From Myxococcota bacterium (lineage in GTDB: Bacteria; Myxococcota_A; UBA9160; JAFDDA01), in assembly GCA_965228475.1 (NCBI GenBank), contig OZ245817.1, positions 2,976,001 through 3,040,000 of the forward strand: a stretch of 64,000 nucleotides of DNA, given 5' to 3'. The notes below the pieces were generated by a model. That model saw only the letters and a list, made by a program, of their open reading frames with translations. It was not told the origin of the DNA and did not search any database. Of this stretch, positions 1 to 64,000 are shown one piece after another (position 1 is the first letter of the stretch; every line of letters begins with the position of its first letter). The position numbers and the translations under genes are program-made.

Positions 1-18
1 GGGTAGGCACGATCCCGC

Positions 19-89
19 CCCTGGCAACCCGCCTCCCAAAAAGCCTCAGTTCGGCGCGGCGTACTGGAGCGTCTTGCGGTTGTCGTGCT
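19..89. repeat. 71-bp direct repeat, copy 1 (displaced copy of the 3' end of the 2871..3503 gene; att-like)
   Basis: 69/71 identical to 2844..2914, with mismatches at 49 and 51. The minus strand reads HDNRKTLQYAAPN* versus HDNRKTLQYAAPE* in the intact gene. Confidence 0.95.
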
Positions 90-180
90 GGGAACCAGCG
101 ACGGTTGACCTTGCCGGCCAGTCTTTGAGATGGTGATGGGAGTGTCTAGAGGAACCACACGCTAACAAGGGAGCCTAGGG

Positions 181-756
181 ATGCTGGTCCGACTGTACCT
201 CGCTCTCGCATCAGCGCTCGCAGGCGCTACTGCGGAGGCCACCGACGTTGGCCAGATCTACGCAAAGTGCCACCAGTCCAGGAGCGGACATGTGTCGGTC
301 GTGAGCTTTCAGCCATACGCTGAGGGGCCGGGCGCCCCAACGACTACCGGCTGGACGCTGGAGGGGATGAGCAACAATATCCACGCGTGCTACGCGCCCA
401 GCTATCAAGAAGCGACGGACCTCGCCTACCAGATCTGCAGGGAACACCGACGCCAAGCCCTCGCACGGACTCAGAGGCGGGGGTTTGGAACGTACCTCGC
501 GCTTGAGTGTTCGGTCAGGGGCTCGACTACCCACGCTGGCGAGGTCGGAGGCTGCGTTGTCGCTCACTCGCGAAAAGGCTTTCACGGGGTCAACTGCTAT
601 CAAGGGCGCAGCGACTGGGCGAAACTCGCGGAAGCGGAGGCGCGCCAGGAGTGCGCTTCAGCGGCGATGGCCCAAGCCACGAAAGTAGACACGTCGTCTG
701 CCAGCAAGGACTGCGGAACCCTCGACCTCTGGTTGCTGCCCCTAGACGTTCCCTAG
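181..756 (+). CDS. Secreted Cys-rich hypothetical protein (DUF4189-like Cys spacing)
   Basis: Signal-peptide-like N-terminus (LYLALASALAGATAEA), 8 Cys, purine-rich RBS-like stretch upstream (AAGGGAG). Confidence 0.6.
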   Translation: MLVRLYLALASALAGATAEATDVGQIYAKCHQSRSGHVSVVSFQPYAEGPGAPTTTGWTLEGMSNNIHACYAPSYQEATDLAYQICREHRRQALARTQRRGFGTYLALECSVRGSTTHAGEVGGCVVAHSRKGFHGVNCYQGRSDWAKLAEAEARQECASAAMAQATKVDTSSASKDCGTLDLWLLPLDVP

Positions 757-981
757 CGCGCCAATCGCACGTCTCCGCTGTCGAGACAGCTCGAACGCAT
801 GACTTCGAGGGTTCTCATCAGACCAAGACTGTCGGCACCGGAGTCACGCCGAGGCAGAGAGAAGTTCGGCGGCGACGGTCGCCACTACTAGGAGGCTTGC
901 CAGTAGCATCGCGCTACTCTCAGGAAAGACTGTGGCGGGCTGTCCGAGGAAGCGCAGCCCTAGCTGCGAACAGGAGAGTAG

Positions 982-2157
982 GTGGCCAGAGGCAAGAACA
1001 AGGCTGCTCGCGATTCGGTACTTCGCTTTACCAATCTACGGCTGGAAAACTGGAAGAACTTCACATCAATCGATGTTGAACTCCAACGTCGCGTCTTTCT
1101 GGTCGGGCCCAACGCATCCGGAAAATCGAATCTATTCGACGCACTTCGCTTCCTCAGAGATGTCGCTTCCGTCGGCGGAGGACTCGCTAAGGCAGTCGAG
1201 CACAGAGGTGGAATCAGCTCAATACGCTCGCTCTCAGCTCGCAGGTACTCGGATATCGTGGTTGTTGCTGAGCTCTCGAGCGCACGAGGTGACGAACACT
1301 GGAAGTACGAACTGGCTCTCACCCAAGACAACCAGCGCAGGCCAAGAGTCAAGCGAGAGATCGTAACAAAGGGCCAACGGGTCTTACTCAAGCGACCTGA
1401 CTCAGACGACGACAACGACTCAGAAAGACTAACGCAGACCCACCTGGAACAGGTTCAAGTAAACAAGGCCTTCCGTGATCTCGGCTCGTTTTTTTCCTCT
1501 ATCCAATACCTCCACATCGTTCCGCAACTAGTACGGGAACCTGACAGGTCGGTTGGAAAGACGGATGACCCCTTCGGAGGGGACTTCTTGGAGCAGGTTG
1601 CACGAACACCGGCGCGCTCACAAGAAGCGCGCCTTCGTCGAATTGCAGATGCGTTGAAGGTAGCCGTTCCGCAACTGAGCAAGCTGGAACTCTGGAAGGA
1701 CGAGGCCGGCGTTCCTCACTTGCGAGGTCGATATCAGCACTGGCGCCCGCAGGGCGCGTGGCAAGGAGAGGACCAGTTCTCGGACGGGACCTTGCGCCTT
1801 ATGGGGCTTCTCTGGGCCGCGCAGGGAGGGCGAGGACCGCTGCTCCTTGAGGAGCCCGAGCTCTCTCTCCATCCGGGTGTCGTCCGCTACCTACCCCAAC
1901 TGTTCGCGCGACTCCAGCGCAAGAGCGGACGGCAGCTCTTCATCAGCAGCCATTCCCCGGAGCTCTTCCTAGACCCTGGGATTGGGCTTGACGAGGTACT
2001 CTTGTTGTCTCCCCTCGCAGAGGGAACCATCGTCAACACGGCTTCGACCGTCAGCGAGGTGAAAGACCTGCTGGAGGGCGGCGCGAGCCTTGCCGACGTA
2101 CTCATGCCGATCACGAGACCTAGGCGAGCCGATCAACTCGTACTGTTCGACCTCTAG
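982..2157 (+). CDS. ABC-type ATPase, AAA_15/AAA_21 (OLD/PARIS/RloA-like) family
   Basis: N-terminal LENWKNF strand, Walker A GPNASGKS, signature FSDGT, Walker B LLLEEPE, H-loop SSHS. Confidence 0.9.
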   Translation: MARGKNKAARDSVLRFTNLRLENWKNFTSIDVELQRRVFLVGPNASGKSNLFDALRFLRDVASVGGGLAKAVEHRGGISSIRSLSARRYSDIVVVAELSSARGDEHWKYELALTQDNQRRPRVKREIVTKGQRVLLKRPDSDDDNDSERLTQTHLEQVQVNKAFRDLGSFFSSIQYLHIVPQLVREPDRSVGKTDDPFGGDFLEQVARTPARSQEARLRRIADALKVAVPQLSKLELWKDEAGVPHLRGRYQHWRPQGAWQGEDQFSDGTLRLMGLLWAAQGGRGPLLLEEPELSLHPGVVRYLPQLFARLQRKSGRQLFISSHSPELFLDPGIGLDEVLLLSPLAEGTIVNTASTVSEVKDLLEGGASLADVLMPITRPRRADQLVLFDL

Positions 2158-2168
2158 GACCCCCGAGA

Positions 2169-2774
2169 GTGCCCAGGAAGGTCGTGAATGCAGCAGTTGA
2201 AGGTGTCGTAGACGAGGCTGTGGCAAGCCGCCTAATCGCTGATGCCGGCGGTGAGATGGGCCAAGTCTTCGGAAAGTGTGGACGACCGGCGGTAGTCGAC
2301 AAGGTCCTTTCCTACAATAGTGCAGCGAGGCACCGACCCTGGTTCATCCTAATGGACCTTGATCGCGATGAGTGCGCACCCTCTCTCCTAGCAGACTGCC
2401 TGCCACCAGAAAACCACGCACGCGGCCTGTGTTTCCGCATCGCGGTTCGAGAGGTTGAGTCATGGCTGCTCGCCGACCGAGACACGATCGCGCGCTACCT
2501 CTCAGTGAGTAGGGACTTGATACCACCTGACCCCGAGTCACTTGCGGACCCCAAGGCCACCCTGGTAGCTCTCGCGAGCAGGTCTCGGGCACGTACGGTC
2601 AAGGACGACATGGTACCAACCCCTGCGTCCGGGCGGCGAGTAGGACGGCTATACGTCGCCAGGCTGGTCGAATTCGTCCGAGACAAGTGGGACCTAACAG
2701 CAGCGTCGAAGGGCAGCCAAAGCCTTCGCCAATGTCGCCGACGTCTCCGCGAACTAGTTCTATCGCCTCCGTGA
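2169..2774 (+). CDS. DUF4276-like TOPRIM-fold protein, partner of the ATPase
   Basis: AVEG..DE, DLDRD and REVESWLLAD motifs; starts 11 bp after the ATPase stop. Confidence 0.8.
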   Translation: MPRKVVNAAVEGVVDEAVASRLIADAGGEMGQVFGKCGRPAVVDKVLSYNSAARHRPWFILMDLDRDECAPSLLADCLPPENHARGLCFRIAVREVESWLLADRDTIARYLSVSRDLIPPDPESLADPKATLVALASRSRARTVKDDMVPTPASGRRVGRLYVARLVEFVRDKWDLTAASKGSQSLRQCRRRLRELVLSPP

Positions 2775-2843
2775 AACCCGAGAGCTAGCTGCCCAGTCTC
2801 TGGTGCTTCGGCTGTGCCAGGCTCGGGGACGAGCGCAGCGAAA

Positions 2844-2914
2844 CCCTGGCAACCCGCCTCCCAAAAAGCCTCACTCCGGCGCGGCGTACTGGAGCGTCTT
2901 GCGGTTGTCGTGCT
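2844..2914. repeat. 71-bp direct repeat, copy 2 (last 44 nt of the CARDB-like gene plus 27 nt downstream)
   Basis: Matches 19..89 with 2 mismatches. Confidence 0.95.
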
Positions 2915-3503
2915 CGTTGGGCTCCGGGACGAGGTTCCCGGGGTCGATCGTCGCCGTGACCGTGTAGAAGCAGTCCGGCGGGTTCCGCCACTCCTCGCCG
3001 TCGTCCGGCAGGACGTCGAGCGTCTTCACGCGCTCTTCCGAGTGGGGCGGGAAGATCGCCTGGGGCCACTGGTAGACCGACGGCTTGATCTCGACGATCT
3101 TCGTCGCATCGCAGGTGAGGGTGATGCGGAGCTTCAGGATGCCCGGGGCGAAGGTCGAGACGCCCGCGCGGCGCGCGGTCACGCGGACCGGATCGCGCGC
3201 GTGGGCGGGCCGGGAGAGCTCGACGGAGAAGTCCGTGGGAATCACCGCGAGGCCTCCGCGACCGGGCTGCACGGTGTGCCGCTCGAGGACCCCGCCCGGG
3301 CCCGGCGCGGGCGGCGGCGGGTCCGGGTTGAAGCCCGGCCCGTCGACCTTGCGCTCGATCACGGAGGTCTTCGGCTCCGCCGTCGGCGACGCCTTCTTCT
3401 CGATCGTGCGCGAGGGCGCAACCCCCATGGAAGGCCGTTCGGCCTTCGCGGAAACGGGTGCGAAGCCGCAAGCCAGGAGGATCACGAGAGCGAAGCGACT
3501 CAT
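2871..3503 (-). CDS. Secreted protein with C-terminal CARDB-like Ig motif
   Basis: Signal peptide MSRFALVILLACGFAPVSAKA; C-terminal TATIDPGNLVPEPNEHDN; ATGA overlap with the upstream gene and GGAGG RBS. Confidence 0.7.
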   Translation of the reverse strand: MSRFALVILLACGFAPVSAKAERPSMGVAPSRTIEKKASPTAEPKTSVIERKVDGPGFNPDPPPPAPGPGGVLERHTVQPGRGGLAVIPTDFSVELSRPAHARDPVRVTARRAGVSTFAPGILKLRITLTCDATKIVEIKPSVYQWPQAIFPPHSEERVKTLDVLPDDGEEWRNPPDCFYTVTATIDPGNLVPEPNEHDNRKTLQYAAPE

Positions 3504-4402
3504 TCCTCCTCGCCTCCCACGCGCGTCGGCGGTGCGACCTTCCAGCTCTGCGAGCCCCCGGGCACCCGCACCTTCTGTCCGACCGCATCCTGCTTCTGCG
3601 GATCCGCCGGTCGGACCTTCCAGCTCTGGCTCGCAGCCGGGTTCCCCGGCGCGTCGGACGGCGCGACCTTCCAACTCTGCGCGCCGCCCGGCAGGCGAAC
3701 CTTCTGCTCGCCCGTCGACGGCTGGTAGCGCTTCCCCTGCGGGACGGCGGGGACCGTGTTCGCCGCGCCCGGCGTCGCGAGCCCCTTCGCACCGCCGAGG
3801 ATGCCGACGCTCGTCAACTGGCACGTCACCGCCGTCGAGGGGTTCGTGAGGCCCTCGTACACCTGGTGCAGGCTCGAATCGTTCGGCGCGTGGTTCGCCG
3901 CGCAGTGGGCCGAGAACGTGATCGCGTCGCCGTAGAACTCCCCGTCGGAGACGAGCGTGACCTGCGCCGTCGACTTGAAGCTCCCGTCCGGGTTCGTGAG
4001 CGCCGCGGCGCACTGGGACTCCACGTTGTCGAGATCCCACGGCTCCGCGGTGAAGGCCTTCGTCGCCGTGCCCTGACCGGGCATCGCGCCGCCGAGGACT
4101 TCCTCGTAGGTCCCACCCTGCATGCCCCAGGCATCGCTGTAGCTGTAGACGGTGAAGGACGACGGATGGAAGCTCTGCGGACAGGTGAGCTTGGCGAGGA
4201 AGGGCACCGTCTCGTTCACGTTGTGGTGGGCGAGCACGAGGCCGCTCGGCCCCTGGGTCATCGGGACGTGCCCGCCGGTGCCCCCGGTCTGGGTGACCGT
4301 GGCGCCGGGCGCCGTCTGCTGCTGATAGGCTTCCTGCTGGGCCTGGGCCGGTGTGGCGCCGAGGGCGGCGCAGGCCGCGATCGAGGCGATCCATCGAGTC
4401 AT
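3500..4402 (-). CDS. Secreted hypothetical protein with three QSWKV repeats
   Basis: Signal peptide ending AQA, AGGAGGAG RBS, host-like codon usage. Confidence 0.8.
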   Translation of the reverse strand: MTRWIASIAACAALGATPAQAQQEAYQQQTAPGATVTQTGGTGGHVPMTQGPSGLVLAHHNVNETVPFLAKLTCPQSFHPSSFTVYSYSDAWGMQGGTYEEVLGGAMPGQGTATKAFTAEPWDLDNVESQCAAALTNPDGSFKSTAQVTLVSDGEFYGDAITFSAHCAANHAPNDSSLHQVYEGLTNPSTAVTCQLTSVGILGGAKGLATPGAANTVPAVPQGKRYQPSTGEQKVRLPGGAQSWKVAPSDAPGNPAASQSWKVRPADPQKQDAVGQKVRVPGGSQSWKVAPPTRVGGEEE

Positions 4403-4528
4403 GGTGCTCCTCCTGGTCTCCGAGCATGGGTGCCCGGAGCCGGCGATTCGGTATCACAGCTTCGACGCCCGGCGCCCGGGAAGATTCGCTGGGCCCTCGC
4501 CCCCACGCCCCAAGGGCATCCTCGGCCC

Positions 4529-5368
4529 CTAGGGGCACCCTCCGCCGTCGCAGAGGTTCCCGCCCAGGTTCACGCCGCCCGATACGGTGCCCCCGTTGGA
4601 ATTCAGAACGTTCCCCCGGTAGCCCGAGGTCCCGCCGAGCGAAATGCCGAAGCCGCCGTTCACGCCGAAGACCGAGCCCTCGACGAGGGAAGTGACCAGA
4701 ACGACCACGCCTTCGTCTTCGTTGTCGAGGGCGGAACAGCGGCTGACGACGGATCCGCCTCCGGCGTCGATCCCGTCGTCGGCGTTCGAGTTGGCCACGG
4801 AGTCCACGATCACCACGGTGTTCGCATCGATGCCGTCGCCCCCGTTCCGGGAGGCGTTGACGCGCGTGAGGATGCTCCCGCCGCCCGCCGTGATCCCGGA
4901 GCCACCGTTGCTCACGGCCCGGACGTCGGTCACCGAGCCGTCGTTGCCGACCGCGACGCCGTGGCGTCCGGCCCCGGAGACGACGCCTCCGAAGACCACC
5001 ACGCCCCGCTGCTCGAAGACCGAATCGACGGCGATGCCGTCCCCCGTGCCCGAGGCGGAACACACGGTCGTGTTGCCCTCGCAGACCACGGGGCCAAAGA
5101 TCCCGTGCCCGCCGAGGTCGATCGTGACGTTGCCTGCGGTGACCTGGATCCCGGTGGTGTTCACGGTCGCGAGCCGGAGATCGCTCGTCAGGCGGTAGCT
5201 GCGCCCCGCACGGCCATTGATGGTGACGGGGTAGCCCGCGGCGTCCCCCTCGAAACACCCCGTCGCCGCGCAGGCCTCGTTGATCTCGACCTGTCCGTCC
5301 ACCGCGTGCAGCGCGCCTCCAGAGAGGGCCAGCCCGACGATTCCCGTGAGAAGTGCAGCTCCGCGCAT
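4529..5368 (-). CDS. Secreted right-handed parallel beta-helix repeat protein
   Basis: Signal peptide; YRLTSDL...VTIDLGG and repeated N-G-x-x-G-I turns; GGAGG RBS. Confidence 0.8.
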   Translation of the reverse strand: MRGAALLTGIVGLALSGGALHAVDGQVEINEACAATGCFEGDAAGYPVTINGRAGRSYRLTSDLRLATVNTTGIQVTAGNVTIDLGGHGIFGPVVCEGNTTVCSASGTGDGIAVDSVFEQRGVVVFGGVVSGAGRHGVAVGNDGSVTDVRAVSNGGSGITAGGGSILTRVNASRNGGDGIDANTVVIVDSVANSNADDGIDAGGGSVVSRCSALDNEDEGVVVLVTSLVEGSVFGVNGGFGISLGGTSGYRGNVLNSNGGTVSGGVNLGGNLCDGGGCP

Positions 5369-5428
5369 TCTGATTCCTCCGCTCGACCTACCGATTATGC
5401 ACCGGCGCGAAGCCGCTAGCATGACTCC

Positions 5429-6322
5429 GTGCTGACCGTCGACCAGATCGCCGCCTTCCGCGAAGAGGGCGTCCTCCGGGTGGAGGAGCCGTTCCTCGCC
5501 GACGCCCTGGCGCCGCTCCAGGCCGACCTCGAGGCCTGGATCGACCGCCGCGCGCGCGAGGTCCAGGCCGGCGGCCACCTCGACGACCTCTGCGAGGGCC
5601 TCCCCTTCGAGCGCCGCTTCGCCGCGCTCTACGCGCAGTCGGGCTTCATGGCGGCGGGGCTCGACGTCCACCTGATGCGGACCCCGGCGCTGTTCGCGTT
5701 CCTCCGCAACGAAGCGCTCCTCGACGCCGTCGAGTGCCTGCTCGGCCCGGAGATCGTGCTGAACCCGATCCACCACCTGCGCGCGAAGCTGCCCCAGCCG
5801 CTCGTCCACGAGGTCATGGAGACCTACTTCAACGTCCCGTGGCACCAGGACTCGGGCGTCATGTGGGAGGAGGCCGACCCGGTCCCCGTGGTCGGCGTGT
5901 GGATCCCGCTCGTCGATGCAAACGAGGACAACGGCTGCATGCAGGTCATGCCCGGCGCGTTCCGCAGCGGACACCTCCCGCACCAGGCCGAGGGCGGAAC
6001 GACCCTCCGGCCCGACGTGCTCCCGGACGTCCCGCCGCGCACCCTGCCCTGCCCGCGCGGCGGCGCGATCTTCCAGGACAAGTTCACGCCCCACCGCTCG
6101 ACGCCGAACCGCACCGAGGGCGTGCGCTGGAGCCTCGACGTCCGCTTCCAGCCCGCGGGCACGCCGACCGGGCGGCCCTTCCACCCGGCCTTCTGCCTGC
6201 GCAGCCGGCGCGATCCCGCCGCCGAGGTGCGCGACCCGGCCGTCTGGGACGCGGGCTGGCGCGATGCGCTCGCGGCGCTCGAAGGCCAGCCGGAACCCAT
6301 GGCCCACCGGGTGGCGAGCTAG
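5429..6322 (+). CDS. Phytanoyl-CoA dioxygenase (PhyH) family Fe(II)/2OG dioxygenase
   Basis: WHQD, WIPLVDA..NGC, distal HRS..N and R.SLD motifs. Confidence 0.85.
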   Translation: MLTVDQIAAFREEGVLRVEEPFLADALAPLQADLEAWIDRRAREVQAGGHLDDLCEGLPFERRFAALYAQSGFMAAGLDVHLMRTPALFAFLRNEALLDAVECLLGPEIVLNPIHHLRAKLPQPLVHEVMETYFNVPWHQDSGVMWEEADPVPVVGVWIPLVDANEDNGCMQVMPGAFRSGHLPHQAEGGTTLRPDVLPDVPPRTLPCPRGGAIFQDKFTPHRSTPNRTEGVRWSLDVRFQPAGTPTGRPFHPAFCLRSRRDPAAEVRDPAVWDAGWRDALAALEGQPEPMAHRVAS

Positions 6323-6341
6323 CCGCAGTGGAACGAACGCG

Positions 6342-6803
6342 ATGATCGCGATCTTCATCGACGGGGATGCCTGCCCGGTCAAGGACGAGGTTTACGTCGT
6401 CGCCACGCGCTACGGGCTCGGCGTCGCGCTCGTCGCGAACCGCCGGCTCTACGTCCCGGAAGGCATGGGCATCGACATGGTGGTCGTGCCCGAGGGGCCC
6501 GACGCCGCGGACGACTGGATCGCCGAGCGCGTCGAGCCGGGCGACGTGGTCATCACCGCGGACCTGCCCCTCGCCGCACGCTGCATCGAAGCCGGCGGCT
6601 ACGTGCTCGGTTCGACCGGCCGCGAGTTCGACGAGAACTCGATCGGGGGGCTGCTCGCGACCCGGGATCTGAAGGAACACCTGCGCGGCGCCGGCATGGC
6701 GACGGGCGGCCCGCCCCCGCTCTCGGACCGGGATCGTTCACGCTTCGCCTCGAAGCTCGACGGGATCGTGCAGAAGAGCCTGCGCGCGCACGGCTTCCGC
6801 TAG
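6342..6803 (+). CDS. YaiI/YqxD (DUF188) family protein
   Basis: IDGDACPVK, DAADDWI and VITADLPLA motifs. Confidence 0.9.
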   Translation: MIAIFIDGDACPVKDEVYVVATRYGLGVALVANRRLYVPEGMGIDMVVVPEGPDAADDWIAERVEPGDVVITADLPLAARCIEAGGYVLGSTGREFDENSIGGLLATRDLKEHLRGAGMATGGPPPLSDRDRSRFASKLDGIVQKSLRAHGFR

Positions 6804-6827
6804 CGGCAGAACGGGATCGCTCCGGGA

Positions 6828-7796
6828 TCAGCCCCAGGCGAGCGCGCGTTCGAGCACGGCCGTCGCCGCGCGCAGCGGGCGGCGCGCCACCTTGCGCTCG
6901 CCCGAGAGCAGCGTCACGCCGCACCCGCCGGGTTCCCCCGGCTTGCCCAGGCCGACGACGCGGCCGCCGGCGCCGCCGTTGCAATCGACCCGGGCTCCGC
7001 CCGGATCGAAGATGCCCGCGGGCGCCGTCACGCCGAGGATGAAGCCGCCCGAGCCGCCGCCGCCGCCGTTCGCGCCGCACCGGCCCTCGCCGCCGCGTCC
7101 GCCCCGGGCAGAGAGCCGGGTCTCGCGGTCGAGCCGGACTTCGCTGCCGTGGAGGACGATCGAGCCGCCGCTTCCGCCGCCTCCGGCCGTTCCCTGCTCT
7201 GCGGCACGCGCCGCGAACCCGTCGACGCGGACGCTCGCGCCGCCGAGCACCAGCGATCCACGCGCTCCGATCTGGAGTCCGCCGCCGCCGAGGCCGCCGG
7301 TCGAATCGCCGCTCTGGCCGCCGGAGCCCGTCTCGAAGGCTTCGTTCAGGCCGTAGCGCGTGCCGCCCGTCGCCGCGGCGCTCGCGCCGCCCGGTGCGGC
7401 GAAACCGCCGCCGCCGCCGGGGTGCGCACCGAGGCCGGCGCCTCCGGCCCGCGCGCCCGCCGCCCGCGCATCGATGCGCGCGGAGACGAAGCCATCGTTC
7501 GCGAAAAGGATCGCCGCCGGGCGCGAGCCGCGCACGACCACGTTCCCGGCGAGCTCGCCGCCGCTGAAGCAGAAGACCGCGATCTCCGGCGACTGCGCGT
7601 CCTGGCGGTGCACGGTGCCGCGGGAGCCTCCCGTCGCCTCGAGGCTGCACGTGTCGAGAGTGATCGACCCGGCGCCGCGCGGCGCGGGGCCGATCGGGCG
7701 GAACCACTCGGGCCGAAGCGCCGCGCCGACCGGCGGCGTCCAGGCAGGCGCATCGAGCAGCATGTCCACGGTCGGCCAGAACAGTCGCATCGGCAT
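6828..7796 (-). CDS. Glycine-rich hypothetical protein
   Basis: GGGGSGG repeats alternating with short beta segments; start uncertain. Confidence 0.6.
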   Translation of the reverse strand: MPMRLFWPTVDMLLDAPAWTPPVGAALRPEWFRPIGPAPRGAGSITLDTCSLEATGGSRGTVHRQDAQSPEIAVFCFSGGELAGNVVVRGSRPAAILFANDGFVSARIDARAAGARAGGAGLGAHPGGGGGFAAPGGASAAATGGTRYGLNEAFETGSGGQSGDSTGGLGGGGLQIGARGSLVLGGASVRVDGFAARAAEQGTAGGGGSGGSIVLHGSEVRLDRETRLSARGGRGGEGRCGANGGGGGSGGFILGVTAPAGIFDPGGARVDCNGGAGGRVVGLGKPGEPGGCGVTLLSGERKVARRPLRAATAVLERALAWG

Positions 7797-7912
7797 TCCC
7801 TCTTCGGGTGGCGCGGGGTAGTGAGGAGGGAGCCACACCCCCTCGGCGACTCCCTCCCCAAACGAGAACGCGAACGCTCCCGTTAACTCCGCGCGAACTC
7901 CTCTTCAGGCAC

Positions 7913-8365
7913 TCAACTTCCCAGGGGCCGGAACGACGAGAGCAGGAGCACCTCGCGTCCGTCCTTGCGCTGCGAAACCACACCCGTCGCGGAGACGCGT
8001 TCGCCGGCGTGCTTGGAGAGCGCACGCCCGGCGCCGACTTCGTCCACGATCAACTTGCGCCGCCGTTCGGTGTCGACGATCTGGACCAGGCGGCCTTCGC
8101 TGGCGCCGCCCGGCCGGACTTCGACGTGGCCGATCACGGTGATGGCGGCCGAGACCCCTCCGCTCGCGGCAGGCGGCGCGGCCCCGACGGGCGGAGGCGG
8201 ACCGGCTGCCGGTTCCGAGGGTTTGGCTGCCGGTTCCACGGGTCTCGCGGAAGGGTCCGCGGCCTCCGGCGGCGCGCCGACGGCACCGCCGCCCGCGGAC
8301 AGCACGAGGCCCAGGGCGGCACATGCCAGCCAACCTGCCCAGAACCGTCCCGATACCCGCTCCAT
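7913..8365 (-). CDS. Exported hypothetical protein (signal peptide, Pro/Ala linker, small beta domain)
   Basis: Hydrophobic N-terminus; sigma-54 motif directly upstream. Confidence 0.7.
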   Translation of the reverse strand: MERVSGRFWAGWLACAALGLVLSAGGGAVGAPPEAADPSARPVEPAAKPSEPAAGPPPPVGAAPPAASGGVSAAITVIGHVEVRPGGASEGRLVQIVDTERRRKLIVDEVGAGRALSKHAGERVSATGVVSQRKDGREVLLLSSFRPLGS

Positions 8366-8398
8366 GGCCGCCCCCCGCTCTCGATGCCCTCCTGCTAG

Positions 8399-8414
8399 AG
8401 CAGCAATCGTGCCA
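8399..8414 (-). promoter_or_regulatory. Sigma-54 (-24/-12) promoter
   Basis: Minus strand TGGCACGATTGCTGCT = GG-N10-GC with a perfect TGGCAC, 33 bp before the ATG at 8365, next to a bEBP gene. Confidence 0.7.
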
Positions 8415-8538
8415 GCGGACTGCGCACGGAACGCGCGCTGACGGCCTCCCGGCGTTCCCGGCCGGGAGTGGCGGCAATTCCGACTCGGTAAGAAAGGTGT
8501 CCCCGGAGGGATCTGGCCACCCTGGGCCCGCGGCGCTC

Positions 8539-9882
8539 CTAGCCCTCTTCGCGGTACGCCTTCAGGCGGTTGTAGAGGGTCTTCGGGCTGATGCCGAGGG
8601 CCGCCGCGGCGTGGGTCCGGTTGCCGCCGTGGCGCTCGAGCGTCGCGAGGATCAGGCGCCGCTCGGCGTCGTCGAGCGGCGTGCCGACGCGGATGCGCAG
8701 GTACGGATCCTCGCTGGCCTCGCCCGGGCCGGCGGCATCGGGATAGAAGACGTTCTCGTCGAGGTCGCCACCGGCCAGGATGAAGGCGCGCTGCAGCGCG
8801 TTCTTCAGCTCGCGGACGTTGCCCGGCCACGGCCGCTTGCGCAGCGCATCGAGGGCCGAACCGGTGAGCCGGCGGCTCGTGCCGTGTTCGCGGTTCAAGC
8901 GCTCGAGGAAGGCCTGGGCCAGCAGCTCGACGTCGCGCCCCCGCTGGCGCAGCGGCGGCAGCGCGACCGGGAAGACGCTGATGCGGTAGAGCAGATCCTC
9001 GCGCAGGCGGCCCTCGGCGACGCACGCCGCCGGGTCGCGGTTGGTCGCGCTCACGATGCGCACGTCCACGGGAATGGACGTGTCCGCGCCGAGACGCTGC
9101 ACGGTGCGGCTCTCGAGTACGCGCAGGAGGTTCACCTGCGCCTCGAGGGGCATCTCGGTGATCTCGTCGAGGAACAGCGTGCCGCCGGAGGCGCGCTCGA
9201 AGACGCCGGGGCGGGCCCGCTCGGCGCCGGTGAAGCTCCCCTTCTCGTGGCCGAACAGTTCGCTCTCGAGCAGGCTCGAAGCGATCGCGCCGCAGTTGAC
9301 CGCGACGAACGGGTGGTCCCGCCGCGCGCTCATGTCGTGCACGGCCTGGGCGACGAGTTCCTTGCCCGTGCCGCTCTCGCCCGTCACGAGCACCGGCGCA
9401 TCCGTCGGCGCCACGCGCGCCACGAGGTCGTAGACGTGCTGCATCGGTTCGGAGGAGCCGATCAGCGGGCCGAAGCGGCCGAGGGAGCGCAGCTCCGTGC
9501 GCAGGCTGCCGATCTCTCGCTTCAGGGCCCGGGTGCGCATCACGCTCGCGAGCGTCGCCTTCAGCCGGGCGCCGTCGAGGGGTTTCGTCAGGTAGTCGGT
9601 CACGCCGTGGCGGAGCGCTCCGACGGCGGTCTCCACCGTCGCGTGGCCCGTCACCACGACCACCTCGGCGTCCCAGGAGCGGTCGGCGTCGAGCAGGGCG
9701 AGGCCCGGGCCGTCGCCCAGCTCGAGATCGAGGAGCACGAGATCGGGTTCGTACTCCTGGAGTTCCTTGCGCGCCTCGGCCAGCGACCCGACCACGCGGC
9801 ACTCGCAGCCCTCGCGCTCGACCCAATCCGCCTGGCGGATCCGGAAGCGCTCGTCGTCGTCGACGATCAACACCCTAAGCAT
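8539..9882 (-). CDS. Sigma-54-dependent response regulator (NtrC family: REC-AAA+-Fis HTH)
   Basis: LIVDDD receiver, GESGTGKE, GSFTGA, WPGNVRELKN, C-terminal HTH. Confidence 0.95.
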   Translation of the reverse strand: MLRVLIVDDDERFRIRQADWVEREGCECRVVGSLAEARKELQEYEPDLVLLDLELGDGPGLALLDADRSWDAEVVVVTGHATVETAVGALRHGVTDYLTKPLDGARLKATLASVMRTRALKREIGSLRTELRSLGRFGPLIGSSEPMQHVYDLVARVAPTDAPVLVTGESGTGKELVAQAVHDMSARRDHPFVAVNCGAIASSLLESELFGHEKGSFTGAERARPGVFERASGGTLFLDEITEMPLEAQVNLLRVLESRTVQRLGADTSIPVDVRIVSATNRDPAACVAEGRLREDLLYRISVFPVALPPLRQRGRDVELLAQAFLERLNREHGTSRRLTGSALDALRKRPWPGNVRELKNALQRAFILAGGDLDENVFYPDAAGPGEASEDPYLRIRVGTPLDDAERRLILATLERHGGNRTHAAAALGISPKTLYNRLKAYREEG

Positions 9883-11368
9883 GGCGCTCACCCCCACTGC
9901 TGCCATTGCCCCCGACGCGCGGGAAGCGCATCACCACCGCCGCCCCGCCGCGCGGGGCATCTTCCACGGCCACGGAGCCGCCGCAAGACTCGACCACGGC
10001 ACGGACCACCGTGAGCCCGATTCCCGAGCCCTCCTCCTTCGTCGAGTAGTGCAGGCCGAAGACCGCCTCGCGCTCGTCCGCGGGGATGCCCGGCCCGGCG
10101 TCCTCGACGCGCAGCTCGGCCCGCTCCTCCTCGGCCGAGACGCCGATCCCGACGCTTCCGCCGCCCGGCTGCACCTCGAAGGCGTTCATCACGGCGTTCA
10201 GGAGCGCCTGCTTCACGCGGTTGCGGTGCGCGTGGATCTTCACGACCGCGCCCGGAAGCGAGGTCTCGAGCTTCACGCCCTGGCCGTGGGCCTTCGCCGT
10301 GAGCAGATCCTCCACCTCGATGACGAGGGCGCGCAGGTCGAACTCGCTCGTCTCCTCGCGCTCGTGGGTCGTCTCGGACATCACCGCCATGAGCGACTGG
10401 TCGAGCCTGCGGAGCTCGGTCGCGAGGGTCTCGACGTCGCGCGCGGAGCCCTCCCCTTCGCCGAGCTTCTCGCGCATGGAATCGACGTGGAGTGCCATGG
10501 CCTGGAGCGGCGTGCGCACCTCGTGGGCGAGCGCGCGGTAGATCGAGGTGAGCGTGCGAAGCCGTGTCGCGGAGGTGAGGTCCTCGAGGTTCGCCGGCGT
10601 CGCCACGCCCGACTCGCCCTCCTTGCGCATGCGGTCGAGCTCGCGGCCGAGGGTCCCGGCCATCTCGAGCGCTTCGGAGAATTCGTCCCGGTTGCGCGTG
10701 ATGGCGGGGTCCGGGGAGCGGCCCTGACGGATCGCTTCGAGGGTCTTCGTCAACGTGTGGCCGCGCTGGCGGAGTTCGCGATGCAGGGCGAAGCCGAGCA
10801 GCGCCACGAACAGGAGGCCGCCGATCGCGGCGACCATCAGCTCGCGGTAGGCGTCGCGGTAGAGCCCCTCGAGCCCGCTGTCCGCGAGGGTCAGGCGCAG
10901 GTAGCCCGCCAGGTGATCGTTGCGCACGAGGGGGACGAGCACGGTGTGGCTCGCGTCGGAGCCGGCGGCGGGCTCCTCCTCGTCGAAGTGCGTGTAACGG
11001 ATCTCGGGCTCCTCCCCGAACAGCTCGTCCGGGAGGCTCTCCGTGGTGCCCACGGGCACGTTGTCGCTCGCCACGACGGTGCCGAGCTCGTTCACCACGG
11101 TCACCGAGGCCAGCAGCGAGGACTCGGCGGTCAGGCCGTCGATCAGGCGCCGCAGGTGGGTCCGGGTCGGCAGGTCCTTGCGGATGATGCGGGCGAGGCT
11201 CGCCTCGGAGAGCGCCGCCGCGATCTCGTGGCCGACGAGGTTCGCCGCGCGCTGGGCGACCTCCTCCTCGCGGCGGCCGATGCGCTCGTGCACGAGCACG
11301 GCGAGGGCACAGACGGTGAGCAGGTAGCCCGTCCCCACCCAAAGCGTGGCTTTGGCGGCAATCCGCAC
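9875..11368 (-). CDS. Membrane sensor histidine kinase
   Basis: Two TM helices, H-box LAHEVRTPL, N box, DAGPGI and GSGIGL boxes. Confidence 0.93.
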   Translation of the reverse strand: MRIAAKATLWVGTGYLLTVCALAVLVHERIGRREEEVAQRAANLVGHEIAAALSEASLARIIRKDLPTRTHLRRLIDGLTAESSLLASVTVVNELGTVVASDNVPVGTTESLPDELFGEEPEIRYTHFDEEEPAAGSDASHTVLVPLVRNDHLAGYLRLTLADSGLEGLYRDAYRELMVAAIGGLLFVALLGFALHRELRQRGHTLTKTLEAIRQGRSPDPAITRNRDEFSEALEMAGTLGRELDRMRKEGESGVATPANLEDLTSATRLRTLTSIYRALAHEVRTPLQAMALHVDSMREKLGEGEGSARDVETLATELRRLDQSLMAVMSETTHEREETSEFDLRALVIEVEDLLTAKAHGQGVKLETSLPGAVVKIHAHRNRVKQALLNAVMNAFEVQPGGGSVGIGVSAEEERAELRVEDAGPGIPADEREAVFGLHYSTKEEGSGIGLTVVRAVVESCGGSVAVEDAPRGGAAVVMRFPRVGGNGSSGGERHA

Positions 11369-11538
11369 GCGATCCCTCCTGGCGCAAAGCGTAGCCCGCG
11401 CCCCGAAACGGTGCGAAAGCCGCCCAACGCCGCGTGGGCGCAGAGCGGACGAACGCCCCGCATGGGACGGTGGACGCTACGAACGGTTTGCCGGTTCTCG
11501 GGGGTGAGGAACGAGCGTTTTCGCCGACCGGGCGGCGA

Positions 11539-11901
11539 CTAGGGCGAGACTTCTGCCGGAGCGGTCTCGGCTTCGATCGGCTGCCCCGTCGGCCGCAGGG
11601 CGTCATAGTACGGCGCCAGGCGCGCGACCGCGAGGAAGAGGCCGGCCACGAGCAGGTCCGCGACGATCCAGATTTCCCGGGTGATCTGCACCTTCACGAT
11701 CGGGTTGAAGAAGACGCCGGCCGCGAGGAAGGAAACGGCCATCCAGGCGTGATTCTCGCGCAGGGAGACGTAGGCGCCGAACGCACACGTCGCGCAGATG
11801 TAGAAGCGCAGCATCGTGTAGTACTCGTCGAAGGGCCAAGGCGCGATGGCCAGGACCAACAGGCCGGCACCGACGTACAGCATCATCCGCAGCGAACTCA
11901 T
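11539..11901 (-). CDS. DUF6804-like small membrane protein
   Basis: P..YYT.LRF and FNPI...I.R..W...D pattern; several TM segments. Confidence 0.7.
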   Translation of the reverse strand: MSSLRMMLYVGAGLLVLAIAPWPFDEYYTMLRFYICATCAFGAYVSLRENHAWMAVSFLAAGVFFNPIVKVQITREIWIVADLLVAGLFLAVARLAPYYDALRPTGQPIEAETAPAEVSP

Positions 11902-12029
11902 CGGGTCTCCTCGGGCCGCGCGTTTCCCAGGGCGCGTACGCCACGGCTCATCGGGGAGTTTGTCCGCCCCGGCCCCGGGTGTCGGTGACCCTTGTCACAG
12001 GCAGGCTTCCCCGGGGGCATCGGTCGGGT

Positions 12030-13454
12030 TCAGGCCGTCTCGTCGTCCGGCGGGTCGAGCTCCGAGGTCACGAGACGCTTCTTCTGCCGCTCGGTCCGCG
12101 GGATCTCCTCGACGGTCTCGTGGCGGACGCGCACCTCGCCGGCAAGTTCCTCGTGGAGGAGCCGGCAGAAGTTCTCCACGTCCTCGGGGTGGTAGTGGTT
12201 GCCGGGCACCACGCGGACGATCACCTCGTCGATCGCGGTCTGCACGATCTGGAGGTCGGCGAAGCGGTCGCGGCCGTCGAGCAGCACGCGGTCCATGAGG
12301 AACTCGATCAGGATCGGCGAGTGCCGCGCGCCGGAGGGCGTCCGGATGAAGTCACCCTTCCGCCCGACGATCTGCTCGACCAGCGGATACTGCCGTCCGC
12401 AGTCGCAGCGGCCCGCGGCCGGCTCGGCCATGTCGCCCGTGCGGTAGCGCACGAGCGGCAGCGCACGGTTTCCGAAGTTCGTCGCCACCACCTCGCCGAC
12501 CTGGCCGGGCCGGGCGTGGGTTCCGTCGTCCTTCAGGAACTCGGTGAAGCCGTATTCCATCTGCACGTGGTACACGTTCGAGTGTTCGCAGTAGCCGAAC
12601 AGCGTGCACGACTCGATGTGGCCGTAGTGGATCCGCACGGTCGCCTGGAACACCTCTTCGAGCGACTTGCGCTGGAACTCGTACAGGGTCTCCGAACCGA
12701 GGATCACCAGGTCGAAGAGCTTCTCGTGGAAGCCCGCCTCCTTCAGGTGGCTCGCGAACAGGTACGCCAGCGACGGATACGCGATCAGGACGCGCGGGCG
12801 CTTCTCGAGCAGGACCTCGACGTAGCGATCCACGGTGGCGGGCGAGAGCCGGTGCGCCGAGAGCACCACCGCGTTCGACGGCTTGTCCATGTACCAGATG
12901 CCGTCGTTCAGGTCCGCCGGGCAGTCGCGATGCTGCAGGATCGCCGCCGTCATGTTGTGGCGATATCCGATGCGCTCCCAGAGATGCCACATGAACGCGC
13001 GCGAGCGGTTGCGATAGGACTCCTCGAAGGGAATCACGACGCCGGGCCCCGTCGTCCCGCCGGTGCAGAACTCGATCAGCGTCCGGCGGTCGACCTCGGG
13101 CGAGATCATGCGGTCGATGTGCTCGCGCAGGTCGTTCTTGTCGATGGTCGGGAAGCGGCGGATGTCGTCGAGGCTGCGAAGGCGGTCCGGCTTCACGCCG
13201 GCACGATCGTAGAGGTCCTTGTAGAAGGGACTCATGTGGTACGCGTGCTCGACGGTCTTCTTCAGCTCCTGGAACTGGTAGGCCTCGAGCTGCTCGTGGC
13301 TCCACCACTGGCTCTTCTCGAGCATGCGCCGGGTCTTGCGGTAGTCCGAGCCGTGGCGCACGGAGAGCGGGACGTGGCGCGCGACCGTTCCCACCAGACC
13401 GGTCATCAGGTGGGGGTAGCGGTTGAAGACTGCGCGTCCGATCCGGTAGAGCAT
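12030..13454 (-). CDS. Phenylacetate-CoA ligase / CapK-like adenylate-forming enzyme
   Basis: TGGTTG P-loop, YG..E, PLVRYRTGD and GRKGD motifs. Confidence 0.85.
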   Translation of the reverse strand: MLYRIGRAVFNRYPHLMTGLVGTVARHVPLSVRHGSDYRKTRRMLEKSQWWSHEQLEAYQFQELKKTVEHAYHMSPFYKDLYDRAGVKPDRLRSLDDIRRFPTIDKNDLREHIDRMISPEVDRRTLIEFCTGGTTGPGVVIPFEESYRNRSRAFMWHLWERIGYRHNMTAAILQHRDCPADLNDGIWYMDKPSNAVVLSAHRLSPATVDRYVEVLLEKRPRVLIAYPSLAYLFASHLKEAGFHEKLFDLVILGSETLYEFQRKSLEEVFQATVRIHYGHIESCTLFGYCEHSNVYHVQMEYGFTEFLKDDGTHARPGQVGEVVATNFGNRALPLVRYRTGDMAEPAAGRCDCGRQYPLVEQIVGRKGDFIRTPSGARHSPILIEFLMDRVLLDGRDRFADLQIVQTAIDEVIVRVVPGNHYHPEDVENFCRLLHEELAGEVRVRHETVEEIPRTERQKKRLVTSELDPPDDETA

Positions 13455-13473
13455 GGTTCGCGGCGCCCGCCGG

Positions 13474-14928
13474 CTAGCGAGCGCCCGCCTCCCCCGCCGC
13501 CCGGACCCCGGCCCGGATGGCGTCGAGGAGCCCGTCGAGCTCCGCTTCCCCCGTGAAGGGGTTCTGGAACGTACAGCGCAGCCAGTTCTTGCCTGCGAGG
13601 TCCACGGAGACGACGTAGTGGCTGCCGCCGTCGATGATGCCGCGCCGCACGCGCTCGTGGAGCCCGTCGCCGTGGGCGCCGCCGTCGCGCAGGTGCCGGA
13701 AGCAGACGATGTTGGCGTCCGGCTCCATGAAGAGCTCGAACTCCGGCGCCGCGTTGATCTTGTCCGCGAACAGGCGCGCGACGTCGAAGCAGCGCGTCAC
13801 GTAGTCCCGGAAGACGCCGACGCCGTGGACACGCAGGGCCGTGTAGAGCAGCACGGCGGCCCCTGGCCGGGTGCACTCGACGGTGCGGTTGCCCGGGTTG
13901 TACCACTCCTCGTCCGGGCGCTCCTCGAAGAGGTACGTCGCCTCCTGCCGGAAGGTCTCGTAGGAGCGCCGCCCGTCGCGGAAGAGCACCGCGGTCAGGA
14001 CCGCGGGCATCATCATCATCTTGTGGCAGTCCCAGACGATCGAGTCCGCGCGCTCGAGCCCGGCGGCGCGATCGCGATACTTCTTCGAGAGCACGACGCT
14101 CCCGCCGTGGGCCGCATCGACGTGGAACCACAGGCCGTGCTCGGCGCAGAAGTCGGCGATCGCCTCGAGGGGGTCGTAGCTGCCGGTCGCCGTCGTGCAG
14201 GCGCTTCCGACCACCGCGATCGTCCGCCGCCCGGCCGCGTGCGCCTGCTCGAGGACGCCCGGCAGCGCCGCGGCGTCGAGCCGGAGGTTCTCGTCGACGG
14301 GCACCTTGAAGACGCCCGCGTCGCCCCAGCCCATGATGCGCGCGGCGCGCGAGACGCAGTAGTGCGCCTGCTCGGAGACGAGCACGCACAGATCGTCGCC
14401 GGCGGTCTGCCCCCGGCTCCAGAGGTCGAACCCGGCGAGGCTCTGGCGCGCGGCGAGCAGCGCCGTCAGGTTCCCGAGCGAGCCGCCGTTGGTGATGATG
14501 CCCTCGCTCTCCTGGGGCAGGCCGATCTCGTCGCTCATCCAGCGCAGGACGCGGAACTCGATCGGAACGACCGCCGGGCCGGTCTCGTAGACCGACGGGT
14601 CGTTGTTCATCAGCGACGTCAGCATCCCGGCGAGCGCGGCGGAGGGCATCGGGAAGCCGTCCTGGTGCCCCATCGTTCCCGGATGATGCAGATGGAACCC
14701 GCGGCGCAGGAGATCCTCGGCGACCTCCTTCACGAGCGAGCCCGGCTCCTCCCCGAACATCGGCGTGGCGGCGAGCTGTTCGTCGGGCTCGACCCAGGGC
14801 AGCACGGAAGGCGTGCGCCCGGCGAGCGCGGTCTCGAGGTAGTCGGCGAGGCGATCCACGAGATCGTGGCCGCTCTCGCGAAACCGGGCGGTGTCGAAGG
14901 CGGCCTTGAGGCGGCCCAGCTCATCCAT
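13474..14928 (-). CDS. Group II PLP-dependent decarboxylase
   Basis: GGSLGNL, HVDAAHGG and DSIVWDCHK (PLP lysine). Confidence 0.9.
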   Translation of the reverse strand: MDELGRLKAAFDTARFRESGHDLVDRLADYLETALAGRTPSVLPWVEPDEQLAATPMFGEEPGSLVKEVAEDLLRRGFHLHHPGTMGHQDGFPMPSAALAGMLTSLMNNDPSVYETGPAVVPIEFRVLRWMSDEIGLPQESEGIITNGGSLGNLTALLAARQSLAGFDLWSRGQTAGDDLCVLVSEQAHYCVSRAARIMGWGDAGVFKVPVDENLRLDAAALPGVLEQAHAAGRRTIAVVGSACTTATGSYDPLEAIADFCAEHGLWFHVDAAHGGSVVLSKKYRDRAAGLERADSIVWDCHKMMMMPAVLTAVLFRDGRRSYETFRQEATYLFEERPDEEWYNPGNRTVECTRPGAAVLLYTALRVHGVGVFRDYVTRCFDVARLFADKINAAPEFELFMEPDANIVCFRHLRDGGAHGDGLHERVRRGIIDGGSHYVVSVDLAGKNWLRCTFQNPFTGEAELDGLLDAIRAGVRAAGEAGAR

Positions 14929-15056
14929 GTTCTCGATCACTCCCGCATCGGCGGCCGCCGCCCCGGACCGACATTCCCGTTCGAACGGCCCTTCAGTGTA
15001 CCGGATGCCCCCGGGGGCCGCCTCGCCCGAGCGCCATCCCCTGCCAGCTGGAGCGG

Positions 15057-15542
15057 CTAGAAGCGCAGCCGCGAGGCCTCCATCCGGACAAGATCGACCA
15101 CGCCGACGGCGTTCCAGCCCGCCACGTGCCCCGCGCACTCCCCCGGGTTGAAGACCAGACAGCCGGCTCGGCGCTCTTCTACGTACTCATGGTTGTGGCC
15201 ATGAAGTGCCAGTTGGTGATGGCCTCCGAGGGCCGCCTCGAGATCCTGCGGGTCGTGGACGACGACGATGTTCCGCCCGGCGAAGCAGAGTTCGAGGGGC
15301 GGCTCTGCCAGCGTCATGCCGACGCGTTGCGCAGCGGCTGCCAGCGGGTCGCGCTCGAGATCGTTGTTCCCGTAGACGCCGAAGACCGGCGCCTCGAGCC
15401 CTGCCAGCGCCTCGACCGTCTTGGCCTGGGTGATGTCGCCCGTGTGGACGACCCGCTCGACCCGCGCCTCGTTGAAGAGCTCGACGATCCGCCGCACGTT
15501 CGGCAGGTGGTTGTGCGTGTCGCTCACGACGCCGATGCGCAT
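15057..15542 (-). CDS. YfcE-family metallophosphoesterase
   Basis: SDTH, HTGD, GNND, GHNH and NPG motifs. Confidence 0.9.
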   Translation of the reverse strand: MRIGVVSDTHNHLPNVRRIVELFNEARVERVVHTGDITQAKTVEALAGLEAPVFGVYGNNDLERDPLAAAAQRVGMTLAEPPLELCFAGRNIVVVHDPQDLEAALGGHHQLALHGHNHEYVEERRAGCLVFNPGECAGHVAGWNAVGVVDLVRMEASRLRF

Positions 15543-15583
15543 CTCGATCTTTCTCTCTCGCTCACGACGCCGATGCGCATCTC
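15520..15583. repeat. 26-bp tandem duplication of the yfcE-like gene start (15520..15545 and 15558..15583)
   Basis: Identical TCGCTCACGACGCCGATGCGCATCTC copies, period 38. Confidence 0.9.
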
Positions 15584-16934
15584 ACTCCTCGCCCAGCCCG
15601 GTCGGTGACGCCGGAACCGCGAACTCGAGGGACGCGACGGCGGCCTCGAACCAGCCCTCGTAGCGCGGGAACTGCTCGCTCGCACAGTCGGCGATCACGA
15701 TGAGCACCCGCCCGTCGCCCACCTCGAGGAAGCTCAGCAGCTCCGTCGCTCCGGGCAGCCGGTTGCGGACGACCCAGCGCAGGCCCGGCCGCCCCGCGAC
15801 CTCGAAGCGATCCTGGTCCACGAGCACGCCGCCGCGCAGGTGCGCCGCCGCGTGGCGCTGGAGGTACGAGTCGATGCTCGGGTGCCGGCGGACGATCACC
15901 TGGAACGAGGCGTCGTAGTCCCAGGCCACGCCGTGCACCGCGATCACGCCGTGGGAGGTCTCGATCCGCGTCCAACCGCGCGGGAGGTGGATCTCGTACC
16001 CGAAGCGCGGGTCGACGTGGGGCGCGACGGAGAGCGCCGGGTGGTCGCCCGCCGGCCCCGCCGGTGCGGGCGACGCCTCGGCGCTGCCCACCTGCGCCAT
16101 GCGCATGTAGACCGTCCCGCTCTCCAGGCGGTAGAGCGAGACGAAGGAGTTGATGTCCTCGTTCGAGAGCACCTCGCCGACGGCCCCGTCCCGCGCCACC
16201 GGGTACATGAGGTCGCCGGGAATCGGGCTGTGGCGGCTCATCCCGAGCACGTGTCCGAGTTCGTGGAGCGCCAGCCGCTCGACCTGGCCCGGCTCGAGCA
16301 GGCCGTTCTCGTCGGCCACGAACACGCGGAAGGTCGCGACGTCGAACTCCGTGACCAGGCGCTCGGCGTCCGGGTCCCAGTTGCGGACGCGGCAGGCGCC
16401 GCCGAGCGGGGTCGCGCCGAGCACGCGTACGTCGGCCTCGGGGACCGGGCCGACCTCTCCGCGGAGCTCGACCCGGACGTCCGCTTCCTCCGGCGTATCC
16501 ACGTAGCGGAAGCGCACGAGCCCCTCGAGGTTGCGCTCCCAGGTCTCCACCGCGACGCGCACGGCCGTCACGTAGTGCTCCGGCGGCTTCGGATGGAATT
16601 CGTCCTGGAGCGCCTCGGGAATCACCGGCGCCGCGATGTAGACGCGGAGCGGGAAGCGCTCCTCGGCCCAGCGGCAGAAGACCATCGCGTCCCCGCCGGC
16701 GTCGTCGATGGGGAAACGATGGACCATGAACGGGAGGTAGTTCGGATCGAGGATCTCGGGGTAGGCCGCGCGGAAGGCCGCGTAGTCGCGCCGGTCGGGC
16801 TGGTAGTCACCCCAGGCGATCGACGCCGGGCTGCCCGTCGACAGCGAGGGCGTTGCGCAGCCGAGGGTCGCCGCGAGCCCGGCCCCCGCGGCGCACGAAA
16901 GCAGCGCCCGCACCGCCCGGCGGCCCCGGCTCAC
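15582..16934 (-). CDS. Lipoprotein with matrixin/metzincin-like metalloprotease domain
   Basis: Lipobox-like TLGC; HELGHVLGMSRH zinc motif with Met-turn LMYP; GTGA overlap with smpB. Confidence 0.8.
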   Translation of the reverse strand: MSRGRRAVRALLSCAAGAGLAATLGCATPSLSTGSPASIAWGDYQPDRRDYAAFRAAYPEILDPNYLPFMVHRFPIDDAGGDAMVFCRWAEERFPLRVYIAAPVIPEALQDEFHPKPPEHYVTAVRVAVETWERNLEGLVRFRYVDTPEEADVRVELRGEVGPVPEADVRVLGATPLGGACRVRNWDPDAERLVTEFDVATFRVFVADENGLLEPGQVERLALHELGHVLGMSRHSPIPGDLMYPVARDGAVGEVLSNEDINSFVSLYRLESGTVYMRMAQVGSAEASPAPAGPAGDHPALSVAPHVDPRFGYEIHLPRGWTRIETSHGVIAVHGVAWDYDASFQVIVRRHPSIDSYLQRHAAAHLRGGVLVDQDRFEVAGRPGLRWVVRNRLPGATELLSFLEVGDGRVLIVIADCASEQFPRYEGWFEAAVASLEFAVPASPTGLGEE

Positions 16935-17413
16935 CCCCGGCGGCCCCTTCGCATGGCGCGATCCACCTCGCGTTTCTCCTCGCGTTGGCGGATCGTCTGC
17001 CGCTTGTCGTAGCGGCGCTTGCCGCGGGCCAGGGCGAGCTCGCACTTGGCGCGGCCGTTCTTGAAGTAGAGCGAGACCGGGACGAGCGTCAGCCCCTTCT
17101 CGGCGATCTTGCCGTGCAGCTTCGCGATCTCGCGCTTGTGCAGGAGGAGCTTCCGCTCCCGGCGCGGCTCGACGTTGTCGCGGTGGGCCTGGGTGTAGGG
17201 GCTGATGTGGGCGCTCATCAGCCAGAGCTCCCCCTTGCGCACGACGGCGTAGGCATCGGAGAGGTTCGCTTTGCCTTCGCGCAGCGACTTCACCTCGGGC
17301 CCGACGAGCACGAGCCCCGCCTCGAAGTGATCGAGGAGCTCGTAGTCGAAGCGCGCGCGGCGGTTGGTCGCGATGAGCTTCTTCCCGCCGGTCTTTCCCG
17401 CATCGTCGGCCAT
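16931..17413 (-). CDS. smpB: SsrA-binding protein
   Basis: NRRARFDY, EAGLVL.G.EVKSLR, RKLLLH.REI and GKRRYDKR. Confidence 0.98.
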   Translation of the reverse strand: MADDAGKTGGKKLIATNRRARFDYELLDHFEAGLVLVGPEVKSLREGKANLSDAYAVVRKGELWLMSAHISPYTQAHRDNVEPRRERKLLLHKREIAKLHGKIAEKGLTLVPVSLYFKNGRAKCELALARGKRRYDKRQTIRQREEKREVDRAMRRGRRG

Positions 17414-17450
17414 GGCGGCCAAGGCTAGCGGACCCGCCCCGCGGGACCGC

Positions 17451-17816
17451 CTAGTAGGCCGAGATGTCTTCCTTGATCCGGTTCTGCGGGTCGCAGAAGA
17501 CGCGCTTGGCGTGGAAGCCCTTGGCCTCCTCGGGCGTCATCTGCGCCCAGCTCGCGATGATCACGAGGTCGCCGGGCTTGTTCAGATGCGCCGCGGCGCC
17601 GTTGATGCAGATCTCGCCGCTCCCCTCTTCCCCGAGGATCGCGTAGGTCTCGAGCCGCGCGCCGTTCGTGCAGTTCCAGATCGAGACCTTCTCGTAGGGC
17701 TGGATCTCGGAGGCGCGCAGAAGGATCGGATCGATGGCGACCGACCCCTCGTACTCGACGTTGGCTTCGGTCACCGTGGCACGGTGGATCTTCGACTTCA
17801 TGAAGGTCAGCAACAC
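17451..17816 (-). CDS. panD: Aspartate 1-decarboxylase
   Basis: [14 protein letters not shown] cleavage site, NGARLETY and NGAAAH. Confidence 0.97.
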
Positions 17817-18781
17817 GGGGGCGTCTCCGGAAGGTTCTCGGGGGTGGAACTTCTCTCGCCGCGGCCCTGCCCGGGGGCGAGCACGCGGTTGTCGATCAGG
17901 CGGACCGGGCCGTTCTCCGTCTCGAACTTCATGGCCAGGGCCAGGAGCGTCGGGCCGGAGAGGGGCTCGGTGACGGGCGCGAGGGTCTCGGGATCCCGCA
18001 GCTCGGCGTAGTCGATGCGGCCGCGCGTCGCCTTTTCGAGCTCGACGCGGACGAGGTGGAGCAGCGCGGCGGGTGCGGTCTCGCCCGAGCCGACGGCCGC
18101 CTCGGCGGCGGCAAGGCCGCGCGAGAGCACCCGGGCTTCCTTGCGGCACTCGGCGTCGAGCAGGCGGTTGCGGCTCGAGCGCGCGACGCCGTCGTCCTCC
18201 CGGGCGATCGGGGCGCCGAGGATCTCGACGTCGAAGCACAGGTCCCGCGCCATGCGCCGGATCACGGCGAGCTGCTGGAAGTCCTTCTCGCCGAAGACCG
18301 CGACGTGGGGTTTCGTGGCCAGGAAGAGCTTCGTCACGACGGTCGTCACGCCCTGGAAGTGCCCCGGGCGATCCTTTCCGCACAGCGGGAGCGAGAGGTC
18401 CGAGACGTCCACCCAGGTCTGGGCGCCCTCCGGGTACATCTCCGCCACCAGCGGGAGGAAGACGGCGTCGGCGCCCGCTTCGGTGCAGGCGGCGAGGTCC
18501 GCCTCGAGGGTCCGCGGGTAGCGCTCGAAGTCCTCCCCCGGACCGAACTGGGTCGGGTTCACGAAGATCGTGACCCACACCACGTCCGCGTGCCGGCGCG
18601 CTTCGCGCACGAGCGAGAGATGGCCTTCGTGCAGGCAGCCCATGGTCGGCACGACGGCCAGCCGCCGGCCCGCACCGCGCAGCGCGTCCGCATGGGACTG
18701 CGCCTCCGCCACGGACTCGATGCAGCGGATCGTCGCGTTCTCCGCGCGGACCGCCGCGAGGCTACTCGTAGGCATGCTCAT
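17807..18781 (-). CDS. panC: Pantoate--beta-alanine ligase
   Basis: VPTMG.LHEGH, FVNPTQF, RPGHF.GV, FGEKD.QQ and RLIDN; exact start uncertain. Confidence 0.97.
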
Positions 18782-19589
18782 CGCCCGGGAACTTCCGGTT
18801 GGCGACGTCGTCCGCGAAGGCCCGCGCCGCCTGGGAGGCCAGCGAGCCGAGGTTCGCGTACTGCTTCACGAAGCTCGGGGTCCAGTCCGAGAGCCCGAGC
18901 ATGTCGTGCATCACGAGCACCTGACCGTCGCAGCCGACGCCCGCGCCGATGCCGATGGTCGGGATCGAGAGCTCGGCCGTGATCTCGCGGGCCAGGGCCT
19001 TCGGCATGCCCTCGAGCACGACCGCGAAGGCGCCGGCCTCCTCGACCGCGCGCGCGTCGGCGAGCACGCGCTCGCGCGCCTCCTCCGTGCGCCCCTGCAC
19101 CCGGAACCCGCCCATGCGGTGGACGGCCTGGGGAGTCAGCCCGACGTGGCCCATCACCGGGATCTCGGCCGCGACGATGCGCGCGATGGACGGGGCGACG
19201 GCGGTCCCGCCCTCGAGCTTCACGGCGTGGGCGCCGCCCTCCTTCACGAGGCGGATGGCGTTGCGGACGGCGTCCTCCGGGCCGACCTGGTAGCTCCCGA
19301 AGGGCATGTCCCCGACCAGCAGCGAGCGCCGGATCCCGCGGGCGACCATGCGCGTGTGGTAGACGACCTCGTCCATGGTCACGGGCAGCGTCGTCGCGGC
19401 CCCCTGGACGACGTTCCCGAGCGAGTCGCCGACGAGCAGGACGTCGATCCCGGCCTCGTCGAAGATGCGCGCGAAGGTGCAGTCGTAGGCCGTCAGCATC
19501 GAGATCGGCTGGGCCTTGCGCTTGCGGCTCTGGAGCGTGCGGACGGTGACGCGGTGCTCGCGCACCGCTTCCTGGGTGACGGTCGACAT
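18762..19589 (-). CDS. panB: 3-methyl-2-oxobutanoate hydroxymethyltransferase
   Basis: LTAYD, LVGDSLG, DMPF, KLEGG and GHVGLTPQ. Confidence 0.98.
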   Translation of the reverse strand: MSTVTQEAVREHRVTVRTLQSRKRKAQPISMLTAYDCTFARIFDEAGIDVLLVGDSLGNVVQGAATTLPVTMDEVVYHTRMVARGIRRSLLVGDMPFGSYQVGPEDAVRNAIRLVKEGGAHAVKLEGGTAVAPSIARIVAAEIPVMGHVGLTPQAVHRMGGFRVQGRTEEARERVLADARAVEEAGAFAVVLEGMPKALAREITAELSIPTIGIGAGVGCDGQVLVMHDMLGLSDWTPSFVKQYANLGSLASQAARAFADDVANRKFPGDEHAYE

Positions 19590-19628
19590 GAGGGGGGACT
19601 CCGTCGGCCCGTTCGCCTCATCCACTGG

Positions 19629-19668
19629 AAACAAAAGCGCGCCTGCCGGTCTTGAAACCGGAGGCGCG
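19629..19668 (-). terminator. Intrinsic terminator/attenuator in the panB leader
   Basis: Minus strand CGCGCCTCCGGT-TTCAAG-ACCGGCAGGCGCG followed by CTTTTGTTT, ~40 nt before the panB ATG. Confidence 0.75.
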
Positions 19669-19689
19669 TCGGGTGGGGGATGGCCGCGC

Positions 19690-19812
19690 CCGGAGGCTCG
19701 CCATCCGCTCGATCCCACCTGGCTCGAGCCTCCGTCTCGCTCCCGAGGGATACGAGCTTTGCTCTTGCAGGATCGGCGTCACTCTCGTTCCGGACGGATG
19801 TGGCGTCCGGTT
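19690..19812 (-). ncRNA. Structured 5' leader of panB, probable pan RNA motif
   Basis: Lies upstream of panBCD. Repeated ATCC...GAGA elements, a CGAGACGG core and the stem CGGAGGCTCG/CGAGCCTCCG, followed by a terminator. Confidence 0.5.
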
Positions 19813-19926
19813 GGGTTGTGTCGATGAAGTTCGCACCGTGCGAGACCTCTCGACTTCGGAAGGTTAGGCCGATTTTCGGGCTTGGGTCAAGGGCCGGCCG
19901 GAACTCGGCCTGGGGCGCTCCCCGGC

Positions 19927-20217
19927 TCAGCCCTCCGCCCCGGCGTTCGGCCCTTCGAGCAGATCCCGAATGGCCGGGGGCAGGTAGCGCTCCGCCAGCG
20001 CAGGGCCTGCGTGTTCGCGCAGCGCTTCGCTGAGGACCCGGATGCGATCCGCGACGAGGTCTCCCTCCGAGAGCACGACCCAGACCTCGCCGCGCACGCG
20101 GCAGACGGCCGAGGCCGGCGCAGCGTCGGTGCCGGGCGTCCGCGCCAGCACGCGAACGTCGATGCCCACCTCCCGGGCGAGGTCAGCGAGCTGGTCGAGC
20201 AGGGTCGCCGCGTCCAT
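19927..20217 (-). CDS. Small hypothetical protein
   Basis: Co-oriented just downstream of rsmA; host-like codons; ends YLPPAIRDLLE. Confidence 0.7.
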   Translation of the reverse strand: MDAATLLDQLADLAREVGIDVRVLARTPGTDAAPASAVCRVRGEVWVVLSEGDLVADRIRVLSEALREHAGPALAERYLPPAIRDLLEGPNAGAEG

Positions 20218-20226
20218 CGCGAGAGG

Positions 20227-21090
20227 CTAGCGGCTCGCCTCGGTACCCGCGGGCAAGGCGCGGGCGAGTGCCAGGAAGTCGTCCGGAGAGAGCCGCTCGG
20301 CGCGCACGTCCGCGGGATGGCCGAGCGCCTCGAGCACGGCGCGCACGGCATCGGGCTCGACCGCCGGCGAGAGCCCCCCGCCGCGCAGGGCGTTCACGAG
20401 CGTCTTGCGTCGCTGGCCGAAGGCGGCCCGCACCACGCGCTCGAAGCCCGCCAGCTCGCCGCTCCGGAGCGGCGAGTCCGTTCGCGGTTCGAGGCAGAGG
20501 AAGGTCGAGGTCACCTTCGGCGCAGGGTGGAAGCAGCGGGGGGCCAGGTCGCGGACGCGGCGGACGTGGGCCGTCTGCGCATGGAGGACGGCCAGGGAGC
20601 CGTAGTCCCGCTCGCCCGGCGCGGCGGCAACGCGGGCCGCCACCTCCTTCTGCACCATCACGGACCAGCCCGCGAGCCGCTCCCGCAGGTCGAGGACCCG
20701 GCGCAGCACGACCGAGCCGACCGAGTACGGCAGGTTCGCGACCACGCGAACCCGGCCGGGCAGCTCGTCGACGAGCGCCGCGAGATCCTGGGCCAGCACG
20801 TCGCCGTGACGGAGCGAGACGTTGCCGGGCAGCGCGCCCTCCGCCTCGAGCAGGCGAACGAGACCCGAATCGATCTCGAGGCTCGTGACCTGCTCGGCCA
20901 CCTCGGCGAGCGCCCGGGACAGGATGCCGAGCCCCGCGCCGACCTCGAGCACCGACTCCCCCGGCGAGACGCCGGCGGCGCGCACGAGGGATCGGGCGAG
21001 GTCCGGGTCGACGAGGAAGTTCTGGCCGAGGTCGCGGCGGGGCGCGAGGCCGTGGCGCTCGAGCAGGCCGCGCACTTCGGAGACGCTCAA
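20227..21090 (-). CDS. rsmA: 16S rRNA dimethyladenosine transferase
   Basis: LGQNFL, LEVGAGLG, VANLPY, MVQKEVA.R and FGQRRKTL.N; probable TTG start at 21090. Confidence 0.96.
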   Translation of the reverse strand: MSVSEVRGLLERHGLAPRRDLGQNFLVDPDLARSLVRAAGVSPGESVLEVGAGLGILSRALAEVAEQVTSLEIDSGLVRLLEAEGALPGNVSLRHGDVLAQDLAALVDELPGRVRVVANLPYSVGSVVLRRVLDLRERLAGWSVMVQKEVAARVAAAPGERDYGSLAVLHAQTAHVRRVRDLAPRCFHPAPKVTSTFLCLEPRTDSPLRSGELAGFERVVRAAFGQRRKTLVNALRGGGLSPAVEPDAVRAVLEALGHPADVRAERLSPDDFLALARALPAGTEASR

Positions 21091-21134
21091 CGCCTGGACT
21101 CCCGGCCCACGCTCACGCGGACGGAGACGCTCAC
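21087..21134 (-). CDS. Putative 15-aa relay mini-ORF (MSVSVRVSVGRESRR) between tsaD and rsmA
   Basis: GTG overlaps the tsaD TGA (GTGA); its TGA overlaps the rsmA TTG (TTGA). Confidence 0.45.
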   Translation of the reverse strand: MSVSVRVSVGRESRR

Positions 21135-22165
21135 GCGGAGGCTTCGGCTTCGGTCCACGGTGCATCCCCGAGCGGGACGCGCGAGAAGGCGGTCAGGTCG
21201 AGGGCGTGTCGCTCGCCCCGGGCGAGCAGCTGCGAGCCGGCGGCCGCGATCATGACGGCGTTGTCGGTGCACAGCGAGAGCGGCGGGAAACACGCCTCGA
21301 ACCCCTCCGCCTCGGCCGCCGCCGCCATCTGCGCCCGCAGGCGGCGATTCGCAGCGACGCCGCCCACGACCGCGAGCCGGGCCAGGCCCTCCTGGTCGAG
21401 CGCGCGACGCGCCTTCGCGACGAGCACGTCCGTGGCCGCCGCCTGGAAGGAGGCGGCGATGTCCGAAACGGTCTCGGGCGTGAGCGAAGGTGCGCGTTCC
21501 GCCGCCAGCGCCACCGCGGTCTTCAGCCCGCTGTAGGAGAAGTCGAGGCCGGGCCCGTCGAGCATCGGCCGGGGAAACTCGATGGCGGCTTCGTCCCCCG
21601 CCTCGGCGGCCGCCGCCACGGCCGGACCGCCGGGGAACCCGAGGCCGAGCAGCTTCGCGACCTTGTCGAAGGCTTCGCCCACGGCGTCGTCCCGCGTCTG
21701 GCCGAGTAGCCGCGGCGGCGCATCGTCCTCGATCCGGTAGAGCGCCGTGTGCCCGCCGGAGACGACGAGGCCGACGAAGGGCGTCTCGAGCGGCGCATCG
21801 CCGAGCTGCGCCGAAGCCAGGTGACCGGCCAGGTGATGCACGCCCACGTGCGGAATGCCGAGCCGCCACGCCAGGGCCTTCCCGAAGGAGAGCCCCACGA
21901 GCAGGGATCCGATCAGCCCCGGCCCCGCCGTCAGCGCCACCCCGTCGAGCTCGCTCTCCGCGATCCCCGCCGCGGCGAGCGCCCGCTCGACCACACCCGA
22001 AACCGCCCGAACGTGATCCCGAGAAGCCAGCTCCGGCACCACCCCGCCATAGGGCGCATGCACGTCCCGCTGCTCGTGGATCACGGACGAAACGATGCCC
22101 CGCCCATCCCGAACCACGGCAGCGGCCATCTCGTCACAAGAACTCTCAATCCCGAGAACGAGCAT
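21131..22165 (-). CDS. tsaD: tRNA N6-adenosine threonylcarbamoyltransferase
   Basis: LGIESSCDE, GGVVPELASR.H, HHLAGH, VSGGHT, DDAVGEAFDK and CTDNAVMIA. Confidence 0.98.
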   Translation of the reverse strand: MLVLGIESSCDEMAAAVVRDGRGIVSSVIHEQRDVHAPYGGVVPELASRDHVRAVSGVVERALAAAGIAESELDGVALTAGPGLIGSLLVGLSFGKALAWRLGIPHVGVHHLAGHLASAQLGDAPLETPFVGLVVSGGHTALYRIEDDAPPRLLGQTRDDAVGEAFDKVAKLLGLGFPGGPAVAAAAEAGDEAAIEFPRPMLDGPGLDFSYSGLKTAVALAAERAPSLTPETVSDIAASFQAAATDVLVAKARRALDQEGLARLAVVGGVAANRRLRAQMAAAAEAEGFEACFPPLSLCTDNAVMIAAAGSQLLARGERHALDLTAFSRVPLGDAPWTEAEASA

Positions 22166-22202
22166 GGGTGCGTTTTCCAAAAGAAGGGCGAATCACCGAG
22201 GA

Positions 22203-22322
22203 GGCGCGGGCCGAGGGGAACCCTTCGGCGAAGTAAAGCGCAGCCCGCACTCGGATGTTCAATCGGTGTCGGCTGCCCGAGCGGGCGAGCCATGAGCCGA
22301 AGGGTTCCCCTCGGCCCGCGCC
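22203..22322. mobile_element. MITE/REP-like element with perfect 27-bp terminal inverted repeats
   Basis: 22203..22229 is the exact reverse complement of 22296..22322; 66-bp interior; GGA on both flanks. Confidence 0.6.
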
Positions 22323-22332
22323 GGAGCCGGCG

Positions 22333-22698
22333 CTACCCGCCCATGCTCCGTTCGAGCTTCTCCTGCTCCGACTTACACTCGATACAAAGCCGAGCCACGG
22401 GCCGAGCCTCGAGCCGCTTCAGCCCGATCTCCTCCCCGCAGTTCTCGCACTCCCCGTACTCCCCGTCCTCGATCTTCTCGAGCGCCGCCTCGATCTTCGA
22501 GAGCAGTCCGCGTTCGCGCTCGCGCAAGCGGCCGATGAACGCCAGGCCCACCTCGGAAGAGGCGGTGTCGATCTCGTCGGGGAAATCGTCGGGGTCGAGG
22601 TGGATGTCGCCCGAGAGGGCCTTCTGGGCGCGGCCCAGGACCTCGTCGCGCTGCCCTTGCAAGATCTTCCGGAACTTCTCGAGCTCCCGCTTTCTCAT
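22333..22698 (-). CDS. dksA: DksA/TraR C4 zinc-finger transcription factor
   Basis: DEID tip, YGECENCGEEI..KRLEARP.ARLCIECK. Confidence 0.9.
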   Translation of the reverse strand: MRKRELEKFRKILQGQRDEVLGRAQKALSGDIHLDPDDFPDEIDTASSEVGLAFIGRLRERERGLLSKIEAALEKIEDGEYGECENCGEEIGLKRLEARPVARLCIECKSEQEKLERSMGG

Positions 22699-22775
22699 CG
22701 CTGTCCCGTCTCCACTTCGGTTCGAACCCGGTCCGCATCCGGCTCGAGTCGCCCCGGTTCGTCGCGCCGCCGGCT

Positions 22776-23711
22776 CTAGCCCGTGCCCAGGATCTCGAGC
22801 TGACGTCGCGCTTCGATCGCGCGGTCCGACTCCGGGTACTCCCGCAACACCCGCTCGAAGGCCTTGCCCGCCGCCTTCGTGTAACCCGGGCCCAACCGCA
22901 GGAGCGCTTCGCCCTGGCGATAGAGCGCGTCCGCTGCCTTGTTGCCCGTGGGATAGCGTGAAACCACGTCGTCGAAACGCAGGATGGCCGTCTTGTAGTC
23001 CCCCTGCTTGAAGTAGCAGTCCGCCATCCAATACGACGCGTCGTCGGCGAAGGGCGAGGACGCGTTAGTCTGCAAGAACTGCCGGAACTGGTCAATGCAG
23101 GCCCGGGTATCGTCGTTTCGCCACGCGGCGTAGGCCGAGCGGTAGGCCTCGATCACGCCCGTCCCGCCCGGCGTGCCCGGGCCCGGCGCCGAGGCGGGCA
23201 CCGAACTCAGCGGATCCGCCGTCGGCGCGCCCGGAATCGAGAGCGCCGGGTCCGGCGAGACCTCGGGCACCGGTGCGACCGCCACGGACGGGCCGGGTGC
23301 CGGCGCCGTCGACGCCCCCTGCCCCGCCGCGTCGCGCGCTTCGCTCGCCGTGCGCGCGGCTTCGCTGGCTTCCCGCCGGGCGGTGTCCGCGTCGCCCCGC
23401 GCCTCGGCGGCTTCCGAGCGCGCGGCGGTGGCTTCTTCGAGCGCCCGCTCGCTGCGGTGTTCGATCTGCTCGAGCTGACCCTGGATCTCGTTCAGCCGCG
23501 CTTCGATCTCGTCGAGCCGGACGCCCAGGTCCGCCGCCTCACGGGCGGCCACGTTGCTGCCGGCTCCGGTAGCGCGCAGCTCGCGCACGTCGCGCTCGAG
23601 CGCACGGTACTCTGCCGTGGTGGCGCAGCCCGTCGCGAACAGGGCGACGAAGCCTGCGCCGAGCGCAGCGCGCAGGGCGCGCGCACTTCTCCGATTCTTC
23701 GTGCGATGCAT
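22776..23711 (-). CDS. cpoB: Tol-Pal-associated TPR protein CpoB/YbgF (lipoprotein signal)
   Basis: FATGC lipobox, coiled coil, A.YW.ADCYF and YP.GNKAADALY TPRs; follows tolB. Confidence 0.85.
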   Translation of the reverse strand: MHRTKNRRSARALRAALGAGFVALFATGCATTAEYRALERDVRELRATGAGSNVAAREAADLGVRLDEIEARLNEIQGQLEQIEHRSERALEEATAARSEAAEARGDADTARREASEAARTASEARDAAGQGASTAPAPGPSVAVAPVPEVSPDPALSIPGAPTADPLSSVPASAPGPGTPGGTGVIEAYRSAYAAWRNDDTRACIDQFRQFLQTNASSPFADDASYWMADCYFKQGDYKTAILRFDDVVSRYPTGNKAADALYRQGEALLRLGPGYTKAAGKAFERVLREYPESDRAIEARRQLEILGTG

Positions 23712-23787
23712 GGGCAACCTCCCCTTCCAGACCCGGCCCGCATCCCTGCGGCCGAGGCCCCCCGCGCGAAACGGTACCGCGCCGCCC

Positions 23788-25095
23788 CTAGCGGGGATAG
23801 GGGCCCCAGGACGGGCTCTTCTCGTCGCCGCGGCCCCGCGTGAGCCGCACCAGGTTCTTCCCGCTCACGTCGACCCGGTAGAGATCGTGGCTTCCCCGCC
23901 GGGACGAGCTGAACACGACCTTCCTGCCGTCCGGAGACCAGGAGGGTCCTTCGTCACTCCGCGGGTGCGACACGAGCGGAACGTTCGTCCCTTCTTCGGG
24001 ATCGATCAGCCAGATGTCGAACTGGCCGCCCACGCGCGCCTCGTAGGCGATCCAGCGGCCGTCCGGCGACCAGGCGGGCGACGTGTTGTAGCGGCCGTTG
24101 AAGGTGATCCGGCGCACACCGACACCCTCGCGCGTCATCACGTAGATCTGGGGCGAACCCGAGCGATCCGAGACGAAGGCGATCTTGCGGCCGTCGGGCG
24201 ACCAGGCGGGCGAGACGTCGATGGCGCGGTTGTTCGTCAGCCGGTTCAGGGAGCGTCCGCTCCGGGCCACCGTGAAGATCTCCGCCGCGGGGCCCTCCTT
24301 CGCGACCAGGGCCAGGCGCGGGCCGTCGGGCTCGAACACCGCGCGGTAGTGGGACTGGGCGGGGCTGAGCGCGCGCAGGATCCGGCCCGAGCGGCCCACC
24401 CGCGCGAGGACGAAGATGTGGGGCCGGCCTCCGTCGCGGTACGACGTGTAGACGATCTCGTTGCCCTTCGGGTGCCAGGACGGGAACTGGTTGATCGAGC
24501 CGCTCTTGGTGATCGCGCGCTCGTTCCCGCCGATCGCGTCCATGACGTGGATCTCGGGAACCCCGCTGCGGTTCGAAACGAAGACGATCTCGGTGCTCGA
24601 CACCCCGGCCTTCCCGGTGAAGGCGGCCACGACGTCGTCGGCCACGCGCCGGGCGAGCGTCTTCGAATCCCCGGGGCTCGCCCGGTAGCGGTGGCGGCGC
24701 AGGCTCCGGCACGCGCGCGCCACGTCGATCACGCGGTACTCGACGACGAGCTTGCCGCGCTCGCTCTGGATCGCGCCCTGGACGAGCGCGTCGGCCCGGA
24801 TCTGCGACCAGTCCGTGCAGGCCACGCGGTCGTCGAAGGAGCCCGTCGCGACGGGGCCGAGGAAGGCCTCCTCATCCAGGACCTGGAAGAGGCCCGAGAA
24901 CTCGAGCGCCGCGGCGATCTCCTTGTGGAGCGCTTCCACCTTCCCGCGTTCCCCGGGGCCGGGGGCGAAGCGCTGGAGCGCGACGCGGTAGGCCGCCGCG
25001 GAAGGATCGGTCACGACCACGGCGGGGCGGTCCTGGGCGGCCGCGGCCGTCGCCAGCAAGACCGGGAGCAGAACGAGAAGCCTCGGCAGCATCAA
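23788..25095 (-). CDS. tolB: Tol-Pal beta-propeller protein
   Basis: TolB_N domain plus PD40 repeats (P.WSPDG). Confidence 0.93.
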   Translation of the reverse strand: MMLPRLLVLLPVLLATAAAAQDRPAVVVTDPSAAAYRVALQRFAPGPGERGKVEALHKEIAAALEFSGLFQVLDEEAFLGPVATGSFDDRVACTDWSQIRADALVQGAIQSERGKLVVEYRVIDVARACRSLRRHRYRASPGDSKTLARRVADDVVAAFTGKAGVSSTEIVFVSNRSGVPEIHVMDAIGGNERAITKSGSINQFPSWHPKGNEIVYTSYRDGGRPHIFVLARVGRSGRILRALSPAQSHYRAVFEPDGPRLALVAKEGPAAEIFTVARSGRSLNRLTNNRAIDVSPAWSPDGRKIAFVSDRSGSPQIYVMTREGVGVRRITFNGRYNTSPAWSPDGRWIAYEARVGGQFDIWLIDPEEGTNVPLVSHPRSDEGPSWSPDGRKVVFSSSRRGSHDLYRVDVSGKNLVRLTRGRGDEKSPSWGPYPR

Positions 25096-25892
25096 TCATC
25101 CTCCGGCCGGAACACGAACGGCCACTTTCCCGCTTCCGGCGGCGCCGGCAGCGGGCTCGACTTCTCGATCGCCCTTACGACGGACTCGTCGTACCAGGGG
25201 TTCCCCGATCGCCGCGTGATCTTCGGCTCGCCCTGGACGTGCCCGCCGGAGTCGAGGGTGACCTCGACGTGGGTCTCGAGGGGCTCGCGCCGGAATCCCG
25301 CCTCGAGCACCCACTCGCGCCGAACGTGGATCCGGGCGTCGCGCAGCCAGGCCACGACCTCCGGCGGAGCCGGCCGGCCGGGGCCGCTGGCCTGGGGTGC
25401 GGGGACCGCTTTGGGTTGGGGGCGAGCCGGGGCCCGGGGAGCGGGCGTGGGCGGAGGCGTCGTGCGGCGGCGCACCATCTCGATCGGATCCGGGCGGGCT
25501 TCCCCGGCATCGGCGCGCAGGGACTCGAGGAGATCGTCGTACTCCGCCTCCGCGGGCTTGGGCGGCGGCTTCGCGATCTCGCGGGGCTCGACCTTCCGCG
25601 TCGGCCGCGTCGGCAGCACCACCTTGCGCGGCACCGGCTTCGGCGCGGGAGCCGGCGCCGGGGCGGCCTTCGGGGCGGGCGCCGGCTTCGGAGCCGGCCG
25701 CGGCGCGGGAGCCGGTGCGGCGGCCACGAGCTCGACGGTGACGACGCTCGGCAACTCGATCCGGCGCTTCGGGAAGCCCGGCTGGATCACGAAGAAGGCG
25801 ACGATGGCCGCGTGGAAGAGCGCCGAGAACGCGAATGCCTTGCGGAAGCCGCGCCGTCGGGCCTCGTCCCAACCGGCGAGGGCCGCGCTCAC
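25092..25892 (-). CDS. tolA: TolA/TonB-family energy transducer
   Basis: TM helix with S..FH, Pro/Lys linker, C-terminal SGNPWYDESV.RAI; located between tolR and tolB. Confidence 0.8.
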   Translation of the reverse strand: MSAALAGWDEARRRGFRKAFAFSALFHAAIVAFFVIQPGFPKRRIELPSVVTVELVAAAPAPAPRPAPKPAPAPKAAPAPAPAPKPVPRKVVLPTRPTRKVEPREIAKPPPKPAEAEYDDLLESLRADAGEARPDPIEMVRRRTTPPPTPAPRAPARPQPKAVPAPQASGPGRPAPPEVVAWLRDARIHVRREWVLEAGFRREPLETHVEVTLDSGGHVQGEPKITRRSGNPWYDESVVRAIEKSSPLPAPPEAGKWPFVFRPEDD

Positions 25893-25939
25893 GAGGCCTC
25901 GCCGGGGGCAGCACCGCGCGGCGGACGCGCGCCGGCCAT
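25889..25939 (-). CDS. Putative 16-aa relay mini-ORF (MAGARPPRGAAPGEAS) between tolR and tolA
   Basis: ATG overlaps the tolR stop (TGATG); its TGA overlaps the tolA GTG (GTGA). Confidence 0.45.
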   Translation of the reverse strand: MAGARPPRGAAPGEAS

Positions 25940-26355
25940 CAGCGGCCTTCGGGCTCGGTCACCATCCCGAGCTTCTTCGCCCCGGCGCCGCGGGCGGCGG
26001 CCATGGCCTGGGCCACGAGGCCGTAGGGCGCCGCCGCGTCCGCCCGCAGGAAGACCTCGGGCTCGTCCTGGCCCTCGAAGATCGCCGTGAGCTTCTTCTC
26101 GAGATCGCCGGGCTTCACCTCGGACCGACCGACGTGAACCGTGCCGTCCTTCTTCACCGTCAGGATCAGCGGCTCGTTCTTCACGCGCAGGGCCTGGGTC
26201 GTCGTGTCGGGCAGATCGACGTCGATGCCCTGCTGCATCATCGGCGCCGTCACCATGAAGATGATCAGCAGCACGAGCATCACGTCGACGAGCGGCGTGA
26301 CGTTGATCTCGGAGAGCGGCTGGCCGTAGCCGCCTCGGCCGGAGCTGGCGCCCAT
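25939..26355 (-). CDS. tolR: TolR/ExbD
   Basis: EINVTPLVDVMLVLLIIFMVTAP. Confidence 0.95.
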   Translation of the reverse strand: MGASSGRGGYGQPLSEINVTPLVDVMLVLLIIFMVTAPMMQQGIDVDLPDTTTQALRVKNEPLILTVKKDGTVHVGRSEVKPGDLEKKLTAIFEGQDEPEVFLRADAAAPYGLVAQAMAAARGAGAKKLGMVTEPEGR

Positions 26356-27056
26356 CAGGCCTTGGCCACGCGGGCCGTCCGGGGCCCGCTCGTCGCGCGG
26401 TTGCGCAGGTCGTCCTTGAGCTCGGTCGCGAACAGGTCGACCGTGCCGACGACGTCGCGCAGCTGGCCGACGAACTGGTTGTAGAAGATCGTCGCGGGGA
26501 TGGCGGCGACCAGACCGACGGCCGTGGCCACGAGCGCCTCCGCGATACCCGGGGCGACCACGGCGAGGCTCGCCGTCCCGGTGGCCGCGATGCCGGTGAA
26601 GGCGTCGATGATGCCGATCACGGTTCCGAACAGGCCGATGAAGGGCGTCGCGCTGCCGGTCGTCGCGAGGAACGGCAGGCCGCGCTCGAGGCCCGAGATC
26701 GCGCGCGCCGCGGTCCAATCGACGTGACGGCAGATCCCGGTGATCTGCTCCTCGGAGATCTCCCGGCCGGGCCCGGTGGCGTACTTGGCCAACCGGTTCA
26801 GCTGGACGTAGCCCTGGAGATAGGTCGCCGCGGCGGGCGAGCGCTCGAGCCGCCGGGCCGCCTCGTAGGCCGATTCGAAGGCCCCTTCGTGATAGACCCC
26901 GACGAAGGCCTCGCTATCCTGCTGCGCGCGGCGAAGCTCGCGCCACTTGTAGAGGATCAGTGCCCAGGACGTGACGGAGAACAACGCCAGCAGGACCAGC
27001 ACGAGCTTAACGATGAGAGACGCCTGGAGAACCAGGTCGACGATGTCCAGGCTCAC
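26355..27056 (-). CDS. tolQ: TolQ/ExbB proton channel
   Basis: LATTGSATPFIGLFGTV.GI and VAPGIAEAL.ATA.GL; GTG start inferred. Confidence 0.93.
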   Translation of the reverse strand: MSLDIVDLVLQASLIVKLVLVLLALFSVTSWALILYKWRELRRAQQDSEAFVGVYHEGAFESAYEAARRLERSPAAATYLQGYVQLNRLAKYATGPGREISEEQITGICRHVDWTAARAISGLERGLPFLATTGSATPFIGLFGTVIGIIDAFTGIAATGTASLAVVAPGIAEALVATAVGLVAAIPATIFYNQFVGQLRDVVGTVDLFATELKDDLRNRATSGPRTARVAKA

Positions 27057-27268
27057 GAGACGGCCCCCCACACAGGCGTCGGCCGGTACTCTTCGAGCCC
27101 GGGAGCGACGCGCCATCACCCATGGCCTCGCGAAGCGAGCAAATTAGGCAAGCCCCTAGGTGACTTCAACCGATCCCCGGATCGATGGAGAGTGCTCAGT
27201 AGAACCGATCGGCCCGCGGTGGCGATCGCAGTCAAACCGGGAAGGATCCCGGACAAGAGAGGAATCCC

Positions 27269-28804
27269 ATGAAGGTCTCGGTCGCCCGTCAGACGGCGAA
27301 GAAGCTCGGCAGCATCGCGGTGGACGTCCTGGCCCTGCCCGTCCCGGAACTGCCCGAGAAGGGCTGGCGGCTGCCGGCCGCCGTGGCGGCTCTCGACAAG
27401 GCCCTCGGCGGCACCCTGACCGCCGCCGTGGCGGCGGGCGACTTCCGCGGCAAGCGCGGGCAGAGCCACCTGGCCTACGGCACCGGGCGGGTGAAGGCCA
27501 AGCGCGTGCTGCTCGTGGGCCTGGGCGGCGCCGACCGGCCCGACACCGAGAGCCTGCGCGGCATCGGTGGCGAAGCCGTGCGCACCGCCTTGCGCAACGG
27601 CGGAACCCGCGTGGCCGCCCTCTCGCCCCAGGGCCGCGGCCTCGAGCCCGGCGCCGTGGCCCAGGCCCTCGCCGAAGGCGCGACCCTCGGCCACTACCGC
27701 TTCGACCGCTACCAGACGCTCGGGGCGAAGAAGAAGAGCAAGGGCGTCGCGGCCTGCACGCTCTACTTCGAGAACGAGAAGGGCATCGCCAAGGCCAAGG
27801 CCGGCGCGAAGGCCGGCCAGGTGATCGGCGAGAGCCAGAACGTCGCCCGCGACCTCTCGAACGAGCCCGGCGGCGACCTGCCGCCCGAGGCGCTCGCCAA
27901 GGAAGCGGGACGCGTCGCCAAGGAGGCCGGCCTGCGCTTCAAGGCCTTCGGCGTCCCGGAGCTCAAGAAGCGCAAGATGGGCGGCATCCTGGCCGTCGGT
28001 GGCGGAAGCTCGCGCCCCCCGCGCCTGATCGTCATGGAGCACGGCCGCAAGGCCAAGGGGAGCCGGGGCCGGCCCACCGTCGTCCTCGTCGGCAAGGGCA
28101 TCACCTTCGACTCGGGCGGCATCTCGATCAAGCCGAGCGCGGCCATGGACGAGATGAAGCACGACATGGGCGGCGCCGCAGCCGTCGTGGGCGCCATGCG
28201 GGCCGTGGGGCTCCTCGACCTGCCCCTCCACGTGGTTGGGCTGATTCCGGCCGCCGAGAACCTCCCGAGCGCCACCGCCTACCGCCCCGGGGACGTCGTG
28301 AAGACTTCCGCCGGAACCACCATCGAAGTCCTGAATACGGACGCCGAAGGGCGCGTCGTACTCTCGGATGCCCTCCACTACGGGCGGACGGAGTTCGAGC
28401 CGGACGCCATGGTGGACCTGGCGACCCTGACCGGGGCCGCCGTGATCGGCCTCGGGCCGTGGGCGACGGCGATGATGGGCAGTGACGAAAAGCTGGCCGA
28501 GCGCATTCATCTGGCAGGGGAGTCCTGCGGAGAACGCGTCTGGCAGCTGCCCTTGTGGGAGGAGCACCGGGAGCACATCCGGAGCCAGGTGGCGGACATC
28601 AAGAACACGGGGGGCCGCGAAGGCGGAACCATCACGGCCGCCGCGTTCCTGTCGTACTTCACCGAGGGCACGCCCTGGGTGCACCTCGACATCGCCGCCA
28701 CCGCCTGGACCAAGAAGAGCACGCCCACCCAGCCCTTCGGGGCGACGGGCGTCGGGGTCCGGCTGCTCGTGGAGTTCCTCCGCCACTACCGCTCGGGGCG
28801 CTAG
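27269..28804 (+). CDS. pepA: Leucyl aminopeptidase (M17)
   Basis: VGKGITFDSGG, MKHDMGG and NTDAEGR. Confidence 0.96.
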   Translation: MKVSVARQTAKKLGSIAVDVLALPVPELPEKGWRLPAAVAALDKALGGTLTAAVAAGDFRGKRGQSHLAYGTGRVKAKRVLLVGLGGADRPDTESLRGIGGEAVRTALRNGGTRVAALSPQGRGLEPGAVAQALAEGATLGHYRFDRYQTLGAKKKSKGVAACTLYFENEKGIAKAKAGAKAGQVIGESQNVARDLSNEPGGDLPPEALAKEAGRVAKEAGLRFKAFGVPELKKRKMGGILAVGGGSSRPPRLIVMEHGRKAKGSRGRPTVVLVGKGITFDSGGISIKPSAAMDEMKHDMGGAAAVVGAMRAVGLLDLPLHVVGLIPAAENLPSATAYRPGDVVKTSAGTTIEVLNTDAEGRVVLSDALHYGRTEFEPDAMVDLATLTGAAVIGLGPWATAMMGSDEKLAERIHLAGESCGERVWQLPLWEEHREHIRSQVADIKNTGGREGGTITAAAFLSYFTEGTPWVHLDIAATAWTKKSTPTQPFGATGVGVRLLVEFLRHYRSGR

Positions 28805-28889
28805 CGCGGCCCGGGCCATCCGCGCGAAGGCCGCGCGGGGTTTCGACGGTCCGTTCCGTGCCCGCCCGGCACGAGGCGTTCCGCCACGT

Positions 28890-28917
28890 TTGACGCGAAA
28901 ACGGCTGGAGCTACAGT
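28890..28917 (+). promoter_or_regulatory. Possible sigma-70 promoter of the cytochrome c gene
   Basis: TTGACG-N16-TACAGT, ~55 bp upstream of the ATG. Confidence 0.35.
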
Positions 28918-28973
28918 CCGGCCGCCTCTAACCCGGTGCCACGAGAACAAGCCGGGAGACCCAAGGAGACCTC

Positions 28974-29357
28974 ATGACTCGTTCCATTGCTCGCTCCGCG
29001 CTCTTCGCCCTCGCCGCCGGCGCCTTCCTCGCGGCCCCCGCGGCCCTGGCTGGCGATGCGGCCGCCGGCAAGGCCAAGTACGACATGTTCTGCGGCTCGT
29101 GCCACGGCGCCACCGGCAAGGGCGACGGCCCCGTCGGCGGCTCCTTGAACCCGAAGCCCCGCGACTTCTCCATCGGCGACTTCAAGATCGACGCCGACAA
29201 GGACGGCAAGGCCGGCACCGACGCCGACCTCACCCTCGTCATCAAGAACGGCGCCGGCGCCTACGGCGGCTCGCCGATGATGGCGCCCTGGGGTGCGACG
29301 CTCTCCGAGGCCGACCTCGACAACATGGTCGCCTTCGTCCGCAGCCTGAAGAAGTAG
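28974..29357 (+). CDS. Periplasmic monoheme cytochrome c
   Basis: Signal peptide, CGSCH heme motif, distal Met in M.PW, AGGAG RBS. Confidence 0.93.
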   Translation: MTRSIARSALFALAAGAFLAAPAALAGDAAAGKAKYDMFCGSCHGATGKGDGPVGGSLNPKPRDFSIGDFKIDADKDGKAGTDADLTLVIKNGAGAYGGSPMMAPWGATLSEADLDNMVAFVRSLKK

Positions 29358-29380
29358 CGACGCCTTCGTCGCGAAACCCG

Positions 29381-29415
29381 AACGGGGCCGGCGCGCTGCG
29401 CTGGCCCCGTTTTTC
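29381..29415 (+). terminator. Rho-independent terminator
   Basis: AACGGGGCCGGCGC-GCT-GCGCTGGCCCCGTT then TTT, 23 bp after the stop. Confidence 0.8.
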
Positions 29416-29436
29416 GTTGCTACCCTCCCCCCTCGC

Positions 29437-30429
29437 GTGAGTGATCCCAAGCCCGAGGGCGACGCCGAAGACCCCACCGACGCCACGGACGCTGCGGAGG
29501 CGCTGCCCGCCGTCCCCGAGCGCGGCTTCACCCTGCCCGCCCGGCCGACGAGCGACGAGTCCGGCCTCGAGCGCGTCGACGCGCTCACACGCTACACGGC
29601 GGAGCTCGCGAACCACCCGCCGATCTCCCGCGAGGAAGAGCACGCCCTCGCCGTCCGCTTCCAGGATCACGGCGACGCGGAGGCCGGCCAGCGCCTCGTG
29701 CTCTCGAACCTGCGGCTCGTCGTGAAGATCGCCATGGAGTACCGGCGCGCCTGGACCCAGGTGCTCGACTTGATCCAGGAGGGCAACGTCGGCCTCGTGA
29801 AGGCCGTCGAGCGCTTCGACCCCTACGCCGGAACCAAGCTCTCGACCTACGCGGCGTACTGGATCCGCGCCTACGTCCTGAAGTACCTGCTCGACAACAT
29901 CCGCATGGTGCGGCTCGGGACGACCCGCGCCCAGCGCAAGCTCTTCTTCCGCCTGAACAAGGAGAAGCGCGCCCTCGAAGCCGAGGGGTTCAAGGTCGAG
30001 CCGAAGATGATCGCCGAGCGGCTCGACGTGAGCGAAGAAGACGTCATCGAGATGGAGCAGCGGCTCTCGGGCTCGGACCTCTCGATGGAAGCGCCGGCGC
30101 GACGCGACGACGAGGGCGGCGCGAGCTTCGGCGACTTCGTGCGCGCCGAGTCCGTCAGCGCGGAGGACGCCGTCGGCGATGCGGAGCTCCGGCAGGTCTT
30201 CCTCGAGCAGGTCGACGCCTTCCGCGAGACCCTGGACGAACGCGAGCAGAAGATCGTCACCGAGCGGCTGCTCTCCGACGAGCCGCGCACCCTCGCCGAG
30301 ATCGGCGAGGACCTCGGCGTCACCCGGGAACGCGTCCGCCAGCTCGAGGCGCGCATCGTCGAGCGGCTGCGCGAGCACCTGCGCGAGAAGCTCGTCGACT
30401 TCGAGATCTACGCCCCTGAAGCGGACTGA
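29437..30429 (+). CDS. rpoH: RpoH (sigma-32)-like sigma factor
   Basis: NLRLVVKIA, DLIQEGN.GL, RpoH box QRKLFF.L and region 4 TRERVRQLE. Confidence 0.85.
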   Translation: MSDPKPEGDAEDPTDATDAAEALPAVPERGFTLPARPTSDESGLERVDALTRYTAELANHPPISREEEHALAVRFQDHGDAEAGQRLVLSNLRLVVKIAMEYRRAWTQVLDLIQEGNVGLVKAVERFDPYAGTKLSTYAAYWIRAYVLKYLLDNIRMVRLGTTRAQRKLFFRLNKEKRALEAEGFKVEPKMIAERLDVSEEDVIEMEQRLSGSDLSMEAPARRDDEGGASFGDFVRAESVSAEDAVGDAELRQVFLEQVDAFRETLDEREQKIVTERLLSDEPRTLAEIGEDLGVTRERVRQLEARIVERLREHLREKLVDFEIYAPEAD

Positions 30430-30773
30430 GGGCCGGCAGACGCCGCGGGAGCCGGGCGCCCGAGACCGTCATGGGCCTCCGCGTGGAGTGCGGCGAGCCA
30501 GGCGGCGTCGTCCGAGGAAAGCGACGCGAGCCGCGCCTTGCGCTCGAGACGGGGCAGCGCGGAGAAGGCCTGGGCCTTCCAGCCCCGGAGCGGCCGCTTC
30601 TCGAGGCGGCCGAGGATCCCGAGCAGGCGCCGCACGGCCCCTTCCCCCCGGCGTGCGAGGCAAGCCTCCAGGGCCGGCGCGATGTCTGCGACGGGCGCGC
30701 CGGCGGCCGGCGGACAGAGGGCATCGGCCACGTTGTAGAAAGCCCGATGCGCGGCGGCCGGGAGCCGGTTCAT
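30408..30773 (-). CDS. Hypothetical protein, weakly like gluconate-2-dehydrogenase subunit 3
   Basis: ADALCP and FSALP..ER...L patterns; ATGA overlap with the upstream gene. Confidence 0.55.
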   Translation of the reverse strand: MNRLPAAAHRAFYNVADALCPPAAGAPVADIAPALEACLARRGEGAVRRLLGILGRLEKRPLRGWKAQAFSALPRLERKARLASLSSDDAAWLAALHAEAHDGLGRPAPAASAGPQSASGA

Positions 30774-31648
30774 CCGTTTCCCCTCGAGAGTCTTGCCCGG
30801 ATCGCCTCGGCCCAGGCCGGGTCGAAGGTGAAGGCGTGCATCACGAGCATACCGACCGTGAGGCCCGGGAACGCGAACAGTGCCAGGAGGGCGAGCTGCA
30901 GACCGACCCCCATGGCCCATGCCAGGGGCCGCGTCGCCCGGAAGAGCGCGAGCAGCGGGAAGACCAGCTCGACGCCGAGACCGGCCCACGTCGCCGCGCG
31001 CTGGAGACCGCGCGGGAGGGCGAACAGGAGCTGGGCCGCCCACTCCCGCGCGTACGGCAGCCCCGCGGCGGCCGAGAGGGCATCGCCCTGGCGCCAGCCC
31101 GGGCTCGCGAGCTTGTCGAACCCCGCGAGCCCATAGCCCGCGGCGAGCACCACCCAGGCCCCGACGAAGAGCGCTCGGGGGACCCGCCCGCCTTCGGGCC
31201 GCGCCGGGCTCCGCCCGAACGGACGCCAGGGTTCCCCGGGCGGAACGAGTGCCGACGCCAGCAGGAGCCAGCCGAGAAACGGCGCCGCCACGGTCTGGGT
31301 CTGCGGCGCCGCGTGCCCGAGGCAGACCCAGCCGTACCAGAGGAGGACGGCGGCCGTCGGCCGCCAGACGCCGGCGGCCAGAGCCAGGGAGAGAACCCCC
31401 ATTCCGGCGAGCCAGGCCCGGGCGACCGCCGGCTCCGCCGGGAAGGGGCTCGGCAGCACCCCGGCAAGGCCCCCCGCGCCGAGGCTCGGAATCCCGTCCT
31501 TCGAGAAGAGCTCCGCCGCGTGGGGGAACCAGGCGGCGAGCTGGAGCGCGAGAGCCAAGCCCAGGAGGATCCGGAAGGCCGCGAACGCGTGGGGCCCGGA
31601 GCGGCCGGCCAGCGCGACCCCGGGAGCCGGGACCGACGTCTCCCTCAC
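30770..31648 (-). CDS. HTTM-like multi-pass membrane protein
   Basis: FRILLG, Y..AGFDKL.SPGW..GDAL and ELVFPLL; GTGA overlap with the upstream gene. Confidence 0.7.
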   Translation of the reverse strand: MRETSVPAPGVALAGRSGPHAFAAFRILLGLALALQLAAWFPHAAELFSKDGIPSLGAGGLAGVLPSPFPAEPAVARAWLAGMGVLSLALAAGVWRPTAAVLLWYGWVCLGHAAPQTQTVAAPFLGWLLLASALVPPGEPWRPFGRSPARPEGGRVPRALFVGAWVVLAAGYGLAGFDKLASPGWRQGDALSAAAGLPYAREWAAQLLFALPRGLQRAATWAGLGVELVFPLLALFRATRPLAWAMGVGLQLALLALFAFPGLTVGMLVMHAFTFDPAWAEAIRARLSRGNG

Positions 31649-32178
31649 GGCGCGCACACGAGGAAGGCCTCGCCGAGGGGCTCGTCGTTGGCGAGCGCGC
31701 TCTGGTTCACGACGCGAACGCGAACCACCTCCTCCTCGACGCCGAGGGCGCGCGCAGCGGGCCCACGGCGGCAGAAACCGAAGCGCAGCAGCCCGTGGTC
31801 GGGGTCGGTGCCCGGGAGGCCCGCATACATCGCCGCGTGGGCGTAGGCGGCCATGCGGACGACGGGGCCGTCGAATGCGGCGCCGAAGTTCCGATCGATC
31901 GCGAACTCGCGAACGCTGCCGTCGGCCAGCACGAGCTCGACGCGCGCGCGCCGCGCGAAGGTGTCGATGCCCTGACTGTTGCGAAAAACGCGGGGCAGTG
32001 GCGCCGCGCCCGAGAGCGAGCCGAGGGCCAGCAGGAAGCGAGAACCGGAGATCGAACCGGCCATCTGGAGGAGGCCAACGGCCGTCAGGAGGACGGCCAG
32101 GAACGTGCGGAACCGGGCGGAGGGAAGCCTGGCCGCGAGACGCGAGGTCTCGCGGCCAGGTTGGAGGCCCTGGTTCAG
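31645..32178 (-). CDS. Membrane-anchored hypothetical protein (probable CTG start at 32178; first ATG at 32064)
   Basis: The frame is open to a CTG overlapping the upstream TGA, and a hydrophobic helix (FLAVLLTAVGLLQ) lies before the first Met. Confidence 0.6.
   Translation of the reverse strand: MNQGLQPGRETSRLAARLPSARFRTFLAVLLTAVGLLQMAGSISGSRFLLALGSLSGAAPLPRVFRNSQGIDTFARRARVELVLADGSVREFAIDRNFGAAFDGPVVRMAAYAHAAMYAGLPGTDPDHGLLRFGFCRRGPAARALGVEEEVVRVRVVNQSALANDEPLGEAFLVCAP
32128..32160. other. Perfect 14-bp-stem hairpin just downstream of the PEP-CTERM gene
   Basis: CCTGGCCGCGAGAC-GCGAG-GTCTCGCGGCCAGG; no U-tract. Confidence 0.7.
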
Positions 32179-33074
32179 GAGCGGCGCCGCCGTGCGATCG
32201 CGACCCCACCGACGACGGTCGCGGCGAAGACCGCGGCCAGCGCCGGCTCGGGGACCGGAATCGTGGCAGCGAGATTGTCCGCGACGATGTTGCCCGTCAC
32301 GTTCAGGAACTCGAGCGAAACGATCTCGAGCTCCACGGACGTCACGTTCACGGCGCAGAAGAAGGTCTGGAGCTCACAGCCCGGTGCGGGCTGGCTGACC
32401 GGGTCACCGGCCGGAACCTCGAAGCCCACGCCGGGGAGCGGCACCGTCAGCTGCGTGCCGACCTCGGTCGGTCCGCTGAAGAGCCGATCGAGCGTCCCGA
32501 GGACCGGAATGTCCACGGGCGTTCCGCCGCCGAAGCTGAACGGCGCGATGTTGATGTCGACGATGCCGTCGGCGCTTCCGCTCGCCGTTGCGCCGAGCAC
32601 GATACCGACCGAGGGGAAGATGGCGCTCCAGCCGCCCGGGCCGGGGACCGTCTCCGACGGGATCGGCGAGGTCGTGACCGGTGCGTCGAGCCCGAGCGTG
32701 ATCTCGTCCACGTCGATGTTGAGGTCGAAGTTCAGGGTGCCGAGGATGCCGACGTCGATGCCGACGGTGCCGGTCACCGAGCCCGGGTTCGGGTTGCTGA
32801 TGTCGATGTCGTTCAGCGTGACCGAGTTGTCCCAGCCGGGCGAGCCCCAGTCGGCCGTGATCGTGCCCTCGGGCGTTGCCGAGAGAGCGCCGGACACCAT
32901 GCCGGTTCCATCGAACGTGCCGATGTTCGAGAACACCGTCACCTTGAGCTCACCCTCGATGTCGCCGCTCAGCGTGCTCGTGTTCAAGACGTTGTAGACG
33001 AGAGGCGCCGCGGTGGCCGTCCCGGCAAAACCGGCCGCCAGCGCGAACGCAAAGAGAGACTTCGTGATCCGCAT
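32175..33074 (-). CDS. PEP-CTERM sorting-domain surface protein
   Basis: Signal peptide; Thr/Gly/Ser/Val-rich body; C-terminal VPEP + TM helix + RRRR. Confidence 0.9.
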   Translation of the reverse strand: MRITKSLFAFALAAGFAGTATAAPLVYNVLNTSTLSGDIEGELKVTVFSNIGTFDGTGMVSGALSATPEGTITADWGSPGWDNSVTLNDIDISNPNPGSVTGTVGIDVGILGTLNFDLNIDVDEITLGLDAPVTTSPIPSETVPGPGGWSAIFPSVGIVLGATASGSADGIVDINIAPFSFGGGTPVDIPVLGTLDRLFSGPTEVGTQLTVPLPGVGFEVPAGDPVSQPAPGCELQTFFCAVNVTSVELEIVSLEFLNVTGNIVADNLAATIPVPEPALAAVFAATVVGGVAIARRRRS

Positions 33075-33213
33075 CCAACACTTCCTTCCCAGCATTCCCG
33101 CGGCCGGTTCCCAGGGCCGGACGCGAGACCGAACATGTGGCGAGAAGGCGGAGCTGCGGTGCCCGCGCTCCTCCCCTTCCCGTGGCAGCCGTGGCTACCG
33201 ACTGAGCGTTAAG

Positions 33214-33229
33214 TGCAAGACTCAGGCCA
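33214..33229 (-). promoter_or_regulatory. Sigma-54 (-24/-12) promoter of the PEP-CTERM gene
   Basis: Minus strand TGGCCTGAGTCTTGCA = GG-N10-GC with TTGCA. Confidence 0.7.
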
Positions 33230-33247
33230 AGGTCCCTTGCAACACGA

Positions 33248-33260
33248 TTTCAGGGACTTG
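33248..33260 (+). promoter_or_regulatory. Putative IHF site
   Basis: TTTCAGGGACTTG, one mismatch to WATCARNNNNTTR, lying between the -24 element and the upstream palindrome. Confidence 0.45.
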
Positions 33261-33304
33261 GCGCTCTCGGCCCGCCGGATCGGGCCGGATCGAGCCCCCT
33301 CGAC

Positions 33305-33318
33305 GGAAAACCTTTTCC
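33305..33318. promoter_or_regulatory. Palindrome, candidate enhancer (UAS) for a sigma-54 activator
   Basis: GGAAAA-CC-TTTTCC, ~75-90 bp upstream of the -24 element. Confidence 0.4.
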
Positions 33319-33353
33319 ATTGGAACGGAAGCTCCATTCCGCGGACCGTGTGT

Positions 33354-35096
33354 TCAGAGCCCCTGCGCGCCGAGCGGGGTCTGGCGCCGGAGCTGATCCC
33401 GGAGCCCCTCGATCCGGGCGTCGGGGTGGAGGGCGAGGCTCTCGTCGGCCAGCGCCAGGGCCTGCCGGGGCTCGCCGAGCGCCGAGAGCAGGCCGATGCG
33501 CACGCGCCGACGCCAGAGGTCGAGATCCGCGCGTCCGGCTTCGGGGAGCCGGGAGAGTGAGGCGGGGTCGGCCGCTTCCCAGTCCGCGCCGGCGGGCTCG
33601 CGAACGAAGACGGCCGCGACATCGTCGAGCCAGACCATCCGCCAGTCCGGGTCGCGATGCAGCTCAGAGAGCAGCGACGTATCGGGCAGGAGCGCGTGAT
33701 GGAGGAGCGCGGTGCCGAAGCGATAGCGCCGCTCGAGGCGCCGGAAGTTCTCCGGGCGGCCGCCGTCCTCGACCTCGAAGTCCGCGAAACGCTCGGCCCC
33801 GAACACCTCGAGCCGGCCGTCGACGAGCACCCGGTACGCCGGGAAGAGGCGCGCGATGAGATAGCCCCCGTCGCCCATGCGGTGATAGATCGGGCCGGGT
33901 GGCCGCTCCCGCTCGATCCAGTCCACGGCCGCTTCGGGATACTGGAGCGGGAACAGCGCCGGAGCCGAGCGGCCTTCCGACCCCCAGGCACCTTCGAGGC
34001 TGCGCGCCGCGAACACGCCTCCGAGCAGAACGAGCAGGGCCAGGACGCCGGCGTTCGCGTAGCGACGAAGCCGAGCCGGAACCCGCGTCGCGACGGCGGC
34101 GCCGAGGCTGCGGTTCACGAGCGGAACGGCCACGACGGCGAACAGCGCGAGGTTCCGGCGCGCGGAGAACGCGAGGTACAGGAAGGCGAGCCCGAGCAGC
34201 AGGTCGAAGGCCGAGACTTCGCGCCCCCGCAACGCCCAGCCGAGGAGCAGGAGGGCGATCAACGCCCAGACCGGCGCGAGCGCGGCCACACCCAGCTCGA
34301 GCGACGGCCGCAGCTCGAGGATCACGCGGCCGAACACCCCGCGGTCCTGCCAGCCGCCGATCATGCCGAGCTGCTCGAGCGGAAAGAGCACGCCCTCGAG
34401 GCCGTTCGGGTTCGCAAAGGACACCGCCCCGGAAAGCGCGCCTGCGACGACCAGGGGAAGCCAGCGCGCCCGGCGGTGGCGTTCGCCGGGAACCATCCAC
34501 GGCCGCAGCAGCTCGGCCAGGAACGCCATGCCGAGGACCGCCAACCCCACCGCGAACAGTCCGTGCACGTTCGCCCAGACGAGCTGCAGCGGCACGACCG
34601 CCAGGACGCCCCACCCCCCCGAACGCTCGTGGCGAAAGAGCAGAGCGAGCAACGCGAGCAGCAGGACGAAGGAGAGCAGGTCCGGGCGTTCGAGGAAGCG
34701 GCTCGAACCGATCGCGGCGAGCAACGCCACCGCGACGCCGGTCACGCCCGCGGCGCCGCGGCGGAAGCCGATCGCCGCCGCGCCCCCGAGCACGAGCCAG
34801 ACGAGGCCACCCTTGGCGAGCCGGACCGCCTCGTGCCCGCCGAGCTGGTGCAGGCCGTGGAGCCCGACCTGGAAGAGCCAGTGGAGATCGATCCAGCGGG
34901 CGCCGGGCACCGTGTAGGTGTAGGCGTCCACGCGGGGCACCTCGCCGTGGGCGACGATCCACTCCCCCGTCGCCAGGTGCCACCAGTAGTCGAAGCTGCG
35001 GATCGGCACGAACCCGACCGCCGCCCCGAACAGCGCGATGACGAGCAGAAGAAGTGCAGGCCCGAAGAATCGTTCGAGCGGCGGTGTGCGTTCCAT
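33354..35096 (-). CDS. Large polytopic membrane protein (possible GT-C-fold glycosyltransferase)
   Basis: D.WWHL..G.WI first loop, W.D.HWLFQ, WANVHG.F, many TM helices, C-terminal soluble domain with DGR.E. Confidence 0.65.
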   Translation of the reverse strand: MERTPPLERFFGPALLLLVIALFGAAVGFVPIRSFDYWWHLATGEWIVAHGEVPRVDAYTYTVPGARWIDLHWLFQVGLHGLHQLGGHEAVRLAKGGLVWLVLGGAAAIGFRRGAAGVTGVAVALLAAIGSSRFLERPDLLSFVLLLALLALLFRHERSGGWGVLAVVPLQLVWANVHGLFAVGLAVLGMAFLAELLRPWMVPGERHRRARWLPLVVAGALSGAVSFANPNGLEGVLFPLEQLGMIGGWQDRGVFGRVILELRPSLELGVAALAPVWALIALLLLGWALRGREVSAFDLLLGLAFLYLAFSARRNLALFAVVAVPLVNRSLGAAVATRVPARLRRYANAGVLALLVLLGGVFAARSLEGAWGSEGRSAPALFPLQYPEAAVDWIERERPPGPIYHRMGDGGYLIARLFPAYRVLVDGRLEVFGAERFADFEVEDGGRPENFRRLERRYRFGTALLHHALLPDTSLLSELHRDPDWRMVWLDDVAAVFVREPAGADWEAADPASLSRLPEAGRADLDLWRRRVRIGLLSALGEPRQALALADESLALHPDARIEGLRDQLRRQTPLGAQGL

Positions 35097-35196
35097 CCCC
35101 TCCTCGGGCCGCGAGCAGCATACCGGAAGGCATCCCCGCGAGGCCGAGCCCCGAACCCGCTTGCCTCGCCGCCCCCGGGCGACGGATAATCCGCGG

Positions 35197-36927
35197 ATGC
35201 GGATGCGCCCTCTCCTGCTGTGCTCCTTCCTCCTCGCCGGCTCCCCGGCCGCGGCAGAGACCTACACCGACGTGACCGCGGCTGCCGGCATCGCCGGGCC
35301 GCAGCACGTCTGGAACCTCCCGCCCGACTGCCTGATCGCCGGCGTCTTCTGCGAGCCCGAGCGCATGAGCGGCGGTGCGGCCGTGGGCGACGTCGACGGT
35401 GACGGCTGGGACGACCTGCTCGTCACACGGCTCGAAGCTCCGGACGTGCTGTTCCGCAATCTCGGCGACGGCACCTTCAGCGACGTCACGGCGGGCTCGG
35501 GGCTCGACCTCCACTCGCGCAACACCAACGGCGCGCTCTTCCTCGACGTCGACAAGGACGGCGATCTCGACCTCTACGTGACGACCCTCGCGGAGGACGC
35601 CCACCTCCTCTTCATCAACGACGGCACGGGCACCTTCAGCGAGGAGGCGGCGGTGCGCGGCGCGGACGTGTTCTCGAGCGGAACGCGCATCGGCTACGGC
35701 CTCGCCGCGGGCGACTTCGACAAGGACGGCTGGCCGGATCTCTACGTCGGCGAGTGGCGGCCCTCGGGCCTCGCGGCGCCGGGCACCTCGAACAGCCGCC
35801 TGCTGCGGAACCGCGGCGCGGCGGCCCCCGGGCACTTCGAAGACGTGACCCTGGCCGCGGGGGTGCAGCCCGCCGTCGTGATCCCGAACGAATCCTGGGT
35901 GTTCGCGCCCGCCTTCGTCGACCTCGACGGCGACTCCTGGCCGGACCTCACCCTGACCTCGGACTTCGGCACGACGCTGCTCTTCTGGAACGACGGCGAC
36001 GGAACCTTCACCGAGGACACGGCCGGTGCGGGCGTCGGCACCGACGAGAACGGCATGGGCTCGACCTTCGGCGACTACGACGGCGACGGCGACCTCGACT
36101 GGTTCGTCACCTCGATCTTCGACCCGGCCGAGACCTGCGAGACGGTCTCCTGCGGCTGGGGCTACAGCGGGAACCGCCTCTTCCGCAACGAAGGCGGGCG
36201 GAGCTTCACGGACCAGACCGATTCGGCCGGCGTCCGCGAGGGCTACTGGGGCTGGGGCGCGGCGTTCTTCGATTCCGACAACGACGGCGATCTCGACCTC
36301 GTCCAGACGAACGGCGTCGACTTCCCGGACGGCACGGGCGGCGTCCCGGTGGGCATCGACGCCGACTGGGAGATGGACCCGATGCGCTTCTGGCGCAACG
36401 ACGGCACCGGCGTCATGAGCGAGGTCTCCGCGGCCGTCGGGCTGACCGACACGGGCTCGGGCAAGGGCCTGCTCGTCTTCGACTACGACCGCGACGGCGA
36501 TCAGGACGTCCTCATCGCGAACAACCAGACCGGGCCGCTCCTCTACCGCAACGACGGCGGCAACGCGAACGAGTGGCTGCGCGTCCGGGTCGTCGGGCGC
36601 GGCGACACGACGAGCGGCTTCGGCACGCGCATCCAAATCTCCGTCACCGGCCCGAGCGACGAGCAGGTCCGCATCCTCGGGGCGACCTCGCATTTCCTCG
36701 GCCAGAGCGAGCGGACGGCGCACTTCGGGCTCGGCGCGGCCACCCAGGTGGCGACCCTCGAGGTCAAGTTCCCGAACGGTGCGAAGCGGATCCTGAAGAA
36801 CGTGCCGTCGGGGCAGGAGATCGTGATCGACCAGGCGGAACTCGGCTGCGGGCTCCTCGGGGTCGAGGCGTGGCCCGCCCTCGCCTGCTGGCTCGCGCGT
36901 CGACGGCGGCGCCCGGCCCTGCGCTAG
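35197..36927 (+). CDS. CRTAC1-family FG-GAP/VCBS + ASPIC-UnbV protein with Cys-type C-terminal sorting tail
   Basis: Multiple D.DGDG..DL repeats, AHFGLG UnbV motif, tail GCGLLGVE-hydrophobic-RRRRR. Confidence 0.9.
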   Translation: MRMRPLLLCSFLLAGSPAAAETYTDVTAAAGIAGPQHVWNLPPDCLIAGVFCEPERMSGGAAVGDVDGDGWDDLLVTRLEAPDVLFRNLGDGTFSDVTAGSGLDLHSRNTNGALFLDVDKDGDLDLYVTTLAEDAHLLFINDGTGTFSEEAAVRGADVFSSGTRIGYGLAAGDFDKDGWPDLYVGEWRPSGLAAPGTSNSRLLRNRGAAAPGHFEDVTLAAGVQPAVVIPNESWVFAPAFVDLDGDSWPDLTLTSDFGTTLLFWNDGDGTFTEDTAGAGVGTDENGMGSTFGDYDGDGDLDWFVTSIFDPAETCETVSCGWGYSGNRLFRNEGGRSFTDQTDSAGVREGYWGWGAAFFDSDNDGDLDLVQTNGVDFPDGTGGVPVGIDADWEMDPMRFWRNDGTGVMSEVSAAVGLTDTGSGKGLLVFDYDRDGDQDVLIANNQTGPLLYRNDGGNANEWLRVRVVGRGDTTSGFGTRIQISVTGPSDEQVRILGATSHFLGQSERTAHFGLGAATQVATLEVKFPNGAKRILKNVPSGQEIVIDQAELGCGLLGVEAWPALACWLARRRRRPALR

Positions 36928-38126
36928 CGACCGGCCTCGGCCCCCTCGGACAGGTAGGAGAGCGCCATCGCCGCGTGGAGCGCCACGCCCGTCGCGAAGG
37001 CGGACTCGTTCAGCACCATCCGGTTCGAGTGGATGGGCGCGGCCGGCCCGTCGTCCGGGCGCGCGCCCAGGAAGACCATCGCCCCTGGGACCTCGTTCAG
37101 GACGTAGGAGAAGTCCTCGGCGCCCATGATCGGCGCGGGCATGTCGATCCAGCGCTCCTCACCGATCATCTCGGAGGCCACGCGGCGCGTGAAGTCCGCG
37201 AAGCCCGCATCGTTCGAGGTCACGCCGTAGCCCGGAAAGAGGCGCACCTCGCCCTCCATCTGGTGGGCCGCGCAGATGCCCTGCACCACGCGCTCGAGGC
37301 CCTCCCGCATCCGCTTCCGCGTGCGCTCCGAGACGGTGCGGATCGTCCCCATCAGCTGGGCGAGCTCGGGCACGACGTTGAAGGCGGTCCCCGCCTTCAC
37401 CTGGGTGACGGAACAGACGGCGGGATCGAACACGTCGACGCGGCGGGTGACGAGGCTCTGCAGGGCCGCGACGATCTCGCACGCCACCGGGATCGGATCG
37501 CGTGCGTGGTGGGGCATCGAGGCGTGCCCGCCCTTCCCCTTCACGTCGACGACGAAGGCGTCGGCGGCGGCGAGGAGCGCGCCCGGGCGCGAGGCCACCG
37601 CACCCGCGGGCACCGTCGGGTCCACGTGGATCGCGAAGGCCGCCTCGACCTTGGGCCCCTCGAGCAGCCCCTCGTCGATCATGTAGCGGGCGCCGCCCAG
37701 GCCCTCCTCCCCGGGCTGGAACATGAACTTCACGTTGCCCGCGAGGGCCTCGCGCCGGCTCGCGAGCAGGCGGGCCCCGGAGGCGAGCATGGCGACGTGG
37801 GCGTCGTGGCCGCAGGCGTGCATGCGCCCGTCTTCCTTCGAGGCGTAGGCGAGGCCGGTGTCTTCGGGCATCGGGAGCGCGTCGGTATCGGCGCGCAGGA
37901 GGATCGTCGGGCCGGGCTTCGCACCGCGCAGCAGGGCGACGACGCCGGTCGTCTTCTCGTGCTGTTCGACCTCGAGATCGAGACCCTCGAGGGAGTCCAG
38001 GATCGCCTCGCGCGTCCGCGGATTCTCGAGCCCGAGCTCCGGGTGCTCGTGGATCCGGCGCCGCAGGGCGACGGTCTCCGGCAGCAGGGCACGGGCCTCG
38101 TTCAGCAGTTCGGGATCGATGGACAT
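36924..38126 (-). CDS. M20D amidohydrolase
   Basis: RR.IHEHPELG, RAD.DALP, MHACGHD, FQPGEEG and GAEDF. Confidence 0.93.
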   Translation of the reverse strand: MSIDPELLNEARALLPETVALRRRIHEHPELGLENPRTREAILDSLEGLDLEVEQHEKTTGVVALLRGAKPGPTILLRADTDALPMPEDTGLAYASKEDGRMHACGHDAHVAMLASGARLLASRREALAGNVKFMFQPGEEGLGGARYMIDEGLLEGPKVEAAFAIHVDPTVPAGAVASRPGALLAAADAFVVDVKGKGGHASMPHHARDPIPVACEIVAALQSLVTRRVDVFDPAVCSVTQVKAGTAFNVVPELAQLMGTIRTVSERTRKRMREGLERVVQGICAAHQMEGEVRLFPGYGVTSNDAGFADFTRRVASEMIGEERWIDMPAPIMGAEDFSYVLNEVPGAMVFLGARPDDGPAAPIHSNRMVLNESAFATGVALHAAMALSYLSEGAEAGR

Positions 38127-38201
38127 CGCGAGCCTCCCGGGCGACCCGAAGCGGCGGCGCGCCTATCGGGACGGTGCGCGCCATTGTAGGCTCTCGCGCC
38201 C

Positions 38202-38921
38202 ATGGCCCGCCCCCTCGTCCGCAAGAACTCCGGCAGCACACGCCCGATCCCCGCCCGTTCCCCGGGAACCCTCGGTGGATCGATCGAGCAGCGCATCCCC
38301 CGCTGCCGCCGCTGTCCGCGCCTCGCGGGCTTCCTGGCCGATTCGCGCAAGAAGCGGCCCGACTACTGGAACCGCCCGGTGCCCGGTTTCGGCGACCCGC
38401 ACGCCTGGCTCGTGATCGTCGGCCTCGCCCCCGGGCTCCACGGCGCGAACCGGACCGGGCGCCCCTTCCAGGGGGATGCCTCGGGCGAATGGCTCTACGG
38501 AAGCCTCGAACGCGCGGGGCACTGGGACGGCGAGCGGCTGCGCGGCGCCTACATCGTGAACGCCGTGAAGTGCGTCCCGCCGGCGAACCGCCCCACCGGC
38601 GAGGAGATCACGCGCTGCGCACCGTGGCTGGCGGAGGAGTTCGAACGTCTCGATCGCGCGCGGGTGGTCGTGGCGCTCGGGCAGATCGCCCACCGCGCGG
38701 TCCTGCGGACCTGGGAGCAGACGCCGCTCTCCCACCACCCCTTCGGCCACGGCGTCGTCCACCGCTTCCCGGGCCGCCCGGCGCTCCTCTCGAGCTACCA
38801 CCCTTCGCGCCAGAACACGAACACCGGCACGCTGACCCGGGCGATGTGGGGCCGCATCTGGACCCGCGCCGCACGCTTCGCTCCCGAGCCGCACCCGGGA
38901 AAGCGGGGGCGCCGGCGTTGA
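38202..38921 (+). CDS. Uracil-DNA glycosylase, family 5 (Fe-S)
   Basis: CRRCPRL, GLAPG.HGANRTGRPF, KC.PP.N.P and HPS.QN. Confidence 0.9.
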   Translation: MARPLVRKNSGSTRPIPARSPGTLGGSIEQRIPRCRRCPRLAGFLADSRKKRPDYWNRPVPGFGDPHAWLVIVGLAPGLHGANRTGRPFQGDASGEWLYGSLERAGHWDGERLRGAYIVNAVKCVPPANRPTGEEITRCAPWLAEEFERLDRARVVVALGQIAHRAVLRTWEQTPLSHHPFGHGVVHRFPGRPALLSSYHPSRQNTNTGTLTRAMWGRIWTRAARFAPEPHPGKRGRRR

Positions 38922-39199
38922 GCGGCGCGGAGCCCGTGCGCAGGCGCCTGCGCATCGAGGGGCGCGTCCAGGGAGTGAGCTTCCGCTACTCGACCACGCA
39001 GGTCGCACGCCGTCTCGGCCTCGGCGGGTACGTCCGCAACCTGCCGGACGGGAGCGTCGAAGCCGCCTTCGAGGGGCCTCCGGGACCCGTCGCCGAAGCC
39101 GAGGCGTTCTGCCAGACCGGGCCCCGCCAAGCCCGGGTGGACCGCGTCGAAGCCCGCGACGAAGCCACCGAAGGCGCCACGGAGTTCGAGATCCGATGA
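38918..39199 (+). CDS. acyP: Acylphosphatase
   Basis: GRVQGV.FR and G.VRNL.DGSVE; TTGA overlap with the UDG gene. Confidence 0.92.
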   Translation: MSGAEPVRRRLRIEGRVQGVSFRYSTTQVARRLGLGGYVRNLPDGSVEAAFEGPPGPVAEAEAFCQTGPRQARVDRVEARDEATEGATEFEIR

Positions 39200-39657
39200 A
39201 GCCGCAGCGCCTGAAGATCCTCGGCGCCCTGCTCGCGGCCGCCGCGCTCGCCTGCACGGACGCCGGCTCGGGCCTTCCGCGCGGCGAGGTCACCATCCGG
39301 GGGACGACCGTCGGCGTGGACGTCGCCAACACGCCCGCCCGCCGCGCCCAGGGGCTCTCGGGCCGCCCGGAGCTGGCGAACGGCGAGGGCATGCTCTTCC
39401 TGCACGAAGAGCCGGGCCGCCACGGCTACTGGATGAAGGACATGCACTTCGAGATCGACATCCTGTGGCTGCGCGCCGGCCGCATCGTCGACATCGCCCA
39501 CCGCGCCGCGCCGCTCCCGGCGGGCACCCCGGAGAGCGAACTCCCCGTGCATCAGCCGCGCCGCGAAGCGGATGCCGTGCTCGAGGTGCCGGGCGGGTTC
39601 GCCCGGATGCACGGCTGGGACGTCGGCTCCCGGGTCGAGATCGAGCTGAAGGAGTAG
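39196..39657 (+). CDS. DUF192 family lipoprotein
   Basis: ALAC lipobox; R..GL..R, GMLF, WMKDM.F.ID and VLEV..G. Confidence 0.9.
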   Translation: MKPQRLKILGALLAAAALACTDAGSGLPRGEVTIRGTTVGVDVANTPARRAQGLSGRPELANGEGMLFLHEEPGRHGYWMKDMHFEIDILWLRAGRIVDIAHRAAPLPAGTPESELPVHQPRREADAVLEVPGGFARMHGWDVGSRVEIELKE

Positions 39658-39672
39658 GCGCGCGCCGGCGGC

Positions 39673-40968
39673 CTAGGGGCCGAGGAAGCCGACCTTCGCG
39701 GCCGACGGGAACTCGGCGAGGATCGATTCCTTCACCGCGCGTTCGAGGCCGTCGAGGTCGCGGCCCACGGCCTCCCGGAGCGCGTCGTCCTGGGAGTCGC
39801 CCCGGGCCAGGGCCGCCAGCAGGCGCGCGCGCTTCCAGCTGTCGGTCCGCTCGACGAGCCACTGCGCCGCCGCGGTGGAGATCGTGTACGCGATGCGCGC
39901 GTCGTCGCCCTCGAGCCCGGCGAAGCTCGGCGAGAGCCGGTAGAGCGGAATCCACGTCCCGCTGCGGATCCGGTCGCGCAGGCGGATGCGCTCGGAGCGC
40001 GAGAGGATCTCCTCCTGCCGCGACGTGCGCTCCGCCATCTCCGCGAGCCCTTCGTTCAGCCAGTAGGGCCGGTCGCCGCCGGTCTGCTCGCGAAAGAGGG
40101 CGTGGGTGTACTCGTGGAAGAGCAGCGAGCGGAGTTCGCCCTCCGGGTGCGCGGCCGAGACGACGTGGATGCGGCCGTCGTAGAAACCGACCGTGTCGAA
40201 GGAGAAGCGGTGCGCGTGGGCGCGGACGTAGGCCGCCTTGCCGTAGAGCACGACGGTCGTCGGCTCCTGCGGGCGGACGCCCCATTGCCGGACCAGGTGC
40301 TCGTGGGCCTCCTCGAGGTAGCGGGAGACCGTGCGCGCGTAGTCGGGCGTGCGCAGCGCCAGGGCGCGGTCGTAGCGAACGACGAAGTTCGGGCTCTCGA
40401 CGCGGCGGAACGTCGCCGGCCCGGTGTCCGCGCGCAGGAGCCGCCGCTCGTCTTCGAGGGCCGCGAGCCGCTCCTTCGCCGAAGAACGCCAGGTCTCGAG
40501 CTCCGGCCCCGCGTGGGTCAGGAAGGATCGCAGGTGGTCCTCGGCGGTCCGGAAGTGCCCGCGCTGCCGTTCGAGCAGCGCCAGGTACCAGTGGGCGTGG
40601 GCGTTGTTCGGGTCCTGCTCGAGGACGCGGCGCAGCGTCGTGGTGGCGCGGGCCGTCTCCCCCGCGCGCAGGTCGTCGAGGGCACCGCGCAGCTCGCGCA
40701 CCCGCCGCCGTTCGGGGCGGTTCGAATCGGAGACCAGGGGCTCGCCCGCCGGACCGAGGATCTCCCCGTCCCAGAGTCCGCCGAGTTCGACGTCCTCGCC
40801 GACCACCGAACGCTTCGACGGGGGCACCTTGGACGGGTCGCTGGTGAGATGGGTGGTGCCGTTCTCGTCCACCCAGACGAAGGTCTCCGCCGCAGCGTGG
40901 GCAGCGAGAAGGAGGGCAGAGGTCACCAGGAACGAGGCCGCTCGGAGGCGGGTCGACAGAGCGCGCAT
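39673..40968 (-). CDS. Secreted DUF4124-TPR-peptidase MA (gluzincin-like) protein
   Basis: Signal peptide, WVDENG..H.T N-domain, TPR, HEYTH + WLNEGLAE. Confidence 0.8.
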   Translation of the reverse strand: MRALSTRLRAASFLVTSALLLAAHAAAETFVWVDENGTTHLTSDPSKVPPSKRSVVGEDVELGGLWDGEILGPAGEPLVSDSNRPERRRVRELRGALDDLRAGETARATTTLRRVLEQDPNNAHAHWYLALLERQRGHFRTAEDHLRSFLTHAGPELETWRSSAKERLAALEDERRLLRADTGPATFRRVESPNFVVRYDRALALRTPDYARTVSRYLEEAHEHLVRQWGVRPQEPTTVVLYGKAAYVRAHAHRFSFDTVGFYDGRIHVVSAAHPEGELRSLLFHEYTHALFREQTGGDRPYWLNEGLAEMAERTSRQEEILSRSERIRLRDRIRSGTWIPLYRLSPSFAGLEGDDARIAYTISTAAAQWLVERTDSWKRARLLAALARGDSQDDALREAVGRDLDGLERAVKESILAEFPSAAKVGFLGP

Positions 40969-41042
40969 CCCTTGTTTTTCGGCCGGTTGCGGCCCGGGCT
41001 TGAAGCGCTTCGCGAGAGCGGGCGGAGGGCCCGGGCTCTCCC

Positions 41043-41579
41043 CTATCGCGTCTTCACCGCCTCGGCGGCGAGGTGCCCGAGTTCGGGGAGCAGGAGCTTC
41101 TCGAGGGCCAGGCGGAGGGCGCCCCGGGAGCCCGGCAGGACGAAGACGACCTTCCCCGCGGAGAGGCCGGCGAGCGCGCGCGAGAGGATCGCGGCGGAGC
41201 CGATGTCCTCGTAGGAGAGCATGCGGAAGAGCTCGCCGAAGCCCGGGATCTGGCGGTCGAGCAGCGGGGCCACGGTTTCGGGCGTGACGTCCCGGGGTGC
41301 GACGCCGGTTCCGCCCGTCACGACGATGGCGCGAACGGCGTCGCTCGCGAGGGCGTCGCGGACGGCGGCCTCGATCTCGCTCGGCTCGTCGCGCACGATG
41401 GTGCGGCTCGCCACGACGTGCCCGGCGCCCTCGAGCGCCTCGGCGAGCAGCGCGCCGCCCGTGTCGGTCTCGAGCGTCCGGGTATCGCTCACCGTCAGGA
41501 CGGCGGTCGGCACGCTCGCGAGCGCATCGGCCCGGTGGCGGTGCAGGCCCGCGTGGTCCTTGGCTCCGGGGTCGGACAC
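41043..41579 (-). CDS. moaB: Molybdenum cofactor biosynthesis MoaB/MogA
   Basis: TVSD.R, TGGTG..PRDVTPE, PGFGE.FR and LPGS. Confidence 0.9.
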   Translation of the reverse strand: MSDPGAKDHAGLHRHRADALASVPTAVLTVSDTRTLETDTGGALLAEALEGAGHVVASRTIVRDEPSEIEAAVRDALASDAVRAIVVTGGTGVAPRDVTPETVAPLLDRQIPGFGELFRMLSYEDIGSAAILSRALAGLSAGKVVFVLPGSRGALRLALEKLLLPELGHLAAEAVKTR

Positions 41580-42244
41580 TAGGCGTGGTCCTCGACCCAG
41601 TACTCGCCCGAGGTGGTGACCTCCTTCTTCCAGATCGGGACGGTCACCTTGAGCGTGTCGATGGCGAACTGGCAGGCGGCGAAAGCCTCCCCGCGGTGCG
41701 GCGACGCCGCGGCGATCACCACGGCAAGGTCGCCGATCGCCAGGTGCCCGACGCGGTGGGCGATCGCGACCCGCGTCTTCGGCCAGCGCTGCTCCGCCTC
41801 CTCGGCGATCTTCTCCATCTCCGCGCAGGCCATCGCCGGGTAGGCCTCGTACTGGAGGTGGCGGATCTCGTGGCCCTTCGAGTGATTGCGCACGGCACCG
41901 AGGAAGGTCACGAGGCCGCCGGCGTCGGGGCCCATCACCCGGGCCGCGACGGCGTCGGCGTCGAGCGGGGTTTCGTGGAGCGAGCAGCGCCCTCCGCCCC
42001 CGGAGACGGGCGGCAGGAAGGCCACCTCGTCGCCGTCGGCGAGGGGCTTGGCGTCCTCGGCCCGCTCCTCGTTCACGGCCACCATCAGGTGGGAGGAGGC
42101 GCGGGCGAAGGCTTCGTGCTCGGCTTCGAGCTGGGCGCGAAGGGCCGCGACGTCGGCCCCGTCGGGCAGGCTCACGTCGAGGTCTTTGGCGCCGACGGCC
42201 TCGCGGATGCTGCCGAACAGGAGGATGCGGACACGGAGCGGCAT
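41579..42244 (-). CDS. moaDE: Fused molybdopterin synthase MoaD-MoaE
   Basis: GDEVAFLPPVSGG followed in frame by F.G.VRN, HRVG.L and PIWKKE. Confidence 0.92.
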   Translation of the reverse strand: MPLRVRILLFGSIREAVGAKDLDVSLPDGADVAALRAQLEAEHEAFARASSHLMVAVNEERAEDAKPLADGDEVAFLPPVSGGGGRCSLHETPLDADAVAARVMGPDAGGLVTFLGAVRNHSKGHEIRHLQYEAYPAMACAEMEKIAEEAEQRWPKTRVAIAHRVGHLAIGDLAVVIAAASPHRGEAFAACQFAIDTLKVTVPIWKKEVTTSGEYWVEDHA

Positions 42245-42418
42245 GGGGCGGAGCCTACCCGACCCGGCCCCGCGCGGCTGCTCCGCCGGCCCGACGAAAA
42301 AGGAGAGGCGTACCGCGCCCGTCCGTCCTCGAAAGGGCGGCGGGCGACGGCGCCTCGGGTGGTTCGTTCCGGCTTCGGCCGCTCCTGCTCGGCCGCTCCG
42401 GGTTCGGCCGGGCTCGGA

Positions 42419-42904
42419 CTAGTTCGCGCTGGCGTTCGCGCCGTTGCCCGCGGCGTCGGGCTTGGCCTGTCCGTTCGGCTTCGCGCCCGGCTTCGTCTTG
42501 CCCGCGTCCGCGTTCGAGCCCATGCGGATGCTGCCCTGCAGGCTCGCACCTTCCTCGACCACGAGCTTCGGCGTCTGGACGTCGCCCGTCACCTCGGCGG
42601 TCTTGTGCAGCACGAGCTTCTCGGTCGCGACGATGTCGCCCTCGACCGAGCCGCTCACGATGACGTGTCGCGAACGGATCGTCGCGCTCACCACGCCGGG
42701 CTCACCGACGATGAGCGTGTTCTCGCTCGAGATCTCGCCCTTGAACGAGCCGTCGATGCGGACCGTGTTCTTGAAGGACAGCTTGCCCTCGAACTCCGAC
42801 CCCTGGTCGATGAAGGCGGTCAAGGCCTCGGACGTACCCGAGTCGTAGGAAGCAGGCGGCGCAGCGGGCGCGTCGCCCTCGTTCGGTCGAAGAAACCGGC
42901 TCAT
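42419..42904 (-). CDS. Bactofilin (polymer-forming cytoskeletal protein)
   Basis: I..G..FEG.L, RIDG.F.GEI, V.GD repeats and EEGA...G.I.M; start uncertain. Confidence 0.9.
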   Translation of the reverse strand: MSRFLRPNEGDAPAAPPASYDSGTSEALTAFIDQGSEFEGKLSFKNTVRIDGSFKGEISSENTLIVGEPGVVSATIRSRHVIVSGSVEGDIVATEKLVLHKTAEVTGDVQTPKLVVEEGASLQGSIRMGSNADAGKTKPGAKPNGQAKPDAAGNGANASAN

Positions 42905-42989
42905 TTGGGGACCCTCCTCGTGCTCCATGAGTTCGGCCGCCTCGGGGAAAGACTTGAGGCCGGAGTGGGCCCCCGGAGAGGGAAAATCG

Positions 42990-43607
42990 CTAGCCGGGCT
43001 GGGGGCTCTTCCGGAAGAGATGCGGGGCCGAGAGCCAGCCCCCGGCGAAGCCCGCGAGGTGGGCGAAGACCGCCACGCCCGAGCCACCCAGGCCGAGCGT
43101 GAGGCCCAGGGCGAGCAGGCCCGGCAGGAGCCCGCGCGGGCCGCCTTCGCGCCAGGAGCCGAGACGCAGATGGGCGCCCAGCAGGCCCGCGATGCTGCCG
43201 CTCGCGCCGACGGCCGGCACGAAGGCCTCGGGCTGCGAGACGACGTGGGCGAGGCCGGCGCCGAAGCCGACGCCGAAGAAGAGCGCCAGGAACCGGCCGG
43301 GGCCGCCGCGCACCTCGAGGCTCGGGCCGAAGAGGGCGAGGAAGCCGAGGTTCGAACCGAGGTGGAGCCACCCGGCGTGCAGGAAGATCGCCGTCGCGAG
43401 CGTGAACCAGCGCCCGGCGACGAACTCTCGCGGAACGAGCCCGTAGGACGAGATCAGGGCGTCGAACTCTGCGGCGCCACCGCGCTGCTGGACGAAGAGC
43501 TCGAGGCCGAACCCGGCAGCGAGCAGGAGGGCCAGGCCGACGACCGCGGGGCTCCGGCGCAGCGCGCTCGATGCGGGCGGGAGCGGCCGGTCGACGTCGA
43601 GCGCCAT
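42990..43607 (-). CDS. Rhomboid intramembrane serine protease
   Basis: FLH.G..HL..N, VGASG and AHL.GF. Confidence 0.88.
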   Translation of the reverse strand: MALDVDRPLPPASSALRRSPAVVGLALLLAAGFGLELFVQQRGGAAEFDALISSYGLVPREFVAGRWFTLATAIFLHAGWLHLGSNLGFLALFGPSLEVRGGPGRFLALFFGVGFGAGLAHVVSQPEAFVPAVGASGSIAGLLGAHLRLGSWREGGPRGLLPGLLALGLTLGLGGSGVAVFAHLAGFAGGWLSAPHLFRKSPQPG

Positions 43608-43715
43608 GACCCCCGATCATACAGCCGCACGCCCCGCCGGGCGCATCGGCCGAGGCGCTCCGATCGCGCCCGAAGAACCGGTGCCGGGCGCCGAGTTGCT
43701 AGAGTCCGGCATTCC

Positions 43716-44618
43716 ATGGCAGAACCCGCCCCCGACACCGTGCCCGATGGATTGCTGCGCCGGAGCCTCGCTTCCGGGCGCATCCACTCGGCCTACCTGC
43801 TCGCCGGCCCGGGGGAGCGGCCGCGCGAGGCCGCGGAGGCCTTCGCGCGAGCCATCGTCTGCACCGCCGAGAGCGGGCAGCCGTGCGGAACGTGCGAGGC
43901 CTGCCAGCGGTCGTCGCGGGGCGAGCCCGTCGAAATCGACGGCACGGGCAAGTCCGGCCCGCTCTACCGGCACATTGGCGACCACCCGGACCTGCTCTGG
44001 GTCGCCCGCGGGCCCGACGACACCCGCGTGCGCATCGGCCAGGTGCGCGCCCTCCAGGCGGCGCTGCAGCTTCGCTCCCACGGCGGCGGCCGGCGCGTCG
44101 CGGTCATCGCGGATGCGGAGTGGCTGAACCAGGAAGCGCAGAACGCCTTGCTCCGGCTGCTCGAGGAGCCGCCCGAGGACACGACCCTGGTGCTCGTCGC
44201 CGCGAGCGCCGCAGGGCTCCTGACCACGGTGCGTTCGCGCTGCCAGCGCGTGGTCTTCGCGCCGCCGCGGCGCCCGGCCCTCGCCGACGAGGAGACGCCC
44301 GAAGAGACCCGCGAGATCGCCGCCCGCCTCGATGGCATCGCGCGGGAGGACGTGCCCTCCCTGCTCGACTGGGCCGAGGAATATCGCGGCGCGCGGGCCC
44401 CCGCCGCGGCCGCCGTGAGCCACCTGCTCGGGACGGCCTGCGTGTGGCTGAACGAGCGCGTGCGCCGCCAGATCGCCGACGGGGCCCTCGGCGTCGACGC
44501 CGAGCTCGACGCCTTCCACACCCTGCGCGATTGCCGCCGCTCCCTCGTCCAGCACAACGCGAACCCCCAGATGGTCGCCGAACGTGCCCTGCTCGCCCTC
44601 CGCGGGGCCGTCCGATGA
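43716..44618 (+). CDS. holB: DNA polymerase III delta' subunit
   Basis: AYLL.GP, zinc Cys cluster, HPD, QNALL..LEEPP and TVRSRC; coupled to metG. Confidence 0.85.
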   Translation: MAEPAPDTVPDGLLRRSLASGRIHSAYLLAGPGERPREAAEAFARAIVCTAESGQPCGTCEACQRSSRGEPVEIDGTGKSGPLYRHIGDHPDLLWVARGPDDTRVRIGQVRALQAALQLRSHGGGRRVAVIADAEWLNQEAQNALLRLLEEPPEDTTLVLVAASAAGLLTTVRSRCQRVVFAPPRRPALADEETPEETREIAARLDGIAREDVPSLLDWAEEYRGARAPAAAAVSHLLGTACVWLNERVRRQIADGALGVDAELDAFHTLRDCRRSLVQHNANPQMVAERALLALRGAVR

Positions 44619-46189
44619 GCGAACGCTTCTACATCACGACGCCGATCTACTACGTGAACGACCGCCCCCACATCGGGCATCTCTACACGACGACGGTGGC
44701 CGACGTGCTGGCGCGCTGGCACCGCCAGGCCGGCGAAGACGTCTTCTTCCTCACCGGCACCGACGAGCACGCGGCCAAGGTCGCCGACGCCGCCGCCGAG
44801 CGGGACCTCACCCCGATCGCCTGGGCGGACCGCAACGCGGAGATCTTCCAGGAAACCTTCGCGCGCTACGGCATCCGCAACGACGACTTCGTCCGCACCT
44901 CGGAGGACCGGCACAAGGAGCGCGTGGTGCGCTGGGTCGAACAGCTCCTCGAGACCGGCGACGTCTACCTCGGGGAATACGAGGGCTGGTACGACCCGGG
45001 CGAAGAGGAGTACGTCGCCGACGCCCGGGCGGAGGAGTTCGAGTTCAAATCCCCCGTCAGCGGGCGCGAGCTCGTTCGCAAGAAGGAGAAGAACTACTTC
45101 TTCAAGCTCTCGGCCTACACGGATGCGCTGCTCGAGCTACTCGAGAAGCGCCCCGGCTTCGTCCAGCCCGACGCCCGGCGCAACGAGGTCGCGGGCCGCA
45201 TCCGCGAAGGCCTGAACGACGTCCCGCTCTCCCGGACCGGCACCGGCGATTGGGGCATCGCCATGCCCGGCGACCCGGAACACCGCATCTACGTCTGGAT
45301 CGACGCCCTCTTCAACTACCTCTCCGCGGTCGATACGGACGAGCGCCGGCACCAGTGGCCGGCCTCGGTCCACCTGATCGGCAAGGACATCCTGTGGTTC
45401 CACGCGGTGATCTGGCCGGCCCTGCTGCTCGCGCTGCACCGCATCCCCGGCAACGAGTGGATCGCGGTCCCCGGCCGGATCTACGCCCACAGCTACTGGA
45501 TCAGCGAGGGGCGCAAGATGAGCAAGTCCCTCGGGAACTTCGTCGACCTCGAGAAGCTCGAAGGCTTCGTCGAGCGCTACGGCCTCGACGCGCTGCGCTT
45601 CTACCTCGTGGGCCAGGGCCCGATGGGCGTGAACGACGCCGACTTCGCGGCGGCGCGCTTCGACGAGCTCTACCACGCCGAGCTCGCCAACAAGCTCGGC
45701 AATCTCGTGAGCCGCACGCTCAACATGAACGCGAAGTTCGCGGACGGGCGCGTGCCCGAGCCGGGCGAGGCGGAAGCGCCCGAAGAAGGCCTGCGCGCGG
45801 CGGCCCGGGCCGCCGGTGAGGCCGTGGCGAACCACATGGAGCGGCTCGAAGTCGGCCGGGCCCTCGACGCCGCGATGGAGCTCGCCGCCGCCACCAACCG
45901 CTACCTCGACGAGCGCGAGCCCTGGAAGGCCGCCAAGGACCCGGCGCGTGAGGCCAGCGTGGCGACGACGCTCTACCACTGCTGCGAGGCCCTGCGCATC
46001 ACGGCCCACCTCCTCGTGCCCTTCCTGCCGGCGACGGCGGCGGAGATCTTCTCGCGGCTCGGCCTCGAGAGCGTCGCCCGCCCGAAGGACGCGCTCGCCT
46101 TCGGCGGCCTGGCGAGCGGCCTCCCGACGACCAAGGGCGCCGCCCTCTTCCCGCGAGTCGAGGCGGTCGACGCGGCGGAGGGGGCCTAG
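44615..46189 (+). CDS. metG: Methionine--tRNA ligase (short form)
   Basis: YITTPIYYVN..PHIGH, GTDEH, YVW.DAL.NY and KMSKS. Confidence 0.98.
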   Translation: MSERFYITTPIYYVNDRPHIGHLYTTTVADVLARWHRQAGEDVFFLTGTDEHAAKVADAAAERDLTPIAWADRNAEIFQETFARYGIRNDDFVRTSEDRHKERVVRWVEQLLETGDVYLGEYEGWYDPGEEEYVADARAEEFEFKSPVSGRELVRKKEKNYFFKLSAYTDALLELLEKRPGFVQPDARRNEVAGRIREGLNDVPLSRTGTGDWGIAMPGDPEHRIYVWIDALFNYLSAVDTDERRHQWPASVHLIGKDILWFHAVIWPALLLALHRIPGNEWIAVPGRIYAHSYWISEGRKMSKSLGNFVDLEKLEGFVERYGLDALRFYLVGQGPMGVNDADFAAARFDELYHAELANKLGNLVSRTLNMNAKFADGRVPEPGEAEAPEEGLRAAARAAGEAVANHMERLEVGRALDAAMELAAATNRYLDEREPWKAAKDPAREASVATTLYHCCEALRITAHLLVPFLPATAAEIFSRLGLESVARPKDALAFGGLASGLPTTKGAALFPRVEAVDAAEGA

Positions 46190-46192
46190 CGC

Positions 46193-47001
<809 letters not shown>

Positions 47002-47005
<4 letters not shown>

Positions 47006-47805
47006 GCGAAACCGAAGACCTCCTCGCCCTCGCCAGCCGGCTCGCCCGGGAGGCCGGCGCGATCCAGCGCGAGCGCTGGGGGACGAAGCTCGAGATCTCG
47101 ACCAAGAGTGCCGAGGTCGATCTGGTCACCGAAGTGGACCGCGCCTGTGAGGCCTTGATCATCGCCGGGATCGACCGCGAGCGGCCGGGCGACGCGATCC
47201 TGGCCGAGGAAGGAGGCGGCCGCGAGATCGACGGCGCCACCTACCGCTGGGTGATCGACCCCCTCGACGGCACGACGAACTTCGCCCACTCCTACCCGTG
47301 CTTCGCGGTGTCGATCGGCATCGAGCGCGAGGGGGAACCGCACGTCGCCGCCGTCTACAACCCGGTGATGGACGAACTCTTCCACGCGACGGCCGGCGGC
47401 GGCGCATTCCTGAACGGCCGCCCCATCCGGCCGACCCCGGAGACGGACCTCGGCAAGGCGCTCGTCGCCACGGGCTTCGCCTACGACCGCCGCAAGAGCG
47501 AGCGCGACAACCTCGACGAGCTCGCCCACTTCCTGGCCCGCGCTCGGGCGATCCGGCGCGACGGGAGCGCCGCCCTCGACCTGTGCGCCGTCGCCTGCGG
47601 CCGGCTCGACGGCTACTGGGAGTTCAAGCTCGCACCCTGGGACGTCGCGGCCGGGCGCCTCATCGTGACCGAGGCCGGCGGCCGCGTGTCCGATACCGCC
47701 GGCGGCCCGGCGCCCGCGTCGGGTGCGGAGATGGTCTCGAGCAACGGCGGGATCCACGAGGCCATGCTCGAGACCCTGGCCACGGCGCGCGGAGCCGCCT
47801 CGTGA
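47002..47805 (+). CDS. suhB: Inositol monophosphatase
   Basis: DLVTEVD, WVIDPLDGTTNF, GSAALDL and WDVAAG. Confidence 0.93.
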
Positions 47806-48209
47806 GCCTGCCGGACTCGGACTTCACGCGCGGGCTCGGCATGGAGACGGCGACCTGCGCCGACGGGCTGTGCGTGATCGAGCTCGAGCTCGACGATCGG
47901 CACATGAGCGTCGCCCGCCGCGCCCACGGCGGCGTGCTGTTCACCATGCTCGACACCGCCATGGGCCGCGCGGTGATCTCGCGCCTGCCGGCCGGCAAGG
48001 GCTGCGCCACCGTCGAAGCCAAGATCAACTACCTGCGGCCCGTCCAGGGCGGCCGGCTCCGCGCCGAGGGCCGGGCCCTCGACATGACCCGCCGCACCGC
48101 CTACTGCGAAGGCCTGATCCGCGACGGCGAGGGCCGCATCCTCGCCCGCTCCTCGGGGACCTTCTTCCTCACCGAAACGATCGAGCAGGGCGATCGCGAG
48201 CGCGTCTGA
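47802..48209 (+). CDS. PaaI-family thioesterase
   Basis: HGG....LD.AMG and T.E.KINYLRP. Confidence 0.9.
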   Translation: MSLPDSDFTRGLGMETATCADGLCVIELELDDRHMSVARRAHGGVLFTMLDTAMGRAVISRLPAGKGCATVEAKINYLRPVQGGRLRAEGRALDMTRRTAYCEGLIRDGEGRILARSSGTFFLTETIEQGDRERV

Positions 48210-48220
48210 GCCCGGCCGGT

Positions 48221-49651
48221 TCAGGGCGCCGGTGCGTCTTCGACCGGCTCTTCCTTCGACAGGAAGCGGTTGCGGAGCGCTTCGGCGCTCAGCGGCAGGT
48301 GCTCGGCCAGCTCGAATGCGATGCGGTAGATCCGCTCGCCGTCCGCCGAGCGCGCGACGATGCCCCGGTCCGGATCCGGCTCACCGAGCAGGATCTCGGC
48401 GAGCACGGGCCCCTCGGCGCCCTCCTCACCCACCCCGCGGACGCGCAGCCGCACCCGCGGCGGGACCAGACCGAGCGATTCCTGCTCGGCTTCGCCGAGG
48501 GCGTCGGCCACGATGTCGACGCCACGCAACTTCGCGAGCTCGGCCACCATGCGCGCCGCCTTGCCGGGGGCGAGCCGTTCGGGCGAGGACGCCCAGCCAT
48601 CCTCGGTGCGTTCGGCGAGCACGACGTGGGCCCCCGCCTCCGGGTCGTGGAAGGCGATCTCGAGCCCCTTGGCCGCCTCGGCCTCGAAGTTCGCCAGCTC
48701 CTTGAAGCGGTAGGCGGCGACGTCGCGCGGGAAGGCGCGCAGGCGGTCCGTCGAGACCAGGTAGAGGGAATGCTCGCGGGCGCGGACGGGGTGCTGCCCG
48801 CCGGCCTCGTTCTCGCTGCCGACCTTCAGGTGGAAGACCGGCGGCGGTGCGGACGCATCCTCGCCCGCCGGTGCGCCGGTGAGCTTCGCCTCGAACACGG
48901 GCCGGTCGAGTCCGACCTCCGGGTCCGCCGGCGGATCGTCGACGAAGTCGTCTGCGCGCAGGTAGGAGAGGTCCGAGAGCAGGGATTCGACGGCCTCGGG
49001 ATCGGCACGGTCCGAGAGCGGCTCGACCACGCGCCACGCACCCTCTTCCTTGGCGAGCACGACGCCACCGCCCTGCCAGCGCAGCTCCGCCCGCTCGATC
49101 CCGTCCTTGTCGAAGGGCAGGACGCGCTTCTCGCGCAGCTCGTCGAGGGTCCGCCGCAGGGCCGCCGCCCGGAAGCTCGGGATCGTGTAGACGGTCTCCG
49201 CGTCGCCGCGGGCCGCGTAGTGGTTGCCGCCGACGGGCGTCTTGCCGCCGACGCGCACGGCGAACTCGCCGTCCCCGGTGCCGAAGCGGACCTCCGTCGC
49301 ACCCGCGCCGAGGCCGTAGACCTCGGGCGACTGGGGGGACTCGATCACGCCGGCGCTGCGCGTCTCGACGATGGCGGCGACGAGGCCGTCCACGGCGAGC
49401 CCGTCGGTCGGGAAGCTCACGGGCTCGACGAGCCGCCAGCGCCCGTCCTGGCGCTCGAGCCGCGCCGCTCCGGCGTCGCTCGTTTCGAGGGCCAGCCAGC
49501 GGACGTCGGGCTCCTCGAGCTCCGGGAAGAGCTCCCGGGCCTCGGCCTCGGCCTCCTCGGCGTCCCCCTTGCGGACGTTCTCGTTCCACCAGACCCCGCC
49601 CACCACGACCAGGGCGACGAGGAAGAGGATTCCCGTGCTGCGCGGATTCAT
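48221..49651 (-). CDS. DUF4340 domain protein
   Basis: N-terminal TM helix; repeated W....P...D and YGL..P modules; follows the GldG-like gene. Confidence 0.8.
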   Translation of the reverse strand: MNPRSTGILFLVALVVVGGVWWNENVRKGDAEEAEAEARELFPELEEPDVRWLALETSDAGAARLERQDGRWRLVEPVSFPTDGLAVDGLVAAIVETRSAGVIESPQSPEVYGLGAGATEVRFGTGDGEFAVRVGGKTPVGGNHYAARGDAETVYTIPSFRAAALRRTLDELREKRVLPFDKDGIERAELRWQGGGVVLAKEEGAWRVVEPLSDRADPEAVESLLSDLSYLRADDFVDDPPADPEVGLDRPVFEAKLTGAPAGEDASAPPPVFHLKVGSENEAGGQHPVRAREHSLYLVSTDRLRAFPRDVAAYRFKELANFEAEAAKGLEIAFHDPEAGAHVVLAERTEDGWASSPERLAPGKAARMVAELAKLRGVDIVADALGEAEQESLGLVPPRVRLRVRGVGEEGAEGPVLAEILLGEPDPDRGIVARSADGERIYRIAFELAEHLPLSAEALRNRFLSKEEPVEDAPAP

Positions 49652-51229
49652 CTAACGCCCCGGGGCCCGGCGGCGCCACCACCACGCGCCGACGCCGATC
49701 ACGGCGATCAGCTCGGGCAGGACGAAGAGCGACAGGTATCGGATGGTCGCGAACTCGTCCTGGGACGGGTTGAAGCGCGAGGCGCGCGCGGTGTTCGGCC
49801 GCACGGAAATGGCTTCGACGTCCCCGAGCAGCCAGTTCACGCTGTTCACGAACAGGTCGCGGTTCCGGTAGGCGTCGATCAGCTGGTTCGTCGCGAAGTC
49901 CGAGTCGCCGAACACGACGAGACGGCCGCCCTCGGCCGGCACTTCGCCGTCCTCGGCGGAAAGGCCGAGCGTCCCGGCGACGGCGACGGGCACAGGCCCC
50001 GCGAGGTCGTCGGGGCCCTTCTCGGCGCGACCGCTGCGCAGGTCCCGCTCGCCCCAGGAGTCCGCGCTCGTCCGCACGATCTCCGTGAAGGCCTCGCGCG
50101 CCTCGGGACGCGCCCGCACGCTGCGCGCCTGGTGGAACATGGTCGGCTCGCGCAGGCCCTGGTTGATCGGATGGCTCGGGTACTCGGCCGCGAGCGGCGT
50201 CGTGGCCCGGCCGAACAGGCTCTGCAGGTAGTCGACGATCACGTCCGCGCCGAGCTCGACGCCCCAGTTCGAGAGCGCCCCGTAGAGGTTCGTGTTGGCG
50301 TTCGGATCGACCATCACGAGCAGGCTCCCGCCCCCGTCGAGGTAGCGCGAGAGGGCCGCCTCCTCTTCGGGCAGGAAAGGCCGGGTCGGGCCGGCCAGGA
50401 TCAGCGTGTCCGCGTCCTCGGGGACGTCGCCCCGCGTCGCGAGCAGCAGCGGCTCGAAGCGGTAGTTCTCGTTGGCCAGGGCCTCGGCCGCGCGCGAGAA
50501 GCCCGTCGGCTCGGCCGAGCCCGGGCCCTCCACGGGCCGCTCGTTGTGCCCGGTGAGGAAGTAGACCTTCTTCTCTCCGGTGCGCGTGAGCTTCAGGATC
50601 GCGTTGGTGATGGTCTCCTCGTCGACCTGGTCGATCACCGTCTGCTCGTTCCCGATGGCGACGTGCAGCAGGCCCTGGGCGAGCCGCTCCGGTTCCACGC
50701 CGAGGGTCTCGACGAGGTCCGGGCGCTCGTTCGGATCGGCCAGCGTGTACTGGAAGCGCTCGCTCTCGTAGGCGTAGCGCTCGAGCACGCCCTCGATCTG
50801 CATCTGCTCGACGCGCGAGAAGAGCGCCGTCACCTGGACGTCGCGCTCGAGACCGTCGAGGAGCTTCTGGGTCTGGTCCGAGAGCGAATGGACGCCCGAC
50901 TCGGTCCAGTCGAAGCGCACCGGGTTGCGGGCGGCGAAGTAGCCGAGCGCCGCCACGATCGCGATCGCGAGGGCGGTCTGCACCAGCGCGCTCGTCCCGT
51001 AGGTGCCCACGCGGCGCGCCTCCCCGGAACTCATGCGATCGCGCAGCCCCTCGAAGCCGACCACCAGCCAGACGACGATGAGGAGCACGCCGACGACGAA
51101 GTTTCCCCAGATCCAGGAGAGATCCCAGAGCGCCACGCCCGGACTGAACGCCGAGAGCAGCAGGCTCGCGATCCCGAAGAGCAGGGCCACGACGCCGAGA
51201 GCGCCGAACAACGACGTGAATCGACTCAT
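49652..51229 (-). CDS. GldG-like ABC transporter auxiliary protein
   Basis: D.T....SLS.QT, YFLTGH.E, YL..GG and GDSDF..N motifs; C-terminal TM helix. Confidence 0.85.
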   Translation of the reverse strand: MSRFTSLFGALGVVALLFGIASLLLSAFSPGVALWDLSWIWGNFVVGVLLIVVWLVVGFEGLRDRMSSGEARRVGTYGTSALVQTALAIAIVAALGYFAARNPVRFDWTESGVHSLSDQTQKLLDGLERDVQVTALFSRVEQMQIEGVLERYAYESERFQYTLADPNERPDLVETLGVEPERLAQGLLHVAIGNEQTVIDQVDEETITNAILKLTRTGEKKVYFLTGHNERPVEGPGSAEPTGFSRAAEALANENYRFEPLLLATRGDVPEDADTLILAGPTRPFLPEEEAALSRYLDGGGSLLVMVDPNANTNLYGALSNWGVELGADVIVDYLQSLFGRATTPLAAEYPSHPINQGLREPTMFHQARSVRARPEAREAFTEIVRTSADSWGERDLRSGRAEKGPDDLAGPVPVAVAGTLGLSAEDGEVPAEGGRLVVFGDSDFATNQLIDAYRNRDLFVNSVNWLLGDVEAISVRPNTARASRFNPSQDEFATIRYLSLFVLPELIAVIGVGAWWWRRRAPGR

Positions 51230-51230
51230 T

Positions 51231-52016
51231 TCAGCGCCACCTCACGCTTTCGACGACGGCTTTCGTGAGCAACAGGGGCACGGCGATCATCACACCGAAG
51301 TAGGCGAGATCCGCCGTATCCACGAGCCCCTGGGAGAGGCTCTCGAAGTGCGTACTCACCGAGAGCCAGGAGAGGAACCCTTCGAGCCACGGGGCGTTGC
51401 CCATGGCTCCGAGCTGCCCGATCACGCCGACGATCAGGAGCAGCAGCAGGATCACGAAGGCCAGGATGAAGGCGATGATCTGGCTGCGGCTCACCGAGGA
51501 GGCGAAGCAGCCGATCGCCGCGTAGGCGAGCCCCGTCAGCAGCAGCGCGAGCAGCCCCGCGGCCGTGCGCGCGAACTCGGGGTCGCCGTACTGGAAGAGC
51601 ACCAGCGGAAAGAACCCGAGCAGCACGCCGAGCAGCAGCACGAACACCGCCGCGGCCAGGTACTTGCCGAGCACGATGTCCCAGACCGTGAGCGGGCTCG
51701 TCAGCAGGAGTTCGTCCGTGCCGTTGGCCTTCTCCGAGGAGAAGAGCCCCATCGTGATGCCGGGGATCACGAAGATCAGCACCACGTTCATGCTGCTCAG
51801 AAAGGGCGTGATCAGGCCGTCATTGAGGTTGAACTGCTGCAGGAAGTCGAAGGCCTGGAACTGCTGCGCCTGGCGCAGGGTCTCGACGAAGCTCACCACG
51901 CCGAGCAGGAAGAAGAACCCGGCGAGCAGCGCATAGAGCGTCAGGACGACGTAGGCGACGGGCGACACGAAGAGCGAGGAAAGCTCCCGCGCCGCGACGG
52001 CGGGAATCCGCTTCAC
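51231..52016 (-). CDS. GldF-like ABC-2 permease
   Basis: REL...F.SP.AY, EK..GT.ELLLT.P and GKYL. Confidence 0.9.
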   Translation of the reverse strand: MKRIPAVAARELSSLFVSPVAYVVLTLYALLAGFFFLLGVVSFVETLRQAQQFQAFDFLQQFNLNDGLITPFLSSMNVVLIFVIPGITMGLFSSEKANGTDELLLTSPLTVWDIVLGKYLAAAVFVLLLGVLLGFFPLVLFQYGDPEFARTAAGLLALLLTGLAYAAIGCFASSVSRSQIIAFILAFVILLLLLIVGVIGQLGAMGNAPWLEGFLSWLSVSTHFESLSQGLVDTADLAYFGVMIAVPLLLTKAVVESVRWR

Positions 52017-52810
52017 GGCCGGCCCTCCTCGCCCGCGGTCACCGGGGCGTCGTCGTCGCCGCCCGGGGCGTCGTCTTCCACCCCCGGGAAATCGCTGGCG
52101 GCCGTCCGCGCGAAGAGTTCCTCGAGGCGCCGGCCGCCCGACGTGAGCTCGGCGAGCGGGGCGTCCTCCATCTTCCGGCCGCGGTTGATCAGGATCACGC
52201 GGCCGCAGATCGCCTCGACCTCCGCGAGGATGTGGGTCGAGAGGATCACGCAGTGATCCCCGCCCTCGCCGGCGGCGAGCTCCTTGATCAGGGCGCGGAT
52301 CTCGCGGATCTGGATCGGGTCGAGGCCTACGGTCGGCTCGTCGAGGACCAGGACGGGCGGCGTGTGCACGATCGCCCCGGCGAGCCCGACGCGCTGTCGG
52401 TAGCCCTTCGAGAGCGCGCCGATCACGCGGCGCCGCACCTCGGTGAGGCCGCAGCGCTCGAGCGCGCGGTCGACGGCGGCCTTGCGCTTCGCCCGCGGCA
52501 CGTCCTGGATGGTCGCCGCGTACTTGAGGTAGCCCTGCACGTCCATCTCGGGGTAGAGCGGCGGCGTTTCGGGCAGGTAGCCGACGGAGCGGCGTGCGGC
52601 CTGGGCATCGGCGAACACGTCGTGACCGTCGATCACCGCCGTGCCGTCGCTCGGCGGCATGAAGCCCGTCAGCATGCGCATGGTCGTGGTCTTCCCGGCA
52701 CCGTTCGGCCCGAGGAACCCCACGACCTCACCGCGCCCCACCTGGAACGAAACGTCTTCGACCGCGACGAGATCCCCGTAGCGCTTCGAAAGGCCCTTGG
52801 CCTCGATCAT
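52013..52810 (-). CDS. GldA-like ABC ATP-binding protein
   Basis: GPNGAGKTT, LSKGYRQR and LDEPT.GLDP. Confidence 0.93.
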   Translation of the reverse strand: MIEAKGLSKRYGDLVAVEDVSFQVGRGEVVGFLGPNGAGKTTTMRMLTGFMPPSDGTAVIDGHDVFADAQAARRSVGYLPETPPLYPEMDVQGYLKYAATIQDVPRAKRKAAVDRALERCGLTEVRRRVIGALSKGYRQRVGLAGAIVHTPPVLVLDEPTVGLDPIQIREIRALIKELAAGEGGDHCVILSTHILAEVEAICGRVILINRGRKMEDAPLAELTSGGRRLEELFARTAASDFPGVEDDAPGGDDDAPVTAGEEGRP

Positions 52811-53493
52811 CCCTTTCCCCCGTGTTCTCCGACTCCGTTCAAGAAGATCTCGACGACGGTGCGTCCGACCCTCTCGTAGTAGGCACGATCCCGGCGCTCG
52901 CTCTCGCCGCGGTCCGTCTCCCCCTCGCCCTCCTTCTGGATGACGTTGAGCACCACGCCCGTGATCACGATCTCGAGCGCGCCGATGAAGACGTAGCAGG
53001 CGACGTCCGGGTCGAGGTCCTGGCGGACCTCCCCCGCCTCCTGCCCTTCGCGCAGGATGCGCGCGACGATCTGGAACAGCCGCCCCACGGCCCGGATCTG
53101 GCTCGGCTGCGCGAAACGCGAGGAGCGCTGGATCTCGAGCACGAGCACCTTCACCCACTCCGGGCGCACGTGGTGGCCGCCGAGGATGATCGTGGCCACC
53201 CGCCCGAGGCGCTCCTCCGCGCTGCCGGGCTGACCGGCCACGTGCTCGAGGGTGTCGAGGAAGGCGCCCCAGCGCTCCTCGAAGATCGAGCTCAGGACCT
53301 CTTCCTTGTTCTTGAAGTAGTGGTAGACGAGGCCGTAGGCGATGCCCGCCTCCGCGGCGATGTCCGCGATGCGCGAGCCGTGGTAGCCGCTGCGCGCGAA
53401 GACCTTGATCGCGGCCTCGAGGATGAGGGCGCGCTTGTCCGTGCGGTTCCGGGATTCGCGGTCGGGCTGGCTGGGGTCGGCGGGCGCAGTCAT
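52807..53493 (-). CDS. TetR/AcrR-family regulator
   Basis: IL.AA..VFA..GY....IADIA..AG.....VYHYF.NKE; ATGA-coupled to the ABC operon. Confidence 0.93.
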   Translation of the reverse strand: MTAPADPSQPDRESRNRTDKRALILEAAIKVFARSGYHGSRIADIAAEAGIAYGLVYHYFKNKEEVLSSIFEERWGAFLDTLEHVAGQPGSAEERLGRVATIILGGHHVRPEWVKVLVLEIQRSSRFAQPSQIRAVGRLFQIVARILREGQEAGEVRQDLDPDVACYVFIGALEIVITGVVLNVIQKEGEGETDRGESERRDRAYYERVGRTVVEIFLNGVGEHGGKG

Positions 53494-53689
53494 GACTCGT
53501 GGGGCGCATCATCGCGACGCGCAACAGGGGTTGCGAAGGATTCGTTCGGCCGCGAGGTTTCGAGCGCGGGCGAGTATAGCAGCAGGACCGGCCCTGGCTG
53601 CCGCCGCCCCAGGCTCGAATGCTAGAGTCCGGGCACCCCGAGTCGGGGTCCCCCGCCGATTCATTCGCCCCCGGAGGCCGTAGCCGAGC

Positions 53690-54814
53690 GTGCGCGTCGC
53701 ATTGGTCATCGAGCGCTTCCTGCCGCGCGGCGGAGGCGTCGAATCGGTCGCGTGGAACGTGGCCGCCGCCCTCGTCCGGCACGGGATGGAGGTCCACGTG
53801 CTGTGCCGCGACGGCGAGGACCAGGCCGGGGTCACCCGGCATGCCCTGGCCGTCCCGACCTTCTGGCAGCCCCTGCGCGTGGTCGCGTTCTCGCGCGCGG
53901 CGGCCCGCTGCGCGGAGCGCGAAGGCTTCGACGTGGTCCACAGCTTCTCGCGGACGCGGCGGCAGGACGTCTTCCGCGCGGGCGGCGGATGCCACGCGGA
54001 CTACCTCGAGCGCGCCCACGGCCCGCTCGGCCGGCGCCTCCGTCGCCTCTCGCCCCGCCACGCCCTGCTGCTCGGCATCGAACGCGCGGTCTTCGCGGAC
54101 CCGCGGCAGATCATCCAGTGCAACAGCACGATGGTGCGCGACCAGATCGCCGCGCGGCACGGCGTCGCCGGCGAGCGCTTCGTCGTGATCCCGAACGGGG
54201 TCGATCTCGATCGCTTCCGCCCCGGGGAACCCGCGGAAACCGAAGCGCTCCGCGCCGAGCTCTCGACGCCGGCCGGGCCGGCCTGGCTCTTCGCGGGGTC
54301 GGGCTTCCCGCGCAAAGGGCTCGACACGGCGCTGAAGGCCCTGGCCCTCGCAGGCAGCAGCGGGACGCTCTGGGTCGCCGGCGGGGACGCCCCCGGGCCC
54401 TGGCAGGAGCGCGCGGCGGCGCTCGGGCTCGGCGACCGCGTCCGCTTCCTCGGCGCACGCGACGACCTCGAACGCCTCTACGCCGCGGCCGACGCCCTCC
54501 TCCTCCCGACCCGCTACGACGCCTTCGCGAACGTCTGCCTGGAAGCCCTGGCGTGCGGCTGCCCCGTCGTGACCAGCGGAACCAACGGCGCCGCCGACGT
54601 GGCCGCCGAGGCGGGAATCGTCGTCGAAGACCCGGAGGACGCGGCGGGCTTCGCGAAAGCCCTCGAGCAGCTCGGCGAGGGCGAAACGCGCGCGCGGCTC
54701 GCGGCGCGAGCGCGCCCCGTCGCCGAGCGCTTCGGCTGGGACGTCCACGCCGAGGCGCTGCAGGCCCTCTACCGGCGCGTCGCCGGCTCGGATCCGCGCG
54801 GGGTGGCCGCATGA
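53690..54814 (+). CDS. GT4 glycosyltransferase (WaaG-like LPS core)
   Basis: GG.E, NGVDL.RF, GSGF.RKG and PT.YDAF....LEALA.G.P. Confidence 0.88.
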   Translation: MRVALVIERFLPRGGGVESVAWNVAAALVRHGMEVHVLCRDGEDQAGVTRHALAVPTFWQPLRVVAFSRAAARCAEREGFDVVHSFSRTRRQDVFRAGGGCHADYLERAHGPLGRRLRRLSPRHALLLGIERAVFADPRQIIQCNSTMVRDQIAARHGVAGERFVVIPNGVDLDRFRPGEPAETEALRAELSTPAGPAWLFAGSGFPRKGLDTALKALALAGSSGTLWVAGGDAPGPWQERAAALGLGDRVRFLGARDDLERLYAAADALLLPTRYDAFANVCLEALACGCPVVTSGTNGAADVAAEAGIVVEDPEDAAGFAKALEQLGEGETRARLAARARPVAERFGWDVHAEALQALYRRVAGSDPRGVAA

Positions 54815-56394
54815 GCGAGATCGGCTGGATCGCGGGCGACCCGCTCGTACGGGCCGTCGTCGAGGACTGGTTCCTCGACCCCGAGCGGCCGGGGCACGGC
54901 GCGACCGTGCTGCGCGACAACCCGCGCCGGCGCCTCGTGCGCATCGATTCGAAGAGCGCCGGCACGCTGCTCGTGAAGCACTACCGCCTCGGCTCGGGCC
55001 GTCACCGCGGCCGCGAGCGCGTGAAGGGCTGGTTCCGGCGCTCTCCGGCCGACCGCGAGTTCCGCACCCTGGCACGCCTGCGTGACGCCGGGCTGCCCGT
55101 CCCGCCGCCCCTGGCCCGCGGCACCCTCCCGGGCGGCGACCGCCTGATCGTGACCCGCTACCTGCCGGGCGAGACGCTCGGCGAGGCCCTCCACACGGAC
55201 GCCAAGTCGCGGCGGGCCCTGCTCGTTTCCCTCGGCGCCGTGCTCGCACGGCTCTACGCGCGCGGCATCGTGCACGGCGACCTCCACGGCGGGAACGTGC
55301 TCTCGACCTCCCACGGCCCGGTGCTGCTCGACCTGCAACACGCGCGGCGCACGAAGCGGCGACGCGCCAAGGAAGCGGACCTCGCCCGGCTCGAGCACTC
55401 GCTCTGGGCGGCGGGCGTCCCCCGGACGGATCGCCTGCGACTGCGCGCGACGGCCCTGCGCCTGGCTCGCCCCTTCGACCGCAAGGCCCGGAAGGCCCTC
55501 GCGCGCGTCGGGCGCGCCACGGGCGACCGCTTCCACGAGCACGCCCGGAGCCGCCACAAGCGCGCCCTCCGCCCGGGCCGCCGCTTCGGAAAGATCCGCG
55601 TCGAGAACCATCGCGGCATGCGCTTGCGCGACCTCGAGGCCAGCGAAGTCGTCGAAGCCCTCGCCCAGCACCGCGAGGCCCTCGCCCGCGACGACGCCCG
55701 CGTACTCAAGGACGACGGCCGCTCGCGGGTCACCGCCCTCACGGTCGGCGACCACCGGATGATCGTGAAGGAGGTGATGCCGCGGGGCCTGTGGCGGCGC
55801 CTGGCGGACCGCTTCCGCGGCAGCCCCGCCCGCCGCGCCTGGTACGGCGGCCACGGCCTGGCGGCCCGCTTCCTCGGCGTCGCGATGCCCCTGGCCTACC
55901 TCGAGCGCCGCCGCTTCGGCCTCCCGGCGGGCTCCCTGGTGTTCCTGCGCGATCTGCGTCCCGCCGTGCCCGCCGACACCTTCCCCGGCGACGCGGCGAG
56001 CCTCGACCGGGCCGTGGCGACCCTCGGCCGGGTGGCGCGCGACCTCCACGCCCGCGGCGTCGACCACGGCGACCTGAAGTCGAGCCACGTCTATCTCGAC
56101 GCCCACGCGATCGGGCTCGCGCCCAAGCTGATCGACCTCGAGGGGCTCCGCTTCGGACGCAAGGTCTCGGACCGCCGGCGGCTGCGCGCCCTCGCCCAGC
56201 TGAACGCCTCGCTCCCGGACGAGTTCCCCGATGCGGCGCGCCTCGCGGCGTTCTCGCGCTATGCGGCGCGCCTCCCCTTCCGAAGAGGGCGAGAGCGGGC
56301 GTTGCGTTGGGTCATCGCGGAGAGCCGCGCGCGGAAGCACCGCTGGAGCGGAGCGGCGTGCCGGGAAACGGGCGGGGAAGAGCGCGGGGGCTGA
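54811..56394 (+). CDS. Tandem-domain LPS kinase (Kdo/WaaP/InaA-like)
   Basis: Two kinase modules (VK..HGDLHGGN..LLDL and VK..HGDLKSSH..LIDL); ATGA-coupled to the GT4 gene. Confidence 0.82.
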   Translation: MSEIGWIAGDPLVRAVVEDWFLDPERPGHGATVLRDNPRRRLVRIDSKSAGTLLVKHYRLGSGRHRGRERVKGWFRRSPADREFRTLARLRDAGLPVPPPLARGTLPGGDRLIVTRYLPGETLGEALHTDAKSRRALLVSLGAVLARLYARGIVHGDLHGGNVLSTSHGPVLLDLQHARRTKRRRAKEADLARLEHSLWAAGVPRTDRLRLRATALRLARPFDRKARKALARVGRATGDRFHEHARSRHKRALRPGRRFGKIRVENHRGMRLRDLEASEVVEALAQHREALARDDARVLKDDGRSRVTALTVGDHRMIVKEVMPRGLWRRLADRFRGSPARRAWYGGHGLAARFLGVAMPLAYLERRRFGLPAGSLVFLRDLRPAVPADTFPGDAASLDRAVATLGRVARDLHARGVDHGDLKSSHVYLDAHAIGLAPKLIDLEGLRFGRKVSDRRRLRALAQLNASLPDEFPDAARLAAFSRYAARLPFRRGRERALRWVIAESRARKHRWSGAACRETGGEERGG

Positions 56395-56407
56395 GAAGCC
56401 CGGCGCT

Positions 56408-56713
56408 TCAGCTCGAGAGTTCCACCCACTGGTAGTAGGCGGCCGAGTTCCGGATGCGGCCGCCGCGGCCGAGTTCGAGCGAGATGCCGCCGCCCTCGCC
56501 GGCGCTCGCCAGCACCTCGCGGAAGGCTTCGATCTTGCGGGCCGGGTCTTCGGGGTTCAGGCCGTGGAAGACGATCTCCACGCGGTCCCGGTTCTCGAGC
56601 ACGTTCATCACGAGCGTGCAGAGCGTGAAGAGCTTGCCGATCTCCTCGCCCGCTTCGACCGCGAAGCGCGGAACCTCGACCTTCGAAAGCTCGAAACCGT
56701 ATTCGAGTCGCAT
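56408..56713 (-). CDS. Small hypothetical protein
   Basis: GGAGG RBS; host-like codon usage. Confidence 0.65.
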   Translation of the reverse strand: MRLEYGFELSKVEVPRFAVEAGEEIGKLFTLCTLVMNVLENRDRVEIVFHGLNPEDPARKIEAFREVLASAGEGGGISLELGRGGRIRNSAAYYQWVELSS

Positions 56714-56824
56714 GAACCCTCCCAAGGAGCCGCGCGAGGTTGGCCCCGGGCCTGCCCGGTGTCAAGCCGGTCCGCGAGCCCACGCCCGGCGGGCGGGCCG
56801 CTCCGGCCTGCTCGCGGGCCTTCG

Positions 56825-57571
56825 CTAGGCGTTTCGTTCGAGCTGTTCGATCTTCGCGACGAGCTCTTCGCGCGTCAGCACGCCGCGTTCGATCAGCAGG
56901 TGCGTCAGCGCCTGGAGGATCCGCCGCGTCGAGGCGTCCCCTGCCCCGCCCGCGGGCTCGGCCGCTGGGCGCTCGGCGCTCTCCGAGACCGGAGCCTCCG
57001 GCTCGTCGGGCTCGATCGAGAGCGCATCGTCGCCGTGGAGCAGGCAGTCCGGCCCGACGACGCCGCCCCCGATGTCGAGCTCTTCGTCCCCGGCGCCGGC
57101 ATCGCCCTCGCCGCCGATCTCGTAGTAGCGGCGGAGGCCGGCTTCGAGTTCGCGGAAGGCGACCAGCACCGGGCAGATCTCGTAGCCCGTGCGCATCTGC
57201 AGGGCGTCGAGCGCGTCGAGGTCGGCGGGCTCTTCCATCCCGAGGTAGAGGTACCGGGAGGGCCCGTCGACGTCGATGAACAGGGGCAGGCAGCGCATCT
57301 TCTCGGCCAGCTCGCGCGTGACGAGCGCGAGGACCTCGTTCTCGATCTCGCGGCCGCGGATCTCCGCCAGCGGGTAGCCCATGAGCTTCGAGAGCTGGCG
57401 CATGAGCGGCGCCTCCTCGACGAAGCCGAGCTTCACGAGCGTCTTGCCGAGGCGGTTCCCCCAGCGCTTCTGGTCCGCCAGGGCGGATCGCAGCTGGAAA
57501 TCGTCGATCAGGCCGGATTCGACGAGGGCTTCACCGAGCTTTCGGCGGGTCGGACCATGGGGACCAGGCAT
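56825..57571 (-). CDS. Stand-alone MshEN (T2SSE_N) domain protein, probable c-di-GMP receptor
   Basis: KLGEALVESGLIDDFQLRSALADQ-x5-RLGKTLVKLGFV; no ATPase domain. Confidence 0.85.
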   Translation of the reverse strand: MPGPHGPTRRKLGEALVESGLIDDFQLRSALADQKRWGNRLGKTLVKLGFVEEAPLMRQLSKLMGYPLAEIRGREIENEVLALVTRELAEKMRCLPLFIDVDGPSRYLYLGMEEPADLDALDALQMRTGYEICPVLVAFRELEAGLRRYYEIGGEGDAGAGDEELDIGGGVVGPDCLLHGDDALSIEPDEPEAPVSESAERPAAEPAGGAGDASTRRILQALTHLLIERGVLTREELVAKIEQLERNA

Positions 57572-57603
57572 CGACCCGTCATCGGCCAGTGCGGCGCCGA
57601 ACC

Positions 57604-58632
57604 TTACCGGTCTTGCCCGGTTCCGGCGGGCTCCGGGGCCGAGCCGCCCTCCGGATCCTCGAGACGCAGGAAGCAGCGCGCGTGGCCCGCTCCGACCGGG
57701 ACGTCCGGGGGCGCCTCCGCGGCACAGCGGTCGAAGACCTTCGGGCAGCGCGTGTGGAAGCGGCAGCCCGGCGGCGGCGCCGACGGTGAGGGGACGTCCC
57801 CCCGCACCTGGGCGCGGACCCGCCGCACGTCGGGGTCGACCGAGGGCACCGCCGCCAGCAGGCCTTCGGTGTAGGGGTGCGCCGGGGTCTCGAAGACGGA
57901 CTCGGTCGGCCCCTCTTCCACGATCTGGCCGAGGTACATCACGGCCACGCGGTCGGCGAGGTAGCGCACGACCGAGAGGTCGTGGGTGATGAAGAGGTAC
58001 GAAAGGCCGCGCTCTTCCTGGAGGTCCGAGAGCAGGTTCAGGATCTGCGCCTGGATCGAGACGTCGAGGGCGGAGACGGATTCGTCGCACACGATGAGCC
58101 GCGGCTCGACCGCCAGCGCCCGGGCGATGCAGATGCGCTGTCGCTGGCCGCCCGAGAACTCGTGCGGGTAGCGCCACATCGCGTCGGGGTCGAGCTGCAC
58201 GCGGGACAGCAGCGCGGCGATGCGATCCGTGCGTTCGCTTTCGCCGTCGCCGATGCCGAAGGAGACCATGCCCTCGGCGATGGCGTCCCGGATGCGCATG
58301 CGCGGGTCGAGCGAGGCCATCGGATCCTGGAAGATGATCTGCACGTCGCTTCGCCGCTCGCGCATGCGGTCCGGCGAGAGCGTGCGGAGGTCTTCGCCGT
58401 CGAACCACACCTCGCCGGCCTGGGAGCCGACGAGCCCGAGGATCGAGAGCCCGACCGTGGTCTTGCCGCAGCCGGACTCGCCGACCAGCGCGAGCGTGCC
58501 GCCGGCGGGGACGTCGAAGGAGACGTCGTCGACGGCGCGCACGTGGCCGACCGTCCGCTGGAAGAGGCCCTGCTTGATCGGGAACCACGTGCGCAGCCCG
58601 CGCACGCGAAGCAGCGCGTCCTGCTCGCTCAC
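57604..58632 (-). CDS. oppF: Oligopeptide ABC ATPase
   Basis: GESGCGKTT, YPHEFSGGQRQR, HPYT and GCRFHTRC. Confidence 0.9.
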   Translation of the reverse strand: MSEQDALLRVRGLRTWFPIKQGLFQRTVGHVRAVDDVSFDVPAGGTLALVGESGCGKTTVGLSILGLVGSQAGEVWFDGEDLRTLSPDRMRERRSDVQIIFQDPMASLDPRMRIRDAIAEGMVSFGIGDGESERTDRIAALLSRVQLDPDAMWRYPHEFSGGQRQRICIARALAVEPRLIVCDESVSALDVSIQAQILNLLSDLQEERGLSYLFITHDLSVVRYLADRVAVMYLGQIVEEGPTESVFETPAHPYTEGLLAAVPSVDPDVRRVRAQVRGDVPSPSAPPPGCRFHTRCPKVFDRCAAEAPPDVPVGAGHARCFLRLEDPEGGSAPEPAGTGQDR

Positions 58633-59609
58633 GAGGAGGCCTCCCGCTCGACCACGTGGCAGCGCACGACGTGGTCCGGGGCCGGCCGCGTCTCCCCCGG
58701 GAGGTCCGTGGCGCAGTGGTCGAGCACCCGGTCGCAGCGGCCCGCGAAGCGGCAGCCCTCCGGCCACTCGTCCGGCGGCGGGACGGTGCCCTCGATCTCC
58801 GCGAGGCGCGCGCCGCGCTGGGCGAGCGCCGGCATGGAGCGCAGCAGGCCCTGGGTGTAGGGGTGCCGGGCGGCCCCGAGCACGGTCTCGCGGCTCCCCT
58901 CCTCGACGAAGCGCGCCGCGTACATGACGGCGACCCGGTCGGCGAGCTCGTTCACGATGCCGAGGTCGTGGGTGATCAGCAGGATCGACATTCCGGTGTC
59001 GCGCTGGATCTCGCGCAGCAGCTCGAGGATCTGGGCCTGAATCGTCACGTCGAGGGCCGTCGTCGGCTCGTCGGCGATCAGGAGCTTCGGCTCGCTCGAG
59101 AGCGCCATGGCGATCATCACGCGCTGCTTGAGCCCGCCCGAGAGCTGGTGCGGGTAGGCGTCGAAGCGCGCATCGGGGTCCGGAATGCCCACGCGGTCGA
59201 AGAGCTCGACGGTGCGGGCGCGCGCCGCCCGGGCATCCGCCGGACCGTGGAGCTGGATCGCCTCGACCACCTGCGCCCCGACGGTCTGCACCGGGTTCAG
59301 GCTCGTCATCGGCTCCTGGAAGATCATGGCGACGTCGCTGCCGCGCACGCGGCGCATCTCGGGCACCGGCAGGGCCATGACGTCGCGCCCGAGCAGCTCG
59401 ATGTTCCCGGCGACGATGCGGCCGGGACGCGGCACCAGCCGGAGCAGCGAGAAGGCGGTCATCGACTTCCCACAGCCAGACTCACCGACGAGCGCCAGCA
59501 CCTCGCCGCGATCGATGTGGAACGTGGCGCCGTCGACCACCGGGAGCAGCCCGTCCGGCCCGGGGAACGCCGTCGTGAGGCCCTCGACCTCGAGGATCCG
59601 GTCGCTCAT
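58629..59609 (-). CDS. oppD: Oligopeptide ABC ATPase
   Basis: [26 protein letters not shown] and [10 protein letters not shown]. Confidence 0.9.
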
Positions 59610-59641
59610 GCGAGCTCCGCTGCCTGGGGCCGGTCGCTCAT
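59606..59641 (-). CDS. Putative 11-aa relay mini-ORF ([11 protein letters not shown]) between oppC and oppD
   Basis: ATGA overlaps at both ends; coincides with a 21-bp duplication (59598..59618 = 59630..59650). Confidence 0.5.
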   Translation of the reverse strand: MSDRPQAAELA

Positions 59642-60666
59642 GCGAGCTCCCGGGCCGTGCGCGGGTCGAGCACGTCGCGCACGGCATCACCGACGCGGTT
59701 CACCGCCAGGATCAACACGAACAGGGCCGAGGACGCCGCGGTCAGGTTCCACCAGACCGCCGGGTCGCGGGAGAGTTCGTCGCGGGCCTGGTCGATCATC
59801 TGCCCCCACGATCCTTCGAGGCCGATCCCGAGCCAGGAGAGCACCGCCTCCGAGAGCACGAGGCCCGAGAAGAGCAGCACGAAGGTGATCACCACCAGGT
59901 GCATCAGGTTCGGCAGGATGTGCCGGACGATGATGCGGGCGTCCGAGACGCCGAGGGCCCGGGCCGCGCGCACGTAGTCGAGCTCGCGCAGCTTCAGCGT
60001 CTCGGCGCGGGAGAGCCGGCACATGCCGACCCAGCTCGTCACCCCGAGCGCCACGCACACCTGCACCGTGCCGTTGCCGAGCACGGCGATGAGCGCGATC
60101 AGCAGGAGCAGCCCGGGCATCGAGGCGAGGGTCGACATCACGAAGAAGACGACGTCGTCGAGCCAGCCGCCGCGGTAGCCGGCCGTCACGCCGAGGAGCA
60201 GCGCGAGCAGGATCGCGATGGAGCTCGTCAGGCCGCCGATCAGCAGGGCCACGCGCGCGCCCTTGAGCGTGAGGTGCAGCACGTCGCGCCCGATCTTGTC
60301 GGTGCCGAGCAGGTGGGCGCCGGGATGCTCGAGCTCGCCGCGCCCGGAGAAGAGCTCCGTCGCGCGGGGTGCGGAGTAGCTCTGCTCCTTGAAGTCGAGC
60401 GGGAACATCCGGTCGACCATCGTGCGCGGAAGCCGGGCGGCGGTCCCGCCCGCGACGGGCGCGTCGTCGATCCAGGCGACGGAGTCCATGCCCGCGAGCA
60501 GCACGTAGACGCCGACGACCGCCACGGCGATGGGGCGACGGCGGCCGATGGCCGCGAAGGACTCGCGCCAGAAGCGGCTGCGGCGCACGAGCACGACCGT
60601 CGCCACCAGCACGGCGGCGAGGAACGCGAGGACGACGTTCGAGATCACGTGGGGTTCGAGTTCCAT
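59638..60666 (-). CDS. oppC: Oligopeptide ABC permease
   Basis: HLLGTD..GRD, YV.AARALG, HILPN and EA.LS.LG.G. Confidence 0.9.
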   Translation of the reverse strand: MELEPHVISNVVLAFLAAVLVATVVLVRRSRFWRESFAAIGRRRPIAVAVVGVYVLLAGMDSVAWIDDAPVAGGTAARLPRTMVDRMFPLDFKEQSYSAPRATELFSGRGELEHPGAHLLGTDKIGRDVLHLTLKGARVALLIGGLTSSIAILLALLLGVTAGYRGGWLDDVVFFVMSTLASMPGLLLLIALIAVLGNGTVQVCVALGVTSWVGMCRLSRAETLKLRELDYVRAARALGVSDARIIVRHILPNLMHLVVITFVLLFSGLVLSEAVLSWLGIGLEGSWGQMIDQARDELSRDPAVWWNLTAASSALFVLILAVNRVGDAVRDVLDPRTARELA

Positions 60667-61631
60667 CACTCGAGCCTCACCCGCGGGTCGACGAGCGTGT
60701 AGCTGATGTCCGTCAGCACCTGTCCGAGGATGAAGAGCAGCGAGCCGATGTAGACCATCACCCGGAGCGTCGAGAAGTCGTTCCCCTGGATGGCTTCCAC
60801 GGTGATCGCGCCGAGCCCGGGGATCCCGAAGAAGGATTCGAGCAGGATCGAGCCGGTGAAGAGGAATGGGATCGAGAGCACGACCCGCGTGAGGATCGGG
60901 ATGAGCGAGTTGCGCAGCACGTGGCGGGTCATCAGGCGGCCGTCGCCGCAGCCCTTGGCCCGCGCCGTCCGGACGTAGTCGCGCTGGGTCTCCTCGACGA
61001 ACACCGTGCGGTAGAAGCGCACGGATTCGCCGACGCCCGAGAGCAGCCCGACGAGGATCGGCAGCGCCAGGAAACGGTGGATCACGGCCGGCGACGGGTC
61101 GAAGCCCGAGACGGGGAACCACTTCAGCACCTTCGCGATCAGGTACTGGCCCCCGATGATGTAGAGCAGGATCGAGACGCTCATCGCGAACACGGCGAGG
61201 AACACACCGGTGGTGTCGATGTAGGTCTCCCGGAAGTATGCGACGAAGAGCGAGAGCGTCACCGAGACGATCAGGCCGAGCAGGAAGAGCGGGACCGTCA
61301 GCGAGAGGCTCGGGCCGATGCCCTCCCGGAGGCGGCGGCTGATCGGCACGTCGTCGGCGTCGCTCTTGCCGAAGTCGAAGGTCAGCATGCTCGTGAAGTG
61401 ATCCACGAGCTGGGTGTCGAAGACGTCGTCCGGGTTCCACAGGGCCGGCCGGTCGTAGCCGTGGTTCTCGATCCACTGGGCGATGGCCTCGGGCGGCGCC
61501 TTCTCCCCGAGCGCCTGGCGCGCCATGTCCTCGGGCTGGGCGTAGAGGAAGAACAGCACGAACAGGAAGAAGAGCACGCCGAGAACGACGCCCGCGCCGT
61601 AGACGAGTCTGCGGATGACGTAGGCGAGCAT
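60666..61631 (-). CDS. oppB: Oligopeptide ABC permease
   Basis: YVIRRL, DFG.S, DYVRTARAKG, HVLRNSLIP and E..F.IPGLG. Confidence 0.92.
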   Translation of the reverse strand: MLAYVIRRLVYGAGVVLGVLFFLFVLFFLYAQPEDMARQALGEKAPPEAIAQWIENHGYDRPALWNPDDVFDTQLVDHFTSMLTFDFGKSDADDVPISRRLREGIGPSLSLTVPLFLLGLIVSVTLSLFVAYFRETYIDTTGVFLAVFAMSVSILLYIIGGQYLIAKVLKWFPVSGFDPSPAVIHRFLALPILVGLLSGVGESVRFYRTVFVEETQRDYVRTARAKGCGDGRLMTRHVLRNSLIPILTRVVLSIPFLFTGSILLESFFGIPGLGAITVEAIQGNDFSTLRVMVYIGSLLFILGQVLTDISYTLVDPRVRLE

Positions 61632-61672
61632 CAGGCTTCGCCCCTCATTGTCGCTCGCAGCGCAACGCTCAT
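61631..61672 (-). CDS. Putative 13-aa relay mini-ORF (MSVALRATMRGEA) between oppA and oppB
   Basis: ATG overlaps the oppA stop (ATGA); its TGA overlaps the oppB ATG (TGATG). Confidence 0.45.
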   Translation of the reverse strand: MSVALRATMRGEA

Positions 61673-63681
61673 TGTCGCTCCCGGAAGAACGTCACGATGC
61701 CCGGGATCACGAGCACGATCGCGGCCACCGCGAGGGCGTAGGCGGGCCAGAGCAGCGGCTCGTTCCAGGCCGCGCGCAGCTCGGCGCGTTGCGCGGCGTC
61801 GATGTCGCGGTACTTCAGCACCGAGAAGGACATCCCGAGGGGCTTCACGTTGCGCACCCAGGGCTGATAGAGCGCATAGCTCTCGCGGTGATAGAACTCG
61901 ATCCAGGGCCGCTCGGTCTCGATGATCTCGCGCATCTCGTGGATCAGCTCGAGGCGGCGCGCGTCGTTCCCGCGGGCGCGCATCTCGAGGAAGAGCTCGT
62001 CGTAGCGGTCGTTCTGGAAGTTCGCGGTGTTGGGCCCGCCGCTCGCGGTCTGCCCCATCGGCCCCCAGAGCAGGAAGAGGAAATTCTCGGGGTCCGGATA
62101 GTCCGCCACCCAGCCCCACAGGAAGATCTGGTACGAACCGGTGCGGACCTTCTCGCGGAACTGGTTGTAGTTCGTCGCGGCGATCTCGACGTCGAGACCC
62201 AGCTCGTTCCAGGCATCCACGAAGTACTGGTAGCGGAGGCGCCCCCGGGCCGAGGTATCGGGCGTATCGAAGGTGAGCTTCAAGGGGCGGCCGGTCTCCG
62301 GATCGATGCCGTCGGCGAAGCCCGCCTCGGCCAGGAGCGCTCGCGCGCGCGGGACGTCCACCTGACGGTAGGGGTTCCGGTAGTCCGGGTCGTGGCCGTA
62401 GATCCCGGGCGGGATCGGCGACTGCGCCGGGATGCCGCGGCCGTTCGTGAAGATCTCCGTGAACTCCTCGGTATCGATCACGAGGCTCATGGCCTGGCGG
62501 AGCTTGCGGCCGGCCGCGCCGGCTTCCTTGCCGACGAGGTCGTCGAGCATGTTGAAGCCGAGGTAGAAGACGTCCGGGTCGACGTTCTTCTCGAGGGCCA
62601 CGCCGCGCGCGGCCATGTCCGGCGAGAGCCCACCCTCGTGGACGACCTGGTCGAAGCTCTCCTCGATGATCCCCGAGGCGTCGTAATACCCCTGGAGGAA
62701 CTTGCCGAAAGTCGGCAGCGGCTCCTTGTCGAGCCGCAGCTCGAGACGCTCGATGAAGGGCAAGGGCTTGCCGACGTACGCAGGGTCGAGCCGGCCCGCG
62801 GCCGCGTCGTGCGGCTCGCCCTCGCTCGGGTAGACCGCCGCGGGCGCCTGCCATTCCGGGTGGCGGATGCCGTACCAGTTCGGGTTGACCTCGAGGGCGA
62901 TGCGGAAGCGCTTCGCGTACTCGACGATCTTGTACGGCCCGGCACCGACGGGATGCTCCGCGAAGAGATCGCGCCCGTCCTCGCCGTCGTAGTAGGCCAC
63001 GGCCTCCCACGGCACCGGCGTCGTGAACTCCATCGCGAACCAGTAGAGGATCTGCGGGTAGGGCTCGCCGAGCGTGATCTCGAGCTCGAGGGGCGTCGGC
63101 ATCTGCAGGCCCTCGACGGGGCCCGCCGCCGCGTACTGCTCATCGATGCGCAGGGCGGCGAACTCGGGATCCGATTCGCGCCGCTCCTTCAGCCGGTCGC
63201 CGAACTCCTTCAGCCCGACGATCTTCGCGAAGGTCTTGATGACCGGGCTGTTCACGCCCGGGTCCGCGATGCGCATCAACTCGAAGGCCACGTCGGAGGC
63301 GAGCACCTGGCGCGTCCGGCCGGAGCCCGAGAGCTCGAAGCACGGATCGTCCTGGAAGAGCAGCCCGTCGCGCAGCTCGAAGCGGTACTTCACGCGGCCG
63401 TCGGCCTGGGGCTCGGCCTCGGGGATGGCCACCGCGATGCCCGGAATGAGCTCGTAGGGACGCTTCAGGAAGTGATACTCGAGCAGGGTCTCGTAGATCG
63501 GGCCGGTGACCTGATGGTCCACCACGGAGTAGGCGACGGCCGGGTCGAGGGTCTTCGGCGCGGTCGCGTAGGGCGCGTACTGGATCTTCCGCGTATCGTC
63601 CGCGTCCGGGTACGGGTTGTTCCCGCAGCCGAGCGGGACGGCCAGGAAGAGCGCCGCAACGAGGAGACGGAGCGAACTCAT
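61669..63681 (-). CDS. oppA: Family-5 ABC substrate-binding lipoprotein with extra C-terminal TM helix
   Basis: PLGC lipobox, LDPA, YETL..Y, PVG.GPY, W.ADYPDPENF; C-terminal hydrophobic helix. Confidence 0.88.
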   Translation of the reverse strand: MSSLRLLVAALFLAVPLGCGNNPYPDADDTRKIQYAPYATAPKTLDPAVAYSVVDHQVTGPIYETLLEYHFLKRPYELIPGIAVAIPEAEPQADGRVKYRFELRDGLLFQDDPCFELSGSGRTRQVLASDVAFELMRIADPGVNSPVIKTFAKIVGLKEFGDRLKERRESDPEFAALRIDEQYAAAGPVEGLQMPTPLELEITLGEPYPQILYWFAMEFTTPVPWEAVAYYDGEDGRDLFAEHPVGAGPYKIVEYAKRFRIALEVNPNWYGIRHPEWQAPAAVYPSEGEPHDAAAGRLDPAYVGKPLPFIERLELRLDKEPLPTFGKFLQGYYDASGIIEESFDQVVHEGGLSPDMAARGVALEKNVDPDVFYLGFNMLDDLVGKEAGAAGRKLRQAMSLVIDTEEFTEIFTNGRGIPAQSPIPPGIYGHDPDYRNPYRQVDVPRARALLAEAGFADGIDPETGRPLKLTFDTPDTSARGRLRYQYFVDAWNELGLDVEIAATNYNQFREKVRTGSYQIFLWGWVADYPDPENFLFLLWGPMGQTASGGPNTANFQNDRYDELFLEMRARGNDARRLELIHEMREIIETERPWIEFYHRESYALYQPWVRNVKPLGMSFSVLKYRDIDAAQRAELRAAWNEPLLWPAYALAVAAIVLVIPGIVTFFRERQ

Positions 63682-64000
63682 CGGAGCCTCGCCTCGTCTT
63701 CGCGGACCCTCGCCTCGTCTTCGCGCTCGATGCGGAAGAGCGCGTCCGGGGTCTCCGGGTCGAGCTCGACGGACCGGTAGGCCACCGTGGCCCGCGAAGC
63801 GAAGCGCGGGAACTCGAATGCGATGCGATGTGCGAACGGCTGATCCCCCACCGGCCGGTAACGATCGTAGCCAACCTGCCAGGCGACCTCCCCGTTCGTG
63901 TGGCGTTCGATGGCCCGGGCGAGCCGCCCCTCGGCGTCGAAGCGAAGCTCGCGCGCCAGGCGCCCGGCGGCGTCGTGGAGGGCCACCTCGACGGTTCCGT
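63678..64000 (-). CDS. 3' part of a hypothetical beta-rich protein (truncated by the window edge)
   Basis: Frame is open to the window end; ATGA overlap with oppA. Confidence 0.6.
   Translation of the reverse strand, partial: GTVEVALHDAAGRLARELRFDAEGRLARAIERHTNGEVAWQVGYDRYRPVGDQPFAHRIAFEFPRFASRATVAYRSVELDPETPDALFRIEREDEARVREDEARLR

Follow-up and report, generated by a model that had tools for sequence, protein, structure and literature searches.

A candidate HEC-01 cassette in front of an intact tmRNA gene, between two copies of a gene end and predicted promoter region

In a Myxococcota bacterium genome, a 2,754-bp interval of foreign DNA with the candidate gene pair HEC-01A/B is located in front of an intact tmRNA gene and between two copies of a 71-nt repeat. 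The repeat is probably what remains of a larger duplication, 387 bp or more in length, of a gene end, the predicted promoter and the tmRNA gene, that flanked the cassette. A duplicated unit longer than 71 bp and including the tmRNA gene is proposed because copy 1 contains the predicted -35 box of the intact tmRNA gene and a tmRNA remnant is fused to copy 2. Known parts, a tmRNA insertion hot spot and a catalogued HEC-01 candidate, are thus combined in an unusual layout, with the cargo in front of a working tmRNA gene, between copies of its promoter region, and a dead second tmRNA beside it. The window is the whole analyzed stretch of 64,000 nt (contig OZ245817.1), and the features are given in its coordinates, except for the tmRNA gene to its left.

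G000:C1:2975624-2975989 (left of the window), minus strand: intact tmRNA gene (ARAGORN; Rfam RF00023, 169.5 bits)
1..27, minus strand: predicted tmRNA promoter (-35 box at 22-27 and -10 box at window 0-5, separated by 16 nt)
19..89, minus strand: repeat copy 1, positions -100 to -30 of the intact tmRNA gene
181..756, plus strand: orphan 191-aa Cys-rich gene (ORF191) with hydrophobic N-terminus
982..2157, plus strand: HEC-01A, ABC-type ATPase, 391 aa (PADLOC PDLC04180, E 9.7e-156, residues 15-388)
2169..2774, plus strand: HEC-01B, TOPRIM/DUF4276-like, 201 aa (PADLOC PDLC04194, E 2.6e-61, residues 1-196)
2808..2843, minus strand: decayed internal tmRNA piece, nt 252-287, fourth pseudoknot region
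2844..2914, minus strand: repeat copy 2, genuine CARDB-like gene end (ending APE and stop), T-tract and -35 box
2871..3503, minus strand: accessory gene for a 210-aa secreted-type protein whose C-terminus is weakly CARDB-like (Pfam CARDB, E 0.018)

In the direction of the tmRNA strand, the CARDB-like gene comes first and is followed by a -35 box, tmRNA nt 252-287, the cargo in antisense, the CARDB-like gene end, the full promoter, the intact tmRNA gene and two further islets, which lack an integrase and are delimited by tmRNA 3' ends.

Repeat copies, tmRNA gene and tmRNA remnant

The repeat copies (19-89 and 2844-2914) were identical at 69/71 positions, with mismatches at 49/2874 and 51/2876, as claimed in the first-pass annotation, and contigs of public runs support the repeat. 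The same annotation had described it as the last 14 codons of a CARDB-like gene, the stop and 27 nt downstream; the TGA stop (2871-2873) and the 27 nt 3' of the minus-strand gene were found as described, and the coding part was corrected to 41 nt (13.7 codons). The label of the gene is weak, since its Pfam CARDB match (E 0.018) is below the acceptance cut-off (gene length, 203 to 210 aa). Copy 1 is an orphaned gene end of 13.7 codons and a stop (ending APN) followed by the T-tract and -35 box. A longer remnant of the CARDB-like gene past window position 89 was rejected, as 1,063/2,000 random stretches gave an equal score. The displaced gene end is duplicated and the target gene is intact, as is found for islands in protein genes, and a crossover between the copies leaves the CARDB-like frame intact through the stop. 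In the 5.0-Mb genome, the 71-mer was present in only two copies (next-best match 26 nt, E 0.017).

The tmRNA gene is the best-known island target. Here, it is 366 nt long and encodes the tag ADDNYALAA; its first base is located 12 nt before window base 1 and 30 nt from copy 1. The motif TTG-N3/15-19/TA-N3-T within 80 nt upstream of the tmRNA gene was found in 30/33 loci (own locus included), compared to 0.135% of random 80-mers; the predicted promoter site was absent from the output of a generic sigma-70 scan. Copy 2 contains the -35 box without a -10 box behind it.

The tmRNA piece at 2808-2843 directly abuts copy 2, is co-oriented with the intact gene, and is identical to the genome's own tmRNA at 31/36 positions, compared to 16 to 26 of the 36 for the tmRNAs of 17 relatives. 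None of the 4,995 random genomic 200-mers (71-mer excluded) equaled its score. The last 8 nt of copy 2 match tmRNA nt 244-251 at 7/8 positions, and the remnant together with this microhomology (44 nt) reached a BLAST E value of 1.3e-7 genome-wide. The remnant was undetected by Rfam and scored weakly with an order-level HMM (E 0.2). From this arrangement, we infer a 280-nt deletion (-29 to +251) in an upstream tmRNA copy, which would have been joined at the 7/8 microhomology. An extension of the remnant towards the T-arm, beyond 2808, can be aligned by eye and was rejected, with 826/2,000 shuffles scoring as well. Between the remnant and HEC-01B, a tmRNA 3' end (att piece) was not detectable.

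Behind the intact gene, two integrase-less islets are bounded by tmRNA 3' ends, with the two 3'-end copies 2.7 and 5.2 kb downstream of the tmRNA gene, and a third islet is present at a secondary site. The repeat array suggested earlier to the left of the window was not found for the 71-mer; it is an array of tmRNA 3'-end copies, restricted to the left of the window. As previously noted, a duplicated gene end delimits the cassette, which lies within a region of stacked insertions. Additional tmRNA 3'-end copies are common among relatives. The 5' side of the tmRNA gene is also plastic across the order, because smpB and the tmRNA gene are between 0.3 and 17 kb apart in those loci (20 of 34) in which both are present.

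Cargo of the cassette

The GC content between the repeat copies was 0.604, compared to 0.705 ± 0.024 for the genome, and was equally low in only 48/10,007 genome windows of the same size. GC3 of the cargo was 0.62 to 0.74, in comparison to 0.94 in the CARDB-like gene, whose codon use is host-like. Judged by this composition, the interval is foreign, and no integrase or transposase family was matched by the three cargo proteins in Pfam, PADLOC and NCBIfam profile searches; both properties had been described in the first-pass annotation.

HEC-01A matched Pfam AAA_21 (E 6.6e-36), with AriA as the next other PADLOC family (E 1.7e-34), and contains the Walker A, signature, Walker B, D-loop and H-loop motifs. 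HEC-01B, 11 nt 3' of HEC-01A and co-oriented, is full length in comparison to homologues and contains the acidic VEG and DLD motifs. By these profile matches, the pair corresponds to the PADLOC candidate HEC-01A/B, with a candidate anti-phage function. A HEC-01B partner was present in 28/36 loci with HEC-01A homologues, some of which are cut by contig ends and one of which is counted twice, and a tmRNA gene was found at 0/36 of them.

The orphan 191-aa protein is probably secreted and had no match in Pfam, PADLOC and NCBIfam. The sole relative found was a 206-aa orthologue (P0010) from a related strain with 87% identity and, in the first 99 codons, 19 synonymous and 14 non-synonymous codon changes. 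The Atlas assignment DUF4189 (0.84, below 0.9) is a lead only, and the fold model of ORF191 (pLDDT 47.7) was too poor for a structure search.

The 11-nt-spaced arm-like motif marking the downstream islets was absent from 90-2843, and hairpins at the cassette ends did not exceed those of shuffles. Ends common to the neighboring islets were rejected: one of 21 comparisons was at 1/300 shuffles, yet 155/3,000 random genomic stretches match as well. The cargo is no more than a putative former ssrA islet, because a tmRNA 3' end was not detectable, the arm motif is absent and the similarity of cargo ends to islet ends is at chance level.

Related strain and origin of the layout

The same cassette, with remnant and repeat in place, was found at 88 to 90% identity in a related strain from run X1, in low-depth contigs (about 3) of one sample. 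At one remnant position where the genome's own remnant differs, X1 carries the tmRNA base (L003 12841). The segment from HEC-01B to the remnant, compared by length alone, is 116 nt in X1 and 57 nt here, which leaves room for the missing tmRNA tail. A single 51-nt repeat contig at twofold flank depth differs from the genome's own copy 2 at four places, three of them at positions identical in both own copies as counted across contigs. Recombination between the copies may be continuing, as suggested by the repeat passes of X1, because they share changes that both own copies lack. A short CARDB-like motif was present at a loose end in X3. Run X2 yielded a near-identical tmRNA piece and nothing on the cassette, and run X6 was fragmentary. 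The layout is a one-lineage event, because 0/33 relative loci show it.

From the identities and order of the parts, which are observed, a route of four steps can be inferred. The cargo would originally have been behind the tmRNA gene, as with the two neighboring islets. An illegitimate joint would then have connected its far end to a point about 100 nt before the tmRNA gene, producing either a tandem duplication or a circle with promoter and tmRNA that re-entered by homology, for which no integrase would be needed. From the redundant upstream tmRNA, the -10 box and nt 1-251 would subsequently have been deleted at the 8-nt microhomology, and this copy would have decayed. Finally, occasional recombination between the copies would maintain their likeness, and a single crossover would delete the cassette and leave the gene end and promoter whole.

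A true 5'-side tmRNA island is an unlikely origin. An integrase would have recombined within the tmRNA gene, attP would have carried a 5' part with promoter, the host 5' part would have been displaced upstream, and later losses would have removed both the integrase and the leading part of the displaced piece. The upstream, co-oriented remnant and the undetectable 3' end are consistent with it, as are the 5' fragments in 159/3,919 Islander islands (PMC4383910). However, a copy of this host's upstream gene end stands in front of the restored gene, which requires that the element captured host DNA beforehand by a different route; the fragment is internal and not a 5' end, and an integrase is absent.

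Without any role of ssrA integrases, foreign DNA together with a piece of the locus could have been taken up or repaired in by homology within an insertion-tolerant interval. Such an insertion-duplication agrees with cargo lacking att or arm traces, with the variable smpB-to-tmRNA distance, and with HEC-01 homologues in unrelated genomic contexts, but is distinctly unlikely, as the start of the cargo right behind a tmRNA copy would be unexplained, given two islets there and a third elsewhere.

In the original proposal, a recombinase supplied in trans would act on an att-like hot spot at the CARDB-like gene's 3' end; this is poorly supported, and we consider it very unlikely. The gene end is duplicated with the gene intact on one side, the copies look homogenized in two strains, which a fresh target duplication would equally give, and divergence from X1 is roughly double in the cargo (10 to 12%) compared to the CARDB side (5.5%). 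Against it, the tmRNA remnant and promoter are unexplained, and in X1/X3 the repeat stops 18 nt earlier on its CARDB side. The target gene is also rare: it was absent from the 40 relatives and 400 phylum genomes searched, and seven proteins, itself included, matched at E ≤ 0.001 among 1.84 billion representatives. Its orthologue in the related strain is 94% identical. As recombinases, the genome encodes XerD-like and XerC-like enzymes, an integron integrase and, at a distance of 1.9 Mb, one island integrase, the nearest tyrosine recombinase being about 0.67 Mb from the cassette, and no serine resolvase was matched. The only other strain seen carries the same cargo and not a different one. An empty site or other cargo was not found in the order's 192 other genomes, two of which gave matches, to HEC-01A pieces alone, in metagenome_contigs queried with CARDB-like peptides or a tmRNA 24-mer, or in viral_contigs; no excision circle was found in the contigs searched.

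An assembly artefact or stray integron cassettes can practically be discounted: a large integron with some 40 attC-like repeats is present in the genome, and X4 or X5 could itself be the source sample, but X4 and X5 contigs, not reads, end exactly at the repeat with a 38-nt common piece at twice the cassette depth (50 versus 24.3 in X4, 260 versus 129 in X5), the different strain X1 has the same layout, and neither the genome's own attC profile nor the pattern RYYYAAC..GTTRRRY on either strand matched the cargo. As far as contigs show, the repeat stands. Depth dropped from left to right across the locus (X5, 212, 168, 129 and 75; X4, 32, 24 and 12); this gradient does not represent copy number, and no conclusion on amplification or excision was drawn from it.

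Under the proposed duplication of gene end, promoter and tmRNA, a duplicated gene end at the edge of a window can stem from a neighboring RNA gene. If the homogenized repeat reflects live recombination, the cassette could be dropped without harm to either neighbor, and a PCR or long-read assay of integrase-free defense-module turnover would become simple. It is conceivable, though we would not expect it, that the cassette took the tmRNA promoter and gene as landing homology and is gained, lost or amplified without integrase via two 50- to 70-bp promoter repeats actively kept identical. This would be a scarless defense-module switch 5' of ssrA, rejected by island finders by design, and might be one way in which the highly variable smpB-ssrA interval of the order grows.

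Comparison with known systems

In the open-access literature, no description was found of a promoter-plus-tmRNA duplication around cargo or of repeat-bounded defense-gene amplification. Imprecise excision can carry host DNA in circles of the lambda dgal and F-prime type. As in these and in insertion-duplication, cargo with a copy of neighboring host DNA would have re-entered by homology and come to lie between direct repeats; unlike in these, phage and plasmid functions are absent here and a circle was not observed.

HEC-01 is Hma-embedded candidate 01 (Payne et al., bioRxiv 10.1101/2024.01.29.577857), and its one representative gave no protection against the phages tested in that preprint. 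The pair shares with it the ABC ATPase and, behind it, the small TOPRIM-like protein, with near-full-length matches to the PADLOC models, and differs from the founding HEC-01, as described there, in standing alone, outside any Hma system.

Under the rules of Islander (Hudson et al. 2015, PMC4383910), an island must have an integrase as well as an end fragment, and internal fragments are excluded; tools of this type would discard the cassette. Like the cassette, the 5'-fragment islands described there precede the working tDNA and have a co-oriented piece of it at the far end, and an intact gene with a co-oriented fragment is found here. In contrast, this fragment is an internal piece (nt 252-287) and not an end, no tyrosine integrase is present, and 100 nt of upstream host DNA are also duplicated.

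The integrase-less ssrA islands of Dehalococcoides are located downstream of ssrA between approximately 20-bp 3'-end copies (McMurdie et al. 2011, PMC3146451). They share with this locus foreign cargo at the tmRNA gene and tandem islets, some without an integration module, and the pair of islets to the left of the window corresponds to them directly. The cassette has neither the downstream position between 3'-end repeats nor att- or arm-type ends; unlike those islands, it precedes the working gene and is flanked by promoter-region copies, beside an internal tmRNA remnant.

Repeat ends and a probable duplication of the predicted tmRNA promoter

The window (G000:C1:2976001-3040000) lies on a single 5.0-Mb contig, and the 71-bp gene-end repeat reported by the first-pass annotation stood up to comparison, with 69/71 identity and both mismatches within the last sense codon. 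It contains the stop and 27 nt downstream as described, together with 41 coding nucleotides of a minus-strand gene. The label "CARDB-like" for this gene is loose, its Pfam score being under the cut-off. The relevant features are the following.

19-89: copy 1 of the repeat
2808-2843, minus strand: decayed tmRNA remnant abutting copy 2
2844-2914: copy 2, the true end of the CARDB-like gene
2871-3503, minus strand: CARDB-like gene
L003 (extracted own locus) 4455-9623, to the left of the window: two islets lacking an integrase, both terminated by a tmRNA 3'-end copy that has an arm-like repeat with 11-nt spacing

The adjacent 300-aa secreted-type gene ends with three imperfect SQSWKVAP-like repeats (window 3500-3714).

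Immediately to the left of the window is the tmRNA gene, carried on the minus strand. It starts 30 nt from copy 1, and copy 1 spans -100 to -30 relative to it. A promoter-like motif consists of TTGCCA (inside copy 1), a 16-nt spacer and TACCCT, and it occurs at most 80 nt upstream of the tmRNA at 30 of the 33 loci compared (32 from relatives and our own) versus 0.135% of random 80-mers; the predicted promoter site was absent from the listing of a generic promoter scanner. Directly before the tmRNA of genome G024 (L031 6993-7109), a 53-nt tandem duplication pushes the promoter-like motif to a more upstream position.

In copy 2 the -35 box is present and the -10 box is missing, and the sequence passes directly into 36 nt matching nt 252-287 of the own tmRNA at 31/36 positions, compared with 16-26/36 for the tmRNAs of 17 relatives; the score was equalled by none of 4,995 random genomic 200-mers. 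Rfam did not detect this remnant and an order-wide tmRNA profile scored it weakly, as expected because it is a short variable region. At the joint, an 8-nt stretch is common at 7/8 positions to promoter -37 to -30 and tmRNA 244-251, which would mean that 280 nt were deleted. The duplicated unit would thus have spanned at least -100 to +287 of the tmRNA gene, and inclusion of the tmRNA in the duplication is well supported. In genome G003, the tmRNA occurs in two parts that overlap (model positions 1-183 and 43-365; C1:1807517-1807700 and 1378370-1378693) and lie about 430 kb from each other on opposite strands, through either a rearrangement or an assembly issue.

HEC-01 cargo and its counterpart in a related strain

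The foreign composition noted between the copies was borne out, the GC of 0.604 being as low in only 48 of 10,007 genome windows, with GC3 of 0.62-0.74 in the cargo versus 0.89-0.97 in four genes to the right. PADLOC models matched HEC-01A (E 9.7e-156) and HEC-01B (E 2.6e-61) near full length, with ATPase motifs in the former and acidic TOPRIM-type motifs in the latter. Judged by sequence and arrangement, the pair is a HEC-01 member; the founding preprint describes an ABC ATPase and TOPRIM pair and saw no protection from it when assayed. Loci with HEC-01A homologues numbered 36 (32 plus 4 from the order, one place counted twice); the partner was present in 28, a tRNA in one and flanking direct repeats in two, and the tmRNA, the orphan gene and the CARDB-like gene in none. 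Repeat-flanked HEC-01 loci from other phyla are L085 5780-7870 (82 nt, 87%) and L082 3421-9950 (37 nt, 95%). A relative of the 191-aa orphan gene was found only in a related strain.

This strain was represented in the public metagenome runs X1 and X3, which are one sample, at a depth of about 3. On a contig of 3,009 nt, this strain has the orphan gene, HEC-01 and the tmRNA remnant, with the repeat at each end; differences from our sequence amount to 69/566 in the orphan gene, 196/1,877 in HEC-01 and, on the CARDB side, 92/1,659. The HEC-01B-to-remnant gap is 116 letters versus 57 here, and the CARDB-side edge of the repeat is 18 nt shorter. The repeat forms one 51-nt contig at depth 6 versus 3.1-3.3 in the flanks, a pattern that contigs would show alike for two chromosomal copies and for an empty site plus circle; the X1 tmRNA-side contig lay outside the comparison. 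Four letters differ from our copy 2: one changes the last codon, so that the protein ends APD versus our APE and APN, and three, counted across X1 contigs with the letters unread, fall within the 21 nt on the promoter side, over which our copies agree. The copies within each strain are therefore closer to each other than to their counterparts, suggesting recombination between copies or conversion during entry.

Variability of the tmRNA locus

Two further tmRNA 3'-end copies, 2.7 and 5.2 kb behind the intact gene, bound the small integrase-less islets, which are followed by a third block, whose genes include TetR-like and hydrolase-like ones. Of 41 genomes, 36 gave a match, and extra 3'-end copies were common in these; differing genes adjoin the tmRNA in most genomes of the order (L041-L073). 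Behind the tmRNA, genome G012 (L033 6147-10052) has an island with three 60-97-nt direct repeats and G040 (L035 12893-15110) one with an exact 92-nt pair. Away from the tmRNA gene and behind a proB-like gene, a 7.3-kb block (G000:C1:4777569-4784938 of the own genome; L030 7587-14938) lies between two tmRNA-3'-end-like pieces, has an end motif in common with the islet behind the tmRNA (0/300 shuffles) and contains no tyrosine recombinase; its ORFs were labelled by eye as a nucleotidyltransferase-regulator pair, a ThiF/E1-like protein and a metallopeptidase-like protein.

In 20 of 34 loci, the gene smpB is found 0.3-17 kb upstream of the tmRNA in the same orientation, the others having too little DNA or no smpB, and a same-genus genome matches the window only to the right of about position 11,600; the tmRNA 5' side is therefore also a variable interval. 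The cassette layout was found in none of 33 relative loci (32 genomes), 29 of which had at least 2.9 kb upstream available; three relatives were left out, one because its tmRNA continued past the start of the contig and the other two because the match came from 3'-end pieces alone.

Origin of the cassette and comparison with known islands

The reading we favour, as probable, is that the cargo may originally have lain behind the tmRNA. An illegitimate joint about 100 nt before the tmRNA, by tandem duplication or a circle re-entering by homology, would then have copied the gene end, promoter and tmRNA to the cargo's far side, and the upstream tmRNA copy would have been lost through microhomology deletion. 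A tmRNA 3' end or arm motif, as traces of a former islet, was not detectable in the cargo. A crossover between the two repeat copies would keep both the CARDB-like frame and the predicted promoter whole.

An island on the 5' side of the tmRNA that has since lost its integrase is an unlikely alternative. The absence of an integrase noted earlier held, the cargo being without any recombinase match, and the four tyrosine recombinases of the genome (XerD-like, XerC-like, an integron integrase and one island-type integrase) are all at least 0.67 Mb distant; serine resolvases had no match in the genome. Slightly less likely is an insertion helped by homology and independent of ssrA integrases, which would agree with the islet traces missing from the cargo. 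An att site in the CARDB-like gene, as initially proposed, is more doubtful still. The further units suggested upstream did not appear, a genome-wide search for the 71-mer returning only the two copies. An artefact or integron cassette is very improbable. Contigs of runs X4 and X5 are identical to our sequence and end at the repeat, with a shared 38-nt piece at twice the cassette depth, which serves as an assembly check and not as independent biology because either run may be the source sample.

In both runs, depth drops two- to threefold from the left islets to the CARDB side (L003 8000-15000), perhaps through composition bias or a mixed population. The genome has attC-like 140-bp repeats in two places (G000:C1:4361900-4385012 and 3906300-3917900): a chromosomal integron with an integron integrase (TIGR02249, above cut-off) and about 39 of the repeats, and a second cluster with about 11 and no tyrosine recombinase near.

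Open-access literature listings returned no description of the cassette layout, which appears to be a single-lineage event built from known parts. Measured against the Islander definition (PMC4383910), the cassette differs twice, the integrase being absent and the fragment internal. The two blocks behind the tmRNA show the pattern of integrase-less blocks between tmRNA 3'-end copies described for Dehalococcoides ssrA islands in PMC3146451. The cassette works like an island at a tmRNA hot spot and is not of that downstream islet type.
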